From positions 6,304,001 through 6,368,000 of the forward strand of contig JBKAGP010000001.1 of the NCBI GenBank assembly GCA_046290465.1: DNA of 64,000 nt. The letters are read 5' to 3'. Numbering within the stretch: position 1 is the first letter of the stretch; every line of letters starts with the position of its first letter. The stretch is from Planctomycetota bacterium (GTDB lineage: Bacteria > Planctomycetota > UBA1135 > UBA2386). The translations under genes and the position numbers were made by a program. The notes beneath the pieces were generated by a model, which saw only the letters and a program-made list of their open reading frames with translations, searched no databases and was not told where the DNA came from. Positions 1 to 64,000 of this stretch are shown piece by piece.

Positions 1-69
1 ATCCGCGCAACCGGGATCGCGGCAGGTCGTTGCCGGCGGAGCAGGCGGCCGTATGGTGGCCGTCCGGCA

Positions 70-1458
70 ATGCGCGACGACACGGTCGATACCACGACGA
101 CGGACGCACTCGGCGCGGCTCCGATCCGTCGCTGGACCGGCCGCGACCTGCTCGTGCTGGCCGCGATCTCGCTGCTGGCGGCGGCGCTGCGGCTGCTGCT
201 GATCGAGCAGTGGTCGTTCGGTCCCGGCGAAGGCGCGACCTGGCGCGCGATCACGCAGCCGATGTCCGGCGGCGCCGACGGCTTCCCGGCGAGCGAGCAG
301 AGCAGCTACCCGCTGGGCTTCCTCTTGCTGCGGGCGCTGGTCGAATCCGGTCTGTTGCCGGGCACGACCGAAGGCTGGCTCCGGCTGCCGTTCGCGTTCG
401 CCGGCTGCCTGGTCACGCCGCTGGTGGCGCTGTTCGCGCGGCCACTGCTCGGCCGCGCCTCTGGCCACCTCGCGGCGCTCGCGATCGCCGTGCATCCCGC
501 CCAGGTCGCCGCCAGCCAGACCGCCGACCCGGCCGTGTTCGCCGCCGCCGCCGCGCTCGCCGCCGGCGTGCTGTCGATGCGCGGCTGGCGCTGGTCCAGC
601 TACGTCGCCGTGGTCGTCTGCGGCGGCTGCCATCCGCTCGGCTGGTTCTGGGCGGCGGGGCTGGTGCTGGCGACGCGGCCGCTGGCGTGGGCGTCGCGCG
701 CGCCGCGCTGGTCGTGGCCGCTGCTGGCGCTGGCGGCGCTGCCGCTGCTGCCCGATCTGGTGCACGGCCCGGCGGTCGCGGCCCTGCTGCTCGCTGGGGC
801 GTCGTTCGCGCTGCGGTTGCCCGACGGGCGTGCGTTCGCGCTCGGGGCGCTGCTGCCGCTCGGCGCGGGCGGTCTGTGGTGGTGGTTCGATGCGTCGGTC
901 GGCGCGTCCGCGCGGGTGCTCGCGGCCCCGGTCGTCGCGGTCCTGGCGGCCTGGTCGTGCGTGCAGTTCGCACGCACCGCCGCCGAACGGCTCGACGTGT
1001 CGTCGCTGGCGAGGCGGCTGGTCGGCGCGGCGCCGACGGTGATGATGGTCGGCGAACTGCTGACCGCGACGTTCCTGTACTTCGCGGTCTACGACGGCGG
1101 CCGTGCGGCGTGGCGCGACGCGCGCGCGGCGGTGGCTTCGGCGCGGGTCGCCGGCCGCGACCTGGTGATCGTCACCGGCCGCGGCGCCGACGTGATGCGT
1201 TCGTACCTGCGGCCCAACCACTGGCGCGATCCCGGCCGCGACGCACACCCGGGCGTGCTCGTGCTGCCGCTCGCCGACGACGCCGCGGCGCGGGCCAGGC
1301 AGACCGAACTGCCGGGCGCGCTGTTCGTGCTGCAGCACGACGAACGTGCGCTGCTCGGCGACGCCGCCGACGCGTTCGTGGTGGTGGCGCTGTGGTCGGG
1401 TCCGCGAGCGGACGGGGATGGGTCGCTGTACGTGATGCGGCGACGCCAGCCGGACTGA
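70..1458 (+). CDS. Polytopic membrane protein, GT-C fold glycosyltransferase-like (ArnT/PMT family), degenerate
   Basis: Many hydrophobic segments. RLPFAFAGCLVTPLVALFARPLLGRASGHLAALAIAVHP resembles the GT-C 'RLPSAL.G...L...GR....AA.LLA..P' block. Soluble C-terminal domain. Confidence 0.55.
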   Translation: MRDDTVDTTTTDALGAAPIRRWTGRDLLVLAAISLLAAALRLLLIEQWSFGPGEGATWRAITQPMSGGADGFPASEQSSYPLGFLLLRALVESGLLPGTTEGWLRLPFAFAGCLVTPLVALFARPLLGRASGHLAALAIAVHPAQVAASQTADPAVFAAAAALAAGVLSMRGWRWSSYVAVVVCGGCHPLGWFWAAGLVLATRPLAWASRAPRWSWPLLALAALPLLPDLVHGPAVAALLLAGASFALRLPDGRAFALGALLPLGAGGLWWWFDASVGASARVLAAPVVAVLAAWSCVQFARTAAERLDVSSLARRLVGAAPTVMMVGELLTATFLYFAVYDGGRAAWRDARAAVASARVAGRDLVIVTGRGADVMRSYLRPNHWRDPGRDAHPGVLVLPLADDAAARARQTELPGALFVLQHDERALLGDAADAFVVVALWSGPRADGDGSLYVMRRRQPD

Positions 1459-3306
1459 TCACCAGCGGAACTGCTGCACCAGCGCTTCCAGTTGGGCGGC
1501 GGCTTGGCGCAGGTTGGTGGTCAACGACGCGGTATCCCCGGCGAGTTGGCGGGTTCGCTTGGTGCCGGCGTCGACGCGTGGGCAGACTTCGCCGATGGTG
1601 TTCGCGTCGGCCACCGCAGTCGCCACCAGGGCCTGCACCGAACCGCAGGTGCGGTCCTGGTCGGTGACGACCTGACGGATCTCGTTCTGGTGGTTGCGCA
1701 CGGACTCGACCAGCGTGCGCACGTCGGCCATCTCCGCGGCCGAACTCTCGCTCTCGCGCTGCAACTCGACGACCGACAGGTCGATCGTCGCGGCCTGCTC
1801 GGCGGTGCGCTGGGCCAGGCTGCGCACCTCGTCGGCGACCACCGCGAAGCCGGCACCCGCCTCGCCGGCGCGGGCGGCCTCGATGGCCGCGTTGAGCGCC
1901 AGCAGGTTGGTCTGGCTGGCCAGGCTGCGGATGATCTCGGTGACCTGGCCGATGTCCCGGCTGCTCTCGGCGAGCTTCTGCACGGCGCCGTCGACGCGCT
2001 GGACGGTGTTGGCAACGCGGGTCGACAACTGGTGGGCCTGCTCGGATCCGGCCATGACCTGGCTGCTGCCGGCGGCGAGCGCCACCGTGGTCCGTTCGGC
2101 GTCGCCGACCGCATCGCAGATGCTGCCGCCCTTCTGGGCCAGCACGTGCGCGTGGCCCTCGGCTTCACTGGCCTCCTCGCTGAGCGAGCACGCCGTCTGG
2201 TCGAGTTGCTCGACCGAGCGGTTGAGCTGTTCGATGTTGGTGCCGACCGACGTGACGGTCGCATGGATCTTCTCCACGAACGCGTTGAACCCGATGGCGA
2301 ACTCGCCGAGTTCGTCGTTCGATCGCACCTCGAGGCGCTGCGACAGGTCACAGTCACCTTCCCCGACCCCGCGCAGTACCTTGGCCATGCGGGCGATCGG
2401 ATGCACGACCGCGCGCATCAGCAGCACGACGAGGACTACCAGCAGCAACGCCGTGATCGCCAGCATCAGCCCTCGATCGAAGGCCGCGTCGGCGCCGTCC
2501 GAGGCGACGGCGGCATCGGCCCGTTCGCGGCGTGACTGCAGGGACTCGGCGAACGAGGTCGCGGCGGCCCGGAAGGCGCCGTGCGCGGTGACGCGACGCT
2601 CGACGTGCGCTACGAAGTCGTCGATCGCCGCGCCGAGCCGGGTCGCAGCGGCGGTCGCGGCGGCGCCGCGTTCGGCCACGGTGTCGTCGTCGACGGGCTC
2701 GAAGTCGAACTCGTCCGACTCTTCGTAGAGCGCGCGCAGCGAGCCGGTGATCGACTGGATGGACAGCGTGAGCTGCAGCCTGGCCTGCTCGCCGGGTTCG
2801 GTGCCGGCGGTCGCCGCGTAGCGGTAGAACGCCCCCTGGACCCGTGCGATCAGCTGTCGGACCTCCGAGATCACGAACGTCGCGTCGTCCTCGTCAAGGT
2901 CCAGCACGGCCTCCTCGAGCGCCGACAGCTTGACCAGCAGCGGCGCCTGGCTGGCCTCGACGCTGGTGCGGCTCGCCTCGATCGCCGCCCGCATCGGCAG
3001 CAGCGGCAGCACCGTCGCTGCGAAGGTGCCGGTGCCGGCACGCAGCTCCTCGGGGCCGTTGGCCGTGCACGCCTCGAGGGCCGCGAGGCCTTCGCGCAGC
3101 CTGGTTTCGGTCGCTTCTCCCTGCGTCAGGGCGCGCACCTGGATGCGTGCCTCCAGCACCAGGCTGCGCGCCTTGACCAGGTCGTTGACGAACGCGCTCT
3201 GGCGCTCGGTGCGCTGCACCTGGATCGAGTCCTGCCAGGACATCCATCCGAGCAGAGAACCCTGCAGCAGGACGGCGCCGATCAGCTTCGTTCGTAGTCG
3301 GGCCAT
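1459..3306 (-). CDS. Methyl-accepting chemotaxis protein (TM, periplasmic helical sensor, TM, HAMP, MA domain)
   Basis: [34 protein letters not shown] hairpin-tip signature; HAMP motif [18 protein letters not shown]; two TM helices. Confidence 0.95.
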
Positions 3307-3333
3307 TGGAGTGTGGGCAGGATGTGGGCCTTG

Positions 3334-3984
3334 CTACTTGCCTAGATCGAGCTCGACCTGGGCGGCCTTGCCGTTGACGACGACGACCTCGTGCTGCAGC
3401 GAGTCGAACTTCTTGTTCCACGAGCGCAGCACGTACTTGCCGGCCGGCACGTCGGCGATCTCGAACTCGGCGCGATAGAACTTCTTGCCGTCGGCGTTCT
3501 TCTTGCGGCTCTTCTTCCACTTCGTCGCGGTGAAGAACGGCGAGTCGATCGCGACCACCGTCATGGTCATCTCCGGGTGCAGCCGGCAGACGATCGGAAA
3601 GCAGCCCGCCTTGTCGAACGTGTGCTCCTTCTTCTTGCCGGTCTCCATGTCGACGTCGAGCTTGCAGCAGTCGGTGTCGATGAACACGTTGTGGGTGACC
3701 TTGTCCCCGTTGAGGAACGTCACCCTGGTGCCGGTCTGCACCGGCAGCACGCGCGGCGAGAATTGCAGCTTCTTCTGGTTGACGGTGGCGGTCTTACCCT
3801 TGCCGGTCGTCGCGACCTTCTTGGTCGGGACCAGGTAGAGCACCATCTCCGCCTGCGACTGCGCGCCGCGCGTCCGCAGCCTCGCGGTGGTCGTCAGGTG
3901 GCCCTTGACCGAGCCGCTGGCCGGAGCCTGTGCCGGCAGCGACGCGGCCAGCAGCGTGGCGGCCGCGATTGGCAGGATGCGCAT
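3334..3984 (-). CDS. Secreted cupredoxin-domain protein (type-1 copper site)
   Basis: Signal peptide; THNV and CRLHPEM supply His/Cys/His/Met ligands; FSPRVLPVQTGTRVTFLNGD is a cupredoxin strand pattern. The start overlaps the upstream stop (alternative GTG at 3987). Confidence 0.8.
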   Translation of the reverse strand: MRILPIAAATLLAASLPAQAPASGSVKGHLTTTARLRTRGAQSQAEMVLYLVPTKKVATTGKGKTATVNQKKLQFSPRVLPVQTGTRVTFLNGDKVTHNVFIDTDCCKLDVDMETGKKKEHTFDKAGCFPIVCRLHPEMTMTVVAIDSPFFTATKWKKSRKKNADGKKFYRAEFEIADVPAGKYVLRSWNKKFDSLQHEVVVVNGKAAQVELDLGK

Positions 3985-5150
3985 CACTTGCCTTGCTCCT
4001 CTGGTTGGCCTGCCGACGGCAGCGGCGGCAGCAGTGGGCGGCCCTGGTAGGTGCCGGTCAGCGACCGCAGGAACGCGACGAGGTCGCCGGTATCGCGCTC
4101 GTCGAGTTCGATCCCGAGCTGGTGATCGGCCATCTCGCGCACGGCCTGGGCCAGTGTCGCGACCGAGCCATCGTGGAAGTAGGGCGAGGTCACCGCGACG
4201 TTGCGCAGCGACGGCACCTTGAACATGTGGCGATCACGTTCGTCCTTGGTCACGTTGAACCGGCCGAGGTCGGCGTGCATGACGGCGCGGTCGGTGAAGT
4301 AGTCCTTGGCGCGGCCGAGCTTCTGGAACGCCTTGCCGCCGGCCGCTTCGCCGTAGTGGCACTCGGTGCAGCCGACGTGCTTGAACAACGCGTAGCCGCG
4401 CAGCTGGGATTCGTTCAGCGCGCCCTCGTCGCCTTCGAGCCAGCGATCGAACGGCGCATCCGGAGTGACCAGCGTCAGCTCGAACGTCGCGATCGCCTCG
4501 AGGATGTGGTCGCGGTCGATGTCGTCCTCGCCCTCGACGTCGTCGAAGGCCTTGGCGAATGCGGCCACGTAGGCCCGGTCCTGCTGGATGCGTGCGACGA
4601 TCTCGTCGAAGTCGCTGCCCATCTCCCCGGCCGCCTCGGGCGGACCGCCTGCTTGCTCCTGCAGGTCCTGCGCACGCCCGTCCCAGAACTGCGCGACCGA
4701 CAGCGCTGCGTTGAACACGGTCGGGGTGTTGACGGGGCCGACCTGGCCGTAGATGCCGACGGCACGGGCGAAGCGATCGATCCCGCCGAAGCGCAGGTCG
4801 TGGCAGGTGGCGCACGAGACCGTGAAGTCCTTCGACAGGCGCGTGTCGTGGAACAGCATGCGACCGAGCTCGATCCGCGCCGGGTCGTTCTCGAGTCCGG
4901 TGATCTCCTCGAGTTCTTCGAGATCGGGCAACACCTCCAGCGGCTCGTCGTCGGTCGGCGTGCGCAGCACCACCAGCGCGGCTTCCGCCTGGTCCGCCAC
5001 GCTCGTTTCCCCGGCCGGCGCCGGCGCCGGCTGTGGCGCAGGGTCCCCGACCGATGGTTGCTGCGTTCGGGTGATCTCTTCGTTGGTTCCCTGGCAGGCG
5101 GACGCCAGCAGGACATAGCCGAAGAGCGTAGCAATACGCGTTGGTAGCAT
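3984..5150 (-). CDS. Diheme cytochrome c peroxidase family lipoprotein
   Basis: CATCH and CTECH heme motifs; NTPTVFNA, QFWDGRA, FKVPSLRNV and PYFHDGS motifs; lipobox-like LASAC. Alternative start at 5165. Confidence 0.9.
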   Translation of the reverse strand: MLPTRIATLFGYVLLASACQGTNEEITRTQQPSVGDPAPQPAPAPAGETSVADQAEAALVVLRTPTDDEPLEVLPDLEELEEITGLENDPARIELGRMLFHDTRLSKDFTVSCATCHDLRFGGIDRFARAVGIYGQVGPVNTPTVFNAALSVAQFWDGRAQDLQEQAGGPPEAAGEMGSDFDEIVARIQQDRAYVAAFAKAFDDVEGEDDIDRDHILEAIATFELTLVTPDAPFDRWLEGDEGALNESQLRGYALFKHVGCTECHYGEAAGGKAFQKLGRAKDYFTDRAVMHADLGRFNVTKDERDRHMFKVPSLRNVAVTSPYFHDGSVATLAQAVREMADHQLGIELDERDTGDLVAFLRSLTGTYQGRPLLPPLPSAGQPEEQGK

Positions 5151-5234
5151 GAGCACCCCCGGCATCGTCCGGATGCGGGGGCCGCGTTCAGGTGTGATAC
5201 GCCTAGGGGATCACCCGCGCCCCGGTCGCCACCC

Positions 5235-6146
5235 TCAGCCGCGCGGGTGCAGCCGCTGGTGCACGGCGCGCAGCCGCTCGTGGTCGACGTGCGTGTAGAT
5301 CTGCGTCGTCTGCAGCGACGCGTGGCCGAGCATCTCCTGCACGCTGCGCAGGTCGGCGCCGCCGGCGACCAGGTGGGTGGCGAACGAATGGCGCAGCGCG
5401 TGCGGCGAGCAGGCGACGTCGAGGCCGGCGTCGGCGGCGGCCTTGCGCACGACCTGGTAGATGCGCACGCGGTCGAGCGGCCGGCCGGTGCGCGACAGGA
5501 ACAGCACGTCGCCGGGATCGCGCCCGGCCCGCTGACGCAGCTTCGGCCGCACCTGCTCGCGGTAGCGCTGCAGCCACTGCAGCGCGACGTCGGCGATCGG
5601 CACCAGCCGCTCCTTGTTGCCCTTGCCGAACGCGCGCAGCATGCGGTGCTGCTCGACGATGCTGGTGGTGCGCAGGTTGGTGACCTCGCTGACGCGGCAG
5701 CCGGTCGCGTAGAGCACGTGCAGGATCGCGAGGTCGCGCACCGCGAGGTCGCCGTCGGCGTCGCGCTGCAGCATGCGTTCGACGTGGCGGCGGCTCAGCG
5801 CCTTGGGCAGCTTCTGCTCGAGCCTGGCGCCGAGCAGGCCGTCGGTGACGTCGTCGTCGGCCAAGCCCTCGGCGTGCAAGAACCGGTAGAAGCCGCGGAT
5901 CGCCGCCGCGGCGCGCGCGACCGACGCCGGCGCGTGGGTCTCGAGCAGTTCGCCGAGGTGGCGGTCGATCCGTTCGCGGTCCGGCAGCCGGTCCTCGTCC
6001 CGCAGCAGCCGCTCGAGGTCATTGCGGTAGGCGGCGACGGTGTGGCGGGATACCTGCAGTTCGGCGCCGAGGTGCACCAGGAAGTCCGCCATCGCCTGCT
6101 GGGGCCGCGCCCCGGGCTGGTCTCGGTCCGCCGCATTCCGCCGCAT
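5235..6146 (-). CDS. xerD: Site-specific tyrosine recombinase XerD/XerC family
   Basis: LYATGCRVSE, GKGNKERLVP, SPHALRHSFATHL, DLRSVQEMLGHASLQTTQIYTHV and a C-terminal HPR. Start uncertain (6146 or 6092). Confidence 0.85.
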   Translation of the reverse strand: MRRNAADRDQPGARPQQAMADFLVHLGAELQVSRHTVAAYRNDLERLLRDEDRLPDRERIDRHLGELLETHAPASVARAAAAIRGFYRFLHAEGLADDDVTDGLLGARLEQKLPKALSRRHVERMLQRDADGDLAVRDLAILHVLYATGCRVSEVTNLRTTSIVEQHRMLRAFGKGNKERLVPIADVALQWLQRYREQVRPKLRQRAGRDPGDVLFLSRTGRPLDRVRIYQVVRKAAADAGLDVACSPHALRHSFATHLVAGGADLRSVQEMLGHASLQTTQIYTHVDHERLRAVHQRLHPRG

Positions 6147-6325
6147 CCGGGCATTCTCGACCGCTCGGCACGTCCAGGAAAGAGAAGAACGGCGATCGCG
6201 TCGGGCCTGTCTTGACCGTCTGTCTGGGCCTCCGTATCGTCCTCGCCCCTCGACCGGGGGTTGTTCCGCGGTCGACGCCATCCAACCGTGTCCGAACGGC
6301 TGTCGAACCCAGGCAGCCCAGCAAC

Positions 6326-6766
6326 ATGCCGAAGCCGACCAAGACCGAGCTGAAGAAGTACCAGGACATCCTGAAGCTGCAACTCGCCACGCTGAAGGGA
6401 GATGTAGGCTCGATGCGCGACGAGGCGCTGCGTGCCTCGGACCAGGACGCCTCGGTGGACCACCTCGCCGACCAGGGCACCGACAACTACGACCAGGGCT
6501 TCATGCTGAGCCTGATCGAGAACGAGGAGGAGACCATCAAGCTGATCGAGGAGGCGCTCGATCGCATCGATGGCGAGGGCGACTGGCCGTTCGGCGCCTG
6601 CCCGATGTGCCTCGAGGAGGCCGAGGAGGCCAAGGCGGCGAAGAAGAAGACCGGCAAGAAGGCCGCCGACGCCTGGATCCCGAAGGCCCGCCTCGAGTAC
6701 CTGCCGTGGGCGCGCTACTGCGTCGCGCACCAGGAGACCGAGGAACGCAACCGCGAGAGCGCGTGA
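6326..6766 (+). CDS. TraR/DksA family zinc-finger transcriptional regulator
   Basis: Coiled coil with HLADQGTD tip; IEEALDRI..G..FG.CPMC...IPKARLEYLPWARYCVAH; adjacent to lspA. Confidence 0.85.
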   Translation: MPKPTKTELKKYQDILKLQLATLKGDVGSMRDEALRASDQDASVDHLADQGTDNYDQGFMLSLIENEEETIKLIEEALDRIDGEGDWPFGACPMCLEEAEEAKAAKKKTGKKAADAWIPKARLEYLPWARYCVAHQETEERNRESA

Positions 6767-7371
6767 GCGACACGCCCGAGGCCGCGGCTGCCGCCGCCGG
6801 GGGCGAACGGCCCCAGGCAGCGACGGAGCCGAAGACGCTCGCCGGCAAGTGGTGGTTCTGGCTGCCGTGGCCGCTGCTGGTCGTCGCCGACCTCTGGAGC
6901 AAGGCGGCGGTGTTCGCCTTCATGGCGGAGAAGCATCCGGACCTGGTCGAGGAGCGCCGGCCGCCGCACCTGGTCTTCCAGACCGACGTCCTGCAGTTCG
7001 ACCTGGTGACCTGGGGCAACACCGGCACCATCTGGGGGCTGTTCCAGGACGGCACGCTGGTGCTGATGATCCTGCGTTGCTTCGCGCTGGTCGGCCTGCT
7101 GTGGTTCGTGCGCACGACGTCGCGCACCGCGCGGCTACAGCTGCTGGTCCTGAGCCTCGTGTTCGCCGGGGCCGTCGGCAACCTGTACGACAACTTCGTG
7201 CGCGCCGACCGCTCGGTCCGGGACTTCCTGCACTTCTCGGGTTCGTGGCCGTGGCAGTGGGACTTTCCGGCGTTCAACGTCGCCGACTCGTGCATCACGG
7301 TGGGGGCGATCGGCCTGTTCTTGCTGTTGTGGCGGGACGATCGCGCCCCAAACAAGAAGCAGGTATCCTGA
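6763..7371 (+). CDS. lspA: Lipoprotein signal peptidase II
   Basis: DLWSK, NTG, GAVGNLYD, VRDF and PAFNVADSCI motifs; GTG overlaps the upstream TGA. Confidence 0.93.
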   Translation: MSDTPEAAAAAAGGERPQAATEPKTLAGKWWFWLPWPLLVVADLWSKAAVFAFMAEKHPDLVEERRPPHLVFQTDVLQFDLVTWGNTGTIWGLFQDGTLVLMILRCFALVGLLWFVRTTSRTARLQLLVLSLVFAGAVGNLYDNFVRADRSVRDFLHFSGSWPWQWDFPAFNVADSCITVGAIGLFLLLWRDDRAPNKKQVS

Positions 7372-7384
7372 TCCCGGTCCCATC

Positions 7385-8332
7385 GTGCTCCAGACCCGAC
7401 TCCACAGCCTCGAACTCGACAACCCGGTGCTCAGCGCGTCGGGCACCTTCGGGTCCGGCTGGGAGGGGCGGCAGTTCTCCGACCTCGGCATGGTCGGCGG
7501 GCTGGTCAGCAAGACGGTGACGCTGGCGCCGCGGCCCGGCAACCCGCCGCCGCGCATCCAGGAGACGCCGTCGGGCATGCTGAACGCGATCGGCCTCGAG
7601 AACAAAGGGGCCGACCACTTCCTCGCCGAGACGCTGCCGCGCATGCACGAACTGGCGGCCGGCGGCCGCCGCGACGGCCGCCACGGCCCGCGCGTGATCG
7701 TCAACATCGGCGGCTCCGACGACGAACTGCAGCAGCTGGCGCAGCGCTTCTGCGAGGCCGGCGTCGACGCGCTCGAGGTCAACCTGTCGTGTCCCAACGT
7801 CGCGCACGGCACGCGCGCCTCGACCGACCCGGAGCTGACCGAGCGCACGGTCGCCGCGGTCAAGCGGGTCGCGACCGTGCCGGTGTTCGCCAAGCTGACG
7901 CCGAACATCGCCGACGTCGTGCCGATCGCGACCGCGGCCAAGGCCGGCGGCGCCGACGGCGTCACGCTGATCAACACGCTGGTCGGCATGGCGATGGACT
8001 GGCGGAAGCGCCGGCCGGTGCTCGGCAACGTCACCGGCGGCCTGTCGGGGCCGGCGGTCAAGCCGGTCGCGATGCGCATCGTCTACCAGGTCGGCAAGGC
8101 GCTGCCGGACCTGCCGATCCTCGCGGTCGGTGGCGCCCACTCGGCGCAGTGCGTGCTCGAGTTCCTGTGTGCGGGTGCCTCGGCGGTGCAGTTCGGCACC
8201 GCGATGTTCTCGGACCCGACGCTGATGGTGCGCGTCGCCGACGAGCTCGAGGAGCTGCTGGCCGCCGCCGGCACCACGGTCGCAGACCTGCGCGGTGCGG
8301 CGCACCGCGAGGTCGCGGAGGTGACGCGATGA
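7385..8332 (+). CDS. pyrD: Dihydroorotate dehydrogenase, family 1 (B-type catalytic subunit)
   Basis: ASGTFG, GNPPPRI.ETPSGMLNAIGLEN, EVNLSCPN, KLTPN, INT and GGLSGPAVKP motifs. Confidence 0.93.
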   Translation: MLQTRLHSLELDNPVLSASGTFGSGWEGRQFSDLGMVGGLVSKTVTLAPRPGNPPPRIQETPSGMLNAIGLENKGADHFLAETLPRMHELAAGGRRDGRHGPRVIVNIGGSDDELQQLAQRFCEAGVDALEVNLSCPNVAHGTRASTDPELTERTVAAVKRVATVPVFAKLTPNIADVVPIATAAKAGGADGVTLINTLVGMAMDWRKRRPVLGNVTGGLSGPAVKPVAMRIVYQVGKALPDLPILAVGGAHSAQCVLEFLCAGASAVQFGTAMFSDPTLMVRVADELEELLAAAGTTVADLRGAAHREVAEVTR

Positions 8333-9168
8333 AGCTCACCTCGCTGACCCGGGAGATGGTCGAGCGCGCGGTCTCGATCTATCAGGACCTCGCCTACGGA
8401 TCGGTCGCGCCGAGGCGCCGCATCGCAACCGGCGCCGACGGCGGCAAGGGGCCGCTCGGCATGTTCCACAAGGAGCAGGTCGAGTGCGTGCCGGGCCACG
8501 CGTGCCAGCGCTTCAGCATGCGGCTCGGCAACCGCAACTACCCGTTCATGAAGCTGCTCCTGCAGGAGCACCTGATCGCCGGCGAGTTCTTCTTCGCGGT
8601 CGACACCCACGACCAGATGGAGATCGGGCCGGAGTTTCCCGACTACGAGCAGTGGATGGCGGTGCGCAAGTTCAACTGCGAACTGAAGCGACGCATCGAG
8701 GACAGCTTCGAGCAGGCCGGCCTGGACACGGCGGCGGTCGTGCGCGGCCTGATCGTCGACGAGTGCCGCGACGACGGCAAGCCGTGCCGCGGTCTGGTGC
8801 TGATCGTCGACGACGAGGAGGACCTCGCCGCCGCGGTCGAGGCGCTGATCCAGCGGGCCGGCTTCCGGACCTGCAAGGTGCACGACGGCCGTTCGGCGCT
8901 GGTCGCCACCCGCGAACTGGCGCCGGACCTCGTGCTGCTCGACTACGAACTGCCCGAGCTCGACGGCCTGCAGGTGATCGACGAGCTGCGTCGCGACGCC
9001 GCGACGCGCGACGTGCCGGTGCTGCTCAACAGCGCCGCGCGCATGACGATGGCCGACATCCAGCGCGCCGACGGCTTCCTCAGCAAGCCGTTCCCGGAGA
9101 GCCTGCTCAACGCGATGATCGACCGCGTGCTCGACAAGCACGCGGCGGGCCGCGGGAGGCGCGCGTGA
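8329..9168 (+). CDS. Response regulator with an unrecognised N-terminal domain and a C-terminal receiver domain
   Basis: Receiver motifs LIVDDEE, DLVLLD.ELPELDG and FLSKPF. The ATG overlaps the pyrD TGA. Confidence 0.8.
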   Translation: MKLTSLTREMVERAVSIYQDLAYGSVAPRRRIATGADGGKGPLGMFHKEQVECVPGHACQRFSMRLGNRNYPFMKLLLQEHLIAGEFFFAVDTHDQMEIGPEFPDYEQWMAVRKFNCELKRRIEDSFEQAGLDTAAVVRGLIVDECRDDGKPCRGLVLIVDDEEDLAAAVEALIQRAGFRTCKVHDGRSALVATRELAPDLVLLDYELPELDGLQVIDELRRDAATRDVPVLLNSAARMTMADIQRADGFLSKPFPESLLNAMIDRVLDKHAAGRGRRA

Positions 9169-9482
9169 GCACCGACGAGAGCAACGCGGCGGCGCCGCCG
9201 CGCAGCGTGCGCGCCACCGGCTTCGTGTCGGCGGTGCTGCTGGTGGTGCTGTTGGCGACGACCGGCCTGCCGGTCGACGCGCAGCATCTGGGTGACGAAC
9301 AACAGGTCGCCTGCTGCGTGGTGCAGCGCACCCACAGCGCCTTCCGGGCGTGCGAACCCGAGGACCTCGCCGGCGCGGACACCGCGACCATCGAGGTCGC
9401 CCCGCCCAGGGTCGCGCCGCGCACCGCGCGGGTCGACAGCTGGGGGCTGCCGCCGCCGCGCGCACCGACGAACCGACGCTGA
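9165..9482 (+). CDS. Small exported protein upstream of secA; candidate translation-arrest (SecM-like) leader
   Basis: GGGAGG RBS; GTG overlaps the upstream TGA; 105 aa; hydrophobic signal VSAVLLVVLLATTGLPVDA-Q; C-terminus WGLPPPRAPTNRR. Confidence 0.65.
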   Translation: MSTDESNAAAPPRSVRATGFVSAVLLVVLLATTGLPVDAQHLGDEQQVACCVVQRTHSAFRACEPEDLAGADTATIEVAPPRVAPRTARVDSWGLPPPRAPTNRR

Positions 9483-9502
9483 TCGCGTCCATCCGTTCGT
9501 CC

Positions 9503-9529
9503 ATTCCACGTTGTCTATTCCACGTTGTC
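9503..9529. repeat. 13-bp direct repeat ATTCCACGTTGTC x2 (14-bp period) in the secA leader
   Basis: Exact copies at 9503-9515 and 9517-9529. Confidence 0.8.
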
Positions 9530-9628
9530 CAATCGCGGCGCGTGGTGCCGGTGCGCGCCCCGACGGCGCTTTCCGGCTACCGGTCCCAGACCGGCGCGCC
9601 GCCAGATCCAGAACACCATCCGTCCGTC

Positions 9629-12661
<3,033 letters not shown>

Positions 12662-12671
12662 TCGCCCCGAC

Positions 12672-14039
12672 ATGTCGGACCAGCATCGCGAACCGGCCGC
12701 CGAGCACCTCGGCCCGAGCATGCCGCTGCCTCGCAGCGGCGTGCGCGGCTGGCTGACGATGGGCCTCTACCAGCCGCTGTTCGCGTTCGCGTTCCTGCTC
12801 TACAGCCCGGTGCTGCTGTGGCGGCTCTTGTTCGCGCCCAAGGGCCAGCGCACCAGCATGCGCGAGCGCATGGGCTTCGTGCCGCCGCGCGCCGACGCGT
12901 CGCGGCCGTTGGTCTGGATCCACGGCGTCTCGGTCGGTGAGGTCAAGGCGGCGAGCAACTTCGTCGCCAAGCTGCGCGCGCAGCGGCCCGACGTCGACCT
13001 GGTGATCTCGACCACGACGCCCAACGGCAGGCTGGTCGCGCACCAGGAGTACCCGGACCTGCCGGTCGTCACCTACCCGCTGGACCTCGCCAACTTCCCG
13101 GCGCGGGCGCTGTCGCGGCTGCGGCCGCGCTGCGTGTTGCTGATGGAGCTCGAGATCTGGCCGAACTTCCTGCAGGCCGCCCGCAAGCGCGACATCCCGG
13201 TCGCGGTCATCAACGGCCGCATCAGCGAGCGCACCTTCAAGGGCTACCGGATGGCGCGCGGGCTGCTGCCGCAGCTGGACCTGATCAGCAAGTACTGCGT
13301 GCAGGACCTCGCCTACCAGCGGCGCCTGCTCGACCTCGGCGTCGACCGTTCGCGCGTGTTCGTGACCGGCAACATGAAGTACGACAGCGTCGTGATGGGG
13401 CAGCACCAGCAGGCCGCCGCCGAGCTGCGGCCGTGGCTCGCGCCGGCCGGCGAACGGGTGCTGGTGACCGGCTCGACCCACGACGACGAGGAGGCCTGCG
13501 TGCTGCAGGCGGTGGCGAAGATCCAGGCGCGCTGCGACCTCGCGGTGCGCACCGTGCTGGTGCCGCGCCACCCCGAGCGTTCGTCGTCGATCTGCGAAGT
13601 CGTGCAGCAGCGCGGCCTGCGCCCGGTGCGCTGGAGCGAGGTCCGGCAGGCGCCGCCGCCGCTGCAGCCCGAGGACGTCGTCGTGGTCGACACCATCGGC
13701 CAGCTGCAGCGCTTCTACGCCGCCTGCGACGTCGCGTTCGTCGGCGGCAGCCTGGTGCCGCACGGTGGCCAGAACATGCTCGAACCCGCGGCCCAGGGCC
13801 GCGCGGTGATCTTCGGCCCGCACACCACCAACTTCCGACGCGACGTCGAGCTGCTGCTGGCCGCCGACGCGGTGGTGCAGGTGCCCGACCGCGAGCGGTT
13901 CGTCGACGGCCTCGAACGGCTGCTGCGTGACGACGCGCTGTGTCGCGCCTACGGCGAACGGGCCCGCCGCGTGATCACCCAGAACCAGGGCGCGACCGCG
14001 CGCACGCTCGACCTCGTCGTCGATCTGGTCGGCGCCTGA
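12672..14039 (+). CDS. waaA: 3-deoxy-D-manno-octulosonic acid (Kdo) transferase
   Basis: WIHGVSVGE, ELEIWPN, INGRIS, TGNMKYD, GSTH, VPRHPER and FVGGSLVPHGGQNMLEPA motifs. Confidence 0.95.
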   Translation: MSDQHREPAAEHLGPSMPLPRSGVRGWLTMGLYQPLFAFAFLLYSPVLLWRLLFAPKGQRTSMRERMGFVPPRADASRPLVWIHGVSVGEVKAASNFVAKLRAQRPDVDLVISTTTPNGRLVAHQEYPDLPVVTYPLDLANFPARALSRLRPRCVLLMELEIWPNFLQAARKRDIPVAVINGRISERTFKGYRMARGLLPQLDLISKYCVQDLAYQRRLLDLGVDRSRVFVTGNMKYDSVVMGQHQQAAAELRPWLAPAGERVLVTGSTHDDEEACVLQAVAKIQARCDLAVRTVLVPRHPERSSSICEVVQQRGLRPVRWSEVRQAPPPLQPEDVVVVDTIGQLQRFYAACDVAFVGGSLVPHGGQNMLEPAAQGRAVIFGPHTTNFRRDVELLLAADAVVQVPDRERFVDGLERLLRDDALCRAYGERARRVITQNQGATARTLDLVVDLVGA

Positions 14040-14112
14040 GCCCGCGCGGGCGGCCGCCTCATTGGGCGGCGGCTCATTGAGCGGCCGGGGCCGTTTGGCT
14101 ACCGTCCTCGCG

Positions 14113-14613
14113 ATGAACTGTCCGTGCACCAGTGGTAAGCCGTTCGCCGAGTGCTGCGAGCCGATCCTGACGGGGGCCGAGAAGGCCAAGACGGCCGAGC
14201 AGCTGATGCGCTCGCGCTACACCGCCTATGCCACCGGCAACGTCGACTGGATCATCGAGACCCAGTCCGAGGACGGCCGCAAGTTCGTCGATCGCAAGGC
14301 CACCGAGGAGTGGTCGAAGCGCGCCGAGTGGCACCGGATGGAGGTGCTCGAGGTGCAGCAGGGCGGCGAGGACGACGACGAGGGCTTCGTCGACTTCAAG
14401 GCCTACTACACGCTCGGCGGCGAGGACATCACGCACCACGAGGTTGCCTCGTTCCGCAAGGAGGACGGCACCTGGTACTTCGTCGACGGCGTCGAGGTCA
14501 AGCCGCGGCCGTTCAAGCGCCTCGACAAGAAGGTCGGGCCCAACGAGAAGTGCCCGTGCGGCAGCGGCAAGAAGTTCAAGAAGTGCTGCGGCAAGCCCGG
14601 CGTGGCCAACTGA
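14113..14613 (+). CDS. ychJ: YchJ family SEC-C motif protein
   Basis: N-terminal CPCTSG....CCEP; TAEQLMRSRYTAY; HHEVASF...WYFVDG; C-terminal GPNEKCPCGSGKKFKKCC. Confidence 0.92.
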   Translation: MNCPCTSGKPFAECCEPILTGAEKAKTAEQLMRSRYTAYATGNVDWIIETQSEDGRKFVDRKATEEWSKRAEWHRMEVLEVQQGGEDDDEGFVDFKAYYTLGGEDITHHEVASFRKEDGTWYFVDGVEVKPRPFKRLDKKVGPNEKCPCGSGKKFKKCCGKPGVAN

Positions 14614-14614
14614 G

Positions 14615-14659
14615 CGCGTAGATCCGAGCGCGACCGCGTCGCTCGCGAGCCGCTACGCG
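14615..14659. terminator. Imperfect GC-rich hairpin between convergent genes
   Basis: Outer CGCGTAG/CTACGCG and inner CGAGCG(CG)AC/GTCGCTCG arms. No U-tract. Confidence 0.35.
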
Positions 14660-16488
14660 ATGACGAAGTAGCGGCCGTCCGGCGACTGCACCAGCGGATC
14701 GTTGCGCAGCAGGTCGGCCAGGCACTCGCGGAACGCCGACAGGTCGGGCCGCACGCGCAGCACGTCGTCGATGGTGACGACCTCGCCGAGTTGGCGCAGC
14801 GCCTGGCGGCCGGAGCGGGCCAGGATGCGCGGCAGCGCCAGGTCCTCGAGCGCGACGATGTTCGGCGCCAGCACCTCGAACGGGCCGTTGCGGCGCAGGA
14901 TGTCGGCGAGCAGTTCGGGCGACAGCCACTTGCCGCCGAGGTCGCTCTGGTCGACGAGGTCCTTGAGCGCCTCGGCCTGCGCGTAGCCGGCGCGCTTCTG
15001 CAGCTGCTCGAGCACCAGCTTGATCAGGCGCTGCATGCGCTCGGCGTTGAACGGGTAGTTGGTCAGCGTGTCGACGCGGTCCGGGCCGGCATCGACGAAC
15101 GCGCGGTTGTGCTCGAGCAGGCGCGTCACCAGGCGGCGCTGCGACGCCGGCTGGTTGGAGATGAACAGACCCTTGACGACGTCCCCGGCGGCGCGCCGGA
15201 AGGCCCGCTGCAGGCGCTTCATCACCGTCGACTGGGTCATGTCGGCGGCGCAGGCCTCGCCGCGGCCGAGCATGCGCACGCGCGGATCGCCGCGCAGCTG
15301 GTCGAGCACCAGCCAGGCGGTTTCGTCGTCGTGCTCGTCGCGCAGCAGGTCGACGATGTGCAGCCGGTGGTCGGACGTCGAGACCCGGCGCGCGGTCTGC
15401 TCGACCAGTTCGGCGAGGTCGGAAAGGCGCTGCTCGTGCCAGCGCCGCAGCGACCAGCGCTCCTCGCCCAGCCGCACGAACGCGCCGTCCTCGGTCAGGT
15501 GGCGCAGCAGCCGCGAGCGCGACGCGAACCGGAACCGTTCGCGGTAGGCGAACGTCAGGTCGCTCAGCGAGGTCGCCTGGCCCAGCTCGGTCAGGATCTC
15601 GAGCAGCCGGGCCGCCGGCTTCAGCGGATCGGGCACCGCGACCTCGCCGAGCTCGGCGTCGAGCTCGACCGCGGTGCGCAGCTCGGTGCGCAGGACGTGC
15701 ATCAGCACGCCGCGCGGCACGCTCGCCCCGCGCTGTTCGAGCTGCTGTTCGATCGAGTCGATCGGCATCGGCAGCAGGTGCTGCGGCGCCAGCGACGGCA
15801 GCGTGCGCAGCAGCTCGCGGAACACCCGCGGGGTCACGCCGTGCAGCGCGCCGCGGTGCAGGTGGCAGCGGTGCGGCAGGCAGAACGCCGCCAGCCGCAG
15901 GCCGAGCTCGGGGTCCTCGCACGCGTCGGCGAGCACCTGCACCAGCGATCCCCTGGCGGCGTGCGTCGGCAGCAGCACCCCGTCGAACGCCGAGAACTCG
16001 CGCTCGAGCTCGTCCTGCATGCGCGTCATCAGCGCCGCGCTGTGCTGCATCAGGGTCGCGCGGATCGCCTGCAGGCTGTCGTCGAGGGCGGTGTCGCCGA
16101 GCAGCTGCTGCAGCGCGTGCCGGGACTGCACCGGTTCGTCGATGCCGACCGCGGCGATCATCAGCCGGCGGTCGACGTCCTCGAGCGGGCCGAGCAGCTG
16201 CGCGCGCAGCGTCGGCCAGTCGTCGGTCGCCGACGACGCGAACTGTCGCAGGCTGTCGCCGAGCGCCCGGCCGAGCGCGTCGCGCAGGCGGGCGGCGTCG
16301 TCGTCGGTGAGCGCGTCCGGGGCGCCGTCGAGCGCATCGGCGACGGTCAGCAGACCACGGTCGCACAGCCGTTCGGCGAGTTCGTCGTCCAGCCGCAGCT
16401 GGACGAGCGGCAACTCGAGGAGCGCTGCGGGCAGCACGCGGGCGGCGTTGCCGGCCTCGGCAGCAGGGCTGTGCGGTCCGGTGCTCAT
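14653..16488 (-). CDS. Cytoplasmic protein with degenerate RNAP alphaCTD-like and sigma region-4-like segments plus tandem winged-helix (HARE-HTH-like) repeats
   Basis: LLELPLVQLRLDDELAERLCDRGLLTVADAL (alphaCTD-like); LGPLEDVDRRLMIAAVGIDEP (sigma4-like); ARLLEILTELGQATSLSDL...LTEDGAFVRLGEERWSL (HARE-HTH-like). ATGA overlap with the upstream gene. Confidence 0.55.
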   Translation of the reverse strand: MSTGPHSPAAEAGNAARVLPAALLELPLVQLRLDDELAERLCDRGLLTVADALDGAPDALTDDDAARLRDALGRALGDSLRQFASSATDDWPTLRAQLLGPLEDVDRRLMIAAVGIDEPVQSRHALQQLLGDTALDDSLQAIRATLMQHSAALMTRMQDELEREFSAFDGVLLPTHAARGSLVQVLADACEDPELGLRLAAFCLPHRCHLHRGALHGVTPRVFRELLRTLPSLAPQHLLPMPIDSIEQQLEQRGASVPRGVLMHVLRTELRTAVELDAELGEVAVPDPLKPAARLLEILTELGQATSLSDLTFAYRERFRFASRSRLLRHLTEDGAFVRLGEERWSLRRWHEQRLSDLAELVEQTARRVSTSDHRLHIVDLLRDEHDDETAWLVLDQLRGDPRVRMLGRGEACAADMTQSTVMKRLQRAFRRAAGDVVKGLFISNQPASQRRLVTRLLEHNRAFVDAGPDRVDTLTNYPFNAERMQRLIKLVLEQLQKRAGYAQAEALKDLVDQSDLGGKWLSPELLADILRRNGPFEVLAPNIVALEDLALPRILARSGRQALRQLGEVVTIDDVLRVRPDLSAFRECLADLLRNDPLVQSPDGRYFVIA

Positions 16489-17483
16489 CGACGTGGGCGG
16501 ATGTTCTTGAAGACCGGTCGGCGGTTGCGACGCTCGATCGCCATCTCGAGCACGACCTCGGGCACCATCGGCTGCAGCGCCGCCTGCGACACGCCGGCGG
16601 CGAGCAGGCCCTCGCACAGGTGCAGCTGCACCTGCGGGTGGTTGGGCCGCGTCAGCAGGTCGGTCATCGCGGCGTGCGCGAGGTGGGGCGGCAGGTCGAT
16701 CAGCAGCGTCGCGGCGCGCAGGTTGCCGCGGCGGGTCGCGCCGACGAACACCGGCATGCGCTCGGCGACCAGCGCCGGCGAGCAGCGCACCAGGGCCTTA
16801 CGCAGCAGGTCCGCCTGGTCGTTGCGGGTGGCGTTCATGTAGACCGGCAGCACCGCGTCGACCATCGACGCGTCGCCCAGGCGTGCGGCGATGTCGGCGA
16901 GCGCGGCGGTCTTGGTCGAGCCACGCTGCACCGACAGCAGCAGCGACGTGGCCACCGCGCTGCGTTCGGCGGGCGTCAACGACAGGTTGGGCAGCACCGC
17001 CAGGCTCAGCGCCGCGTCGTGCGCGATGCGCGGCTCGGCGTGCTCGAGGTTCTGCGCCAGCAGGTGGCCGAGCGCGTTGCTGGTGCTCGCCTGCAGCAGC
17101 TGTTCGGTGTGGGCCAGCAGCGCCGGGGTCGTGGGCAGCACGCCGCGGCCGCCGCCGAGCGTGTGCAGCACCGGGCCGACGCGCTTCAGGAACAGCACCC
17201 GTTCGTCGCCGGCCTGCAGCGCGAACAGGCTGCGGCCGCAGCAGCGGCCGGCCGGCTCGGTCAGCGTGAACGTCGCCCCGACCGCGCCCTTCAGCACCGC
17301 GTCGGCGCGCAGCGTCAGCTGGTGCCACTGCGGCGTCGGGTGCACGGACTGGGTCACGGTGGCGCGCACGACCAGGTCGGCGCGCTGCGCGAGCGTCGCG
17401 AGCGTGGTGGCCTGGTCCTGCGAAGGCAGGGCCTGGAGCAGCATGACCGCGAGCGCGCTCGCCTTGATCAGCGGATGGTTCAT
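16485..17483 (-). CDS. Secreted protein with an N-terminal TIMP/NTR-like beta domain and a C-terminal helical (HEAT-like) region
   Basis: Signal peptide; pattern LAQRADLVVRATV...VLKG...CCG...LQAGDERVLFL; amphipathic helical repeats; ATGA overlaps at both ends. Confidence 0.5.
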   Translation of the reverse strand: MNHPLIKASALAVMLLQALPSQDQATTLATLAQRADLVVRATVTQSVHPTPQWHQLTLRADAVLKGAVGATFTLTEPAGRCCGRSLFALQAGDERVLFLKRVGPVLHTLGGGRGVLPTTPALLAHTEQLLQASTSNALGHLLAQNLEHAEPRIAHDAALSLAVLPNLSLTPAERSAVATSLLLSVQRGSTKTAALADIAARLGDASMVDAVLPVYMNATRNDQADLLRKALVRCSPALVAERMPVFVGATRRGNLRAATLLIDLPPHLAHAAMTDLLTRPNHPQVQLHLCEGLLAAGVSQAALQPMVPEVVLEMAIERRNRRPVFKNIRPRR

Positions 17484-20467
17484 CGCAGCAGGATCCTCTG
17501 GCGCAGGTAGGCGAGGTCGATGTCGCGGAACTGGTAGTCCAGCGAGGTCATCGCCTCGTAGCCGACCGAGGGCGCCATCACCTCGGCCGCGCCGGCGAAC
17601 GTGTCGTGCAGCGAAGAGTCCCCGAACAGGCCGTTCGGCATCGCGCCGGGAGCGACCAGACCGACCGAATGGCCGACCTCGTGCGCCAGGATCACGCCGA
17701 TCACCGCCGCCCAGTCGTCCATCGCGGCCATCACCGTGTTCCAGCGGGCGCGCTCGGAGCCGCTGGCGGCGTCGTAGTCGAAGTCCGGCCGCAGCACGGC
17801 CGCGTCGAGCGGGTGGCTGCCGGCCGGCGTGCCGCCCATCTCCGGGCACAGCGGCAGGAACTTGCTGGCGAACACCGTCTGGAACGACGGATACACCTGC
17901 TGGTGGATGCGCGCCTGGTAGAGGAACATCTCCGACGGGAACACGCCGGTGCCCGGCGAGTTGCTGGTGTTGCGCTCGGCGACGTTGCCGTTGCGGTAGT
18001 CGTAGTAGGCGCGGCCCAGCACGCCGGTGCTCTCATCGCCGTAGGTGCGCGTGCGGTCGCCCTCCGGATCGAGGCCGCCGAGCGCCATCTGCATGTGCGG
18101 CAGCGAGATCGGTTCGAACGTCGAGAAGCGCAGCTGCACCGAGCCCGAGTCCAGCGGTTCGCCGCGCTGGCCGCGCTTGTAGAGCGCGTTGGCCTTCGCC
18201 AGGATGCCGTCGAGCACGACCGCCTCGAGCCACGCGTTGCTGCCGTTCGGATCGCCGTCGGTGGCGAAGCCGAGCCGCAGCATGTCGTCGGCGAAGTCCG
18301 GCCGGCCGTTGCTGTCGCGGTCGAGGTCGGTGCGGACCCAGACCACCTGCGTGCGCTCGAACGGCAGCGCGCCGCCCGATTCGTTGTCGACCTCGAACGC
18401 GATCACGTTGGACTGGCCGACGTTGCCGCTCAGGTCGCGGGCGCGCACCGTCATCGTCCAGCTGCCCGCCGACAGCGCCGCCGACTCCGGGACTTCGACG
18501 CTGACGGTGTTGTAGCCGACGTCGGCGACCGCCATCAGCGTCTCGGCGTCCGGGCCGAGGCCGCCGGCGAACTCGACCTGGACCGAACCCATGTCGACCC
18601 ACTGGCTCTGTGCGTCGCTGGTGCTGATGTCGATGGTCCAGCCGTACGGCGGCAGCACCAGGCCGCTGCGACGCGACTCGGGGATGCCGTTGATCGAGGC
18701 CGTCACCGACGGCGCGATGCCGTCGACCAGCGAGCTGGTGCGGAAGCGCGACAGGCGGTCGCTGTCGAACCAGTTGCCGGTCTTGCGGCGCGGGCCGGAG
18801 TTGCCGCCGACCACGCGCATCCGGTAGTAGGCGTTGCTGGCCAGGTTGGTGGCGGGCGAGAACGTCACCACGCGGTCGCTGCCGTCGACCGTCAGGTCGC
18901 CGGCCAGCGGGTTGCCGAAGTCGTCGGTGAACAGGATCGTCGAGGTGTTGAGCGTCGCCGGGTCCATCGGCGCGTCGAACACCACCGTCAGATCGGAGCC
19001 GACCGCGATCGAGACGGCGCCGTCGGGAGGCAGCAGGATCGCGTCGGGCAGTTCGCCGTCGGCCGAGGTCGTGAACGTGATCGTGACATCGGCGCCGGGC
19101 ACGTTGCCGGCGAGGTCGTGCAGGCCGTCCTGGCCGCCGCGCAGCCGCAGCGTGCACTCGGTGTCGGTCGGCAGCGTCAGCACCGGCGTGACCCGCACGG
19201 TGTCGGTCGAGACCCGTTCGACCACCGACGCCCAGACCTGGCCGTCGACCAGCAGCTGCACGGTCTCGGTGTCGATCCAGTCCTCGTCGAGGTCCTCGTC
19301 GAACTGCACCTCGGCGACCAGCACGCCGGGCACCCGCGTCTCGCCGGCCGCAGGAGAGCTGGCGACGACCACAGGCGCGGTCTGGTCGGTGCCGGTGGTG
19401 AAGGTCAGCGCCTGGGTCGCGCTCAGCTGGTTGCCGCTGACGTCGGTGGCCGCGGCGCCGCCGAGCAGGAACGCCAGCGTGTAGCCGCGGTTCTGCTGCA
19501 GCGTGACCGTCGGCCGCACCCGCAGCGTGCGCTGGTCGCGGGTCGCCTCGATCGCAAACGGCACGATGCTGCCGAACTCGTCCTGGAACAGCAGCGACGC
19601 CGCTTCGACCGTCGCCGGGTCCATCGACTCGTCGAACGTGAAGGTCGGCTGCACCAGCGGCGAGATGCCGGTCGCGTTGAGCGCCGGCCAGGCGGTCGCG
19701 ACGCTCGGCGCGTCGGCGTCGTCGGCGGTCGTGAACGTCGACTGGAACTGCGCCTGCAGACGGTTGCCGGCGCGGTCCTCGAGCGCGGTCGTCGCGATCA
19801 CGAAGAACTGTCGGTTGCCCGGCAGGTCCGCGTACGGGTCCATCACCACGGTCTGGTCGACGACCGTCGACGCGCACGGATAACGGCCGCCGAACACGTC
19901 GCGCAGGTAGAGCGTCTGGTCGGTGATCGACGCCTGCGCGATCACCTCGTCGAAGCTCAGCGTGAACTGGCCGGTGCGGCTGACGTTGCTCGCGTTGTTG
20001 GCGACGTCGAAGCCGGTCAGGGTCGGCGGCGTCTCGTCGAACGTGCGGAACGTGAACGTCGCGGTGGTGTCGAGGATGCGTCCGCTCTGGTCGGTGGTCA
20101 AAGCCGCCAGCTGGAACGTGTAGTCGGTCTCGTTCTTCAGCAGCTGGTCCGGCTGCACCGCGACGCGGCCGTTGGAGCCGGGCGTGAACGTCACCGGCAC
20201 CGCGAGCTGGGTCTCGGTCTCGCGCAGCCAGGTGTCTGGGTAGGCGAACGTCTCCATCGCCATGTTGGCGTCGAACTCGAGCTGCAGCACGACGTCGACG
20301 GGCACCTGCACGGCCTGGTCGGCCGGGCTGTGGGCGACCAGATTCACGACACCGAACGCAGAGCCGGCGTTGCCGCCAGAGCCCGAGTTGCCGCCGCCGC
20401 CGCCGCCGCTCCCGCAGGCGGCCAATCCGAGCAGCGCGATCGCCGCAAGTCTCGTCGTGTTCCCCAT
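17480..20467 (-). CDS. Lipoprotein with about 6 bacterial Ig-like (Big_5-type) domains and a C-terminal zincin metallopeptidase-like domain
   Basis: Lipobox LAAC then a Gly-rich linker; repeated P.....P...A..V.....F.E.MDP...D..GN...F.T units; HEVGHSVGL followed by VMAP. Confidence 0.8.
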   Translation of the reverse strand: MGNTTRLAAIALLGLAACGSGGGGGGNSGSGGNAGSAFGVVNLVAHSPADQAVQVPVDVVLQLEFDANMAMETFAYPDTWLRETETQLAVPVTFTPGSNGRVAVQPDQLLKNETDYTFQLAALTTDQSGRILDTTATFTFRTFDETPPTLTGFDVANNASNVSRTGQFTLSFDEVIAQASITDQTLYLRDVFGGRYPCASTVVDQTVVMDPYADLPGNRQFFVIATTALEDRAGNRLQAQFQSTFTTADDADAPSVATAWPALNATGISPLVQPTFTFDESMDPATVEAASLLFQDEFGSIVPFAIEATRDQRTLRVRPTVTLQQNRGYTLAFLLGGAAATDVSGNQLSATQALTFTTGTDQTAPVVVASSPAAGETRVPGVLVAEVQFDEDLDEDWIDTETVQLLVDGQVWASVVERVSTDTVRVTPVLTLPTDTECTLRLRGGQDGLHDLAGNVPGADVTITFTTSADGELPDAILLPPDGAVSIAVGSDLTVVFDAPMDPATLNTSTILFTDDFGNPLAGDLTVDGSDRVVTFSPATNLASNAYYRMRVVGGNSGPRRKTGNWFDSDRLSRFRTSSLVDGIAPSVTASINGIPESRRSGLVLPPYGWTIDISTSDAQSQWVDMGSVQVEFAGGLGPDAETLMAVADVGYNTVSVEVPESAALSAGSWTMTVRARDLSGNVGQSNVIAFEVDNESGGALPFERTQVVWVRTDLDRDSNGRPDFADDMLRLGFATDGDPNGSNAWLEAVVLDGILAKANALYKRGQRGEPLDSGSVQLRFSTFEPISLPHMQMALGGLDPEGDRTRTYGDESTGVLGRAYYDYRNGNVAERNTSNSPGTGVFPSEMFLYQARIHQQVYPSFQTVFASKFLPLCPEMGGTPAGSHPLDAAVLRPDFDYDAASGSERARWNTVMAAMDDWAAVIGVILAHEVGHSVGLVAPGAMPNGLFGDSSLHDTFAGAAEVMAPSVGYEAMTSLDYQFRDIDLAYLRQRILLR

Positions 20468-20636
20468 GTATCCCCTGTTGTGCAACCCTGGTGCAGGGGG
20501 CCTTTTCGACTTGATCCGGACCTCGTTTGAAGTCCCGGAACGAGTCTTCGCAGACCCTCGCTGGCAAGGGGGGACTGGCGCGGGGCTGCACAGCGCGAGC
20601 TTCGAACCGCCGACAATGTCGGCAGTCCGCGCCGGC

Positions 20637-21935
20637 TCATGCGGGCTTCAGCAGCACCCGCAGGTCGCGCACGTTGGTGCCGGTCGGGCCCGGTTCGACG
20701 GCGCAGCCGAGCTGCCGCAGCAGCGGGTAGGCGTCGCAGCGGCGCAGGTGGTCGTCGACGTCGAGGCCGGCGGTGGCGGCGCGCGCCGCGGTGTCGCCGT
20801 CGACGACCGCGCCGGCGGCGGGGGAGTTGCCGTCGACGCCGTCGGTGCCGCAGCTGAGCACGGTGATCGGTCGGCCGGCGATGCGCTCGGCACAGCGCAG
20901 CGCGAACTGCAGGTTGCGCCCGCCGGTGCCGGGCGACGGCGGCAGTGGCACGCTCAGCTCGCCGGTCACGACCACCGCGACCGGCCGTCCCGGGTGGCGG
21001 CGCGCGAGCTGTTCGAGCCGCGCCAGCGAACGGTCGGCGGCAATCTCGTAGGGCAGGTCGTCGACGTCGAGCTCGTCGTCGACGACGACGTCGCTGCCGC
21101 GCAGGTGCGCCGCGGCGCGCTGCCTCGCGTGGTGCTCGTCGGCGATCGTCATCCAGCAGCTGCGGCTGGCGACCCGATCGGGCATCTCCGGCAGCGGCGG
21201 GATCTCGTCGCGCTCGGCCCGCCGCCGCAGCGCCTCGGGCAGCGCCTGCCACAGCTGCAGTTCGTCGAGGTCGCGACGCAGCGTGTCGGCCGGCTGTTCG
21301 AACATCGCGGTCGGTCCGGACGCGATCGTCTCGACCCCGCCCGGCACGTCGCTGACGAACAGCGTGCGCACGTCGCGGGCGCCGCCGGCGGCGATGCCGA
21401 GGCGGCCGCCCTTGACCGCCGACAGCCGCATGCGCACGGCGTTGATCCGGTCGATCGACGCGCCGCTGCCGACCAGCGCCTGTTGGAACGCACGCCAACC
21501 GTCGACCGTGACGGCGTCGTCGAGCGGCACCTCGAGCAGCGACGAGCCACCGCCGCTGGCCAGGAACACGACGAAGTCCTGGTCGCCGGCGCCGGCCGCC
21601 AGCTGCAGCGCGCGCCGGCCGGCAGCGAAGCTGCCCGCCGTCGGCAGCGGGTGGCCACCGGGCACGACCTCGAGCGGCGGCAGCGGCGCGTCGTCGTCGT
21701 TGGCGGGCACCAGCAGGCCGTGCACGCGTTCGCGGATCGGCGCCAACGTCGCCAGCGCGCGCTCGGCCATCGGCCGCGCCGCCTTGCCGAACGCGATCAG
21801 CAGCACCCGGCCGTCGTCGGCGAGCTGGTCGGGCACGACCCCGACGCAGCGCGGCACCCAGGTCTGCAGGCGGTCGCGGATGTGGTCGAGCACGTCGGCG
21901 TAGACCGCCCGCAGCAGCGCCGCCGGCTCGCTCAC
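20637..21935 (-). CDS. Glycerate 2-kinase (TtuD/MOFRL family)
   Basis: GKAA..MA, HPLP, SGGGSSL, LSAVKGG, SDVPG, IASGPT, GGRN, GTDGVDG and GPTGTNVRDL motifs; GTG overlaps the upstream stop. Confidence 0.88.
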   Translation of the reverse strand: MSEPAALLRAVYADVLDHIRDRLQTWVPRCVGVVPDQLADDGRVLLIAFGKAARPMAERALATLAPIRERVHGLLVPANDDDAPLPPLEVVPGGHPLPTAGSFAAGRRALQLAAGAGDQDFVVFLASGGGSSLLEVPLDDAVTVDGWRAFQQALVGSGASIDRINAVRMRLSAVKGGRLGIAAGGARDVRTLFVSDVPGGVETIASGPTAMFEQPADTLRRDLDELQLWQALPEALRRRAERDEIPPLPEMPDRVASRSCWMTIADEHHARQRAAAHLRGSDVVVDDELDVDDLPYEIAADRSLARLEQLARRHPGRPVAVVVTGELSVPLPPSPGTGGRNLQFALRCAERIAGRPITVLSCGTDGVDGNSPAAGAVVDGDTAARAATAGLDVDDHLRRCDAYPLLRQLGCAVEPGPTGTNVRDLRVLLKPA

Positions 21936-22909
21936 GACAGCACCTCGGGGTTGACCACGTGCTGCGGCGCCTCCTCGCCCGACAGCACCGCCGCGCAGTC
22001 GCGCGCGGCCAGCGCACACATCTGCGAGCGCACGCTGGTCACTGCGCTGCCGACGTGGGGCAGCAGCACGACGTTGGGCCGTTCGAGCAGCTGCTGCGGA
22101 ACGTGCGGCTCGGCCTCGAACACGTCGAGCGCCGCGCCGCCGATCAGGTTCTCCTCGAGCGCCGCGATCAGCGCGCGTTCGTCGACGACCGGGCCGCGCG
22201 CGGTGTTGATCAGGATCGCGTTGCGCTTCATCGCGCACAGCTGCTCGACCGAGATCAGGTGGCGGGTCTCGTCGCTCAGCGGCACGTGCAGCGACACGAA
22301 GTCGCTCTCTGCGAGCAGCAGGTCGAGCGGCACGCGGGTGGCGCCGAGTTCGCGTTCGAGCTCTGCTGCGGCCGGCCGGCGGCTCGCGTAGAGCACGCGC
22401 ATCGAGAAGCCGCGGGCCCGCCGCGCGACCGCCTGGCCGATGCGGCCCAGGCCGACCAGGCCCAGCGTGCGGCCGTGCACGTCGGCGCCGCACAGCAGGT
22501 CGACGTCCCAGCGCTGCCAGCGGCCGTCGCGCAGGTAGCGCTCCGCCTCCGGCAGCCGCCGCGCGGCCGCCAGCAGCAGCGCGAACGTCAGGTCGGCGGT
22601 CGCCTCGGTCAGCACGCCGGGTGTGTTGGTCACCACGATGCCGCGCCCGGTCGCCGCCTCTACGTCGATGTTGTCGTGGCCGACCGCGACCTGCGAGATC
22701 ACCTTCAGGTTCGGCGCCGCCTCGATCACCTGCCGCGTCATCGGGTCGGTCAGCTGGCAGACGACCCCGTCGGCGAGCGCCAGCTTCTTCTGCAGGCGCG
22801 CTTCGTCCATCACCTCGTAGCCGTCCTGGTAGTCGACCACGCAGTGCTCCTGCAGGATCGGGATCGCGGCGGGGTAGACGTGACGGGTGACCAGCACGCG
22901 CGGCTTCAT
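21932..22909 (-). CDS. D-glycerate dehydrogenase / glyoxylate-hydroxypyruvate reductase
   Basis: VTNTPGVLTEATAD, GLGRIG, INTARGPVVDE, ALDVFEAEP and LLPHVGSA motifs. Confidence 0.92.
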   Translation of the reverse strand: MKPRVLVTRHVYPAAIPILQEHCVVDYQDGYEVMDEARLQKKLALADGVVCQLTDPMTRQVIEAAPNLKVISQVAVGHDNIDVEAATGRGIVVTNTPGVLTEATADLTFALLLAAARRLPEAERYLRDGRWQRWDVDLLCGADVHGRTLGLVGLGRIGQAVARRARGFSMRVLYASRRPAAAELERELGATRVPLDLLLAESDFVSLHVPLSDETRHLISVEQLCAMKRNAILINTARGPVVDERALIAALEENLIGGAALDVFEAEPHVPQQLLERPNVVLLPHVGSAVTSVRSQMCALAARDCAAVLSGEEAPQHVVNPEVLS

Positions 22910-22993
22910 CGTGGCGAACGTAGCGGGGCCGCGGCGCGCAAGCGAACCCGCGCGCATTTGGTCCTGTGCGCGGTCGCGGTATCTTCGCTCGGG

Positions 22994-23485
22994 ATGACCG
23001 TGCGCCGCTTCGCGTACTGGCGCGAGCCGCTGTGCCTGCTGTCGGCGCTGCTCTACGCCTGCAACCGCTTCTGGTGGAAGCCGTGCACCGACGATCCGTC
23101 GTCGTTCGTGCACTGCTACCTCGGCGACGTGCTGTGCCTGCCGGTGCTGCTGCCGGTGACGCTGTGGCTGCAGCGCCGCTGCGGTCTGCGCGGCCACGAC
23201 GGCGCGCCGACGGCCGCCGAGTGGCTCGGCCACTGGCTGTTGTGGTCGGTCTGCTTCGAGGCGGTCGGGCCGTCGCTGCCGCTGCTGGCGCCGGGCGCGG
23301 TGCGCGATCCGTGGGACGCGGTCGCCTACGGCATCGGCGGCGCGTTCGCGGCGTTCTGCTGGCGGCTCGGGCCGACCGGCGTGGGCGATGGCGGGCCGCT
23401 GCGCGTGGCCGGGCGGTTCGCCCTGGCCGCTGCCGTGGCGACGTTCGTGTTGAGCGCCTACCGGGTCGGCGTGCAGCTGCCGTGA
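22994..23485 (+). CDS. Small integral membrane hypothetical protein
   Basis: Several TM segments; LY..NR, YLGD..C.P, FE..P and DPWD..AY pattern typical of a conserved small membrane family. Confidence 0.65.
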   Translation: MTVRRFAYWREPLCLLSALLYACNRFWWKPCTDDPSSFVHCYLGDVLCLPVLLPVTLWLQRRCGLRGHDGAPTAAEWLGHWLLWSVCFEAVGPSLPLLAPGAVRDPWDAVAYGIGGAFAAFCWRLGPTGVGDGGPLRVAGRFALAAAVATFVLSAYRVGVQLP

Positions 23486-23492
23486 TATCCTC

Positions 23493-24764
23493 GTGCGCAT
23501 GTTGCGCCACCTCGCTTCGCTGCTGCTGTCGGTCCCGTTGGTCGCACAGGCGACGTTCTCGCACTACGTGCTGACCGAGCCGGCTCCCGGGGTGCCGGCC
23601 GAGGTCTACGCGGTCGACCCTGCGACCGGCGCTGCGGTGCTCGAGGTGTCGTTGACGATCTCCGGCGAACCGCTCGCGATCGTGCACGACGGCTTCGACG
23701 GCGACCTGGTGGTCGCGCTCGACGGCGGCGCCGGCCAGAGCCTGATCCTGCGGCTGCACGATCTGCAGGGCTCGTGGGCGGTGCTGCCGATGGGCACGGT
23801 GCCCGGCCGCGTCTGCGAACTGGCGGTCGCGCTCGGCGAACTGATCGTCGCCGTCGAGGGCGCCAACGGCGGCTTCTGGCGCATGCCGCGCCGCGGCGGC
23901 ACCGCGGTGCTCGAGGCGTCCGTGCCCAACCTGACGGCGATGATGGCGTTCTCGCCGGACACCGGCCCGCTGGCGCTCGCGCGCAGCGGCGTGCCGAGCT
24001 CGCCGACGCCGTTCTCGGGCACCGCGCTGTACGAACTGGTCACCGGCTACTACCCGTTCCCGATGACGAACTTCAGCGACCCGCTGAACCGCACCATCGT
24101 CGGCCTGGTCGACCTGCCGACGGCGCTGCCGCGGCAGCTGCTGGCGTTCGACGACGGCAGCTTCGCGCTCTACACGAGCTTCGGGCCGGGACTGACCGCG
24201 CTGTCGATCAGCCAGCAGAACGGCAACGTCGCGATGCATCCGCAGGGGCCGTACGGGACCGACGCGATGGTGCTCGGCGGCTCGCCGCCGGTGCTGTCGA
24301 CGATCGATCCGTGGGGCCAGACGATCAGCGCCGTCTCGCTCGCGCTGCCGGGCACGCCGGTGGACTTCGCCTACGGCCTGTCGCGCAGCGCCCGCTCGCT
24401 GCGCTTCGGCGCGCCGTGCGGTTCGCCCGTGGTGTTCCAGAGCTGGACCGGCGTGCCGCAGCTCGGCAGCACCTTGACCACGGCGGGATCGAACGAAGTC
24501 CACGCGCCCTACCTGCTGGTCGCCGGACTCGACGACTACGACTTCGGCCAGCTGCCGGCGGCGCTGCCGGGCGGCTGCTCGCTGCAGGTCCGGCCGGACC
24601 TGGTGCAGTTCCTGCCGACCGGCGCGAGCGGCTTCTCGACCTTCGCGCTGACGATCCCGAGCTCGGTGACGCTGGTCGGGACCGTCGTGTTCACCCAGTG
24701 GCTGCGTTACGACCCGGCGGGGCTGTCGTCGTCGTCGACCGCGGCGCACTGGATCGGCAACTGA
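23493..24764 (+). CDS. Secreted beta-rich (propeller-like) protein with the shared C-terminal domain
   Basis: Signal peptide ending PLVA-Q; C-terminal FGAPCG...PQLG...IP....LVG..VFTQ...IGN. Alternative ATG at 23499. Confidence 0.65.
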   Translation: MRMLRHLASLLLSVPLVAQATFSHYVLTEPAPGVPAEVYAVDPATGAAVLEVSLTISGEPLAIVHDGFDGDLVVALDGGAGQSLILRLHDLQGSWAVLPMGTVPGRVCELAVALGELIVAVEGANGGFWRMPRRGGTAVLEASVPNLTAMMAFSPDTGPLALARSGVPSSPTPFSGTALYELVTGYYPFPMTNFSDPLNRTIVGLVDLPTALPRQLLAFDDGSFALYTSFGPGLTALSISQQNGNVAMHPQGPYGTDAMVLGGSPPVLSTIDPWGQTISAVSLALPGTPVDFAYGLSRSARSLRFGAPCGSPVVFQSWTGVPQLGSTLTTAGSNEVHAPYLLVAGLDDYDFGQLPAALPGGCSLQVRPDLVQFLPTGASGFSTFALTIPSSVTLVGTVVFTQWLRYDPAGLSSSSTAAHWIGN

Positions 24765-24784
24765 GGCCGCTGCATGCTGCCGGC

Positions 24785-25921
24785 ATGGTGACGAAGGCCC
24801 GCTCGGTCGCGCTGCTCGCGACGCTCTCCCTCCCGGCGGTCGCGCAGCAGCCCGTCGACCTCGGCGAACTGCTCGCGCCGATCCGCACCGAGCACGGCGT
24901 GCCGGCGCTCGGCGCGGCGGTGCTGGTGGACGGCACGCTGCACGCGCTCGGCGTCGACGGCGTTCGCAAGCACGGCGAGGATCGCAAGGTCACGGTCGAC
25001 GACCTCTGGCACCTCGGTTCGTGCACCAAGGCGATGACGGCGACCTGGCTCGCGATGCTGGTCGAGGACGGCAAGCTGCAGTGGACGACGACCGTCGCCG
25101 AGGCGATGCCGGACCTCGTCGACGACCTGCATCCGACGGCCACCGGGATCACCGTCGCTGCGCTGCTGCAGCACCGCGCCGGCCTGCCGGCCGGTCCGCC
25201 GCGCGCGCTGTGGGCGGAGCTGTTCCGCTACGAGGGCAGCGATCGCGAGGCACGCACCGACGTCGCGCGCGCGCTGCTGCGCCAACCGGTCGAGGCCGAG
25301 CTCGGCCAGCGCTACCTCTACTCCAACGCCAGCTACATGATCGCCGGCGCGATCGGCGAACGGGTCACCGGCAGCGGCTGGCAGCAGCAGCTGCGCAGCC
25401 GGCTGTTCGCGCCGCTCGGCATGCAGCGGGTCGGCTTCGGGCCGCCGGGTGACCGCGACGCGCTCGACCAGCCGTGGGGCCATCGCCGCAGCGGCGAGCG
25501 GATCACGCCGGTGTTCGGCGACAACCCGTCGTCGCTCGGTCCGGCCGGCACCGTGCACGCGAGCCTCGCCGACTGGGCCCGGTTCGCCGCGCTGCACCTC
25601 GGCCCGGCTCGGCTGCAGGAGCAGCGGCAGGACGCGCACCAGAGCGAGAAGCCGAAGCCGCCGCTGCTGCGCGCAGCGACGCTGCGTGCGCTGCACACGC
25701 CGCCGCCCGAGGGCCCGTACGCGCTCGGCTGGAACGTCACGCGCCGCGGCTGGGCGCCGGGTCCGATCCTGTCGCACAGCGGCAGCAACACGATGTGGTA
25801 CTGCGTCGCGTGGCTCGCGCCCGAGGCGGGCTTCGGCGTGCTGGTGACCTGCAACCAGGGCGACGCCGGCAAGGCCTGCGACGCGGTCGCCGCGGCCTGC
25901 ATTCGGCGCTTCCGGCGATAG
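24785..25921 (+). CDS. Serine hydrolase, beta-lactamase class C / PBP-related family
   Basis: SxxK (GSCTK), LLQHRAG, YSN, GPAG and HSGSN motifs; signal peptide. Confidence 0.9.
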   Translation: MVTKARSVALLATLSLPAVAQQPVDLGELLAPIRTEHGVPALGAAVLVDGTLHALGVDGVRKHGEDRKVTVDDLWHLGSCTKAMTATWLAMLVEDGKLQWTTTVAEAMPDLVDDLHPTATGITVAALLQHRAGLPAGPPRALWAELFRYEGSDREARTDVARALLRQPVEAELGQRYLYSNASYMIAGAIGERVTGSGWQQQLRSRLFAPLGMQRVGFGPPGDRDALDQPWGHRRSGERITPVFGDNPSSLGPAGTVHASLADWARFAALHLGPARLQEQRQDAHQSEKPKPPLLRAATLRALHTPPPEGPYALGWNVTRRGWAPGPILSHSGSNTMWYCVAWLAPEAGFGVLVTCNQGDAGKACDAVAAACIRRFRR

Positions 25922-25953
25922 CTCCGGCGCGGCCGCGCCGGTAGCTTGCAGGC

Positions 25954-27555
<1,602 letters not shown>

Positions 27556-27576
27556 GCGCGGCGGTCGCGGCCCGGC

Positions 27577-28947
<1,371 letters not shown>

Positions 28948-29112
28948 GTCCGGCGATCGTCGCGGTCGGCGCGGCCGACGCAATGGGGTTGGCGCAATGG
29001 AGCCGTTGTGCGTGCCTTCACGCCGAGAGCGTCCGACGTTCACGCCAGGGACTGCCGGCATATGGCGTCATGTGCGGCCAATGCGCGGGCTGGACAGAAC
29101 GTGGAGGAATGT

Positions 29113-29127
29113 TGGCCGACCCTTTGC
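29113..29127 (+). promoter_or_regulatory. Putative sigma54 -24/-12 promoter
   Basis: TGGCCGACCCTTTGC has GG-N10-GC spacing with TTGC. It lies about 75 nt upstream of the giant gene, divergent from the sigma54 activator. Confidence 0.65.
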
Positions 29128-29200
29128 CTGGACCTCGTTCGCGTCGGGGAACAGGCCGGTTCGACCGGCAGCTCACCGTCCATTCGGAGCCAGCAACCCA

Positions 29201-32200
29201 ATGAGATCCATGCCCTCGTGCGCGGCGACCACGTGCCGCGCCACCCTCTCTCTCCTGACCATCGCGGCGCTGACCGGCAGCCTGGCGGCCCAGAGCACCT
29301 GGACCGGTGCGACCAGCGCCGACTGGAACGACGCGTCGAACTGGTCGAGCAGCAGCGTGCCGACATCGTCCGACGACGTGGTCGTACCACCCGTAGTCGC
29401 GCCCGCATTCGAGCCGGCGACGTCCGGCGCGCCGGCATGCCGCGACCTGACGGTGCAGGTCGGCGGCCGGCTGACGCTGTCGCCGTTGGTGGTGCTCGGG
29501 GTCCACGGGAACGTCACCGTCGACGGGGACGTCGCTGACGGGGGCAGCCTGGAGTTGCGCGGCGGCAACGCGGCCAGCGTCGCCGGGGCGGCGGCGCTGC
29601 CGACGCTGGTGGTCGACAAGGCACCCGGGACCGCGGTCTCGCTCAACGGCAGCCCGTCGATCGCCGGTGCCTTCACGCTGCGAGACGGCGCGCTGTCGGT
29701 CGCCGGCACCGCGACGTTCGCGCTGCCGGCGAGCTTCGTCGGCGGTTCGTTGACGAACCAGGGCAGCTACCGCTTCGAGTCGAGCGTCGCGTTCACCGGG
29801 ACGGCCGTCGGCGCGGCTCCACAGATCACCGTGCTCGGTGACTGGCAGAGCGACGCGAGCTTCCAGCCGACCTCGGGCGCGGTGGTGTTCGACGGCTCGT
29901 CGACGCTGTCGGGAGCGCCGTCGTTCTTCGACCTGGTGCTCGACATCGGCAACCCGACCCAGACCGAAGTGTTCGCCAACGTGCCGACGACGGTGCGCGG
30001 CGGGTTGACCGTCCGGGGCGGTGCGACGCTGTTCGGCAACCAGCAGGTGACGGTGACCGGCGCAGCCAGCATCGAGGCCGCGGGCACGTTCGACACTGCC
30101 GGCGGGACCCACCGCTTCGCCAGTTCGATCACGCAGAACGGCACGATCGCGGGCAACGGCACGTTCACGTGCGTCGGCAGCACCGCCGGTACGATTGCGG
30201 CCAGCCAGCCGCTGCCGGCGGTGGTGGTGCAGAAGAACGGCGTCACCAACCTGACGTTTGCCGGCGGCACCGATCTCGAGATCGACGGCACGCTGACGTT
30301 GAACTCCGGCATCCTGCGCATCAACCGCACCACGCGCGTCGTCGGCGTCAGCACGTTCGCGGGCGGCAGCCTGACCGGCAACAGCCTGCTCGATCTCGAC
30401 GACGACGCCAACTTCGTCGGCGCGTCGGTGACGCTGCCACCGGCCATCACCTGCTCGGGGGACTGGCTGGCGGACAGCTTCTACGACCCGGCCAGCGGCA
30501 CGGTGACGTTCGACGGCACGCCGGGGACCAGCCAGACCATCGACCTCAGCGGCGCCAGCTTCGGCAACCAGACCAACTTCTACGTCATCAACGTCGCCGC
30601 GGGCGCCAGCGTGACGGCGCTCAGCGAGCTGCGCGTACGCAACTCGATGACCGTGTCGGGCCAGTTCACGGCGGCAGCGCCGATGGACCACGACGGTTCG
30701 TTCCACGTCACTGCCAATGCGGTCTGTGACGCCGGCGCGTTCACCCACACGTTCGCCGGCACCGTCGATCTCGATACCGCGATCACGGTGGCGGGCACCG
30801 GCGTGTTCGTGTTCGACGGCAGCACCTCGGCGTCGTTGGTCACGCCGACGACCGTCGCGGTGACCGTGCCCAACGTGCGGGTCGTCAAGACCGGCGGTGC
30901 CAGCCTGTGGGTAGGCTACCTGCTGACCATCGACGGCTCGCTGGAGTTGCTCTCGGGCCGTCTGACCGGCCAATCGACCACCACGGTGACCGGCGACGCG
31001 ACCTTCTCGGGTGGTCACCTCGGCACCACCCCGAGCACCGGCTACGGGCTGGTCGTCGACGGTGACGTCGTCTGCAACGGCGCCGTCGCGGTGCACCCGC
31101 CGACGATCACCGTGCGCGGCAACTGGACCTCGGACGATCTGTGGGCGCCTCAGGATGGCGCCGTGCGGTTCGAGGGCACCAACCCGCAGGTGATGACCTC
31201 GACGGTCGGCCCGCTGCGCTTCGCCGGACTCGAAGTCGAGTTCGGTGCAAGCGCCTCGACGCAGGAACAGATCGAGTGCCAGAGCCTGGCGGTCGACGGC
31301 GCGTTCACGACCACGGCGGCGATCGACTGTGACGGCGCGCTGACGGTCGGTGCCCAGGGCACGCTCGGCGCCGGCGCGGCGACGCACCGGATCGCCGCGA
31401 ACATGACCGCGACCGGCAACCTGATCGCGACCGGCGTGTTCGTGTTCGACGGTAGCTCCGCCGGTTCGATCAGTTCGTCCGATCCGCTGCCCGCGGTGCG
31501 CATCGAGAAGGATGCGTCCGCCGTCTGCTCGCTCGTCGGGCTGACCATCATCGGCGATCTCGACATGCTGTCGGGGCACGTCCGGACCGGCAACTCGACC
31601 ACCGGTGTGCAGGGCGACGCGCGCTTCCAGGGCGGCCAGATCTCGTACACGACGATGGTCGTCGGCGGCGACGTGACGTTCTCGGGTTGCCAGTCGATCG
31701 CCAACCCGAGTGCGCAGCCGTGGGTCAACCTGACGTGCGAGGGCGATTTCTTCGGCCATCCCGCGTTCCGACCGATCAGTGGCACGATCACGATGGACTC
31801 GGATGGCGCGACGCTGAGCGGCGCGCTCGAGCTGTTCTCGCTGTCGTTGCCGACCAACTCCAGCGCCGACGTGCTGTCGCCACTGACGCTGGCGGGCTCG
31901 TTGTCGCTGAGCGGTGAGCTCGACCTGTTCGGCAGCGACCAGCCGATGGAGGTCGTCGGCGCGACCACGTTCGGCGCGGGTGGGAGCCTGCGCTTTGGCG
32001 ACCAGACCTATCGCTTCGGCGGCTCGCTGGACGCGACCGCCGGCAACCTGGTTCGCAAGCCGGGCACGCTGCTCGAGTTCTTCGGGCCGTCGAACGCGAC
32101 CGTCAGCCACAACCAGCAGGTCACCCTGCCGCCGGTACGGATCGCCAAGGACGGCACGGCGTGGCTGTCGGTCGGCGGCACCGTCACGATCGACGGGGAC

Positions 32201-35200
32201 CTCGAACTGGTCTCGGGCCAGCTGTCGGTCAGCTCGCAGCTGCACGTCGACGGCGACGCGACGTTCCGGTTCGGCATCCTGTCGGGCGGACCGACGGGCA
32301 GCCTGGAGGTGATTGGGGACACGACCTTCGAGGGTGCGCTGGTCGTCACGCCTCCCAACATCAAGGTGTTCGGTGACTGGACGGCCGACGCGCTGTTCCA
32401 GCCGACCACGCGCACGGTGACGTTCGCCGGCGCCGGCACCACACAGAACGTGCTCGGCAGCGAGGGCCGGTTCCACGCCCTGCAGCTGGCGATCAGCGCC
32501 AACGTGGTCAGCAACGTGCCGATCCACGTCGCCGCGGACCTTGCGATCACCAGCGCGGTCCTGCAGTCGAACCACCCCAGCGACATGGTCGTGCTGGGCT
32601 CGCTGGCCAACACCGGGACGCTCGGCGTCGCGGCGGCGCTGCGTGTCGGCGGCAACCTGACCACCAGCAGCTCGATGAGCATCGGGGACGAACTCGAGGT
32701 CGGCGGGGACATCTGGGTGCAGTCGGGCACGCTGTCCCTCGGCGACGGCCGCTTCGGCGGCGGCCTGCAGGCCGACGGCGGCTTCGCGTCGACCGGGACC
32801 GTGCGGTTCACCGGGGCGACCTCCGAGACCGTCAGCTCGGCGGCGCCGCTGCCGACGTTGACCGTCGACAAGTCGGCAGCGTCGACGCTGACGCTGGCGT
32901 CGGTCGACATCACGGGCGACCTCGTGCTGGCCAACGGCACCATCAGCGCGTCCGGGACGACCGTCGTGGCCGGCGAGGCGCGGTTCGAGGGCGGTTCGGT
33001 CAGCGGCGGTGGCACCATCGACGTGGCCGGCGACATCACGTTCGCCGGTGCGCTCGGCTATGCGCCGCCCAACTTCGTCTGCGGCGGGGACTTCACGACC
33101 TCGTCCGAGTTCCGCCCATTCTCGGGGACCGTCACGTTGAACGGAACGTCGGGTCAGCAGATCCTCGGCGCGGATGCGCAGTTCCACAGCCTCGTGATCG
33201 AGACCCTGACCGTCGTGTCGTCGGCCGTCGACCTGCACTTCACCGGCGACGTCGTGCACAACGGCATCCTCTGGACGACCACGGGCGATCTCGACTGTGA
33301 CGGCAACTTCACGTCGAACAACAGTTGGGACGTCGGCGGCGGCACGCATCGGTTCGCGGGGGCGCTGACGCTGCAGGGTTCGGTCTCGAACGCCACCGGC
33401 GAGTTCGTCCTGGATGGTCCGTCGAGCAACGCCACGGTGCAGAGCACGCAGCCGCTGCCGGCGCTGCGCATCGAACGCCAGCAACAGGTGACGCTGTCGA
33501 ACCTGACGGTCACCGGCGACCTCGACCTGGAGCTCGGTCGGCTGATCGTCAGCGGTACGGTCAACGTCGGTGGCGACGTCACGCTCCATGCCGGCGAGCT
33601 GGCCGGTGGCGGTCTGCTGCAGGTCGTCGGGGACTTCACCAGCCAGGGCGCGTTCACGACCGCGCCGCCGACGATCCGGCTGGCGGGCGACTGGACCGCC
33701 GACCAGGACTTCGCGCCGCAGGGTGGCCTGGTGACGTTCCTCGGCAGCACGCCGCAGGCGCTGTCGGCGACCGCTGGTGCGCTGAGATTCTACGCGGTCG
33801 AGGTGGCCAACGGCGCTGCACTCGTTGCGACCGAGCCGGTCACGATCGGCCACACGCTGCTCGTGAACGGCGACCTGACGACGTCCTCGACGCTCGACGT
33901 GGCGTCGACGGTGACCAGCAACACGGAGTCGGAGCTGCACCTCGGCGCCGGCGCCCACCGCTTCGCGGGCAGCCTCAACCTCGGCGGGGTCGTCGACGCG
34001 ACCGGATCGTTCGAGTTCTACAACCCGACGACATCCTCGGTCGCGGTCACGGCCGCAGTTCCGATCCCGGCAATCGTCAAGACCGGCGCAGGCACGCTGA
34101 CGCTCAACGCGGGTGTCGTCGTGGCGGGCGGGGTCGATGTTGCGCGCGGACGGTTCCGCTACGGCAACCCGGTGGTCGTGCAGGGCGACGCGGTGTTCCG
34201 TGGCGGTGACCTGGACTCGGGCTCGGTGCTCGACGTCGCCGGCGACGTGACGTTCCTCGGCGCGACGGCGACCAGTCCGGGAACGATCCGGTGTGCGGGC
34301 AACTGGAGCTCCGAGTCCAACTTCACGCCGCCCAACGGCGTCGTCGAGCTGACTGGCAACGGCACGATCGCGTCGCTGACGCCCAACCAGGCGGCGAGCT
34401 TCCATCTGCTCGACGTCAGCGGCGGCGCCCGGCAGGTCGTCGGCGACATCGCGGTCCGCGGCACGACGATGACGATTGCCACCAATGCCGACCTGATCAT
34501 CGGGGCCAACGCCTCGTTGACGCTCGAGCGCGCTGCGATGACGGTCAACGGCGAACTGCAGCTGCTCGACAACGGCCAGCTGCTGCTCGGCGAACCCGCC
34601 AGCGTGCGCGTCGACCAGCTCGGTCGCCTGCGCCTGCTCGGCGCCGGCGCCGCATCGCGGGTGCGCATCGATGCGATCGACGGCGGTGGCTACGGCTTCG
34701 TCGTCGAGGGCTTCGTCGCCGCGCGCGACTTCGAGTTCTTCCGACCGGACGAGCACGGCTTCGTGATCGAGTCGACCGCGACCGTGGACCAGTCCGCGGC
34801 GCAGGGCTTCCGCAACGGCACCTTCGACTTCCCGCGCAACGTGCCCGGCGCAGTGCTGCTCGACGTCGATCCGCCGACCAACCCGCCGGTGGCGCTGCTG
34901 ATGCAGAACATGGCCTTCCAGAACACGGCGGGTGCGCAGAACGTGCACAACGTGCGCGTCACCCAGGGGGAGACCGTGACGCTGGTCAACGCGACCGGTG
35001 CGTTCGCCGGCGAGACGTTCGAGGACGACCCGCTCGGGGATCGCATCGACTGGACCTCTGGCCAGCTGTCGATCCTCGGTTCGTTCGCGGTGCTCGCCGG
35101 TGCCGGCGAGGCGACGGTGGCGTGGTCGACGATCGACGAGTCGACGATCGCGTCGTTCACGCTCGATCGACAGCAGCTGGAGCCCACTCCGGGGTCGTTC

Positions 35201-36310
35201 GGCAACGCGCTGGTCTTCAACGCTTCGGGTGTGCCGTCGAACTACCAGCAACTGGTCACCGGTCTGGTGCCGGGCGTATCGTACCGGTTCCGCCTGCGAG
35301 AACGCGAGACGCCGACCAGCGCGCTGACCACGATCGCGACGGCCGACGTTACGCCGTTCAGCGGGGGGGCGCCGGTCGAGGTCTTCGAGGTGGGGGCGTC
35401 CGCTGCCTATCCCGACGTGCAGTCGGCGATCACCGCCGCGCTGGCGTCCGGGCTGCCCGCGCCGGTCGTGCGCATCGGTGCCGGCTCCTATGACAGCTTC
35501 GTGGTCAATGGCGCGCCGGCTCAGGGCCTGCGCATCGTCGGCGACGGCTCGGGGCCGGTGTTCGTGTCGACGGCGGTCACCGGTCCGGTCACGGTGCAGA
35601 ACGTGCCATTCGGTCGCTTCGTCGAGCTGGGAGACGTGACCATCGGCAGTCCCAGCTCGCCGCAGGCGGGGGTCCTGGTGACCGCTTCGGCCGGCCTGGT
35701 GCTGCTCGACGAGGTCAGTGTCGACGCCGGCGCGCCGGACGCGCTGATCGTCGAGAACTCGACCGCGGTGGTCGTGCAGGGGCCCAACACGTCGGTGCAG
35801 TCGGCCGGCGGCGATGGCCTGTCGGTGCGCGGGGTCAGCGCGTGCACGGCCAGCAACGCCAACTTCAGCACGGTCTACGTGCAGGCGACCGCGCAGCTGA
35901 CGCACGGTGCGATCAACGTGGTGCCGACGCTCGAGGCGGGCGCCGGCGAGACGGTGTTTGCGGGTCTGGTGCCGGTGCTGAGTGGCGAACGGTTCCCCGT
36001 GCTGGCGCAGCCGCTGCAGTACCAGTTCGAGGGGTTCCCGAGCTCGCTGTGGCTGCTGGTCATGAGCGAGAACTACTCGTTCCCGATCAGCCTGTTCGAG
36101 ATGCCCGTGCTGGTCGATCTCGGCACGCTGATGGTCGCCCACACGGGCGTCACCGACGCAGCCGGCGTCGCGACGCACAGCCTGTTCCTGCCGGCGAACG
36201 GCAACCTGATCGGGCTGTCGCGGGTGTTCCAGGCGGCCTCGGTCAACCTTGGCACGGGCCAGCTGCGGCTCTCGAACGCGCAGGGCGTGACGATCCTCGC
36301 CGGCAATTGA
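29201..36310 (+). CDS. Giant (~2370 aa) secreted beta-helix repeat protein, adhesin-like, with an FN3-like domain and the shared C-terminal domain
   Basis: Signal peptide ending SLAA-Q; TWTGATSADWNDASNW cap; eight ~205-240 aa repeats; GLVPGVSYRFRL (FN3-like). Alternative start at 29210. Confidence 0.8.
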   Translation: MRSMPSCAATTCRATLSLLTIAALTGSLAAQSTWTGATSADWNDASNWSSSSVPTSSDDVVVPPVVAPAFEPATSGAPACRDLTVQVGGRLTLSPLVVLGVHGNVTVDGDVADGGSLELRGGNAASVAGAAALPTLVVDKAPGTAVSLNGSPSIAGAFTLRDGALSVAGTATFALPASFVGGSLTNQGSYRFESSVAFTGTAVGAAPQITVLGDWQSDASFQPTSGAVVFDGSSTLSGAPSFFDLVLDIGNPTQTEVFANVPTTVRGGLTVRGGATLFGNQQVTVTGAASIEAAGTFDTAGGTHRFASSITQNGTIAGNGTFTCVGSTAGTIAASQPLPAVVVQKNGVTNLTFAGGTDLEIDGTLTLNSGILRINRTTRVVGVSTFAGGSLTGNSLLDLDDDANFVGASVTLPPAITCSGDWLADSFYDPASGTVTFDGTPGTSQTIDLSGASFGNQTNFYVINVAAGASVTALSELRVRNSMTVSGQFTAAAPMDHDGSFHVTANAVCDAGAFTHTFAGTVDLDTAITVAGTGVFVFDGSTSASLVTPTTVAVTVPNVRVVKTGGASLWVGYLLTIDGSLELLSGRLTGQSTTTVTGDATFSGGHLGTTPSTGYGLVVDGDVVCNGAVAVHPPTITVRGNWTSDDLWAPQDGAVRFEGTNPQVMTSTVGPLRFAGLEVEFGASASTQEQIECQSLAVDGAFTTTAAIDCDGALTVGAQGTLGAGAATHRIAANMTATGNLIATGVFVFDGSSAGSISSSDPLPAVRIEKDASAVCSLVGLTIIGDLDMLSGHVRTGNSTTGVQGDARFQGGQISYTTMVVGGDVTFSGCQSIANPSAQPWVNLTCEGDFFGHPAFRPISGTITMDSDGATLSGALELFSLSLPTNSSADVLSPLTLAGSLSLSGELDLFGSDQPMEVVGATTFGAGGSLRFGDQTYRFGGSLDATAGNLVRKPGTLLEFFGPSNATVSHNQQVTLPPVRIAKDGTAWLSVGGTVTIDGDLELVSGQLSVSSQLHVDGDATFRFGILSGGPTGSLEVIGDTTFEGALVVTPPNIKVFGDWTADALFQPTTRTVTFAGAGTTQNVLGSEGRFHALQLAISANVVSNVPIHVAADLAITSAVLQSNHPSDMVVLGSLANTGTLGVAAALRVGGNLTTSSSMSIGDELEVGGDIWVQSGTLSLGDGRFGGGLQADGGFASTGTVRFTGATSETVSSAAPLPTLTVDKSAASTLTLASVDITGDLVLANGTISASGTTVVAGEARFEGGSVSGGGTIDVAGDITFAGALGYAPPNFVCGGDFTTSSEFRPFSGTVTLNGTSGQQILGADAQFHSLVIETLTVVSSAVDLHFTGDVVHNGILWTTTGDLDCDGNFTSNNSWDVGGGTHRFAGALTLQGSVSNATGEFVLDGPSSNATVQSTQPLPALRIERQQQVTLSNLTVTGDLDLELGRLIVSGTVNVGGDVTLHAGELAGGGLLQVVGDFTSQGAFTTAPPTIRLAGDWTADQDFAPQGGLVTFLGSTPQALSATAGALRFYAVEVANGAALVATEPVTIGHTLLVNGDLTTSSTLDVASTVTSNTESELHLGAGAHRFAGSLNLGGVVDATGSFEFYNPTTSSVAVTAAVPIPAIVKTGAGTLTLNAGVVVAGGVDVARGRFRYGNPVVVQGDAVFRGGDLDSGSVLDVAGDVTFLGATATSPGTIRCAGNWSSESNFTPPNGVVELTGNGTIASLTPNQAASFHLLDVSGGARQVVGDIAVRGTTMTIATNADLIIGANASLTLERAAMTVNGELQLLDNGQLLLGEPASVRVDQLGRLRLLGAGAASRVRIDAIDGGGYGFVVEGFVAARDFEFFRPDEHGFVIESTATVDQSAAQGFRNGTFDFPRNVPGAVLLDVDPPTNPPVALLMQNMAFQNTAGAQNVHNVRVTQGETVTLVNATGAFAGETFEDDPLGDRIDWTSGQLSILGSFAVLAGAGEATVAWSTIDESTIASFTLDRQQLEPTPGSFGNALVFNASGVPSNYQQLVTGLVPGVSYRFRLRERETPTSALTTIATADVTPFSGGAPVEVFEVGASAAYPDVQSAITAALASGLPAPVVRIGAGSYDSFVVNGAPAQGLRIVGDGSGPVFVSTAVTGPVTVQNVPFGRFVELGDVTIGSPSSPQAGVLVTASAGLVLLDEVSVDAGAPDALIVENSTAVVVQGPNTSVQSAGGDGLSVRGVSACTASNANFSTVYVQATAQLTHGAINVVPTLEAGAGETVFAGLVPVLSGERFPVLAQPLQYQFEGFPSSLWLLVMSENYSFPISLFEMPVLVDLGTLMVAHTGVTDAAGVATHSLFLPANGNLIGLSRVFQAASVNLGTGQLRLSNAQGVTILAGN

Positions 36311-36395
36311 TCGGGGTTCCTGGCCGGGTTCGCGGCACGATCCCGTTATGCAGGTGCCGGGGCGCACGCCCCGGCACTCCCACCAGGAACCAGCC

Positions 36396-37364
36396 ATGCA
36401 ACCAACCCCCTCCACGCGGCTTCGTGCCGCCCTCGCCGGCGTCGCGATCGTCGGCTCCCTCTCCGCCCAGCAGTTCACCAACGGTTCGTTCGAGAACTGG
36501 GACTCGCCGACCTCCTGCAGCGTCAACTCGACGCCCGACGACTGGCAGAAGCTGCTCGCCGCCGGCCTCAACGCCGGCCTCGGTGTCGACGAGGGCACGC
36601 CGTCGGTCTGCGCGCACACGATCCCGGCGACCGTGCAGGACGGCGTCACCTACGTGCGTGCCTACGCGCCGCCGACCGGCGGCGAGGGCGTGCAGCAGGT
36701 CGTCGCGGGCTTCGTGCCGGGCAACACCTACACGATCCGCTACCACTACGCCGGCTCGAACGTCTACGGCGGCGTCGGCGACGGCTACTGGCAGGTGTCG
36801 GTCGACGGCGCCACGGTCGACCAGTCGCCGGTCTTCAGCTCGCTGCAGACCACTTGGACGGCGCGCACCTGCACGTTCGTGGCCACGGCGACGTCGCACC
36901 AGATCGGCTTCCTCGGCTACGCCAGCCAGCCGGCGACCGCGAGCCTCGGTCTCGACGCGGTCGAGATCCTCGGCACCGCGCAGGCCTACGGCCAGCCGTG
37001 CTCGGTCGGCAGTCCGCTGTCGCTGGCGGCGGCTGGCCCGCGCATCGGCAGCAACTGGGACCTGACCGGCGCCGGCATCGAGCCGGTCTCGGCGCTGGCG
37101 GTGTTCTGGTTCGGCGACAGCCCGCGGGTGCCGCCGATCGACCTCGCGGTGATCGGCGCCAACGGCTGCTTCGCGCACCACAACGCCAACCTCGGCGCGT
37201 TCGTCGCGACGGCGTCCCTCGGCAGCGCGAGCTACGCGGTCGCGGTGCCCGCCAACACCGCGCTGGTCGGCGTCGAACTGTTCGTGCAGATGAGCGCGGC
37301 GTCGACCGCGACGCCGGTCGGCTTCACCACCTCCAACGGCGTCGTCGGCGTGATCGGTTCGTAG
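36396..37364 (+). CDS. Secreted protein with a carbohydrate-binding-like jelly-roll domain and the shared C-terminal domain
   Basis: Signal peptide ending SLSA-Q; NGSFE...QQVV.G..PG.TY.I...W......F.AT...LDAVEI resembles DUF642/CBM folds. Confidence 0.7.
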   Translation: MQPTPSTRLRAALAGVAIVGSLSAQQFTNGSFENWDSPTSCSVNSTPDDWQKLLAAGLNAGLGVDEGTPSVCAHTIPATVQDGVTYVRAYAPPTGGEGVQQVVAGFVPGNTYTIRYHYAGSNVYGGVGDGYWQVSVDGATVDQSPVFSSLQTTWTARTCTFVATATSHQIGFLGYASQPATASLGLDAVEILGTAQAYGQPCSVGSPLSLAAAGPRIGSNWDLTGAGIEPVSALAVFWFGDSPRVPPIDLAVIGANGCFAHHNANLGAFVATASLGSASYAVAVPANTALVGVELFVQMSAASTATPVGFTTSNGVVGVIGS

Positions 37365-37395
37365 CGGCTGCCGCGACGGCCTATCGCGGCAGCCG
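37365..37395. terminator. Perfect 12-bp inverted repeat between convergent genes
   Basis: CGGCTGCCGCGA-N7-TCGCGGCAGCCG, overlapping the kinase stop codon. Confidence 0.6.
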
Positions 37396-38934
37396 GACCG
37401 TGAAGGTGGCGCCTTCGCCCGGCTGCGAGGTCACGGTGATCTCGCCGCCGTGCGCCTGCACGATGCCGTAGGTGACCGCGAGGCCCAGGCCGCTGCCGCG
37501 CTGCTCGGCACGTTCGGCGTCGGCGCGCGTGGTGAAGAACGGGTCGAACACGTGCGGCAGCGCGTCCGCTGCGATGCCCGGGCCGGTGTCGGCGACCTGC
37601 ACGACGACCGCGTCGCCGTCGCGCGCAGCGATGCAGCGCAGCACGCCGCCGTCGGCCATCGCCTGCACCGCGTTGACGAACAGGTTGACGAACACCTGGT
37701 GCAAGGAACCGGCGTCGCCGATGACCTCGAGGTCGTCGGCGAAGCGGCGTTCGACCTGCACGTCGTGGCGGCGCGCCGCCGGCTCGCACAGCCGCAGCGC
37801 TTCGTCGAGCACGTCGACCACGTCCAGCGTCGCCGGCTCGCGGTCGGGTTCCTGCGCGAACCGCTGCAGCTGCTGCACGATGCCCTGGGCGCGCTCGGTT
37901 GCGCGCGTGATCACGCCGAGCGTCTCCCGCTGGTCGGCGTCGGCGTCGCCGGCGAGCAGCTCGTCGGCGCAGCCGCGGATGCCGCCGATGACGTTGCGGA
38001 ACTCGTGCGCGACGCCGCCGGCGAGCGTGCCGAGCGCGGCCAGACGTTCGGCCTGCGCCAGCTGCCGCACCGTCGCCTGCAGGTCGCGGGTCTTGGCCTG
38101 GACCTCGGACTCGAGGTTGTCGGCGAGGTGCTGCAGCTCGTCCCGCTGCGTGCGCAGCTGGGCGACCATCGCGGCGAAGTCGCGGGTCAGGTCGCCGAGT
38201 TCGCCGGGCCCGGGCGGCGGCAGGTCGGCGGCCAGTTCGCCGGCGGCGACGCGACGGGTGGCCGCGCGCAGCCGCGCCGCCGGTCGCACCACGAACCGGT
38301 GCAGCCCGAAGCCGAGCACCAGCAGCAGCGTCGCCAGGGTCGCGGCGACCAGCACCAGGTGGGTGCGGTTGAGGCCGCGCACGAACTCGTGTTCGCGGCG
38401 CAGCCGCGCCTCGGTGTGTCGCTGCATGCGCTCGTCGAGGTCGCGGTTGGCGCGGCGCTGCATCTCGGCGGCGAGCATGCGGACGTTGCTGCGCTGCCGT
38501 TGTGAGCGTTGGTGGTCCTCGCGCACGACGGCCGAACGGATCGCGCGCACGTCGCCGAGCGACTCGAGCGGCAGGTCCTGCAGCGCGCGCGCGCGGGCGG
38601 CGGTGGTGTGGCCGATCAGGTCGATCAGCACCTGGCTGCTCTGGCGGGTCTGCTCCTCGGAGACCCGGCGCATGGTCTGTTTGGTCTCCTGCAGCGTCTC
38701 CTCGCCGTAGCGGGTCAGGGTGGTGTCGAGCGCGGGCGCGACCACGGCCAGCAGCCAGATCGCGAGCAGCGCGGCGATGCCGACCAACACCAGCGACAGC
38801 CGGACCACCAGCGTGCCGTGGCGGGGATGGGGGCCGTCGCCCAGTGTCTCTGGTGGACCCAGTGTCTCTGGTCGACTCAGTGTCTCTGGTGGGCCCAGCG
38901 GCTCTGCAGGGCTCCTCGGCTCTGCGGGGTTCAT
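37381..38934 (-). CDS. HAMP-domain sensor histidine kinase (NtrB-like)
   Basis: Two TM helices; HAMP; H-box GGVAHEFRN; QVFVNLFVNAVQA, DTGPGI, FDPFFTT and GSGLGL boxes. Confidence 0.93.
   Translation of the reverse strand: MNPAEPRSPAEPLGPPETLSRPETLGPPETLGDGPHPRHGTLVVRLSLVLVGIAALLAIWLLAVVAPALDTTLTRYGEETLQETKQTMRRVSEEQTRQSSQVLIDLIGHTTAARARALQDLPLESLGDVRAIRSAVVREDHQRSQRQRSNVRMLAAEMQRRANRDLDERMQRHTEARLRREHEFVRGLNRTHLVLVAATLATLLLVLGFGLHRFVVRPAARLRAATRRVAAGELAADLPPPGPGELGDLTRDFAAMVAQLRTQRDELQHLADNLESEVQAKTRDLQATVRQLAQAERLAALGTLAGGVAHEFRNVIGGIRGCADELLAGDADADQRETLGVITRATERAQGIVQQLQRFAQEPDREPATLDVVDVLDEALRLCEPAARRHDVQVERRFADDLEVIGDAGSLHQVFVNLFVNAVQAMADGGVLRCIAARDGDAVVVQVADTGPGIAADALPHVFDPFFTTRADAERAEQRGSGLGLAVTYGIVQAHGGEITVTSQPGEGATFTVRLPR
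38840..38929. repeat. 18-bp in-frame tandem repeat, 5 degenerate copies
   Basis: CCCAGTGTCTCTGGTGGA-like units encoding PAEPRS/PAEPLG/PPETLS/RPETLG/PPETLG. Confidence 0.85.
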
Positions 38935-39950
38935 CGGGGCTCCACGTCGGAGCCAGGCTCCGGTGCGATCAGTTCGTCGGCGAGCGCCAGCAGCGACAGC
39001 GGCAGGTCGATGCCGAGGCGACGGGCGGCGCCGAGGTTGGCGACGACCAGGCTGCTCTGCATGCGGTCGACGGGCAGGTCGTCGGGGATGCGCCCGAGGC
39101 GGAGCACGCGCTGCACGATCGCGGCGGCGCGGCGGCCGTGCAGGCGGTAGTCGACGGCGGCACCGACCAGCGCGCCGTTGCGCACGCCGGCTGCCGCGGT
39201 GGTCAGCAGCGGCAGCGGCCGGTCGCCGAGCGCGCGTTCGATCGCCGGGACGTGCTGGTAGACGGTCAGGTCGATCGGGATCCAGATCGCCTGCACGCCC
39301 TGGTCGCGCAGCGCGGCGACCGCGGCGGCGAGGCCGCGTTCGTCGTCGACGACGACCTCGTGCACCTGCACGTCCGGCGCGCCCTCGGTGGCGAGGAACT
39401 GCCGCATGCCCGCCAGCTCGGCCTGGCTGACGACGCCGCTCTTGCGGCTGCGCAGCATGCCGAGGGCGCGCAGGTCGGGCACCGCCAGCCGGAACACCTC
39501 GAGCACGTTCTGCGGCGCGATCCAGTTGCTGGCGCCGCACGAACCGGCGCCGGCACCGCGCCAGTCCTCGGTGATGCCCGCGGTCACCGGGTTGGTCACG
39601 GCCGCGAACACGATCGGCCTGCGGCGCACGTGGTCGCGCGCCAGCAGCGTCGCCCGCGTGCCGAGCGAGAGCACCAGTTCGCAGCCGGCATCCAGTTCGG
39701 CCAGCTGGCGGGCGGCCAGCTCCGGGTCGGAGTCGGCCAGCCGCAGCTCGAACGTCGCCGCCACCTCGGCGTCGCGCAGGCCCTGCCGGACGCCGGCGAG
39801 GGCGGCGCGGTCGTTGGGGGAGTCGTGCCACAAGAACACGCCGATGCGGTGCGGCGCGGCGGTCGGTCCCTGCGCCGGGGCGTGCGGCAGCGCCACGGTG
39901 GCGGCCAGCAGCAGCGCCGGCAGCGGGCGGCGGATGGTTCGGAAGGCCAT
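38931..39950 (-). CDS. Periplasmic substrate-binding protein (ABC_sub_bind-like), with no adjacent transporter
   Basis: Signal peptide; PIVFAAVTNPV..G, IPIDLTV, GALVGAAVDY and LVVANLGAARRLGIDLP..LL..AD motifs. Confidence 0.85.
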   Translation of the reverse strand: MAFRTIRRPLPALLLAATVALPHAPAQGPTAAPHRIGVFLWHDSPNDRAALAGVRQGLRDAEVAATFELRLADSDPELAARQLAELDAGCELVLSLGTRATLLARDHVRRRPIVFAAVTNPVTAGITEDWRGAGAGSCGASNWIAPQNVLEVFRLAVPDLRALGMLRSRKSGVVSQAELAGMRQFLATEGAPDVQVHEVVVDDERGLAAAVAALRDQGVQAIWIPIDLTVYQHVPAIERALGDRPLPLLTTAAAGVRNGALVGAAVDYRLHGRRAAAIVQRVLRLGRIPDDLPVDRMQSSLVVANLGAARRLGIDLPLSLLALADELIAPEPGSDVEPR

Positions 39951-40005
39951 GCCTCCATGCTTACCGCCCGGATTGTCGATAGGGGGTTGTCAGTCTCGTC
40001 AAGTT

Positions 40006-40020
40006 CTTTAGATTGCAAAG
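40006..40020. promoter_or_regulatory. Imperfect AT-rich palindrome upstream of the ispH RBS; possible operator
   Basis: CTTT-AGATTGC-AAAG, 5 nt before AGGAGG (40026-40031). Confidence 0.35.
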
Positions 40021-40035
40021 TCGTCAGGAGGCCAG

Positions 40036-40911
40036 ATGCAGATCAGACGTGCGGATGCGATGGGTATGTGCTTTGGCGTGCGCGACGCGCTGCAGGCGAT
40101 CGAGCAGGTCGGAGAGCCGGGGTCGGTGACGATCCACGGCGAGCTGGTGCACAACGGCGAGGTGCTGCGCATGCTCGACCGGCGGGGGTTCCGCCAGTCG
40201 GACGAGGTCGGCCGCGACGTGCCGGACACCGAGGCGGTGCTGATCACCGCGCACGGGGTCAGCGACCGCGAGCGCGAACGGCTGCGGGGGGCCGGCAAGC
40301 GCCTGATCGACACGACCTGCCCGCTGGTGCACAAGGCGCACGAGGCGGCGCAGCTGCTGCAGGCCGATGGACGCCGGGTGGTCGTTCTCGGCAAGCCGGA
40401 GCACGTCGAGGTCCGCGGCATCGTCGAGGACCTCGACGACCCGATCGTCGTGCGCGCCGAGCAGGACGTCGCGACCTGGCCGGACCTGCGGCTCGGCGTC
40501 GTCTGCCAAACGACCACGCCGAGCGAGCGCGTCGACCTGCTGGTCGACGAGATCCGGCGGCGCAACCCGCACGCCGACGTGCGGCTGATGGACACGGTCT
40601 GCAACCCGACCAAGGCGCGCGGCGCGGCGCTCGAGGCGCTGCTGCCGCAGGTCGACGCGCTGGTGGTCGTCGGCGGCCGGGACTCCAACAACACCAGGCA
40701 GCTGGTGGTCCGGGCCGAACGGCGCGGCGTGCCGGCGCTGCACATCGAGAGCGAGGCCGAACTCGACGAGGGCTGGCTCGCTGGGCGCCGGGTCGTCGGC
40801 CTGACCGCGGGCACGTCGACGTTGCCGGCGACGATCGACGCGGTGCACGCGCGGCTGCTGGCGGTGGCCGCGAGGGCGCCGGAGGTCGACGGCGCGCGCC
40901 GCTCGGGGTGA
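40036..40911 (+). CDS. ispH: 4-hydroxy-3-methylbut-2-enyl diphosphate reductase
   Basis: GMCFGV, LVHN, AHG, DTTCPLV, H.EV, QTT, DTVCNPT, SNNT and TAGTST motifs; strong RBS. Confidence 0.95.
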   Translation: MQIRRADAMGMCFGVRDALQAIEQVGEPGSVTIHGELVHNGEVLRMLDRRGFRQSDEVGRDVPDTEAVLITAHGVSDRERERLRGAGKRLIDTTCPLVHKAHEAAQLLQADGRRVVVLGKPEHVEVRGIVEDLDDPIVVRAEQDVATWPDLRLGVVCQTTTPSERVDLLVDEIRRRNPHADVRLMDTVCNPTKARGAALEALLPQVDALVVVGGRDSNNTRQLVVRAERRGVPALHIESEAELDEGWLAGRRVVGLTAGTSTLPATIDAVHARLLAVAARAPEVDGARRSG

Positions 40912-40916
40912 CGGCC

Positions 40917-40963
40917 GGTCGCCTGCCGATGGTCGCCTGCCGCTGGTTGCCTGCCGCTGGTTG
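40917..40963. repeat. 14-bp intergenic tandem repeat, about 3.3 copies
   Basis: GGTCGCCTGCCGAT / GGTCGCCTGCCGCT / GGTTGCCTGCCGCT / GGTTG. Confidence 0.85.
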
Positions 40964-41019
40964 ATTGGGGCAGGGGGTGGGGTAGTCTCGCGCAGCCGCG
41001 CGTTCGCGGCGCCGACGCT

Positions 41020-42027
41020 GTGAGCCACCACGGACCTTCGCACGATTCCTCCGACGACGCCCGGGACCCCGAGGCGCTGCCGGACCCCGACCAGCTGCTC
41101 GAGAAGGAGGGCCGGTTCTGGGACCTGCAAGAGGAGGGCATCGACGGCCTCTACGCGCGTCCGCACGACTGGCGGTTCGTGCCGCACCTGGCCGAGACGA
41201 TCATCGCGCCGCGGGTGCAGACCGTGCTGCGCATCCTCGACGAGCACCGGCCGGAGATCACCTCGCAGCTCGACATCGGCTGCGGCAACGGCTGGTTCTG
41301 CCACGCGATGGCCAGGCGCGGCATCCGTTCGATCGGCGTCGACCTCAGCGAGAAGAAGATCGAGACCGCGCGGCGCATGGCCAAGGAGCAGGGGGTCGAC
41401 CACCTGTGCGAGTTCTGGGCGGGCGACGTGCTCAAGTGGCCGTGCGAGCAGCCGGTCGACCTGCTGACCTCGCACGGCAGCCTGCACCACTTCCCGGGCT
41501 TCGCCGACGCGATGGAGCAGATCGTCGCGCGCTTTCTGCGCAAGGGCGGCTACATGCTGTTCCTCGAGCCCAACCACGAGGGCATGTCGCCGCAGATGCG
41601 CGAGTTCCTGCTGGCGCAGGCGACCGGGCCGCTGGCCGCGCACTTCGACTTCGCGTTCTACCAGGAGGTGACCGGCGAGAAGGTCGAGGGTGGCCGGGTG
41701 GTGGCCGCCGACGCGACGGCGCGCGACGAGATGGACATCCGCGACGAGAGCCCGGCCGGCAAGGAGTTCTTCGGCGAGCACGTCGAGCTCGACGACTACT
41801 TCGAGGAGCACTTTGAGGTCCTCGAGAAGCAGTTCTTCCACCTGTTCTCGAGCCACGCGACCAACGCGTTCTACGTGTTCATGAAGTCGCCGTGGATCCG
41901 GCGCATGTGGCAGCACCTGCTGCCGAAGGTCGTCGCCCGCGACACCGCGCTGCTGGCGGACCCCGAGCACCAGCGCTGGGCCGAGGACGGCCTGTGGTTC
42001 ATGCAGCGCAAGGGCGAACGGCGCTGA
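41020..42027 (+). CDS. Class I SAM-dependent methyltransferase
   Basis: LDIGCGNG, GVDLS, SLHH and L.KGG..LF.EPN motifs. Confidence 0.88.
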   Translation: MSHHGPSHDSSDDARDPEALPDPDQLLEKEGRFWDLQEEGIDGLYARPHDWRFVPHLAETIIAPRVQTVLRILDEHRPEITSQLDIGCGNGWFCHAMARRGIRSIGVDLSEKKIETARRMAKEQGVDHLCEFWAGDVLKWPCEQPVDLLTSHGSLHHFPGFADAMEQIVARFLRKGGYMLFLEPNHEGMSPQMREFLLAQATGPLAAHFDFAFYQEVTGEKVEGGRVVAADATARDEMDIRDESPAGKEFFGEHVELDDYFEEHFEVLEKQFFHLFSSHATNAFYVFMKSPWIRRMWQHLLPKVVARDTALLADPEHQRWAEDGLWFMQRKGERR

Positions 42028-42033
42028 GCCGAC

Positions 42034-42100
42034 GCGCGCCGGGCCGGGCGCGCCGGGCTGGGCGCGTCGGGCTGGGCGCGTCGGGCTGGGCGCGTCAGGC
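42034..42100. repeat. 14-bp intergenic tandem repeat, about 4.8 copies
   Basis: GCGCG(C/T)CGGGC(C/T)GG units filling the gap between convergent genes. Confidence 0.85.
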
Positions 42101-42724
42101 CTGGACGTGCCGCTGCACGAACGCGGCGGTGCGGCCCCACAGGTCGTGCCAGTCCTCGCCGCGCATCAGGTGTTCGCTGTCCGGATACTCGAACAGCTCG
42201 GCGCCGTGCCGCTGCGCGAACGCGCGTCCCGGCGCCGGCGGCACCGCCTGATCGCGGCCGGCGAGGCCGAGCAGCAGCGGCGCGTGGTCGCGCTCCACCT
42301 GCTCGTCGTCGATCAGGTGCGGTGCCGCCAGCAGCGCCGCGATCGCGTCGAAGCTGCACGGCGGCCGCAGCGCGCCGAGCGCCGCGAAGCCGCCCATCGA
42401 GATGCCGACCAGGACCACGCGGCGGGCGCCGCGCGCCCGGCACTCGCAGGCCAGCCGACGCAGCTCCGGGATCCAATCGCGCGCCAGCCCGACGATCGCC
42501 GCGCGGCGCTCTGCTTCGTCGAGTCGGGCGATGCGTTCGAGCCGGCCGTCGTCGCGGCGGCCGTGGCCGGGCGCGTCGGGCAGCAGCACCTCGATGCCGT
42601 CGCCGCCGAACGCGCGCCCGTCGCCGCGGTGCACCGCGCCGTTGGCGCCGTAGCCGTGCAGCACGATCACGCTGCCGCGCAGTTCGCCGACGTGGGGGAT
42701 GCGTTCTGGCGTGGCCGGATGCAC
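42095..42724 (-). CDS. Alpha/beta hydrolase (esterase-like)
   Basis: VLHGYG, PDAPGHG, nucleophile elbow GISMGG, G.D.AVP and C-terminal His. Start approximate. Confidence 0.8.
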   Translation of the reverse strand: MHPATPERIPHVGELRGSVIVLHGYGANGAVHRGDGRAFGGDGIEVLLPDAPGHGRRDDGRLERIARLDEAERRAAIVGLARDWIPELRRLACECRARGARRVVLVGISMGGFAALGALRPPCSFDAIAALLAAPHLIDDEQVERDHAPLLLGLAGRDQAVPPAPGRAFAQRHGAELFEYPDSEHLMRGEDWHDLWGRTAAFVQRHVQA

Positions 42725-42760
42725 GCGCGCATCGTATCGGCCGCGCGTATGCTGGCCGCC

Positions 42761-43330
42761 ATGAACTCGCCGCTGCGCCATGTCACCCGCTGCCTGGTCG
42801 GCGGCATCGTCGCGCTGCTGCCGATCGGCGGCACGGTGCTCGGCGTCGTCTACCTCGAGAAGACGCTGAGCGAGTCGTTCCGTGACCAGGGCTGGTACTT
42901 CTGGGGACTGGGCCTGCTGGTCGCGCTGCTGGCGATCTACGTCGTCGGCCTGTTCGTCACGACGTTCGTCGGCCGCTGGCTGTGGCGGGCGCTGGACAAA
43001 TTGCTCGAACGGCTGCCGCTGGTCGGCACGCTCTACCAGTCGCTCAAGGAGGTGCTCGGTTACGACACCGATCGCGACCGCTTCTTCGAATCGGTGGTCG
43101 CGGTGAAGGTCGGCGAAGGCTTCGAGATCGGGCTCGTCACCGGCACGGCGGACGGTCCCGATGGCACCGAGCACACGCTCGTGTTCGTGCCGAGTTCGCC
43201 GAATCCGACCAACGGGCGGTTGTTGTTGCTGCCTCCGGGTCGCATCCAGAAGCTCGATCTGCGCGCGGCGGACGCCCTACGCGGGCTGGTGTCGATGGGC
43301 AAGACCCCGTTGAAGTCGGACGACGCCTGA
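42761..43330 (+). CDS. DUF502 family membrane protein
   Basis: LLPIGGT; two TM helices; LERLPLVGTLY.SLK; IGLVT; VFVPSSPNPTNG; LVSMG. Confidence 0.85.
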   Translation: MNSPLRHVTRCLVGGIVALLPIGGTVLGVVYLEKTLSESFRDQGWYFWGLGLLVALLAIYVVGLFVTTFVGRWLWRALDKLLERLPLVGTLYQSLKEVLGYDTDRDRFFESVVAVKVGEGFEIGLVTGTADGPDGTEHTLVFVPSSPNPTNGRLLLLPPGRIQKLDLRAADALRGLVSMGKTPLKSDDA

Positions 43331-43388
43331 CGACGCATCCGCCTCGTTGTTGCAATCGAACCGTCGCTTGCGGATCGTCTTTGCACCC

Positions 43389-44074
43389 ATGACCTGGCTG
43401 TCCTCCTTCTGGCGGTCGTCGATCGGCGCCAAGGTGACCATGGCGGTCACCGGTTTGGCGCTGTTCGGCTTCGTCGTTATGCACCTGCTCGGCAACCTGC
43501 AGCTCCTGCAGGGCCCCGACAAAATCAACGCCTACGCCAAGTGGCTGCACGACCTGGGCCCCTTGCTGTGGGTGGCCCGGATCGGCCTCCTGGTCGTGTT
43601 CGTGCTGCACGTGGTGACCGCGATCCGGCTGTCGCAGGCCAACAAGGCCGCGCGCCCGGTCGCCTACCAGCGGCCCAACACCGTGCAGGCGTCGATGGCG
43701 TCACGCTCGATGGTGCTGAGCGGCCTGTCGCTGCTGGTGTTCGTGATCTACCACCTGCTGCACTTCACGTTCGGCGTCACCAACCCGTCGCACCACGAGC
43801 TGAAGGGCAAGGGTGCCGACGGCCACGACGTCTACGCGATGGTGACGGCGAGCTTCGGCAACCCGGTGATCGCGATCGCCTACGCGGCCTTCCAGGTCGT
43901 GCTGTTCCTGCACCTCAGCCACGGCGTGCAGAGCCTCGCGCAGACGCTGGGGCTCCACCACGCCCGATACACCCCGATGATCAAGACCGTGTCGTTCGTG
44001 CTCGCGCTGGCGATCGCCGGCGGCAACGTGCTGCTCGCCATGTCCGTGCAACTCGGCCTCGTGGAGGTGGCGCG

Positions 44075-44078
<4 letters not shown>
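43389..44078 (+). CDS. sdhC: Succinate dehydrogenase cytochrome b subunit
   Basis: SSIGAK..MAVTGL.L..F...HL.GNL; heme-ligating His residues; HLSHG..S..QTLG; operon context. Confidence 0.92.
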
Positions 44079-45984
<1,906 letters not shown>

Positions 45985-45985
<1 letters not shown>

Positions 45986-46809
45986 TGAAGGTCACCCTCC
46001 ACATCTGGCGTCAGAGCAAGCCGAGCACGAAGGACGACTTCGCGCAGGACGGCAAGATGGTCCGCTACGAGCTAGACCATGTCTCCGCGGACATGTCGTT
46101 CCTCGAGATGCTCGACGTGCTCAACGAGGACCTGATCAAGAAGGGCGAGGACCCCGTCGCGTTCGACCACGACTGCCGCGAAGGCATCTGTGGCTCGTGT
46201 GGCGTGATGATCGACGGCGTCGCGCACGGGCCTGAGAAGGGCACGACCGCCTGCCAGCTGCACATGCGCAGCTTCCAGGACGGCGCCGAGATCTACATCG
46301 AGCCGTGGCGCGCCAAGGCGTTCCCGGTGATGCGCGACCTGGTCGTCGACCGCAGCTCGTTCGACCGCGTCGTGCAGGCCGGCGCCTACGTATCGGTCAA
46401 CACCGGCGCGCCGCAGGACGCCAACGCGATCCCGGTGCCGAAGAGCGACGCCGACAAGGCGTTCGACGCCGCGACCTGCATCGGCTGCGGCGCCTGCGTC
46501 GCGTCCTGCAAGAACGCCTCGGCGATGCTGTTCGTCGGCGCCAAGGTGTCGCACTTCGCGCACCTGCCACAGGGCCGCGTCGAGCGCACCGAGCGGGCCC
46601 GCAGCCTGGTCGAGGCGATGGACGCCGAGGGCTTCGGCAACTGCACCAACCAGTACGAGTGCGAGGCGGTCTGTCCGAAGGAGATCCCGGTGCGGGTGAT
46701 CGCCGACATGAACCGCGAGTACCTGCGCGCGAAAGCCGTCGAGGAAAGTAGCTGTCGATCGACTGGTCATCCTCCGACTGCCGCTGCGCTCGCGGAAGTT
46801 GGAGGATGA
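45985..46809 (+). CDS. sdhB: Succinate dehydrogenase/fumarate reductase Fe-S subunit
   Basis: [20 protein letters not shown] and [12 protein letters not shown] motifs; TAATG overlap with sdhA. Confidence 0.96.
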
Positions 46810-46814
46810 ACCAG
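46763..46814 (+). repeat. Long stem-loop (REP-like or terminator) overlapping the sdhB 3' end
   Basis: TCATCCTCCGACT pairs with AGTTGGAGGATGA (one G-U); inner CCGC/GCGG; outer CTGG/CCAG. Confidence 0.65.
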
Positions 46815-46910
46815 GTACCGTACGGCAAGTCGGTGGGCTTACATGGTGCTTGCGATGCGGGGGGTGGGGACGGGTTAGAGTCCGGTGCACGTCGCCGATC
46901 AGGACCCGCC

Positions 46911-48557
46911 ATGAAGACCCAACTGCTCTGCTCTGCCTTCACGTTCCTCGCGGCGCTGCCGGCGCAGGAGCCCACGACACCCTCGAGCATGCCCGTTCGC
47001 GAGCTGACCGCGTTCAAGGACGGGCACGCCTACGTGCTGCGCGACACCGAACTGCAGAAGTCGGCGGACGGCACCGTGGTGCTCGACGAACTGCCGACGC
47101 CGGTGCTCGGGACGTTCTGGCCGTTCGTGTCGGGCGGCGATGCGCGGCTGGTCTCGGCTCGTTCGGGCCGTGACGAGGTCACGGTCGAGCGGCCCGCGGT
47201 CAGCGTTCTCGAACTGGCCGCAGCCAACGTCGGCAAGGTGGTGACGCTGGAGCTCGCCGACGGCGCGGACGTGTCGGGCAGGCTGCGGGCGATGCCGAAG
47301 CACGACGGCGGCGGCAGCATCCTGCTGGTCGAAGTCGGTGGCGGCGTCCGCGCGATCGCGACCACGCGCGTGCGCGGCATCAGCATCGCCGGCGAGTGCG
47401 CCGTGACGATCGAACAGCAGCGGCAGCAGGCCCGCATCGTGCTCGACGTCGAAGGCGGTGGCGACGGCGCCCGCGTCGGGGTCGTCTACGTCGAGAAGGG
47501 CTTCCGCTGGATCCCGTCGTACCACGTCGACCTCGGCGACGACGGCCGGGCGAAGGTGCAGCTGCAGGCGACGCTGGTCAACGACCTCGTCGACCTCGAC
47601 GGCGCGACCGTCAACCTGGTCGTCGGCGTGCCGAAGTTCGCGTTCGCGGACATGGTCGATCCGATCGCCCTGCAGCAGCGCACCTCGCAGGTGGCGCACG
47701 CGGCGCGGCAGCAGCAGCAGTTCTCCAACTTCCTCGGCAACTCGCTGACGACCCAGGTCGCCGGCTACGCGGTGCCGCAGGGTGGCCAGCCGGCGGCGCA
47801 GCCGGGGCCCGACGTCGGCGCCGGCGAGGCGGCCGAGGACCTGTTCGTGTTTCCGGTGACCGGCGTGCGGCTGAAGAAGGGCGAACGGCTGATCGTGCCG
47901 GTGACCAGCTTCGAGCTGCCGTACGAGGACGCCTACCGCCTCGACGTGCCGATGGCGCCGCCGATGGAGTACCAGCGCGGCCTCAACGACCAGCGCGTGA
48001 TCGAGCTGGCGCGCCAGCTGGCGGCGCCGAAGGTCGTGCACCTGCTGCGTTTCGACAACACCGGCCCGGGTCCGCTGACGACCGCGCCCGCGTTGGTGTT
48101 CGCCAAGGGCCGGATCCTGGCGCAGGGGCACATGAAGTACACGCCGCGCGGCGCCAAGGCCGACCTCGAGATCAACACCGCGATCGACGTCTGCATCGAG
48201 ACCGAGGAGCACGAGACCGGCCGCGAGGACAACGTCCGGATGCGCGACGCGCGCTACTCCAAGATCGACCTGACCGGCACCATCGAGTTGCACAACGCCA
48301 AGTCGGAGCCGGTCGAGGTCGAGGTCACGCGTCGCGTGCTGGGCCACGTCGACGAGGTCGACCGCGACGGCCAGAAAGTGCAGCTGGACCTGGTCGGTGC
48401 ATGGGCCGATTCGCCACGGCCGCAGTGGTGGGGCTGGTGGAGCTGGCCGTGGTGGTGGTACCACCACAACGGCTTCGGCGAGTGCCGCTGGACGGTGAAG
48501 CTCGAAGCCAACCAACGGGTCGCGCTGACCGCCCGCTGGCACTACTACTGGCGCTGA
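46911..48557 (+). CDS. Secreted DUF4139-like protein with a Trp-rich C-terminus
   Basis: Signal peptide; ELTAFKDGHAYV, RWIPSYHVDL and LVVGVP resemble DUF4140/DUF4139 proteins. Confidence 0.6.
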   Translation: MKTQLLCSAFTFLAALPAQEPTTPSSMPVRELTAFKDGHAYVLRDTELQKSADGTVVLDELPTPVLGTFWPFVSGGDARLVSARSGRDEVTVERPAVSVLELAAANVGKVVTLELADGADVSGRLRAMPKHDGGGSILLVEVGGGVRAIATTRVRGISIAGECAVTIEQQRQQARIVLDVEGGGDGARVGVVYVEKGFRWIPSYHVDLGDDGRAKVQLQATLVNDLVDLDGATVNLVVGVPKFAFADMVDPIALQQRTSQVAHAARQQQQFSNFLGNSLTTQVAGYAVPQGGQPAAQPGPDVGAGEAAEDLFVFPVTGVRLKKGERLIVPVTSFELPYEDAYRLDVPMAPPMEYQRGLNDQRVIELARQLAAPKVVHLLRFDNTGPGPLTTAPALVFAKGRILAQGHMKYTPRGAKADLEINTAIDVCIETEEHETGREDNVRMRDARYSKIDLTGTIELHNAKSEPVEVEVTRRVLGHVDEVDRDGQKVQLDLVGAWADSPRPQWWGWWSWPWWWYHHNGFGECRWTVKLEANQRVALTARWHYYWR

Positions 48558-49247
48558 GTGCAAGAACACGACTTCCAACGCGACGGCCATTCGGTGCACG
48601 CGGACGTGCTGGCGCCGGCGCTGGTGGCGCCCGTCACCGCGGCCTTCGGGCAGCTGCTCGCAGACGGCGCCGGCGAACGTGCGGCGCTGTCGCACCCCGC
48701 GATCGAGGCGTTGGCTCGCTCCCACGAAGTGCGCCGGCTGGTCGAGCCGGTGCTCGGGGCCGCCGCGTTTGCGTTCCGGGCCACGTTGTTCGACAAGTGC
48801 GCCGACCGCAACTGGCCGGTCGCCTGGCATCAGGACCGTACGGTTCCTGTACAGCGACGCATCGACGCCGCCGGCTATCGCAACTGGTCCCACAAGGGCG
48901 CCGTCTGGTTCTGCGAACCGCCGCGGTCCGCGCACCAGGACCACCTTGCGGTGCGCGTCGACCTCGACGGCTCGGGCCCGGACAACGGCGGCCTGCGTGT
49001 CCTGCCGGCGAGCCACCGCGATGGCGTGCTGACGCCCGAGCAGATCGCCGCCGCCGTCGCGGAGCGGTCGCCGCGATGCCCCGAAGTTGTCGCGGGCGGA
49101 GCGCTGCGCATGCGCCCGCTGCTGCTGCATTCGTCGCGAAGGTCGCTGGTAGCGGGACATCGGCGCGTCGTGCACTTCGAGTTCGCCGCCCGCGAGCTGC
49201 CCGGTGGGGTGCGGTTCGCTGCCCGGATCGGTGCGGCCCAGGAATAG
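48558..49247 (+). CDS. Fe(II)/2-oxoglutarate dioxygenase, PhyH family
   Basis: FDK....NW.V.WHQD, NGGLRVLPASH, PLLLHSS and RRVVHFEF motifs. Confidence 0.85.
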   Translation: MQEHDFQRDGHSVHADVLAPALVAPVTAAFGQLLADGAGERAALSHPAIEALARSHEVRRLVEPVLGAAAFAFRATLFDKCADRNWPVAWHQDRTVPVQRRIDAAGYRNWSHKGAVWFCEPPRSAHQDHLAVRVDLDGSGPDNGGLRVLPASHRDGVLTPEQIAAAVAERSPRCPEVVAGGALRMRPLLLHSSRRSLVAGHRRVVHFEFAARELPGGVRFAARIGAAQE

Positions 49248-49388
49248 CAGGGACCCCGGCGCGTCTGAGCACGTGTCGCAGTCACGAGCTTGCAGGCGCG
49301 ATCGTGGCGGATGGCCTGGCCGGGAGTTTCCCCGGCGCTCGCACATCCTTCACGGCCTGCGGTTCTGCTGCCGATGTTGGAGAGCACG

Positions 49389-49811
49389 ATGTCCACCCCC
49401 CTCGACGAGACCCCCCTCGACCAGCCCCTCATCGGAGGGGACTTCGCCGCCGTGCGCGCGCGCTACGGCGCGCCGCTCGGTTGCTCGCACGAGGAGGGGG
49501 TGCTGCGACTGACCTACCTCGGCCCGGACGGCAACGCGATCGACGGCGCGATCGAGCTGACCGACGGCGTCGTCGCCACCGAGCACGTCGGTCTGCACCC
49601 GACCCCGACCGGCAGCGGCGACCGCTGCGTCGGCCAACCGATCGAGTGCATCCTGCCGAGGTTGGGCGCGCCGGACCGGGTGGTCTCGCGCGACGACTGC
49701 ACGCGGCTCGAGTTCGCCGACTGCGTCGTGACGGTCTACGGCGGGGTGATCGTCTGCGTCGTGCCGATCCTGCCGTCGGTGACGGCGCCTACACCGCGAG
49801 CATCAGCGTGA
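49389..49811 (+). CDS. Hypothetical protein with two SmpA/BLIP-like half repeats
   Basis: GGAGAG RBS; internal duplication IG....V.A.YGAP / VG....I...LGAP. The 3' end overlaps mgtE by 23 nt. Confidence 0.5.
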   Translation: MSTPLDETPLDQPLIGGDFAAVRARYGAPLGCSHEEGVLRLTYLGPDGNAIDGAIELTDGVVATEHVGLHPTPTGSGDRCVGQPIECILPRLGAPDRVVSRDDCTRLEFADCVVTVYGGVIVCVVPILPSVTAPTPRASA

Positions 49812-51180
49812 CCATCACCAGGTAGATCGCGGCGCCGGTCAGATCGGCGATCGCGGTCACCGCCGGCGTGCTGATCATCGCCGGGTCGCCGCGCAGCCGT
49901 TTGACCACCAGCGGCGTCAGCGCGCCGAGCAGAGCGGCGCTGAGCACGTGGCCGACCATCGCCGCGCCGATCGCAGCGCCGGCCATCAGCACCAGCTCGA
50001 GCGTGTCGCCGGTGTCGCGCACCTTGCTGACCAGCAGCGTGTCGAGGAACGCGATCGCGCCGAGCAGCACGGCCATCAGGCCGGCGACCCGGAGTTCCTT
50101 CCACAGCACGCGGGTCAGCGTGGTCTTCTCGACGTCGCCGACCGTCAGCGCGCGGATCACCAGCGCGCTCGCCTGGGTGCCGACCATGCCGCCGGTCGCC
50201 ATCACCATCGGCAGCAGCGACGTCAGCAGCACCATCTTCTCGAGCGTCGCCTCGAACGCGATGATCACCGTCGACGTCGTGACCCAGAACAGCGCCAGCA
50301 GGCAGATCACCGGCGCCCGGCGCCGCACCTGGCGCAGCACCGGCTCGTCCATGTAGTCGTAGTCGCCGGGCTCGACGCCGTGGCCGGTGACGCCGGCCAT
50401 CTTCTCGAAGTCCTCCTGCGCCTCCTCCTCGACGATGTCGACGGCGTCGTCGTGCGAGACGATGCCGACCAGGTTGCCGACCGAGTCGACCACCGGCAGC
50501 GCGATCAGGTCGTAGTCGCGGATCAGGCGTGCGGCCTCCTCCTGGTCGGCGTCGGCGGTGATCGAGACCAGGTCGGTCTTCATGACCTCTTCGATCTTCT
50601 CGTCGGGATCGGCGAGGATCAGGTCGCGCAACGACACGAACCCGACCAGCTGGCCGGCGCGGTCGAGCACGTAGCTGTAGTAGATCGTCTCCTTGCTCGG
50701 CGCCTGCCGCCGCAGCGCGCCGATCGCGCTGCGCGCGGTCGCGGTCGGGCTCAGCACCGCGTACTCGGTGCTCAGGATCGCGCCGACCTGGTCCTCGTCG
50801 AACGTGTCGCGGCGCAGCAGGTCCTCGCGCGCCGCTGCCGACAGCATCGGGATCAGGCGCCGGCGGATCGAGTCGTCGAGCCGTTCGAGGAAGCCGGCGC
50901 GGTCGTCGGACAGCATGCCCTGCAGCACGTGCTGCACGCGTTCGCGGCCGGCGCCGTCGACGTAGGCTTCCTGCACCTCGGGGTCGAGGTAGCCGAACAC
51001 GTCGCGTTCGAAGTCGCCGGGCAGGTGCGCCAGCACCGACGCGATCTCCTCGACGTCGAGACCTTCGAGGATCGTGGCTGCGTCGCTCGGGTGCATGTCC
51101 TGCAGCACCTCGACGAGGTCCTGGTGCCGCCCTTCGGCGAGCAGTTCCCGGATCTCAGGTGTCAACAGGTGGAATCGCAT
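49789..51180 (-). CDS. mgtE: Magnesium transporter MgtE
   Basis: Acidic N-domain; CBS pair (ETIYYSYV...L.G.VSLRDL, ALPVVD...LVGIVS.DD); TM domain with GG.VG.Q and P.VTAIAD. Confidence 0.95.
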   Translation of the reverse strand: MRFHLLTPEIRELLAEGRHQDLVEVLQDMHPSDAATILEGLDVEEIASVLAHLPGDFERDVFGYLDPEVQEAYVDGAGRERVQHVLQGMLSDDRAGFLERLDDSIRRRLIPMLSAAAREDLLRRDTFDEDQVGAILSTEYAVLSPTATARSAIGALRRQAPSKETIYYSYVLDRAGQLVGFVSLRDLILADPDEKIEEVMKTDLVSITADADQEEAARLIRDYDLIALPVVDSVGNLVGIVSHDDAVDIVEEEAQEDFEKMAGVTGHGVEPGDYDYMDEPVLRQVRRRAPVICLLALFWVTTSTVIIAFEATLEKMVLLTSLLPMVMATGGMVGTQASALVIRALTVGDVEKTTLTRVLWKELRVAGLMAVLLGAIAFLDTLLVSKVRDTGDTLELVLMAGAAIGAAMVGHVLSAALLGALTPLVVKRLRGDPAMISTPAVTAIADLTGAAIYLVMVTLMLAV

Positions 51181-51333
51181 GCCGATCTGCCGTTCGCGCC
51201 GCGGAACGTTAGCCACTCCGTTCGTTGGATGCACTTCCCCGCAAACCGTTTGCGTGGGGAGGGAGTGGGCGTCGTGATGCCGCCGCGGCCTCGGTCGCCG
51301 CTTCGCGACTACCGTCTCCGGAGTGGAGGAAAC

Positions 51334-51410
<77 letters not shown>

Positions 51411-51517
51411 ACCTTCGATCCGGCGGCTCTGGGCCGCGAATCGAGCGCGAAAACGTAGCCACCGTCGGGGGCTTCGTCAAGCGTTCTCGATGCCTGCGAC
51501 CCAGATCGGGACCAGCT

Positions 51518-51919
51518 TTATCGCACCGCGGCGGTCGCCTCGAGTTCGAGCAGGCAGCCGTGGTGCAGGCCACCGCAAGGGATGATCGCGCGGGCCGGCT
51601 TGTGGTCGCCGAACCAGGCGGCGTAGGTGCGGTTGACCGCGTCCCAGTGCTCGATGTCGCTGACGTAGATGCGGACCTGCAGCACGTGTTCGCGGTCGCT
51701 GCCGGCGGCCTGCAGCAGGTTGTCGAGGTTGTCGAGCGCGCGCACGGTCTGCGCCTCGATGCCGTCGGGCACCGCCCGCGTCCGTGGATCCATCGGCAGC
51801 TGGCCGCTGACGAACAGCAGGCCGCCGTGCTCGACGACCGGAGAGTAGTGGCCGGCGGGGGTGGGGATGCGCGGGTCGTCGGGGACGTTCATGTCGGGAA
51901 TGGTCGTGCCGGGGGTCAT
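51518..51919 (-). CDS. RidA/YjgF family reactive-intermediate deaminase
   Basis: P.GHYS, LFVSGQLP, N..Y..WF..HKPAR (catalytic Arg) and LLELEA motifs; ATGA overlap with the upstream gene. Confidence 0.9.
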   Translation of the reverse strand: MTPGTTIPDMNVPDDPRIPTPAGHYSPVVEHGGLLFVSGQLPMDPRTRAVPDGIEAQTVRALDNLDNLLQAAGSDREHVLQVRIYVSDIEHWDAVNRTYAAWFGDHKPARAIIPCGGLHHGCLLELEATAAVR

Positions 51920-52422
51920 GGCCTTGCGGCCGCGATTCGCTCGAACTGGTGGGTGGTCGGGTGGCGGCGAATCCGGTCGTGGCGGTCGACGATGCCGTGC
52001 ATGGCGACGTAGACGCCAGGCTCGGCCAGCTGCAGCGCGCCGACCGCGCAGCCGACGTTCATCGGCGAGTCGGAATCGGCGAACCGCTCGGGCCGCATCG
52101 CGCCGGTCAGCACCACGCGCTTGTGGGCGACGCGCCGGGCGAGGAACGCCGCGGTCTCGAGCAGGGTGTCGGTGCCGTGCGTGACGACGACGTGGTCGTT
52201 GCGGTCGTCGTCGATCAGCTGCGCCAGCCGAGCGCGGTCGGCGTCGTCGATCTCGCTGCTGTCCTTCTGGAACGCGGTGCGCACGTCGAACGCGAACGAC
52301 GGCTGCCAGCGGCGCAGCAACCGTTCGGTCGCGGGTTCGCCGAACTCGAACGCGTAGCCGCCGGAGCTGCGCGGGTAGTCCTTGTCGATGGTGCCGCCGG
52401 TCTGCACGAACGTGATCCGCAT
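51916..52422 (-). CDS. Short asparaginase-family protein (N-terminal catalytic domain only)
   Basis: TGGTIDK, KDS, THGTDT and VLTGAMRP motifs; 168 aa. Confidence 0.88.
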   Translation of the reverse strand: MRITFVQTGGTIDKDYPRSSGGYAFEFGEPATERLLRRWQPSFAFDVRTAFQKDSSEIDDADRARLAQLIDDDRNDHVVVTHGTDTLLETAAFLARRVAHKRVVLTGAMRPERFADSDSPMNVGCAVGALQLAEPGVYVAMHGIVDRHDRIRRHPTTHQFERIAAARP

Positions 52423-52541
52423 GCGGTCATCGTGCCATGCACGCCGGTCCGGCGTCGCGCGCGTTCTGCGGTTCGCGGCCGGTTGCCGGTGGCGCAGGAA
52501 GGAACTGGTGGCGCAGGATGAACCGGGTTCGGTATGCGGTG

Positions 52542-53624
52542 TCAGCGGCGGCGGCGGGGGGTGGGTTGGTCTTCGAGGGCTTCGGGGAGGTCGGGGGCGA
52601 AGACGATGCGCAGGCCCTGGTTCTGTTCGCGCAGGCGCACGACGGCCTTGGCGCTGACGTCGGTCTTCCAGACGTAGAGGTTCTCGAGCTGCTTCAGGTC
52701 GGCCAGGGCCAGCAGCGCGTAGTCACCGACGCGGGTGTCGAACAGGTTGAGGGTGCGCAGCTCCTTGCACGCGGCGAGCTCCTTGACGCCGGCGTTGGAG
52801 ACCCGCGACTGGCGCAGGTCGAGCTTGGTCAGCCGCTCCATCTTGGCGATCACGGCGCAGCCGCCGTCGCCGACCTGGCTGCGCGCCAGATCGAGCTCGA
52901 AGATGTGGTCGGCGATCGGCAGCAGCTGCGCCATCGCGCGGTCGTCGACGGCGTCGGTGCGGCCGCAGCAGCTGACGCGCAGCAGCGGGTTGTCGTCGCC
53001 GATGCTCTTTACCGAGAACACCGCGTCTTCACCGCCGAACGGCGCGAGCTGCGCTGGCTTCACCGGGTTCAGGCCCTTGCTGAGCGTGACCACCGGCGAC
53101 TTGCCCTTCTTCTTCGGGGTGCCCGACTTCCGGGTCTTCGACGGGCCAGTCTTCGACGAACCGGCCTTCGACGAGCCCTCCTTGTCGTCCTTCTTCTCGT
53201 CGCCCTTCTTCGGCGGAGCCTCCCCGGTCCACTTGCCGTAGTCGGCGCCCTCCTCGATCCAGCGCTTGATCAGTTCGACCTGCTTGTCGGACAGCGGCGG
53301 CCCCTTCTTCGGCGGCGGCATGCGGTCCTCGTCGTCGGCCGGCAGCGTGATCGACTCCATCAGCATCGAGTCGTCCGGCTTCTTGGCGATGATCAGTTTG
53401 CCGCGCTTGCTCTTCTGGATGTTGGCGAGCGTGTCGAGCATGACCCGGCCCTTCGGCCGGCGCTTGCGGCCGTTCTCGTCGACGTAGGTGGCCTGGTGGC
53501 ACTCGGTGCAGTGCTTCTCGAAGATCGGAAAGATGTCTTTGGCGAAGTCGACCTTCGGCTTGTTCGACTGCGCCGTCAGCGGCGCGATCAGGACCATCAA
53601 CAGCAGGGCCAGGCGGGTCATCAT
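52542..53624 (-). CDS. Planctomycete-type cytochrome c domain plus leucine-rich repeats
   Basis: VDFAKDIFPIFEKHCTECH...RMPP...LIKRWIEEGA; Lys-rich linker; LxxLDLxxSxVxxxG LRRs. Confidence 0.88.
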   Translation of the reverse strand: MMTRLALLLMVLIAPLTAQSNKPKVDFAKDIFPIFEKHCTECHQATYVDENGRKRRPKGRVMLDTLANIQKSKRGKLIIAKKPDDSMLMESITLPADDEDRMPPPKKGPPLSDKQVELIKRWIEEGADYGKWTGEAPPKKGDEKKDDKEGSSKAGSSKTGPSKTRKSGTPKKKGKSPVVTLSKGLNPVKPAQLAPFGGEDAVFSVKSIGDDNPLLRVSCCGRTDAVDDRAMAQLLPIADHIFELDLARSQVGDGGCAVIAKMERLTKLDLRQSRVSNAGVKELAACKELRTLNLFDTRVGDYALLALADLKQLENLYVWKTDVSAKAVVRLREQNQGLRIVFAPDLPEALEDQPTPRRRR

Positions 53625-53704
53625 GCAGGGGTGGGGTCGGGGCGGGGGGGCGGACGGGTTCGGGCCGGAAGCCGCGCGGGCCGGATAGGACGGCCGATGC
53701 CGGA

Positions 53705-55024
53705 TCAGAAGATCTCGGTGATCGGCATGCCCTTGTCGGCCACCTGGAACGGGCGGCCCGACGGCGAGTAGAGCTTGTGGTCGGTCGGCAGGCCGCAGGC
53801 GTAGGCGATCGTCGCGTTGAGATCCTGGACCGAGGTCGGCTCGGAGTCGACCTCGCGACCTTCCTTGTCGGTCTTGCCGTAGCGCTGGCCGCCGCGCACG
53901 CCGCCACCGGCGAGCAGCGCGCTGAACGCCTTGGGGTAGTGGTTGCGGCCGTTGTCCTCGTCGATGTCGGGCGTGCGGCCGAACTCGCTGGTGAAGACGA
54001 CCATCGTGTCCTGCAGCAGGCCGCGCGCGTCGAGGTCGGCGAGCAGGGCGCTCAGGCCCTGGTCGATCTGCGGCGTCAGGTCCTCGAGGCGGTCGAAGTT
54101 CTCCGAGTGCGTGTCCCAGCCGCCGCTCATCACCTCGACGTAGCGCACGCCGTGCTCGACCAGGCGGCGCGCCATCAGGCAGCCGCTGCCGAACGAGCCG
54201 GTGCCGTAGGCCTCCTTGGTCGCCTGCGACTCCTGGTTCAGGTCGAACGCGACCAGGTCGCTGCTGCGCATCACCTTGACGGCGTCCTCGTAGGCCTGCG
54301 AGTACGAGTTGACCGAGGCCTGCTTGTGCTTCTCGCCGAACGCCTGGTCGAGCTCCTTGAGCATCTCGAGGCGGCGGTCGAAGCGGTTCTCGGTGACGCC
54401 GCGCGGCAGCTTGACGTTCTGCAGACCGTCGTCGGCGTTGCCGATCGGCACCGGCTGGAACTCGGCCGGGAAGAAGCCGGCGCCCGGCGCGTTGGCGCCG
54501 CCGCCGATGATCACGTGGCCCGGCAGCGTGTCGTTGTGGCGGCCGGCCATGCGGTGGCACCACGCGCCCGTGCTCGGGTGCTGGATCGTGCCGCGCAGCT
54601 CGTAGCTGGTGCGCATGAAGTACTGCGCCTGCTCGTGCGCGCCCTGGGTGCTGGTCATCGAGCTGACGATGCAGCACTTGTCCATGTGGCGGGCGGTCTT
54701 CGGCAGGTAGCCGCCGAGCTGGATGCCGTCGACGTTGGTCGCCACGGCCTCCTTCGGCCCGTGCGTCTTCTGGCCGGGCTTCGGATCGAGCGTGTCGATG
54801 TGGCTCATGCCGCCGGCCATGAACAGGTAGATGACGTGCTTGGCGGACGCGTTGCCGAGCACGATCCGCTTCGGATCCTGCGGATCCTGGTTCAGCGAAC
54901 GGGCCAGCAGCGACGGTCCGAACATGCCGGCCGCGCCGACGCCGAACATCGAGCGGGCCATGCCGGAGAGGAACGTGCGGCGGGTGTCGAGGTCGACGCC
55001 GCGGATGGTCTTGCGAAGCGACAT
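53705..55024 (-). CDS. DUF1501 family protein with a Tat signal
   Basis: TRRTFL; AKHVIYLFMAGGMSHIDTLDPKP; ARRLVE.GVR.VEV; GWDTH; EFGRTP; GRNH. Confidence 0.92.
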   Translation of the reverse strand: MSLRKTIRGVDLDTRRTFLSGMARSMFGVGAAGMFGPSLLARSLNQDPQDPKRIVLGNASAKHVIYLFMAGGMSHIDTLDPKPGQKTHGPKEAVATNVDGIQLGGYLPKTARHMDKCCIVSSMTSTQGAHEQAQYFMRTSYELRGTIQHPSTGAWCHRMAGRHNDTLPGHVIIGGGANAPGAGFFPAEFQPVPIGNADDGLQNVKLPRGVTENRFDRRLEMLKELDQAFGEKHKQASVNSYSQAYEDAVKVMRSSDLVAFDLNQESQATKEAYGTGSFGSGCLMARRLVEHGVRYVEVMSGGWDTHSENFDRLEDLTPQIDQGLSALLADLDARGLLQDTMVVFTSEFGRTPDIDEDNGRNHYPKAFSALLAGGGVRGGQRYGKTDKEGREVDSEPTSVQDLNATIAYACGLPTDHKLYSPSGRPFQVADKGMPITEIF

Positions 55025-55062
55025 TGGGTTCTGCCTCTTGGTTGGATCGGGGTTGCGGCGGA

Positions 55063-57153
55063 TCAGCGGACGAAGCGGAACTCGTTGCAGTTGCAGAGCA
55101 CCCAGACGAGGTCGTCGATGGCCTTGCGGCCGTTGACGGCGATCAGCCGGCGCCAGCGGTCCGACTCGTCGGCCGTCGGTTCGCGGTTGAGCATCGTCAG
55201 GTAGGCGACGCGCACGCGGCGCTCGCCGTCGGCCGCGAGCTGCAGGTCGCGGCGCAGCGCGGACTCGCCGTTGAGCACGCGCTGGTCGAGGAAGCCGTTC
55301 ATCAGCGTCAGCACCTGCGGCACGGTGGCCACGTCGGTGCTGGCGTCGATGGTCTCGCGGTCGGACTGGCCGAACTGGCGCAGCACGTGGCCGAGGCGCG
55401 CGGGCTGCTCGAGGTCGCTGGCGCGCAGCAGGTCGCGCTCGGCGCCCTTGGCGGCGCGCGAACCGAGGTTGACGCCCATCTGCTCGAGGCGCTTGCGCAG
55501 CTCCTTGACCTTGGGCAGGTCGCCGTCGCGGCGAGCCTCCTCGAGCTCGCGCAGCAGCGGCCGCGCCCGCTTGCGGGCCATCTGGTCGCGGCGCTGCGCG
55601 GCCTTGGCCTCGGCGCGGCGCTCGCGCGCCATCTCCTGCATCATGCCGCGGTTGCCGCCCTTGACCATCGCCAGGATCTTCTCGGCGTCGGCGTCCTTGA
55701 GCTCGTCGTGGTAGGCGTAGACCGCCTCGGCGCGCTCGTCGGGGTCGCGCAGCCGTTCGTCGACGTCGTCGAAGACCAGCGTCAGCAGCGAGTCCCAGAC
55801 CTGCTGCGCGCTCATCCGGTGCAGGATCGGGCCCTGGAACAGCGGCGCGACGCCGGGCTGCGGGTCCTGGTCCTCGACCCGTCGCTGGAACAGCCGGGTG
55901 TGCACCAGCACGCGCTCGAACTGACGCAGGTCGAAGTCGACGCGCACCATCAGCTTCTCGAGTTCCTTGAGCAGCTCGGGGTGCACGGCCTTGGTCTTCT
56001 TCTTCCAGTCGTCGATCGGCTCGACCAGGCCGCGGCCGAACGTGCGCGCCCACATCCGGTTCGCGATCGTCTTCGCGAACATCGGGTTCTTCTTGTCGGT
56101 CATCCAGTCGGCGAGCGCGTCGCGCGACTCGACGCCGACGGCCTTCTGGTTGCGCCGGCGGGCGCGGGCGCGCTTGCTCATCGAGCGCGACGCGCTCGAC
56201 GACGGGTAGCGCAGCTTGACGTTGGCGCCGAAGATCGTGTCCGCCTTGACGGTGCTCGACGGGCGGGCGTCGTCGTACTGGTAGTCCTTCGGCAACTTCT
56301 CGAGGCCGCTGCCCGAACCGTGCAGGCCCTGCGTCAGTCGACGGACCAGGCGCAGCGCCGCGGCGCGGGTGCGCTGCGGCTCGTTGGCGAGCTTCTGCCG
56401 CATGCCGCGGTAGTTGACCAGCGCGTCGTCGTCGCGGTAGCGGATGCCGCCGAAGAACGCCGCCATCCCGAAGAACTGCTTCTGCGTCCAGTGGTCGAAC
56501 GGGTGGTTGTGGCACTGCGCGCACTCGAGCCGCGTGCCGAGGAACAGCCGCACCGTGTTGGCCATCGAGTCGTGCGGCATGCCGTTGTCGCGCATCAGGT
56601 GCCCGGTCGCACCGTTGTCGCGGCCGTGGGCGGCGCCGTCGGCGACCAGCATCTGCCGGACGAACTCGTCGTAGGGCAGGTCGTCGCGCACCGCCGTGCG
56701 GACGAAGTGGGCGAACGGCTCGCCGCTCAACTGGCGCTGCCGCGACTTCACGCGCAACAGGTCGAACCAGTAGTTGCTGAAGTGGCTGGTCCGGCCGGGG
56801 CTGTCGAGCAGCAGGTCGAGCAGCACCGCGCGCTTGTCCGGGTTCTGGTCGCCGAGGAACGTCTCGGTCTCCTTCAGCGTCGGGATGCGCCCGACGATCG
56901 ACAGGTAGGCGCGGCGCACGAAGGTCGCGTCGTCGACGTCGGGCTGCGGCTCGACCCGGTTGCGGCGCAGGCCCTTTTCGAGCAGGGCGTCGATGCGGGC
57001 GGCGTCGCGCAGCACGTCCTTGGTCGAGCGAACGTCCTCGACGCGCTGCTTGGGCCGCTGCGGGTTACGCGCGGCCGTCTGGGCGTCGACGGCGACGGCG
57101 GAGCCGAACAGGGCGAGGGCGAAGACGACGCTCGTACGGGGGATTCGGTTCAT
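55063..57153 (-). CDS. DUF1549/DUF1553 (PSCyt2/PSD1) domain protein
   Basis: DD.TFVRR.YL...GR.PT; FLG.RLECAQCHNHPFD.W.Q; NP.FA...ANR.W...FGRGLVEP.DD; terminal EF.F. Confidence 0.92.
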   Translation of the reverse strand: MNRIPRTSVVFALALFGSAVAVDAQTAARNPQRPKQRVEDVRSTKDVLRDAARIDALLEKGLRRNRVEPQPDVDDATFVRRAYLSIVGRIPTLKETETFLGDQNPDKRAVLLDLLLDSPGRTSHFSNYWFDLLRVKSRQRQLSGEPFAHFVRTAVRDDLPYDEFVRQMLVADGAAHGRDNGATGHLMRDNGMPHDSMANTVRLFLGTRLECAQCHNHPFDHWTQKQFFGMAAFFGGIRYRDDDALVNYRGMRQKLANEPQRTRAAALRLVRRLTQGLHGSGSGLEKLPKDYQYDDARPSSTVKADTIFGANVKLRYPSSSASRSMSKRARARRRNQKAVGVESRDALADWMTDKKNPMFAKTIANRMWARTFGRGLVEPIDDWKKKTKAVHPELLKELEKLMVRVDFDLRQFERVLVHTRLFQRRVEDQDPQPGVAPLFQGPILHRMSAQQVWDSLLTLVFDDVDERLRDPDERAEAVYAYHDELKDADAEKILAMVKGGNRGMMQEMARERRAEAKAAQRRDQMARKRARPLLRELEEARRDGDLPKVKELRKRLEQMGVNLGSRAAKGAERDLLRASDLEQPARLGHVLRQFGQSDRETIDASTDVATVPQVLTLMNGFLDQRVLNGESALRRDLQLAADGERRVRVAYLTMLNREPTADESDRWRRLIAVNGRKAIDDLVWVLCNCNEFRFVR

Positions 57154-57226
57154 GGCGATCCGGGGTGGGCGCGACCGGTGCGCCCGGAGGTCCTGTTGAA
57201 CGCTCTGTTGGCCCGATCGGCCATAG

Positions 57227-57253
57227 GGGGGACAGCCGTGAAGGCCGTCCCCC
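57227..57253 (-). terminator. Stem-loop just downstream of the DUF748 gene
   Basis: Minus strand GGGGGACGGCC-TTCAC-GGCTGTCCCCC (one G-U). No U-tract. Confidence 0.45.
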
Positions 57254-57265
57254 GTAACCAGGATG

Positions 57266-60200
57266 TCACTTGCTGACAGGGGCTTGCGTGCTGCGACGCT
57301 TGAGGGATGCGATCACGCAGCCGCCCTCGACGACCCCCGCGACCGGCACCCCGCGGCCCGGCCGACGCTCGAATCGGTCCGCCCCCAAGTTCTTGTGGAG
57401 GCTTCGGATACGCGCGATCGCCGCGTCGAGGCGGGCCTCGCCGAGCGCCTTGCAAGCAGAGCGCGTGCGGCGGGCAGCGGCGCGCGGGTTGGGGTTGCCG
57501 AGCTGCTCGAGCGCGCCGGACAGCGCCTGCAGCAGTTCGCCGAGGTGGGTGTCGATCGCCAGCAGTTCCTGCTGGCGACGGATCGCCTCCTGGACCTTGC
57601 CGGCGCCGTAGAGCGCGACCACGTCTTGCGCGATCGGGGCGCGCCGGGTCTCGAGTTCGGCGCGGGTCCGCTGCAGGCCGGCGACCGTGCCCTCGAGCAC
57701 GTCCCGCGGCGGGTTGGCGAGTTCGCGCGCATGCGGCACGTCCTGCTCGCCGAGCTGGTGGCTCAGCACCAGCACCAGCGTGTCGTCGTCGAGCAGCGCC
57801 GCGAGGATGCGGTCGAGGTCGGCGGCGTCGGGCAGCGGCGAGCCCGGGGCGTACGGCAGCATCGCCTGGATGTCGGGCACCTCGGCGTCGGTGCCGAAGA
57901 ACGCGCCGGTGATCGTCGTCGCCGTGCGCGAGCCGGCGCTCGCGATCGAGTCGCCGATCAGCTTGACCAGGCTCTCGACGACGCGGTCGACGACCTCGCT
58001 CTGGCCCTCGGGACCCGGCGGCACGTCGACGTTGAGCGGGATGCGCTGTTCGTCGTCGTTGTTGCGCAGCAAGAACAGCACCGTCTGCAGCGGTGCCGGC
58101 AGGCGCAGGTAGGTCGAGATCGGGCCGTCGGGCGGCTCGTCGAGCGCCAGCCAGGTGAACACGTTGTCGCTGCGGATCTCGAGGCCGTCGTAGCCCTTCA
58201 GCTTGAGCGCGATGTGGGTGTCGAACAGGCCGTCGGAGATCTCGACGCCCGCCTGCTTGGCGAGGCCGCGGAACGCCGACAGCTCGAGCCGGTCGACGCT
58301 CAGGTTGATGCGGCCCTTCGGCTGCGGGAACAGCGTCAGCCGGCCGTCGGCCGTCATCCGGTCGAGCATCGGCCGCTGCTGCAGCTCGTGCTCGTCGTTG
58401 CCGCCGACCAGCGCTTCGGCGCTCGAACTCAGGAAGCCGCTGATGACCGAGCTCTTGACGACCCGCCGCTCGAGCTCGATGTCGCCGCCGCGCACCGTCG
58501 TCGAGAACGACAGCGGCAGCGGTTCGGAGAACGCGCGGGTCGAGAAGCGCGACACCTCGAGGTCGGTGTCGACGAGGTGGAGGTGGGTGCGCGGCTCGGT
58601 GGTCTGGTCGCGATAGTCGACCGCGACGCCCAGCACGCGCAGGTGGTCGATGGCGAGTTCGAAGTCGTTCTCGCGGTCGCTCGGCGTCGGCGTCGGCGTC
58701 GGAACCGGCGTCGGTTCCGACGCCGGAACGCCTTCTGGCGCTGCCTGGGGTTCCGGCGCTGGCCGTGGCGCGGGTTGGTCCGCGGCGATCGCCGCCGGTT
58801 CGAGCAGCACGAAGCCGGCGACGTGGGTGCCTTCGGCGTCCTTGTGGGCGCGCAGCACCGGCTCGTCGATGTCGAGCGAGCGCAGCAGCACGCTGCCGCT
58901 GCGTGGATCGATGGCGCGCGCGATCGCGTCGATGACCGCGACCTTGGCGTAGACCTGGTCGCTGCTGCCGTCGCGCAGCACGACGTCCTCGAGCACGAGT
59001 TCGCCGCCGAACGGCCGCGAGAAGTCGAGCACGCTCGGGTCGCGTCGCTTGAGGTCGAGGCGGGCGTGCAGCGTCGCGGCCAGCGTCAGGTCCTTGGCCT
59101 CGCCGCGCAGCGTGTCCTGCAGCGACGGCATCAGCTCGACCAGCCGGGTCGTGTCGAAGTCGTCGAGCGAAAGCGTCAGGTCGAGCGTCGGCGTCAGGTC
59201 GAACGGGTTGGCGGTCGCGTCGGCGCGGAGGCTGGCGCCCAGCGGGTCGACCGCGCCGGTGATCGCCAACGTCATCGGCTTCGGCTCGTCGGCCTTCGGA
59301 TCCCCGAGCCACGGCTGCTTGAGTTCGAGCGACAGGCTGGCGCCGATCGGCGGCCGCTCGCCGTCACTGCGGTCGCGGAACTCGAACCGCTCGAGTTGCA
59401 CCAGCAGCTCGTCGATGCGCACCTTCGGCAGGTGCAGCTGCGCTGTGGGCGCGCTCGGCGCGGCGGAGCCAGCGGTCGGATTGTCGGCGACCGGTTCCCC
59501 AGCAGGCTTCTCCCCAGCAGACTGCTCGCCAGCGGACGGCTCCGCCGCCTGCTCCGGCGCCTTCGGCTGGGTCGTTTCCGCGCTGGCCGTGGCGAGCGCG
59601 AACCCCGGCACCAGCAGTTCGTCGCCGGTCGTCGCGACGCTGGCGCGAACGCCGGCGACGCGCAGCTTGCGCACGTGCACTTCGTCGGGGTTCAGGGTCG
59701 GGACGTCGACGACGACCTCGTCGATCGCGGCCGCCTCGACGTCGCGATCGGTGATCCGCACCTCGCGCAGGGTCGCGTCGATCGCGGTGGCGCCGGCCAG
59801 CGCCACGTCGGCGTCGAACGCGGCGTGCACGGTGCCGTCGTCGAAGGTGCAGCGCACGCCGTCGGGCAGCAGCGACGCGAGTTCGGAGGCGACCAGCTTG
59901 CTGGCGGTCAGCTCGCCGGAAGCCGCGATGCGTTCGGGGCTGCGCTGCAGGTTGGCCGTCAAATCGACCTTCGCCTGGGCGTCCGAGATGCGCATCGCCA
60001 GCGTGATGTCGACCGGCGCGCTGCGGCGCGGCTGCGGGCCGATGGTCAGGTCGAGGCCGACCGCGCGGCTCTGCTGCGGGCGCAGCGCGTCGGTCCACTT
60101 CAGCGTGGCGCCGCGCACCTCGACGGCGCCATGCTGCAGGTGGAACGGTGGCGCGCTCGCGGCGGCCGGCTGCGCCGCCGGCTGTGGTGCCGCCGGCGAG

Positions 60201-62353
60201 CCAGCTGGTGCCGCCGGCGATCCGGCCGGCGCCGCCGCGCCGAACGCCAGTCCCAACGCGCGCAGCTGCTGCTCGGCATCGCGCTGCAGCTCGACGTACG
60301 GATCCTGCACCGTCCACGTGCCGAGGTGCAGGCCGTCGTCGGCGACCAGCAGGCCCTCGCCGCGGATCGCTCGCAGCGACAGCCAGCGCGTCGTTCCGTC
60401 GGCCAGCCGCAGGTCGCTGAGCTGGGCGCTGGCGGCGAGCTGCGGCTGCAGCTGCACGTCGGCCTCGAGCTTCATGGCGAGTTCGCCGTCGCGCAGCTCC
60501 GAGCGCATGCCGAGCGCGTCGAGCCACGGCTCCAGGCCGGCGAGCGTGACGCCCTGGGTCTGCCAGTCGAGCCGCGCCGTGACGCCGTCGGCGCGCGGCG
60601 TCAGGGTCAGTTCGCCGCGGCAGGAGCGCGCCACGTCGGGCACCGAGAACGCGATCTGCACGCGGCCCGGCGGCGCCTCCTCGCCGAACGCGAGCGCGTC
60701 GGCGCGCACGTCGAGGCCGGCGAGCGTCAGCGTGGCCGGGGTGGGCTTGCTCTGGTCGGTGAACGACACGTCGACACCCGACCAAGAGAACGCCCCCAGC
60801 CGCAGCTTGGGCAGCGGCGACGGCGTGGTCGCGGCGGGGGCGGCCGGCTCGTTGCTCTCCGGCTCGGCCGGCGGTGCGGGAGCGGCGCCGGCGGGCGGCG
60901 GCGCGATGCGCAGGCCGGCGACCTGCAGCGAACCGTCGGCGAGTTTGACGACCTCCAGGCGCGGGCCGGCGAGCTCGACGCGTTCGATCGCGAGCGTGTC
61001 GTCGACCGTGCGCAGGTCCTGCACCGCGACCTTCGGCAGCGACAGCAGGCGGCCGGCCTTGCCGTCGATCGTCAGCCGCGACAGGTCGAACGTCATCGAC
61101 TCGCCGAACTCGGCGTCGGCGACCGCGCGCAGGTCGAGGCCGCCGTCGGGCAGCTGCACGCCGGCGGCCGCCAGCACCGGCCGGATGCGCACGCAGGTCA
61201 GGCCCTCGGCCGCGAGCGTCGCGGTGACGCCGGTGCGTCCCTCGACGGCGCTGAGCCGCGCCTCCTCGAGGCGCAGCGATTCGACGATGCCGTCGGCGTG
61301 CAGGGTCAGGCCGAGCGGCGTGACCAGGCCCTCGGCGGTCGGATCGGTCGGGCCGAAGGTCGCCGCGAGCGTGCTGCGCTCGATGCCGTCGAGCGCCAGG
61401 CCGAAGTCGAGCTTGCCCTCGAGCGCCGGCACCCTCGGCGCGCTCTCGAGCACCGCAGCGTGCAGGTCGCCGGCCAGCCGCACGTCGACGACGTGCGCGT
61501 TCTGGATCGCGTCGAGCAGCTCGGGCGGCAGCTCGAAGCGCTGCGGTCGGAAGCCGCGCACGACCGCCTGGAAGGTCACGTCGGCGGCACGCGAGGCCGC
61601 CTGCACCTGGCTGTGCACGAACAGTTCGTCGCACAGCTGCGGCGCGTGCACGCGCAGCTGCACCGAACCGTTGCGGTCGGGGAAGCCGACGTCGGCGACG
61701 TCGAGGTCGAGCTTGCCGGTGTGGTGGGTGGCGGGCTCGGTGGTGTGGTCGACGAAGTCGAACTGCAGGTCGTGCAGGCGCGTCGACGCGATCCAGCACG
61801 GCAGCGCGAAGTCGAGCGGTTCGTCGCTCGGCGGCTCGGGCTCGTCGGGCAGCTCGACCGGCGACGGCTGCAGCCACGCGGCGGGCAGGCGCAGCGTGCC
61901 GTCGGCGTTGCGATGCACGGTGACGCGCGCGCCGCTGACGCCGGCGTCGACGACCGACAGCTGGCCCGACAGCAGTTGCCGCATCGACAGGTCGGCGATC
62001 ACCTCCTGCGCGGTCAGCAGCGGCGGGGCGGAGGCGTCGTCGGCGTCGCGCACCACCAGGTCCTCGACCACCAGCGACAGGCCGGCGATCGACAGCGACG
62101 CGCTGCGCCACGAGACCGACAGGCCGGCGAAGCCGGCGCCGAAGTTGGCGAGCTGTTCGAGGAACAGCCACAGCAGCACGCGGGCGACCACCGCGGCGAT
62201 CAAGAGGCGCCGGGTCCAGCGCCAGTACCAGCGCGAGCGCCGCCGGGTCGGCGCGGTTGCTGCCGGCTGCGACATCGGCTGGGGCGTCGGCTGCGTCTCC
62301 GTTCGGCTCGGCACCGCGTCCGCTTCGGCCTGCTTGGCGTCGTCGCTGCTCAT
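57266..62353 (-). CDS. Large AsmA-like / DUF748 repeat protein
   Basis: Single N-terminal TM; recurring beta-rich units (e.g. V.V.RNADGTL, F.F.D....P) separated by Pro/Ala linkers; C-terminal FLLRN.D..I.LNVDV and an OmpA-like remnant. Confidence 0.75.
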   Translation of the reverse strand: MSSDDAKQAEADAVPSRTETQPTPQPMSQPAATAPTRRRSRWYWRWTRRLLIAAVVARVLLWLFLEQLANFGAGFAGLSVSWRSASLSIAGLSLVVEDLVVRDADDASAPPLLTAQEVIADLSMRQLLSGQLSVVDAGVSGARVTVHRNADGTLRLPAAWLQPSPVELPDEPEPPSDEPLDFALPCWIASTRLHDLQFDFVDHTTEPATHHTGKLDLDVADVGFPDRNGSVQLRVHAPQLCDELFVHSQVQAASRAADVTFQAVVRGFRPQRFELPPELLDAIQNAHVVDVRLAGDLHAAVLESAPRVPALEGKLDFGLALDGIERSTLAATFGPTDPTAEGLVTPLGLTLHADGIVESLRLEEARLSAVEGRTGVTATLAAEGLTCVRIRPVLAAAGVQLPDGGLDLRAVADAEFGESMTFDLSRLTIDGKAGRLLSLPKVAVQDLRTVDDTLAIERVELAGPRLEVVKLADGSLQVAGLRIAPPPAGAAPAPPAEPESNEPAAPAATTPSPLPKLRLGAFSWSGVDVSFTDQSKPTPATLTLAGLDVRADALAFGEEAPPGRVQIAFSVPDVARSCRGELTLTPRADGVTARLDWQTQGVTLAGLEPWLDALGMRSELRDGELAMKLEADVQLQPQLAASAQLSDLRLADGTTRWLSLRAIRGEGLLVADDGLHLGTWTVQDPYVELQRDAEQQLRALGLAFGAAAPAGSPAAPAGSPAAPQPAAQPAAASAPPFHLQHGAVEVRGATLKWTDALRPQQSRAVGLDLTIGPQPRRSAPVDITLAMRISDAQAKVDLTANLQRSPERIAASGELTASKLVASELASLLPDGVRCTFDDGTVHAAFDADVALAGATAIDATLREVRITDRDVEAAAIDEVVVDVPTLNPDEVHVRKLRVAGVRASVATTGDELLVPGFALATASAETTQPKAPEQAAEPSAGEQSAGEKPAGEPVADNPTAGSAAPSAPTAQLHLPKVRIDELLVQLERFEFRDRSDGERPPIGASLSLELKQPWLGDPKADEPKPMTLAITGAVDPLGASLRADATANPFDLTPTLDLTLSLDDFDTTRLVELMPSLQDTLRGEAKDLTLAATLHARLDLKRRDPSVLDFSRPFGGELVLEDVVLRDGSSDQVYAKVAVIDAIARAIDPRSGSVLLRSLDIDEPVLRAHKDAEGTHVAGFVLLEPAAIAADQPAPRPAPEPQAAPEGVPASEPTPVPTPTPTPSDRENDFELAIDHLRVLGVAVDYRDQTTEPRTHLHLVDTDLEVSRFSTRAFSEPLPLSFSTTVRGGDIELERRVVKSSVISGFLSSSAEALVGGNDEHELQQRPMLDRMTADGRLTLFPQPKGRINLSVDRLELSAFRGLAKQAGVEISDGLFDTHIALKLKGYDGLEIRSDNVFTWLALDEPPDGPISTYLRLPAPLQTVLFLLRNNDDEQRIPLNVDVPPGPEGQSEVVDRVVESLVKLIGDSIASAGSRTATTITGAFFGTDAEVPDIQAMLPYAPGSPLPDAADLDRILAALLDDDTLVLVLSHQLGEQDVPHARELANPPRDVLEGTVAGLQRTRAELETRRAPIAQDVVALYGAGKVQEAIRRQQELLAIDTHLGELLQALSGALEQLGNPNPRAAARRTRSACKALGEARLDAAIARIRSLHKNLGADRFERRPGRGVPVAGVVEGGCVIASLKRRSTQAPVSK

Positions 62354-63600
62354 CGACCTTCCTCCTGGGCCTGCAGGTAGTGGCGCACGGCGCGGCGGCG
62401 CTGCTTGCGCGCCGCCATCGGCTGGTAGCCGGGCACCTCGACCCCGCGCGTCGCCAGGAACGTCTGCGCGGTGATGCGCACCGCCGCGCTGCGGTCGTCG
62501 AGCGCCAGCACGTTCTCGTCGCGGATGCCGCGGGTGAACGCCTCGCGGCCGTCACAGGTCTCGAGCAGCAGCGACAGCGACGCCGGGTCGCCGACCAGCG
62601 CGCCGAGGTGGCGGGTCACCGAGGCCCGCATCGCCGGCGTCAGCTCGTCGCGTTCGAGCCGCGGCATCAGCGAACTCCACAGGCCGCGCTCGAGCTGCCA
62701 GGCGACGTCGTCGGCGTCGGCGTCGGCCGCGGTCATGCCCTTGGTCACGGCGATCAGCGCGCGTTCGTCGGCGACCGTCAGCACGTCGACGGCGCGCTCG
62801 AGCTGCAGCGGCGAGACCAGCGCCAGCAGCGCCGGCCGGCGGTTGCGCGCGCCGACGGCCTCGCGCGCGACCTGCCAGGCCTTGCGGCGCGGGCTGATCT
62901 TCGGCGGCTCCGGCGCGGGATCGGCATCGGCGATCGCGATCGCGTCGCGCACGGCGTCGTCGGCGGCGGCGCCGGTCGGCGCGAACAGCACCAGCAGGCC
63001 GCCCGGCCGCAGGTCGTCGGTCGGCACGAACAGCGCGCCCGGGCCGTCGGCCGTCGCGGCCGGCTCGATCACCAGCACCTCGCGGCCGGCGCCTTCGTCG
63101 GCCGGCACGTCGAGCATCGCGTTGACGTGGCCGGTGTGGTCCTTGTCGAGGTGCAGCTCGATCTGCGGCAGCTGCGCGGCCGCCGCCGGCAGCAGCGTGC
63201 CGAGGCCCGGCGCCAGCACCACGTCGGCGGTGGCCAGCTGCTGTTCGCGCAGCGGGTCGCCGCGGCCGTCGTCGGCCTGCCAGCCGGCGACCGCCTCGGC
63301 GTCGAGCCAGCGGCTGCCGATCGGCATGCGGGTGCTGCCGCGGAACGGCTCGCCGCGGTCGCGCACGATCGCAGAACTCGCCTGCGAGATCGCCTCGCCG
63401 GTCGGCTCGTCGGCGACCGCCAGCCAGCGCACCGAGTACGCCAGCGCCTGGCCGTCGGCGCGCGCGTGCGGCACGCGCTGGTAGGTGACGGTCGGCGTCA
63501 GCGGCAGCAGGTCGAGCGGCTTCGGCGGGCTGCTGCAGCCCGCCAGCATGGCGAAGCCTGCGATGTGGAAAGTCGTGAAGGCGGTGGTGCGGCGGGACAC
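62350..63600 (-). CDS. Hypothetical lipoprotein
   Basis: Lipobox LAGC; beta-rich N-terminal half and helical C-terminal half; ATGA overlap with the DUF748 gene. Confidence 0.65.
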   Translation of the reverse strand: MSRRTTAFTTFHIAGFAMLAGCSSPPKPLDLLPLTPTVTYQRVPHARADGQALAYSVRWLAVADEPTGEAISQASSAIVRDRGEPFRGSTRMPIGSRWLDAEAVAGWQADDGRGDPLREQQLATADVVLAPGLGTLLPAAAAQLPQIELHLDKDHTGHVNAMLDVPADEGAGREVLVIEPAATADGPGALFVPTDDLRPGGLLVLFAPTGAAADDAVRDAIAIADADPAPEPPKISPRRKAWQVAREAVGARNRRPALLALVSPLQLERAVDVLTVADERALIAVTKGMTAADADADDVAWQLERGLWSSLMPRLERDELTPAMRASVTRHLGALVGDPASLSLLLETCDGREAFTRGIRDENVLALDDRSAAVRITAQTFLATRGVEVPGYQPMAARKQRRRAVRHYLQAQEEGR

Positions 63601-63729
63601 AACGGCACCGTACGGCGCCTGCGCGAAGCTGCAACCGGACTGTCCTGGTGTTTCTTCGTGGCTGCCCGGTTACGGTGCCTGCGGCGGTCGTGTTCGCGAC
63701 GCCATTCCGTTGTTTGTCAGGAGGTATCC

Positions 63730-64000
63730 GTGTCGTCTGCAGCGCGTGTCGCCGCAATCCAGCTGATCGCCAGCAAGTCCCCGCTGCCCCTCGAGGCCGG
63801 CTCGGCCAACGTCCCGGAGCTCTTCGGGGTCAACGTGTTCGGCCTCGAGCAGATCCGACAGCGACTCCCCAAGGCAGCCTACCGCGCCCTGAAGATGTGC
63901 ATGCACCGCGGCCAGCAGCTCGACAGCGAGCTCGCCGACATGGTCGCTGCGCAGATGAAGCAGTGGGCGATCGAGCGCGGCGCGACGCACTTCACGCACT
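63730..64000 (+). CDS. Glutamine synthetase type III, N-terminal fragment (runs off the window)
   Basis: AGGAGG RBS then GTG; hand translation gives ELFGVNVF....RQRLPK..Y..L...LD.ELAD.VA..MKQWAIERGATHFTH. Absent from the ORF track. Confidence 0.9.
   Translation, partial: MSSAARVAAIQLIASKSPLPLEAGSANVPELFGVNVFGLEQIRQRLPKAAYRALKMCMHRGQQLDSELADMVAAQMKQWAIERGATHFTH

Follow-up and report, generated by a model that had tools for sequence, protein, structure and literature searches.

A short open reading frame lies between a response-regulator gene and secA

The window, which is the whole 64,000-nucleotide stretch of DNA that was analysed, contains a co-directional gene run (6326–14613) that comprises a dksA/traR-like gene (assigned by a weak match below cut-off), lspA, pyrD, a response-regulator gene, a short upstream open reading frame (uORF), secA, a Kdo-transferase gene and a YchJ/SEC-C gene. 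Three junctions in this run are 4-nt start/stop overlaps (6763, 8329 and 9165), and a XerD-like tyrosine recombinase gene, recognized by eye from its catalytic motif, is divergent from the operon on the minus strand (5235–6281). The response regulator (8329–9168, plus strand) consists of an N-terminal domain without family and a receiver domain (Pfam Response_reg, E 1.6e-19). Neither a Pfam family above cut-off nor an Atlas match at or above 0.9 was found for its N-terminal ~150 aa (8329–8790), and this region is well conserved in the lineage despite the absent family match. secA (9629–12661, plus strand; Pfam SecA_DEAD, E 4e-122) is the only full secA found in the genome, and its product carries a long Pro/Gln/Ala-rich linker ahead of the SEC-C motif (approximately 12300–12600).

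The uORF (9165–9482, plus strand) starts with a GTG at 9165, ends with a TGA at 9480–9482 and encodes a 105-aa candidate RAP-type arrest peptide, the C-terminus of which is WGLPPPRAPTNRR. The Shine-Dalgarno sequence GGGAGG (9154–9159, plus strand) is located within the final codons of the regulator gene, 5 nt ahead of the GTG, and the 16S tail ACCTCCTTT is intact in this genome. The secA ATG at 9629 lies 146 nt past the uORF stop. The sequence-only reading had described a 105-codon frame with this ribosome-binding site 146 nt upstream of secA, present in the ORF track only as the tail of a longer frame; the coordinates are confirmed on the sequence, and the longer frame is one of 332 aa (8484–9482). 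That reading did not state that the uORF GTG overlaps the TGA of the regulator gene (GTGA, 9165–9168). Among the 78 relatives whose locus includes the regulator gene, 71 (69 in a stricter count) retain this overlap in frame, which fixes the uORF start. Pairing of Shine-Dalgarno strength precedes the uORF in 65 of 72 relatives whose uORF start is overlapped.

Throughout the genome, 8 of 51,419 stop-to-stop frames of at least 60 aa pass a loose filter for a motif near the stop plus a hydrophobic core, and only two of these, the secA uORF and one shadow-like RGP frame, stand alone and have a gene in the same orientation no more than 450 nt away. By eye, no signal-plus-RAP uORF is present before secDF or yidC in the genome (2052370–2053100; 6421680–6422410); the fused secDF sits after a ribosomal protein L19-like gene and yidC after a metallophosphoesterase-like gene, again as judged by eye.

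The uORF is specific to one lineage and patchy within its order

To define its distribution, the 800 nt upstream of secA were examined in three sources of loci: 30 loci from a search of 41 genomes of relatives, 48 stretches from relatives and a 151-genome class sample (a subset of the genomes), and 79 loci that a search with the regulator protein recovered. A uORF was counted when R-[A/G]-P occurs near its stop with a hydrophobic core 35–100 residues before it, in loci with at least 500 nt upstream. Seven loci from the regulator search and L022, which are without a secA start, were excluded, as was L002, which offers only 174 nt upstream, though the motif is present there.

A matching uORF precedes secA in 34 of 34 loci of the same family, the window's own included, in 72 of 72 loci found via the regulator gene and in three of four loci of the sister family f7, and is missing from all 38 loci examined in seven other families. 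One of these 38, L149 of family f10, passed the motif filter and was ruled out as the C-terminus of the regulator itself. In these families secA directly follows the regulator gene, except in f9, where it follows pyrD, and across the order secA is preceded by one or the other of these two genes. The uORF is therefore patchy within the order, being present in its own family and f7 and absent in seven, and the earlier suggestion of a lineage-specific frame upstream of secA is supported.

The peptide joins a predicted export signal to a C-terminal motif selected as protein

Residues 1–39 (9165–9281, plus strand) form a predicted Sec signal peptide on the grounds of hydrophobicity, charge and homologues. 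Specifically, basic residues at positions 13 and 16 are followed by a hydrophobic run at approximately 20–35 and by V-D-A/Q at 37–40, with predicted cleavage after VDA. Positive charge precedes the hydrophobic core in 56 of 71 homologues, whereas a Tat motif is found in none of the 71 and a lipobox-like sequence in two. Across 8 codons of the signal core, pN/pS is 0.12 (11 genus-level loci). A close homologue carries a SignalP-6 signal call at 1–33 in the supplement of Fujiwara 2024 (PMC10987492); the export signal proposed earlier stands as a prediction.

The following linker (9282–9440, plus strand) is variable, with 21% mean column identity among 57 homologues. It had been called short; the linker itself stands, yet approximately 60 residues (62 aa) separate the predicted cleavage at residue 39 from Pro101. 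From the end of the hydrophobic core to the P-site Pro, the median distance in homologues is 71 aa, and the signal-to-motif length falls within the range of Sec monitors. In the homologue at L013 (3498–3839, minus strand), the linker seems frame-shifted and then restored before the motif, either by assembly error or by compensating frameshifts. Taken together, conservation is confined to the signal and to the ~15 C-terminal residues of the peptide.

The conserved end is the motif G94-L95-P96-x-x-R99-A100-P101-T102 (9444–9470, plus strand). Counted back from the RAP proline over 79 distinct loci, Gly occurs at −7 in 54, Leu at −6 in 67, and Pro at −5, −4 and −3 in 74, 45 and 48, respectively; the R, A/G and P of the motif are fixed partly by definition of the search pattern, and related loci are not independent. 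At the sequence level, the motif of the uORF family is G-L-P-x-x-R-A-P-[T/D/stop]. Its 12 codons show a pN/pS of 0.05 in frame versus 1.9 and 3.2 in the other two frames (11 genus-level loci, without L009 and L013), and judged from these substitution patterns the motif is under selection as protein. Between near-identical assemblies from public runs, 8 positions of the uORF vary, all outside the hydrophobic core and the motif.

The window peptide also contains L95-P96-P97-P98, and it could be argued that the peptide is a polyproline staller of the uA_LPPP type with RAP as a secondary element, given that uA_LPPP is a tested staller before secA elsewhere in Planctomycetota (PMC10987492) and that the genome has two EF-P matches (found along with two matches to the Rho RNA-binding domain; contig positions 4457735, 2780499, 6242206 and 1269936). 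Of the 79 loci, however, just 19 contain LPPP and 21 contain PPP, most of them within the subclade of the window, and polyproline is therefore not the conserved element. A profile search returned no LPPP-only peptides, and 132 of its 135 short matches carry R[AG]P. Additionally, a script of Fujiwara 2024 classes an LPPP-bearing UBA2386 ORF as RQH-like and keeps it out of uA_LPPP (PMC10987492). We consider a polyproline stall highly improbable at this locus and reject it as the conserved element. Of the predicted conservation of LPPPRAP with a variable middle among relatives' secA uORFs, the C-terminal RAP and the variable middle hold, while LPPP does not. A conserved frame before secA that combines an export-like signal, a variable middle and a terminal RAP motif is arranged as a monitoring substrate would be.

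The residue after RAP follows the A-site rule of ApcA

The position after RAP is occupied in the 79 loci by Thr (32), Asp (21), a stop codon (11), Gly (5), Ser (4), Cys (3), Pro (2) or Ala (1). ApcA remains arrested when the A-site residue is G, P, C, N, T, S, D or A, whereas the 11 other residues named for it abolish arrest (PMC7897499). All 68 sense residues after RAP fall in this permissive set, versus a background of 52–62% in flanking sequence. The profile search gave 137 matches, made up of two long spurious ones (P0006 and P0136, repetitive proteins that were discarded), three without the motif, 21 already included and 111 new. In the new matches, 101 of 101 sense residues are permissive and 10 peptides end at RAP, with the reservations that the profile includes the +1 column and that an end at RAP may be a truncation there.

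The permissive pattern is not one inherited state, because a FastTree tree of 78 secA N-termini requires at least 23 changes of the residue after RAP, and RAP-stop, present in 11 of the 79 loci, is found on several branches. Pro is rare after RAP (4 of 190) despite 70% GC; because Pro strengthens ApcA arrest, this rarity is consistent with selection for a moderate stall. Taken together, the exclusively permissive residues point to a likely ApcA-type stall with Pro101 in the P-site. In the register that we infer from ApcA and from RQH toeprints, Pro101 (9465–9467, plus strand) would occupy the P-site and Thr102 (9468–9470, plus strand) the A-site.

The C-terminus of ApcA, GRPQPRAPG (PMC10987492), aligns with G-L-P-x-P-R-A-P-small and matches it at G(−7), P(−5) and P(−3). 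ApcA arrest requires Arg at −6 (R98; PMC7897499), whereas this position in the uORF family is Leu in 67 of 79 loci and Arg in two. For Thr after RAP (RAPT), the arrest data come from ApcA alone (PMC7897499), and only RAPP and RGPP are reported to stall robustly across contexts (PMC12992588, PMC10951233). On the other hand, all tested RQH members stalled in a B. subtilis-ribosome system, with the toeprint at the third motif residue (PMC10987492). Stalling of the uORF peptide is likely as far as its sequence tells.

These observations also bear on the idea that the uORF encodes an ordinary small exported or membrane-anchored protein, the C-terminal motif of which acts after synthesis without any stall. 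Such a protein would fit the translational coupling to the operon, which is typical of ordinary genes, and most RAPP-like motifs in ordinary proteins gave no stall (PMC10987492). It does not fit a conservation limited to the two ends of the peptide, nor a residue after RAP that obeys a ribosomal A-site rule and is replaced by a stop on several branches, nor a frame that always lies directly before secA. Moreover, the 105-aa product has no Pfam match, and no Pfam or NCBIfam family matches more than one of 57 homologues. We regard an ordinary protein as quite unlikely.

No hairpin switch is predicted in the spacer, and the secA start is predicted to be open

The non-coding spacer of 146 nt (9483–9628, plus strand) is laid out as a pyrimidine-rich stretch with a 14-nt tandem duplication, a GC-rich stem domain and an open, G-poor leader without a Shine-Dalgarno sequence. 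It is poorly conserved in an alignment of 14 close loci. The duplication (9503–9530; ATTCCACGTTGTC core) is missing in three of four near-identical run assemblies. A Shine-Dalgarno sequence precedes secA in only one of 40 close-clade loci (39 of 40 are without) and in 25 of 39 more distant loci. The secA start is predicted to be more open than those of approximately 97% of 300 sampled, crudely called genes in the genome.

Masking a ribosome footprint at the RAP codons in 72 of the 79 loci (7 with long spacers were left out) changes the predicted opening energy of the secA start by +0.2 kcal/mol on average, with a median of 0 and a value of −0.1 in the window. By at least 1 kcal/mol, opening becomes easier in 11 of the 72 and harder in 14, no different from control masks. 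Pairing of the footprint with the next 60 nt is at shuffle level (15.3 versus 16.0 pairs; 36 of 79 loci above), and the fold of the window does not surpass that of shuffles (z −0.57 and 0.07). A SecM-like hairpin switch on secA was not found in these three tests and is rejected as far as equilibrium predictions reach, co-transcriptional folding being outside their reach. ApcA, ApdA and ApdP are likewise described without a hairpin that hides the ribosome-binding site (PMC7897499).

A scan of 9000–9800 found no promoter or terminator, a weak test for a GC-rich lineage, and no RNA run screened contained more than 0.08 of the sequence words. Although the window spacer is C-rich, within the top 13% of 695 crude spacers, the median of the family is the same as in controls, and a Rho site was rejected as a trait of the family. 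The close-clade secA leaders without a Shine-Dalgarno sequence (9604–9628 in the window; loci such as L046 and L058) carry repeated CATTCC/TCCGTC words. These words also occur more often than expected before other starts in the genome (18 versus 3.7 and 49 versus 16, with crude gene calls), which suggests that this is probably a lineage-wide leader style without Shine-Dalgarno sequence.

A proposed model for control of SecA by the uORF

Based on these results, we propose that the uORF is likely a secretion monitor, in which a predicted stall at R99-A100-P101 would last until export pulls on the signal, and a long stall would raise SecA. Translation would resume at the overlapped GTG once ribosomes finish the regulator gene. 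The ensuing arrest, which we regard as very probable, would place Pro101 in the P-site and Thr102 in the A-site; it would follow the weaker ApcA-type mode, which needs a small A-site residue and contacts of G-L-P farther up the tunnel, rather than the RAPP mode. At this point the signal peptide, approximately 60 residues away and outside the tunnel, would probably engage SecA/SecYEG, and the resulting pull would end the stall. In the last and least supported step, which we favour only slightly, poor export would prolong the stall and so increase SecA. Because the secA start is already predicted to be open, the output would probably run through the transcript, by way of its stability or of read-through, or through folding during transcription, rather than by Shine-Dalgarno unmasking.

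An open secA start that is independent of the footprint would also suit a different role, in which stalling of the peptide would serve to tether secA mRNA to the translocon; synthesis of SecA would then take place at the membrane, with its amount little changed. The same layout of signal plus stall would serve this purpose, and SecM is reportedly credited with such a localising role in work by Nakatogawa from 2005. Sister families, however, do without the uORF, and in the sole RQH member for which regulation has been tested, induction of the downstream gene goes via a hairpin (PMC10987492). We consider this tethering role improbable and retain the secretion monitor as the preferred reading. 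A broader picture is more speculative: the lineage may use weak, tunable RAP stallers that avoid an A-site Pro (Thr, Asp or stop, with at least 23 switches) and that control SecA without a Shine-Dalgarno switch, via transcript fate or anchoring of the mRNA at the translocon, with the input wired to the response regulator by translational coupling.

Comparison with known systems

The uORF is real, conserved and probably functional, and belongs to a known kind of system and an already listed group; the surprise is accordingly low. It is not SecM, not ApcA and not uA_LPPP.

Like SecM of E. coli, it is a uORF with an export signal and a C-terminal Arg-Ala stall motif directly before secA. SecM has the arrest sequence FxxxxWIxxxxGIRAGP, an essential A-site Pro and a hairpin that hides the secA Shine-Dalgarno sequence (PMC10987492), none of which is found in the window uORF, and no SecM family match is obtained. 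The stem-loop that hides the target ribosome-binding site in SecM, MifM and VemP, which act as monitoring substrates, is likewise absent from the equilibrium predictions. With uA_LPPP, which is a tested staller and precedes secA in Phycisphaerales and related orders of Planctomycetota (PMC10987492), it shares the phylum, the position before secA, a signal peptide, a length of ~105–125 aa and L-P near the end. As listed in that source, uA_LPPP stalls within LPPP and lacks RAP in 7 rows, whereas in the uORF family PPP is variable and RAP is fixed; LPPP/XPPP is present in the window copy, but only 19 (LPPP) and 21 (PPP) of the 79 homologues have it.

ApcA of Actinobacteria is alike in its G-x-P-x-P-R-A-P-small end, in needing no Pro after RAP and in its permissive set (PMC7897499), and the window uORF has the same R-A-P followed by a small, non-Pro residue. 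As described there, ApcA precedes yidC2, has membrane segments, carries Gly or Ser after RAP and needs Arg at −6; the uORF family precedes secA, has a Sec-type predicted signal and carries Leu at −6. The DUF6412 Pfam model matches none of 57 members. Since no Pfam match links ApcA with the uORF family, the likeness is probably convergent.

The closest counterpart is uA_RQH_UBA2386, which occupies three rows of supplementary file 9 of Fujiwara 2024 (GTDB r202 Planctomycetota, class UBA1135, order UBA2386) and shares position, layout and motif class with the window uORF; none of the 20 uA_RQH plasmid rows comes from UBA2386 (PMC10987492). The RQH motif list of that study includes RAPT, RAPA and RAP-stop (PMC10987492). 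The window uORF is shorter than 300 aa (105 aa), lies on the same strand directly before secA (146 nt), and has an N-terminal signal or TM segment by hydrophobicity and charge, a listed RAPP-like motif at its C-terminus (RAPT; 34 of 34 family loci) and a signal-to-motif spacer of more than 30 aa (62 aa). Because it shares all four of these sequence characteristics of the group, it is a further member of uA_RQH_UBA2386, and not a new kind of monitoring substrate. The three listed members carry RAPA, RAPG and RAPS (PMC10987492), and the one ending in SWGLPPPRAPASARS is the uORF of locus L043, the secA of which is 89% identical to that of the window over 300 aa.

We have not found the T/D/stop pattern, the match to ApcA or the regulator overlap discussed in the literature, although the per-group logos in the Supplementary Information of PMC10987492 may show them. 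Relative to the three listed members, the present set comprises 79 distinct loci and 111 further proteins, mostly with Thr, Asp or a stop next to RAP, and adds the conserved overlap with the regulator and the lack of a hairpin switch. The family thereby adds a natural allelic series of ~190 sequences with Thr, Asp or stop after RAP, and it is a case for the question raised for ApcA, ApdA and ApdP (PMC7897499), namely how arrest peptides control a downstream gene without a hairpin that hides its ribosome-binding site.
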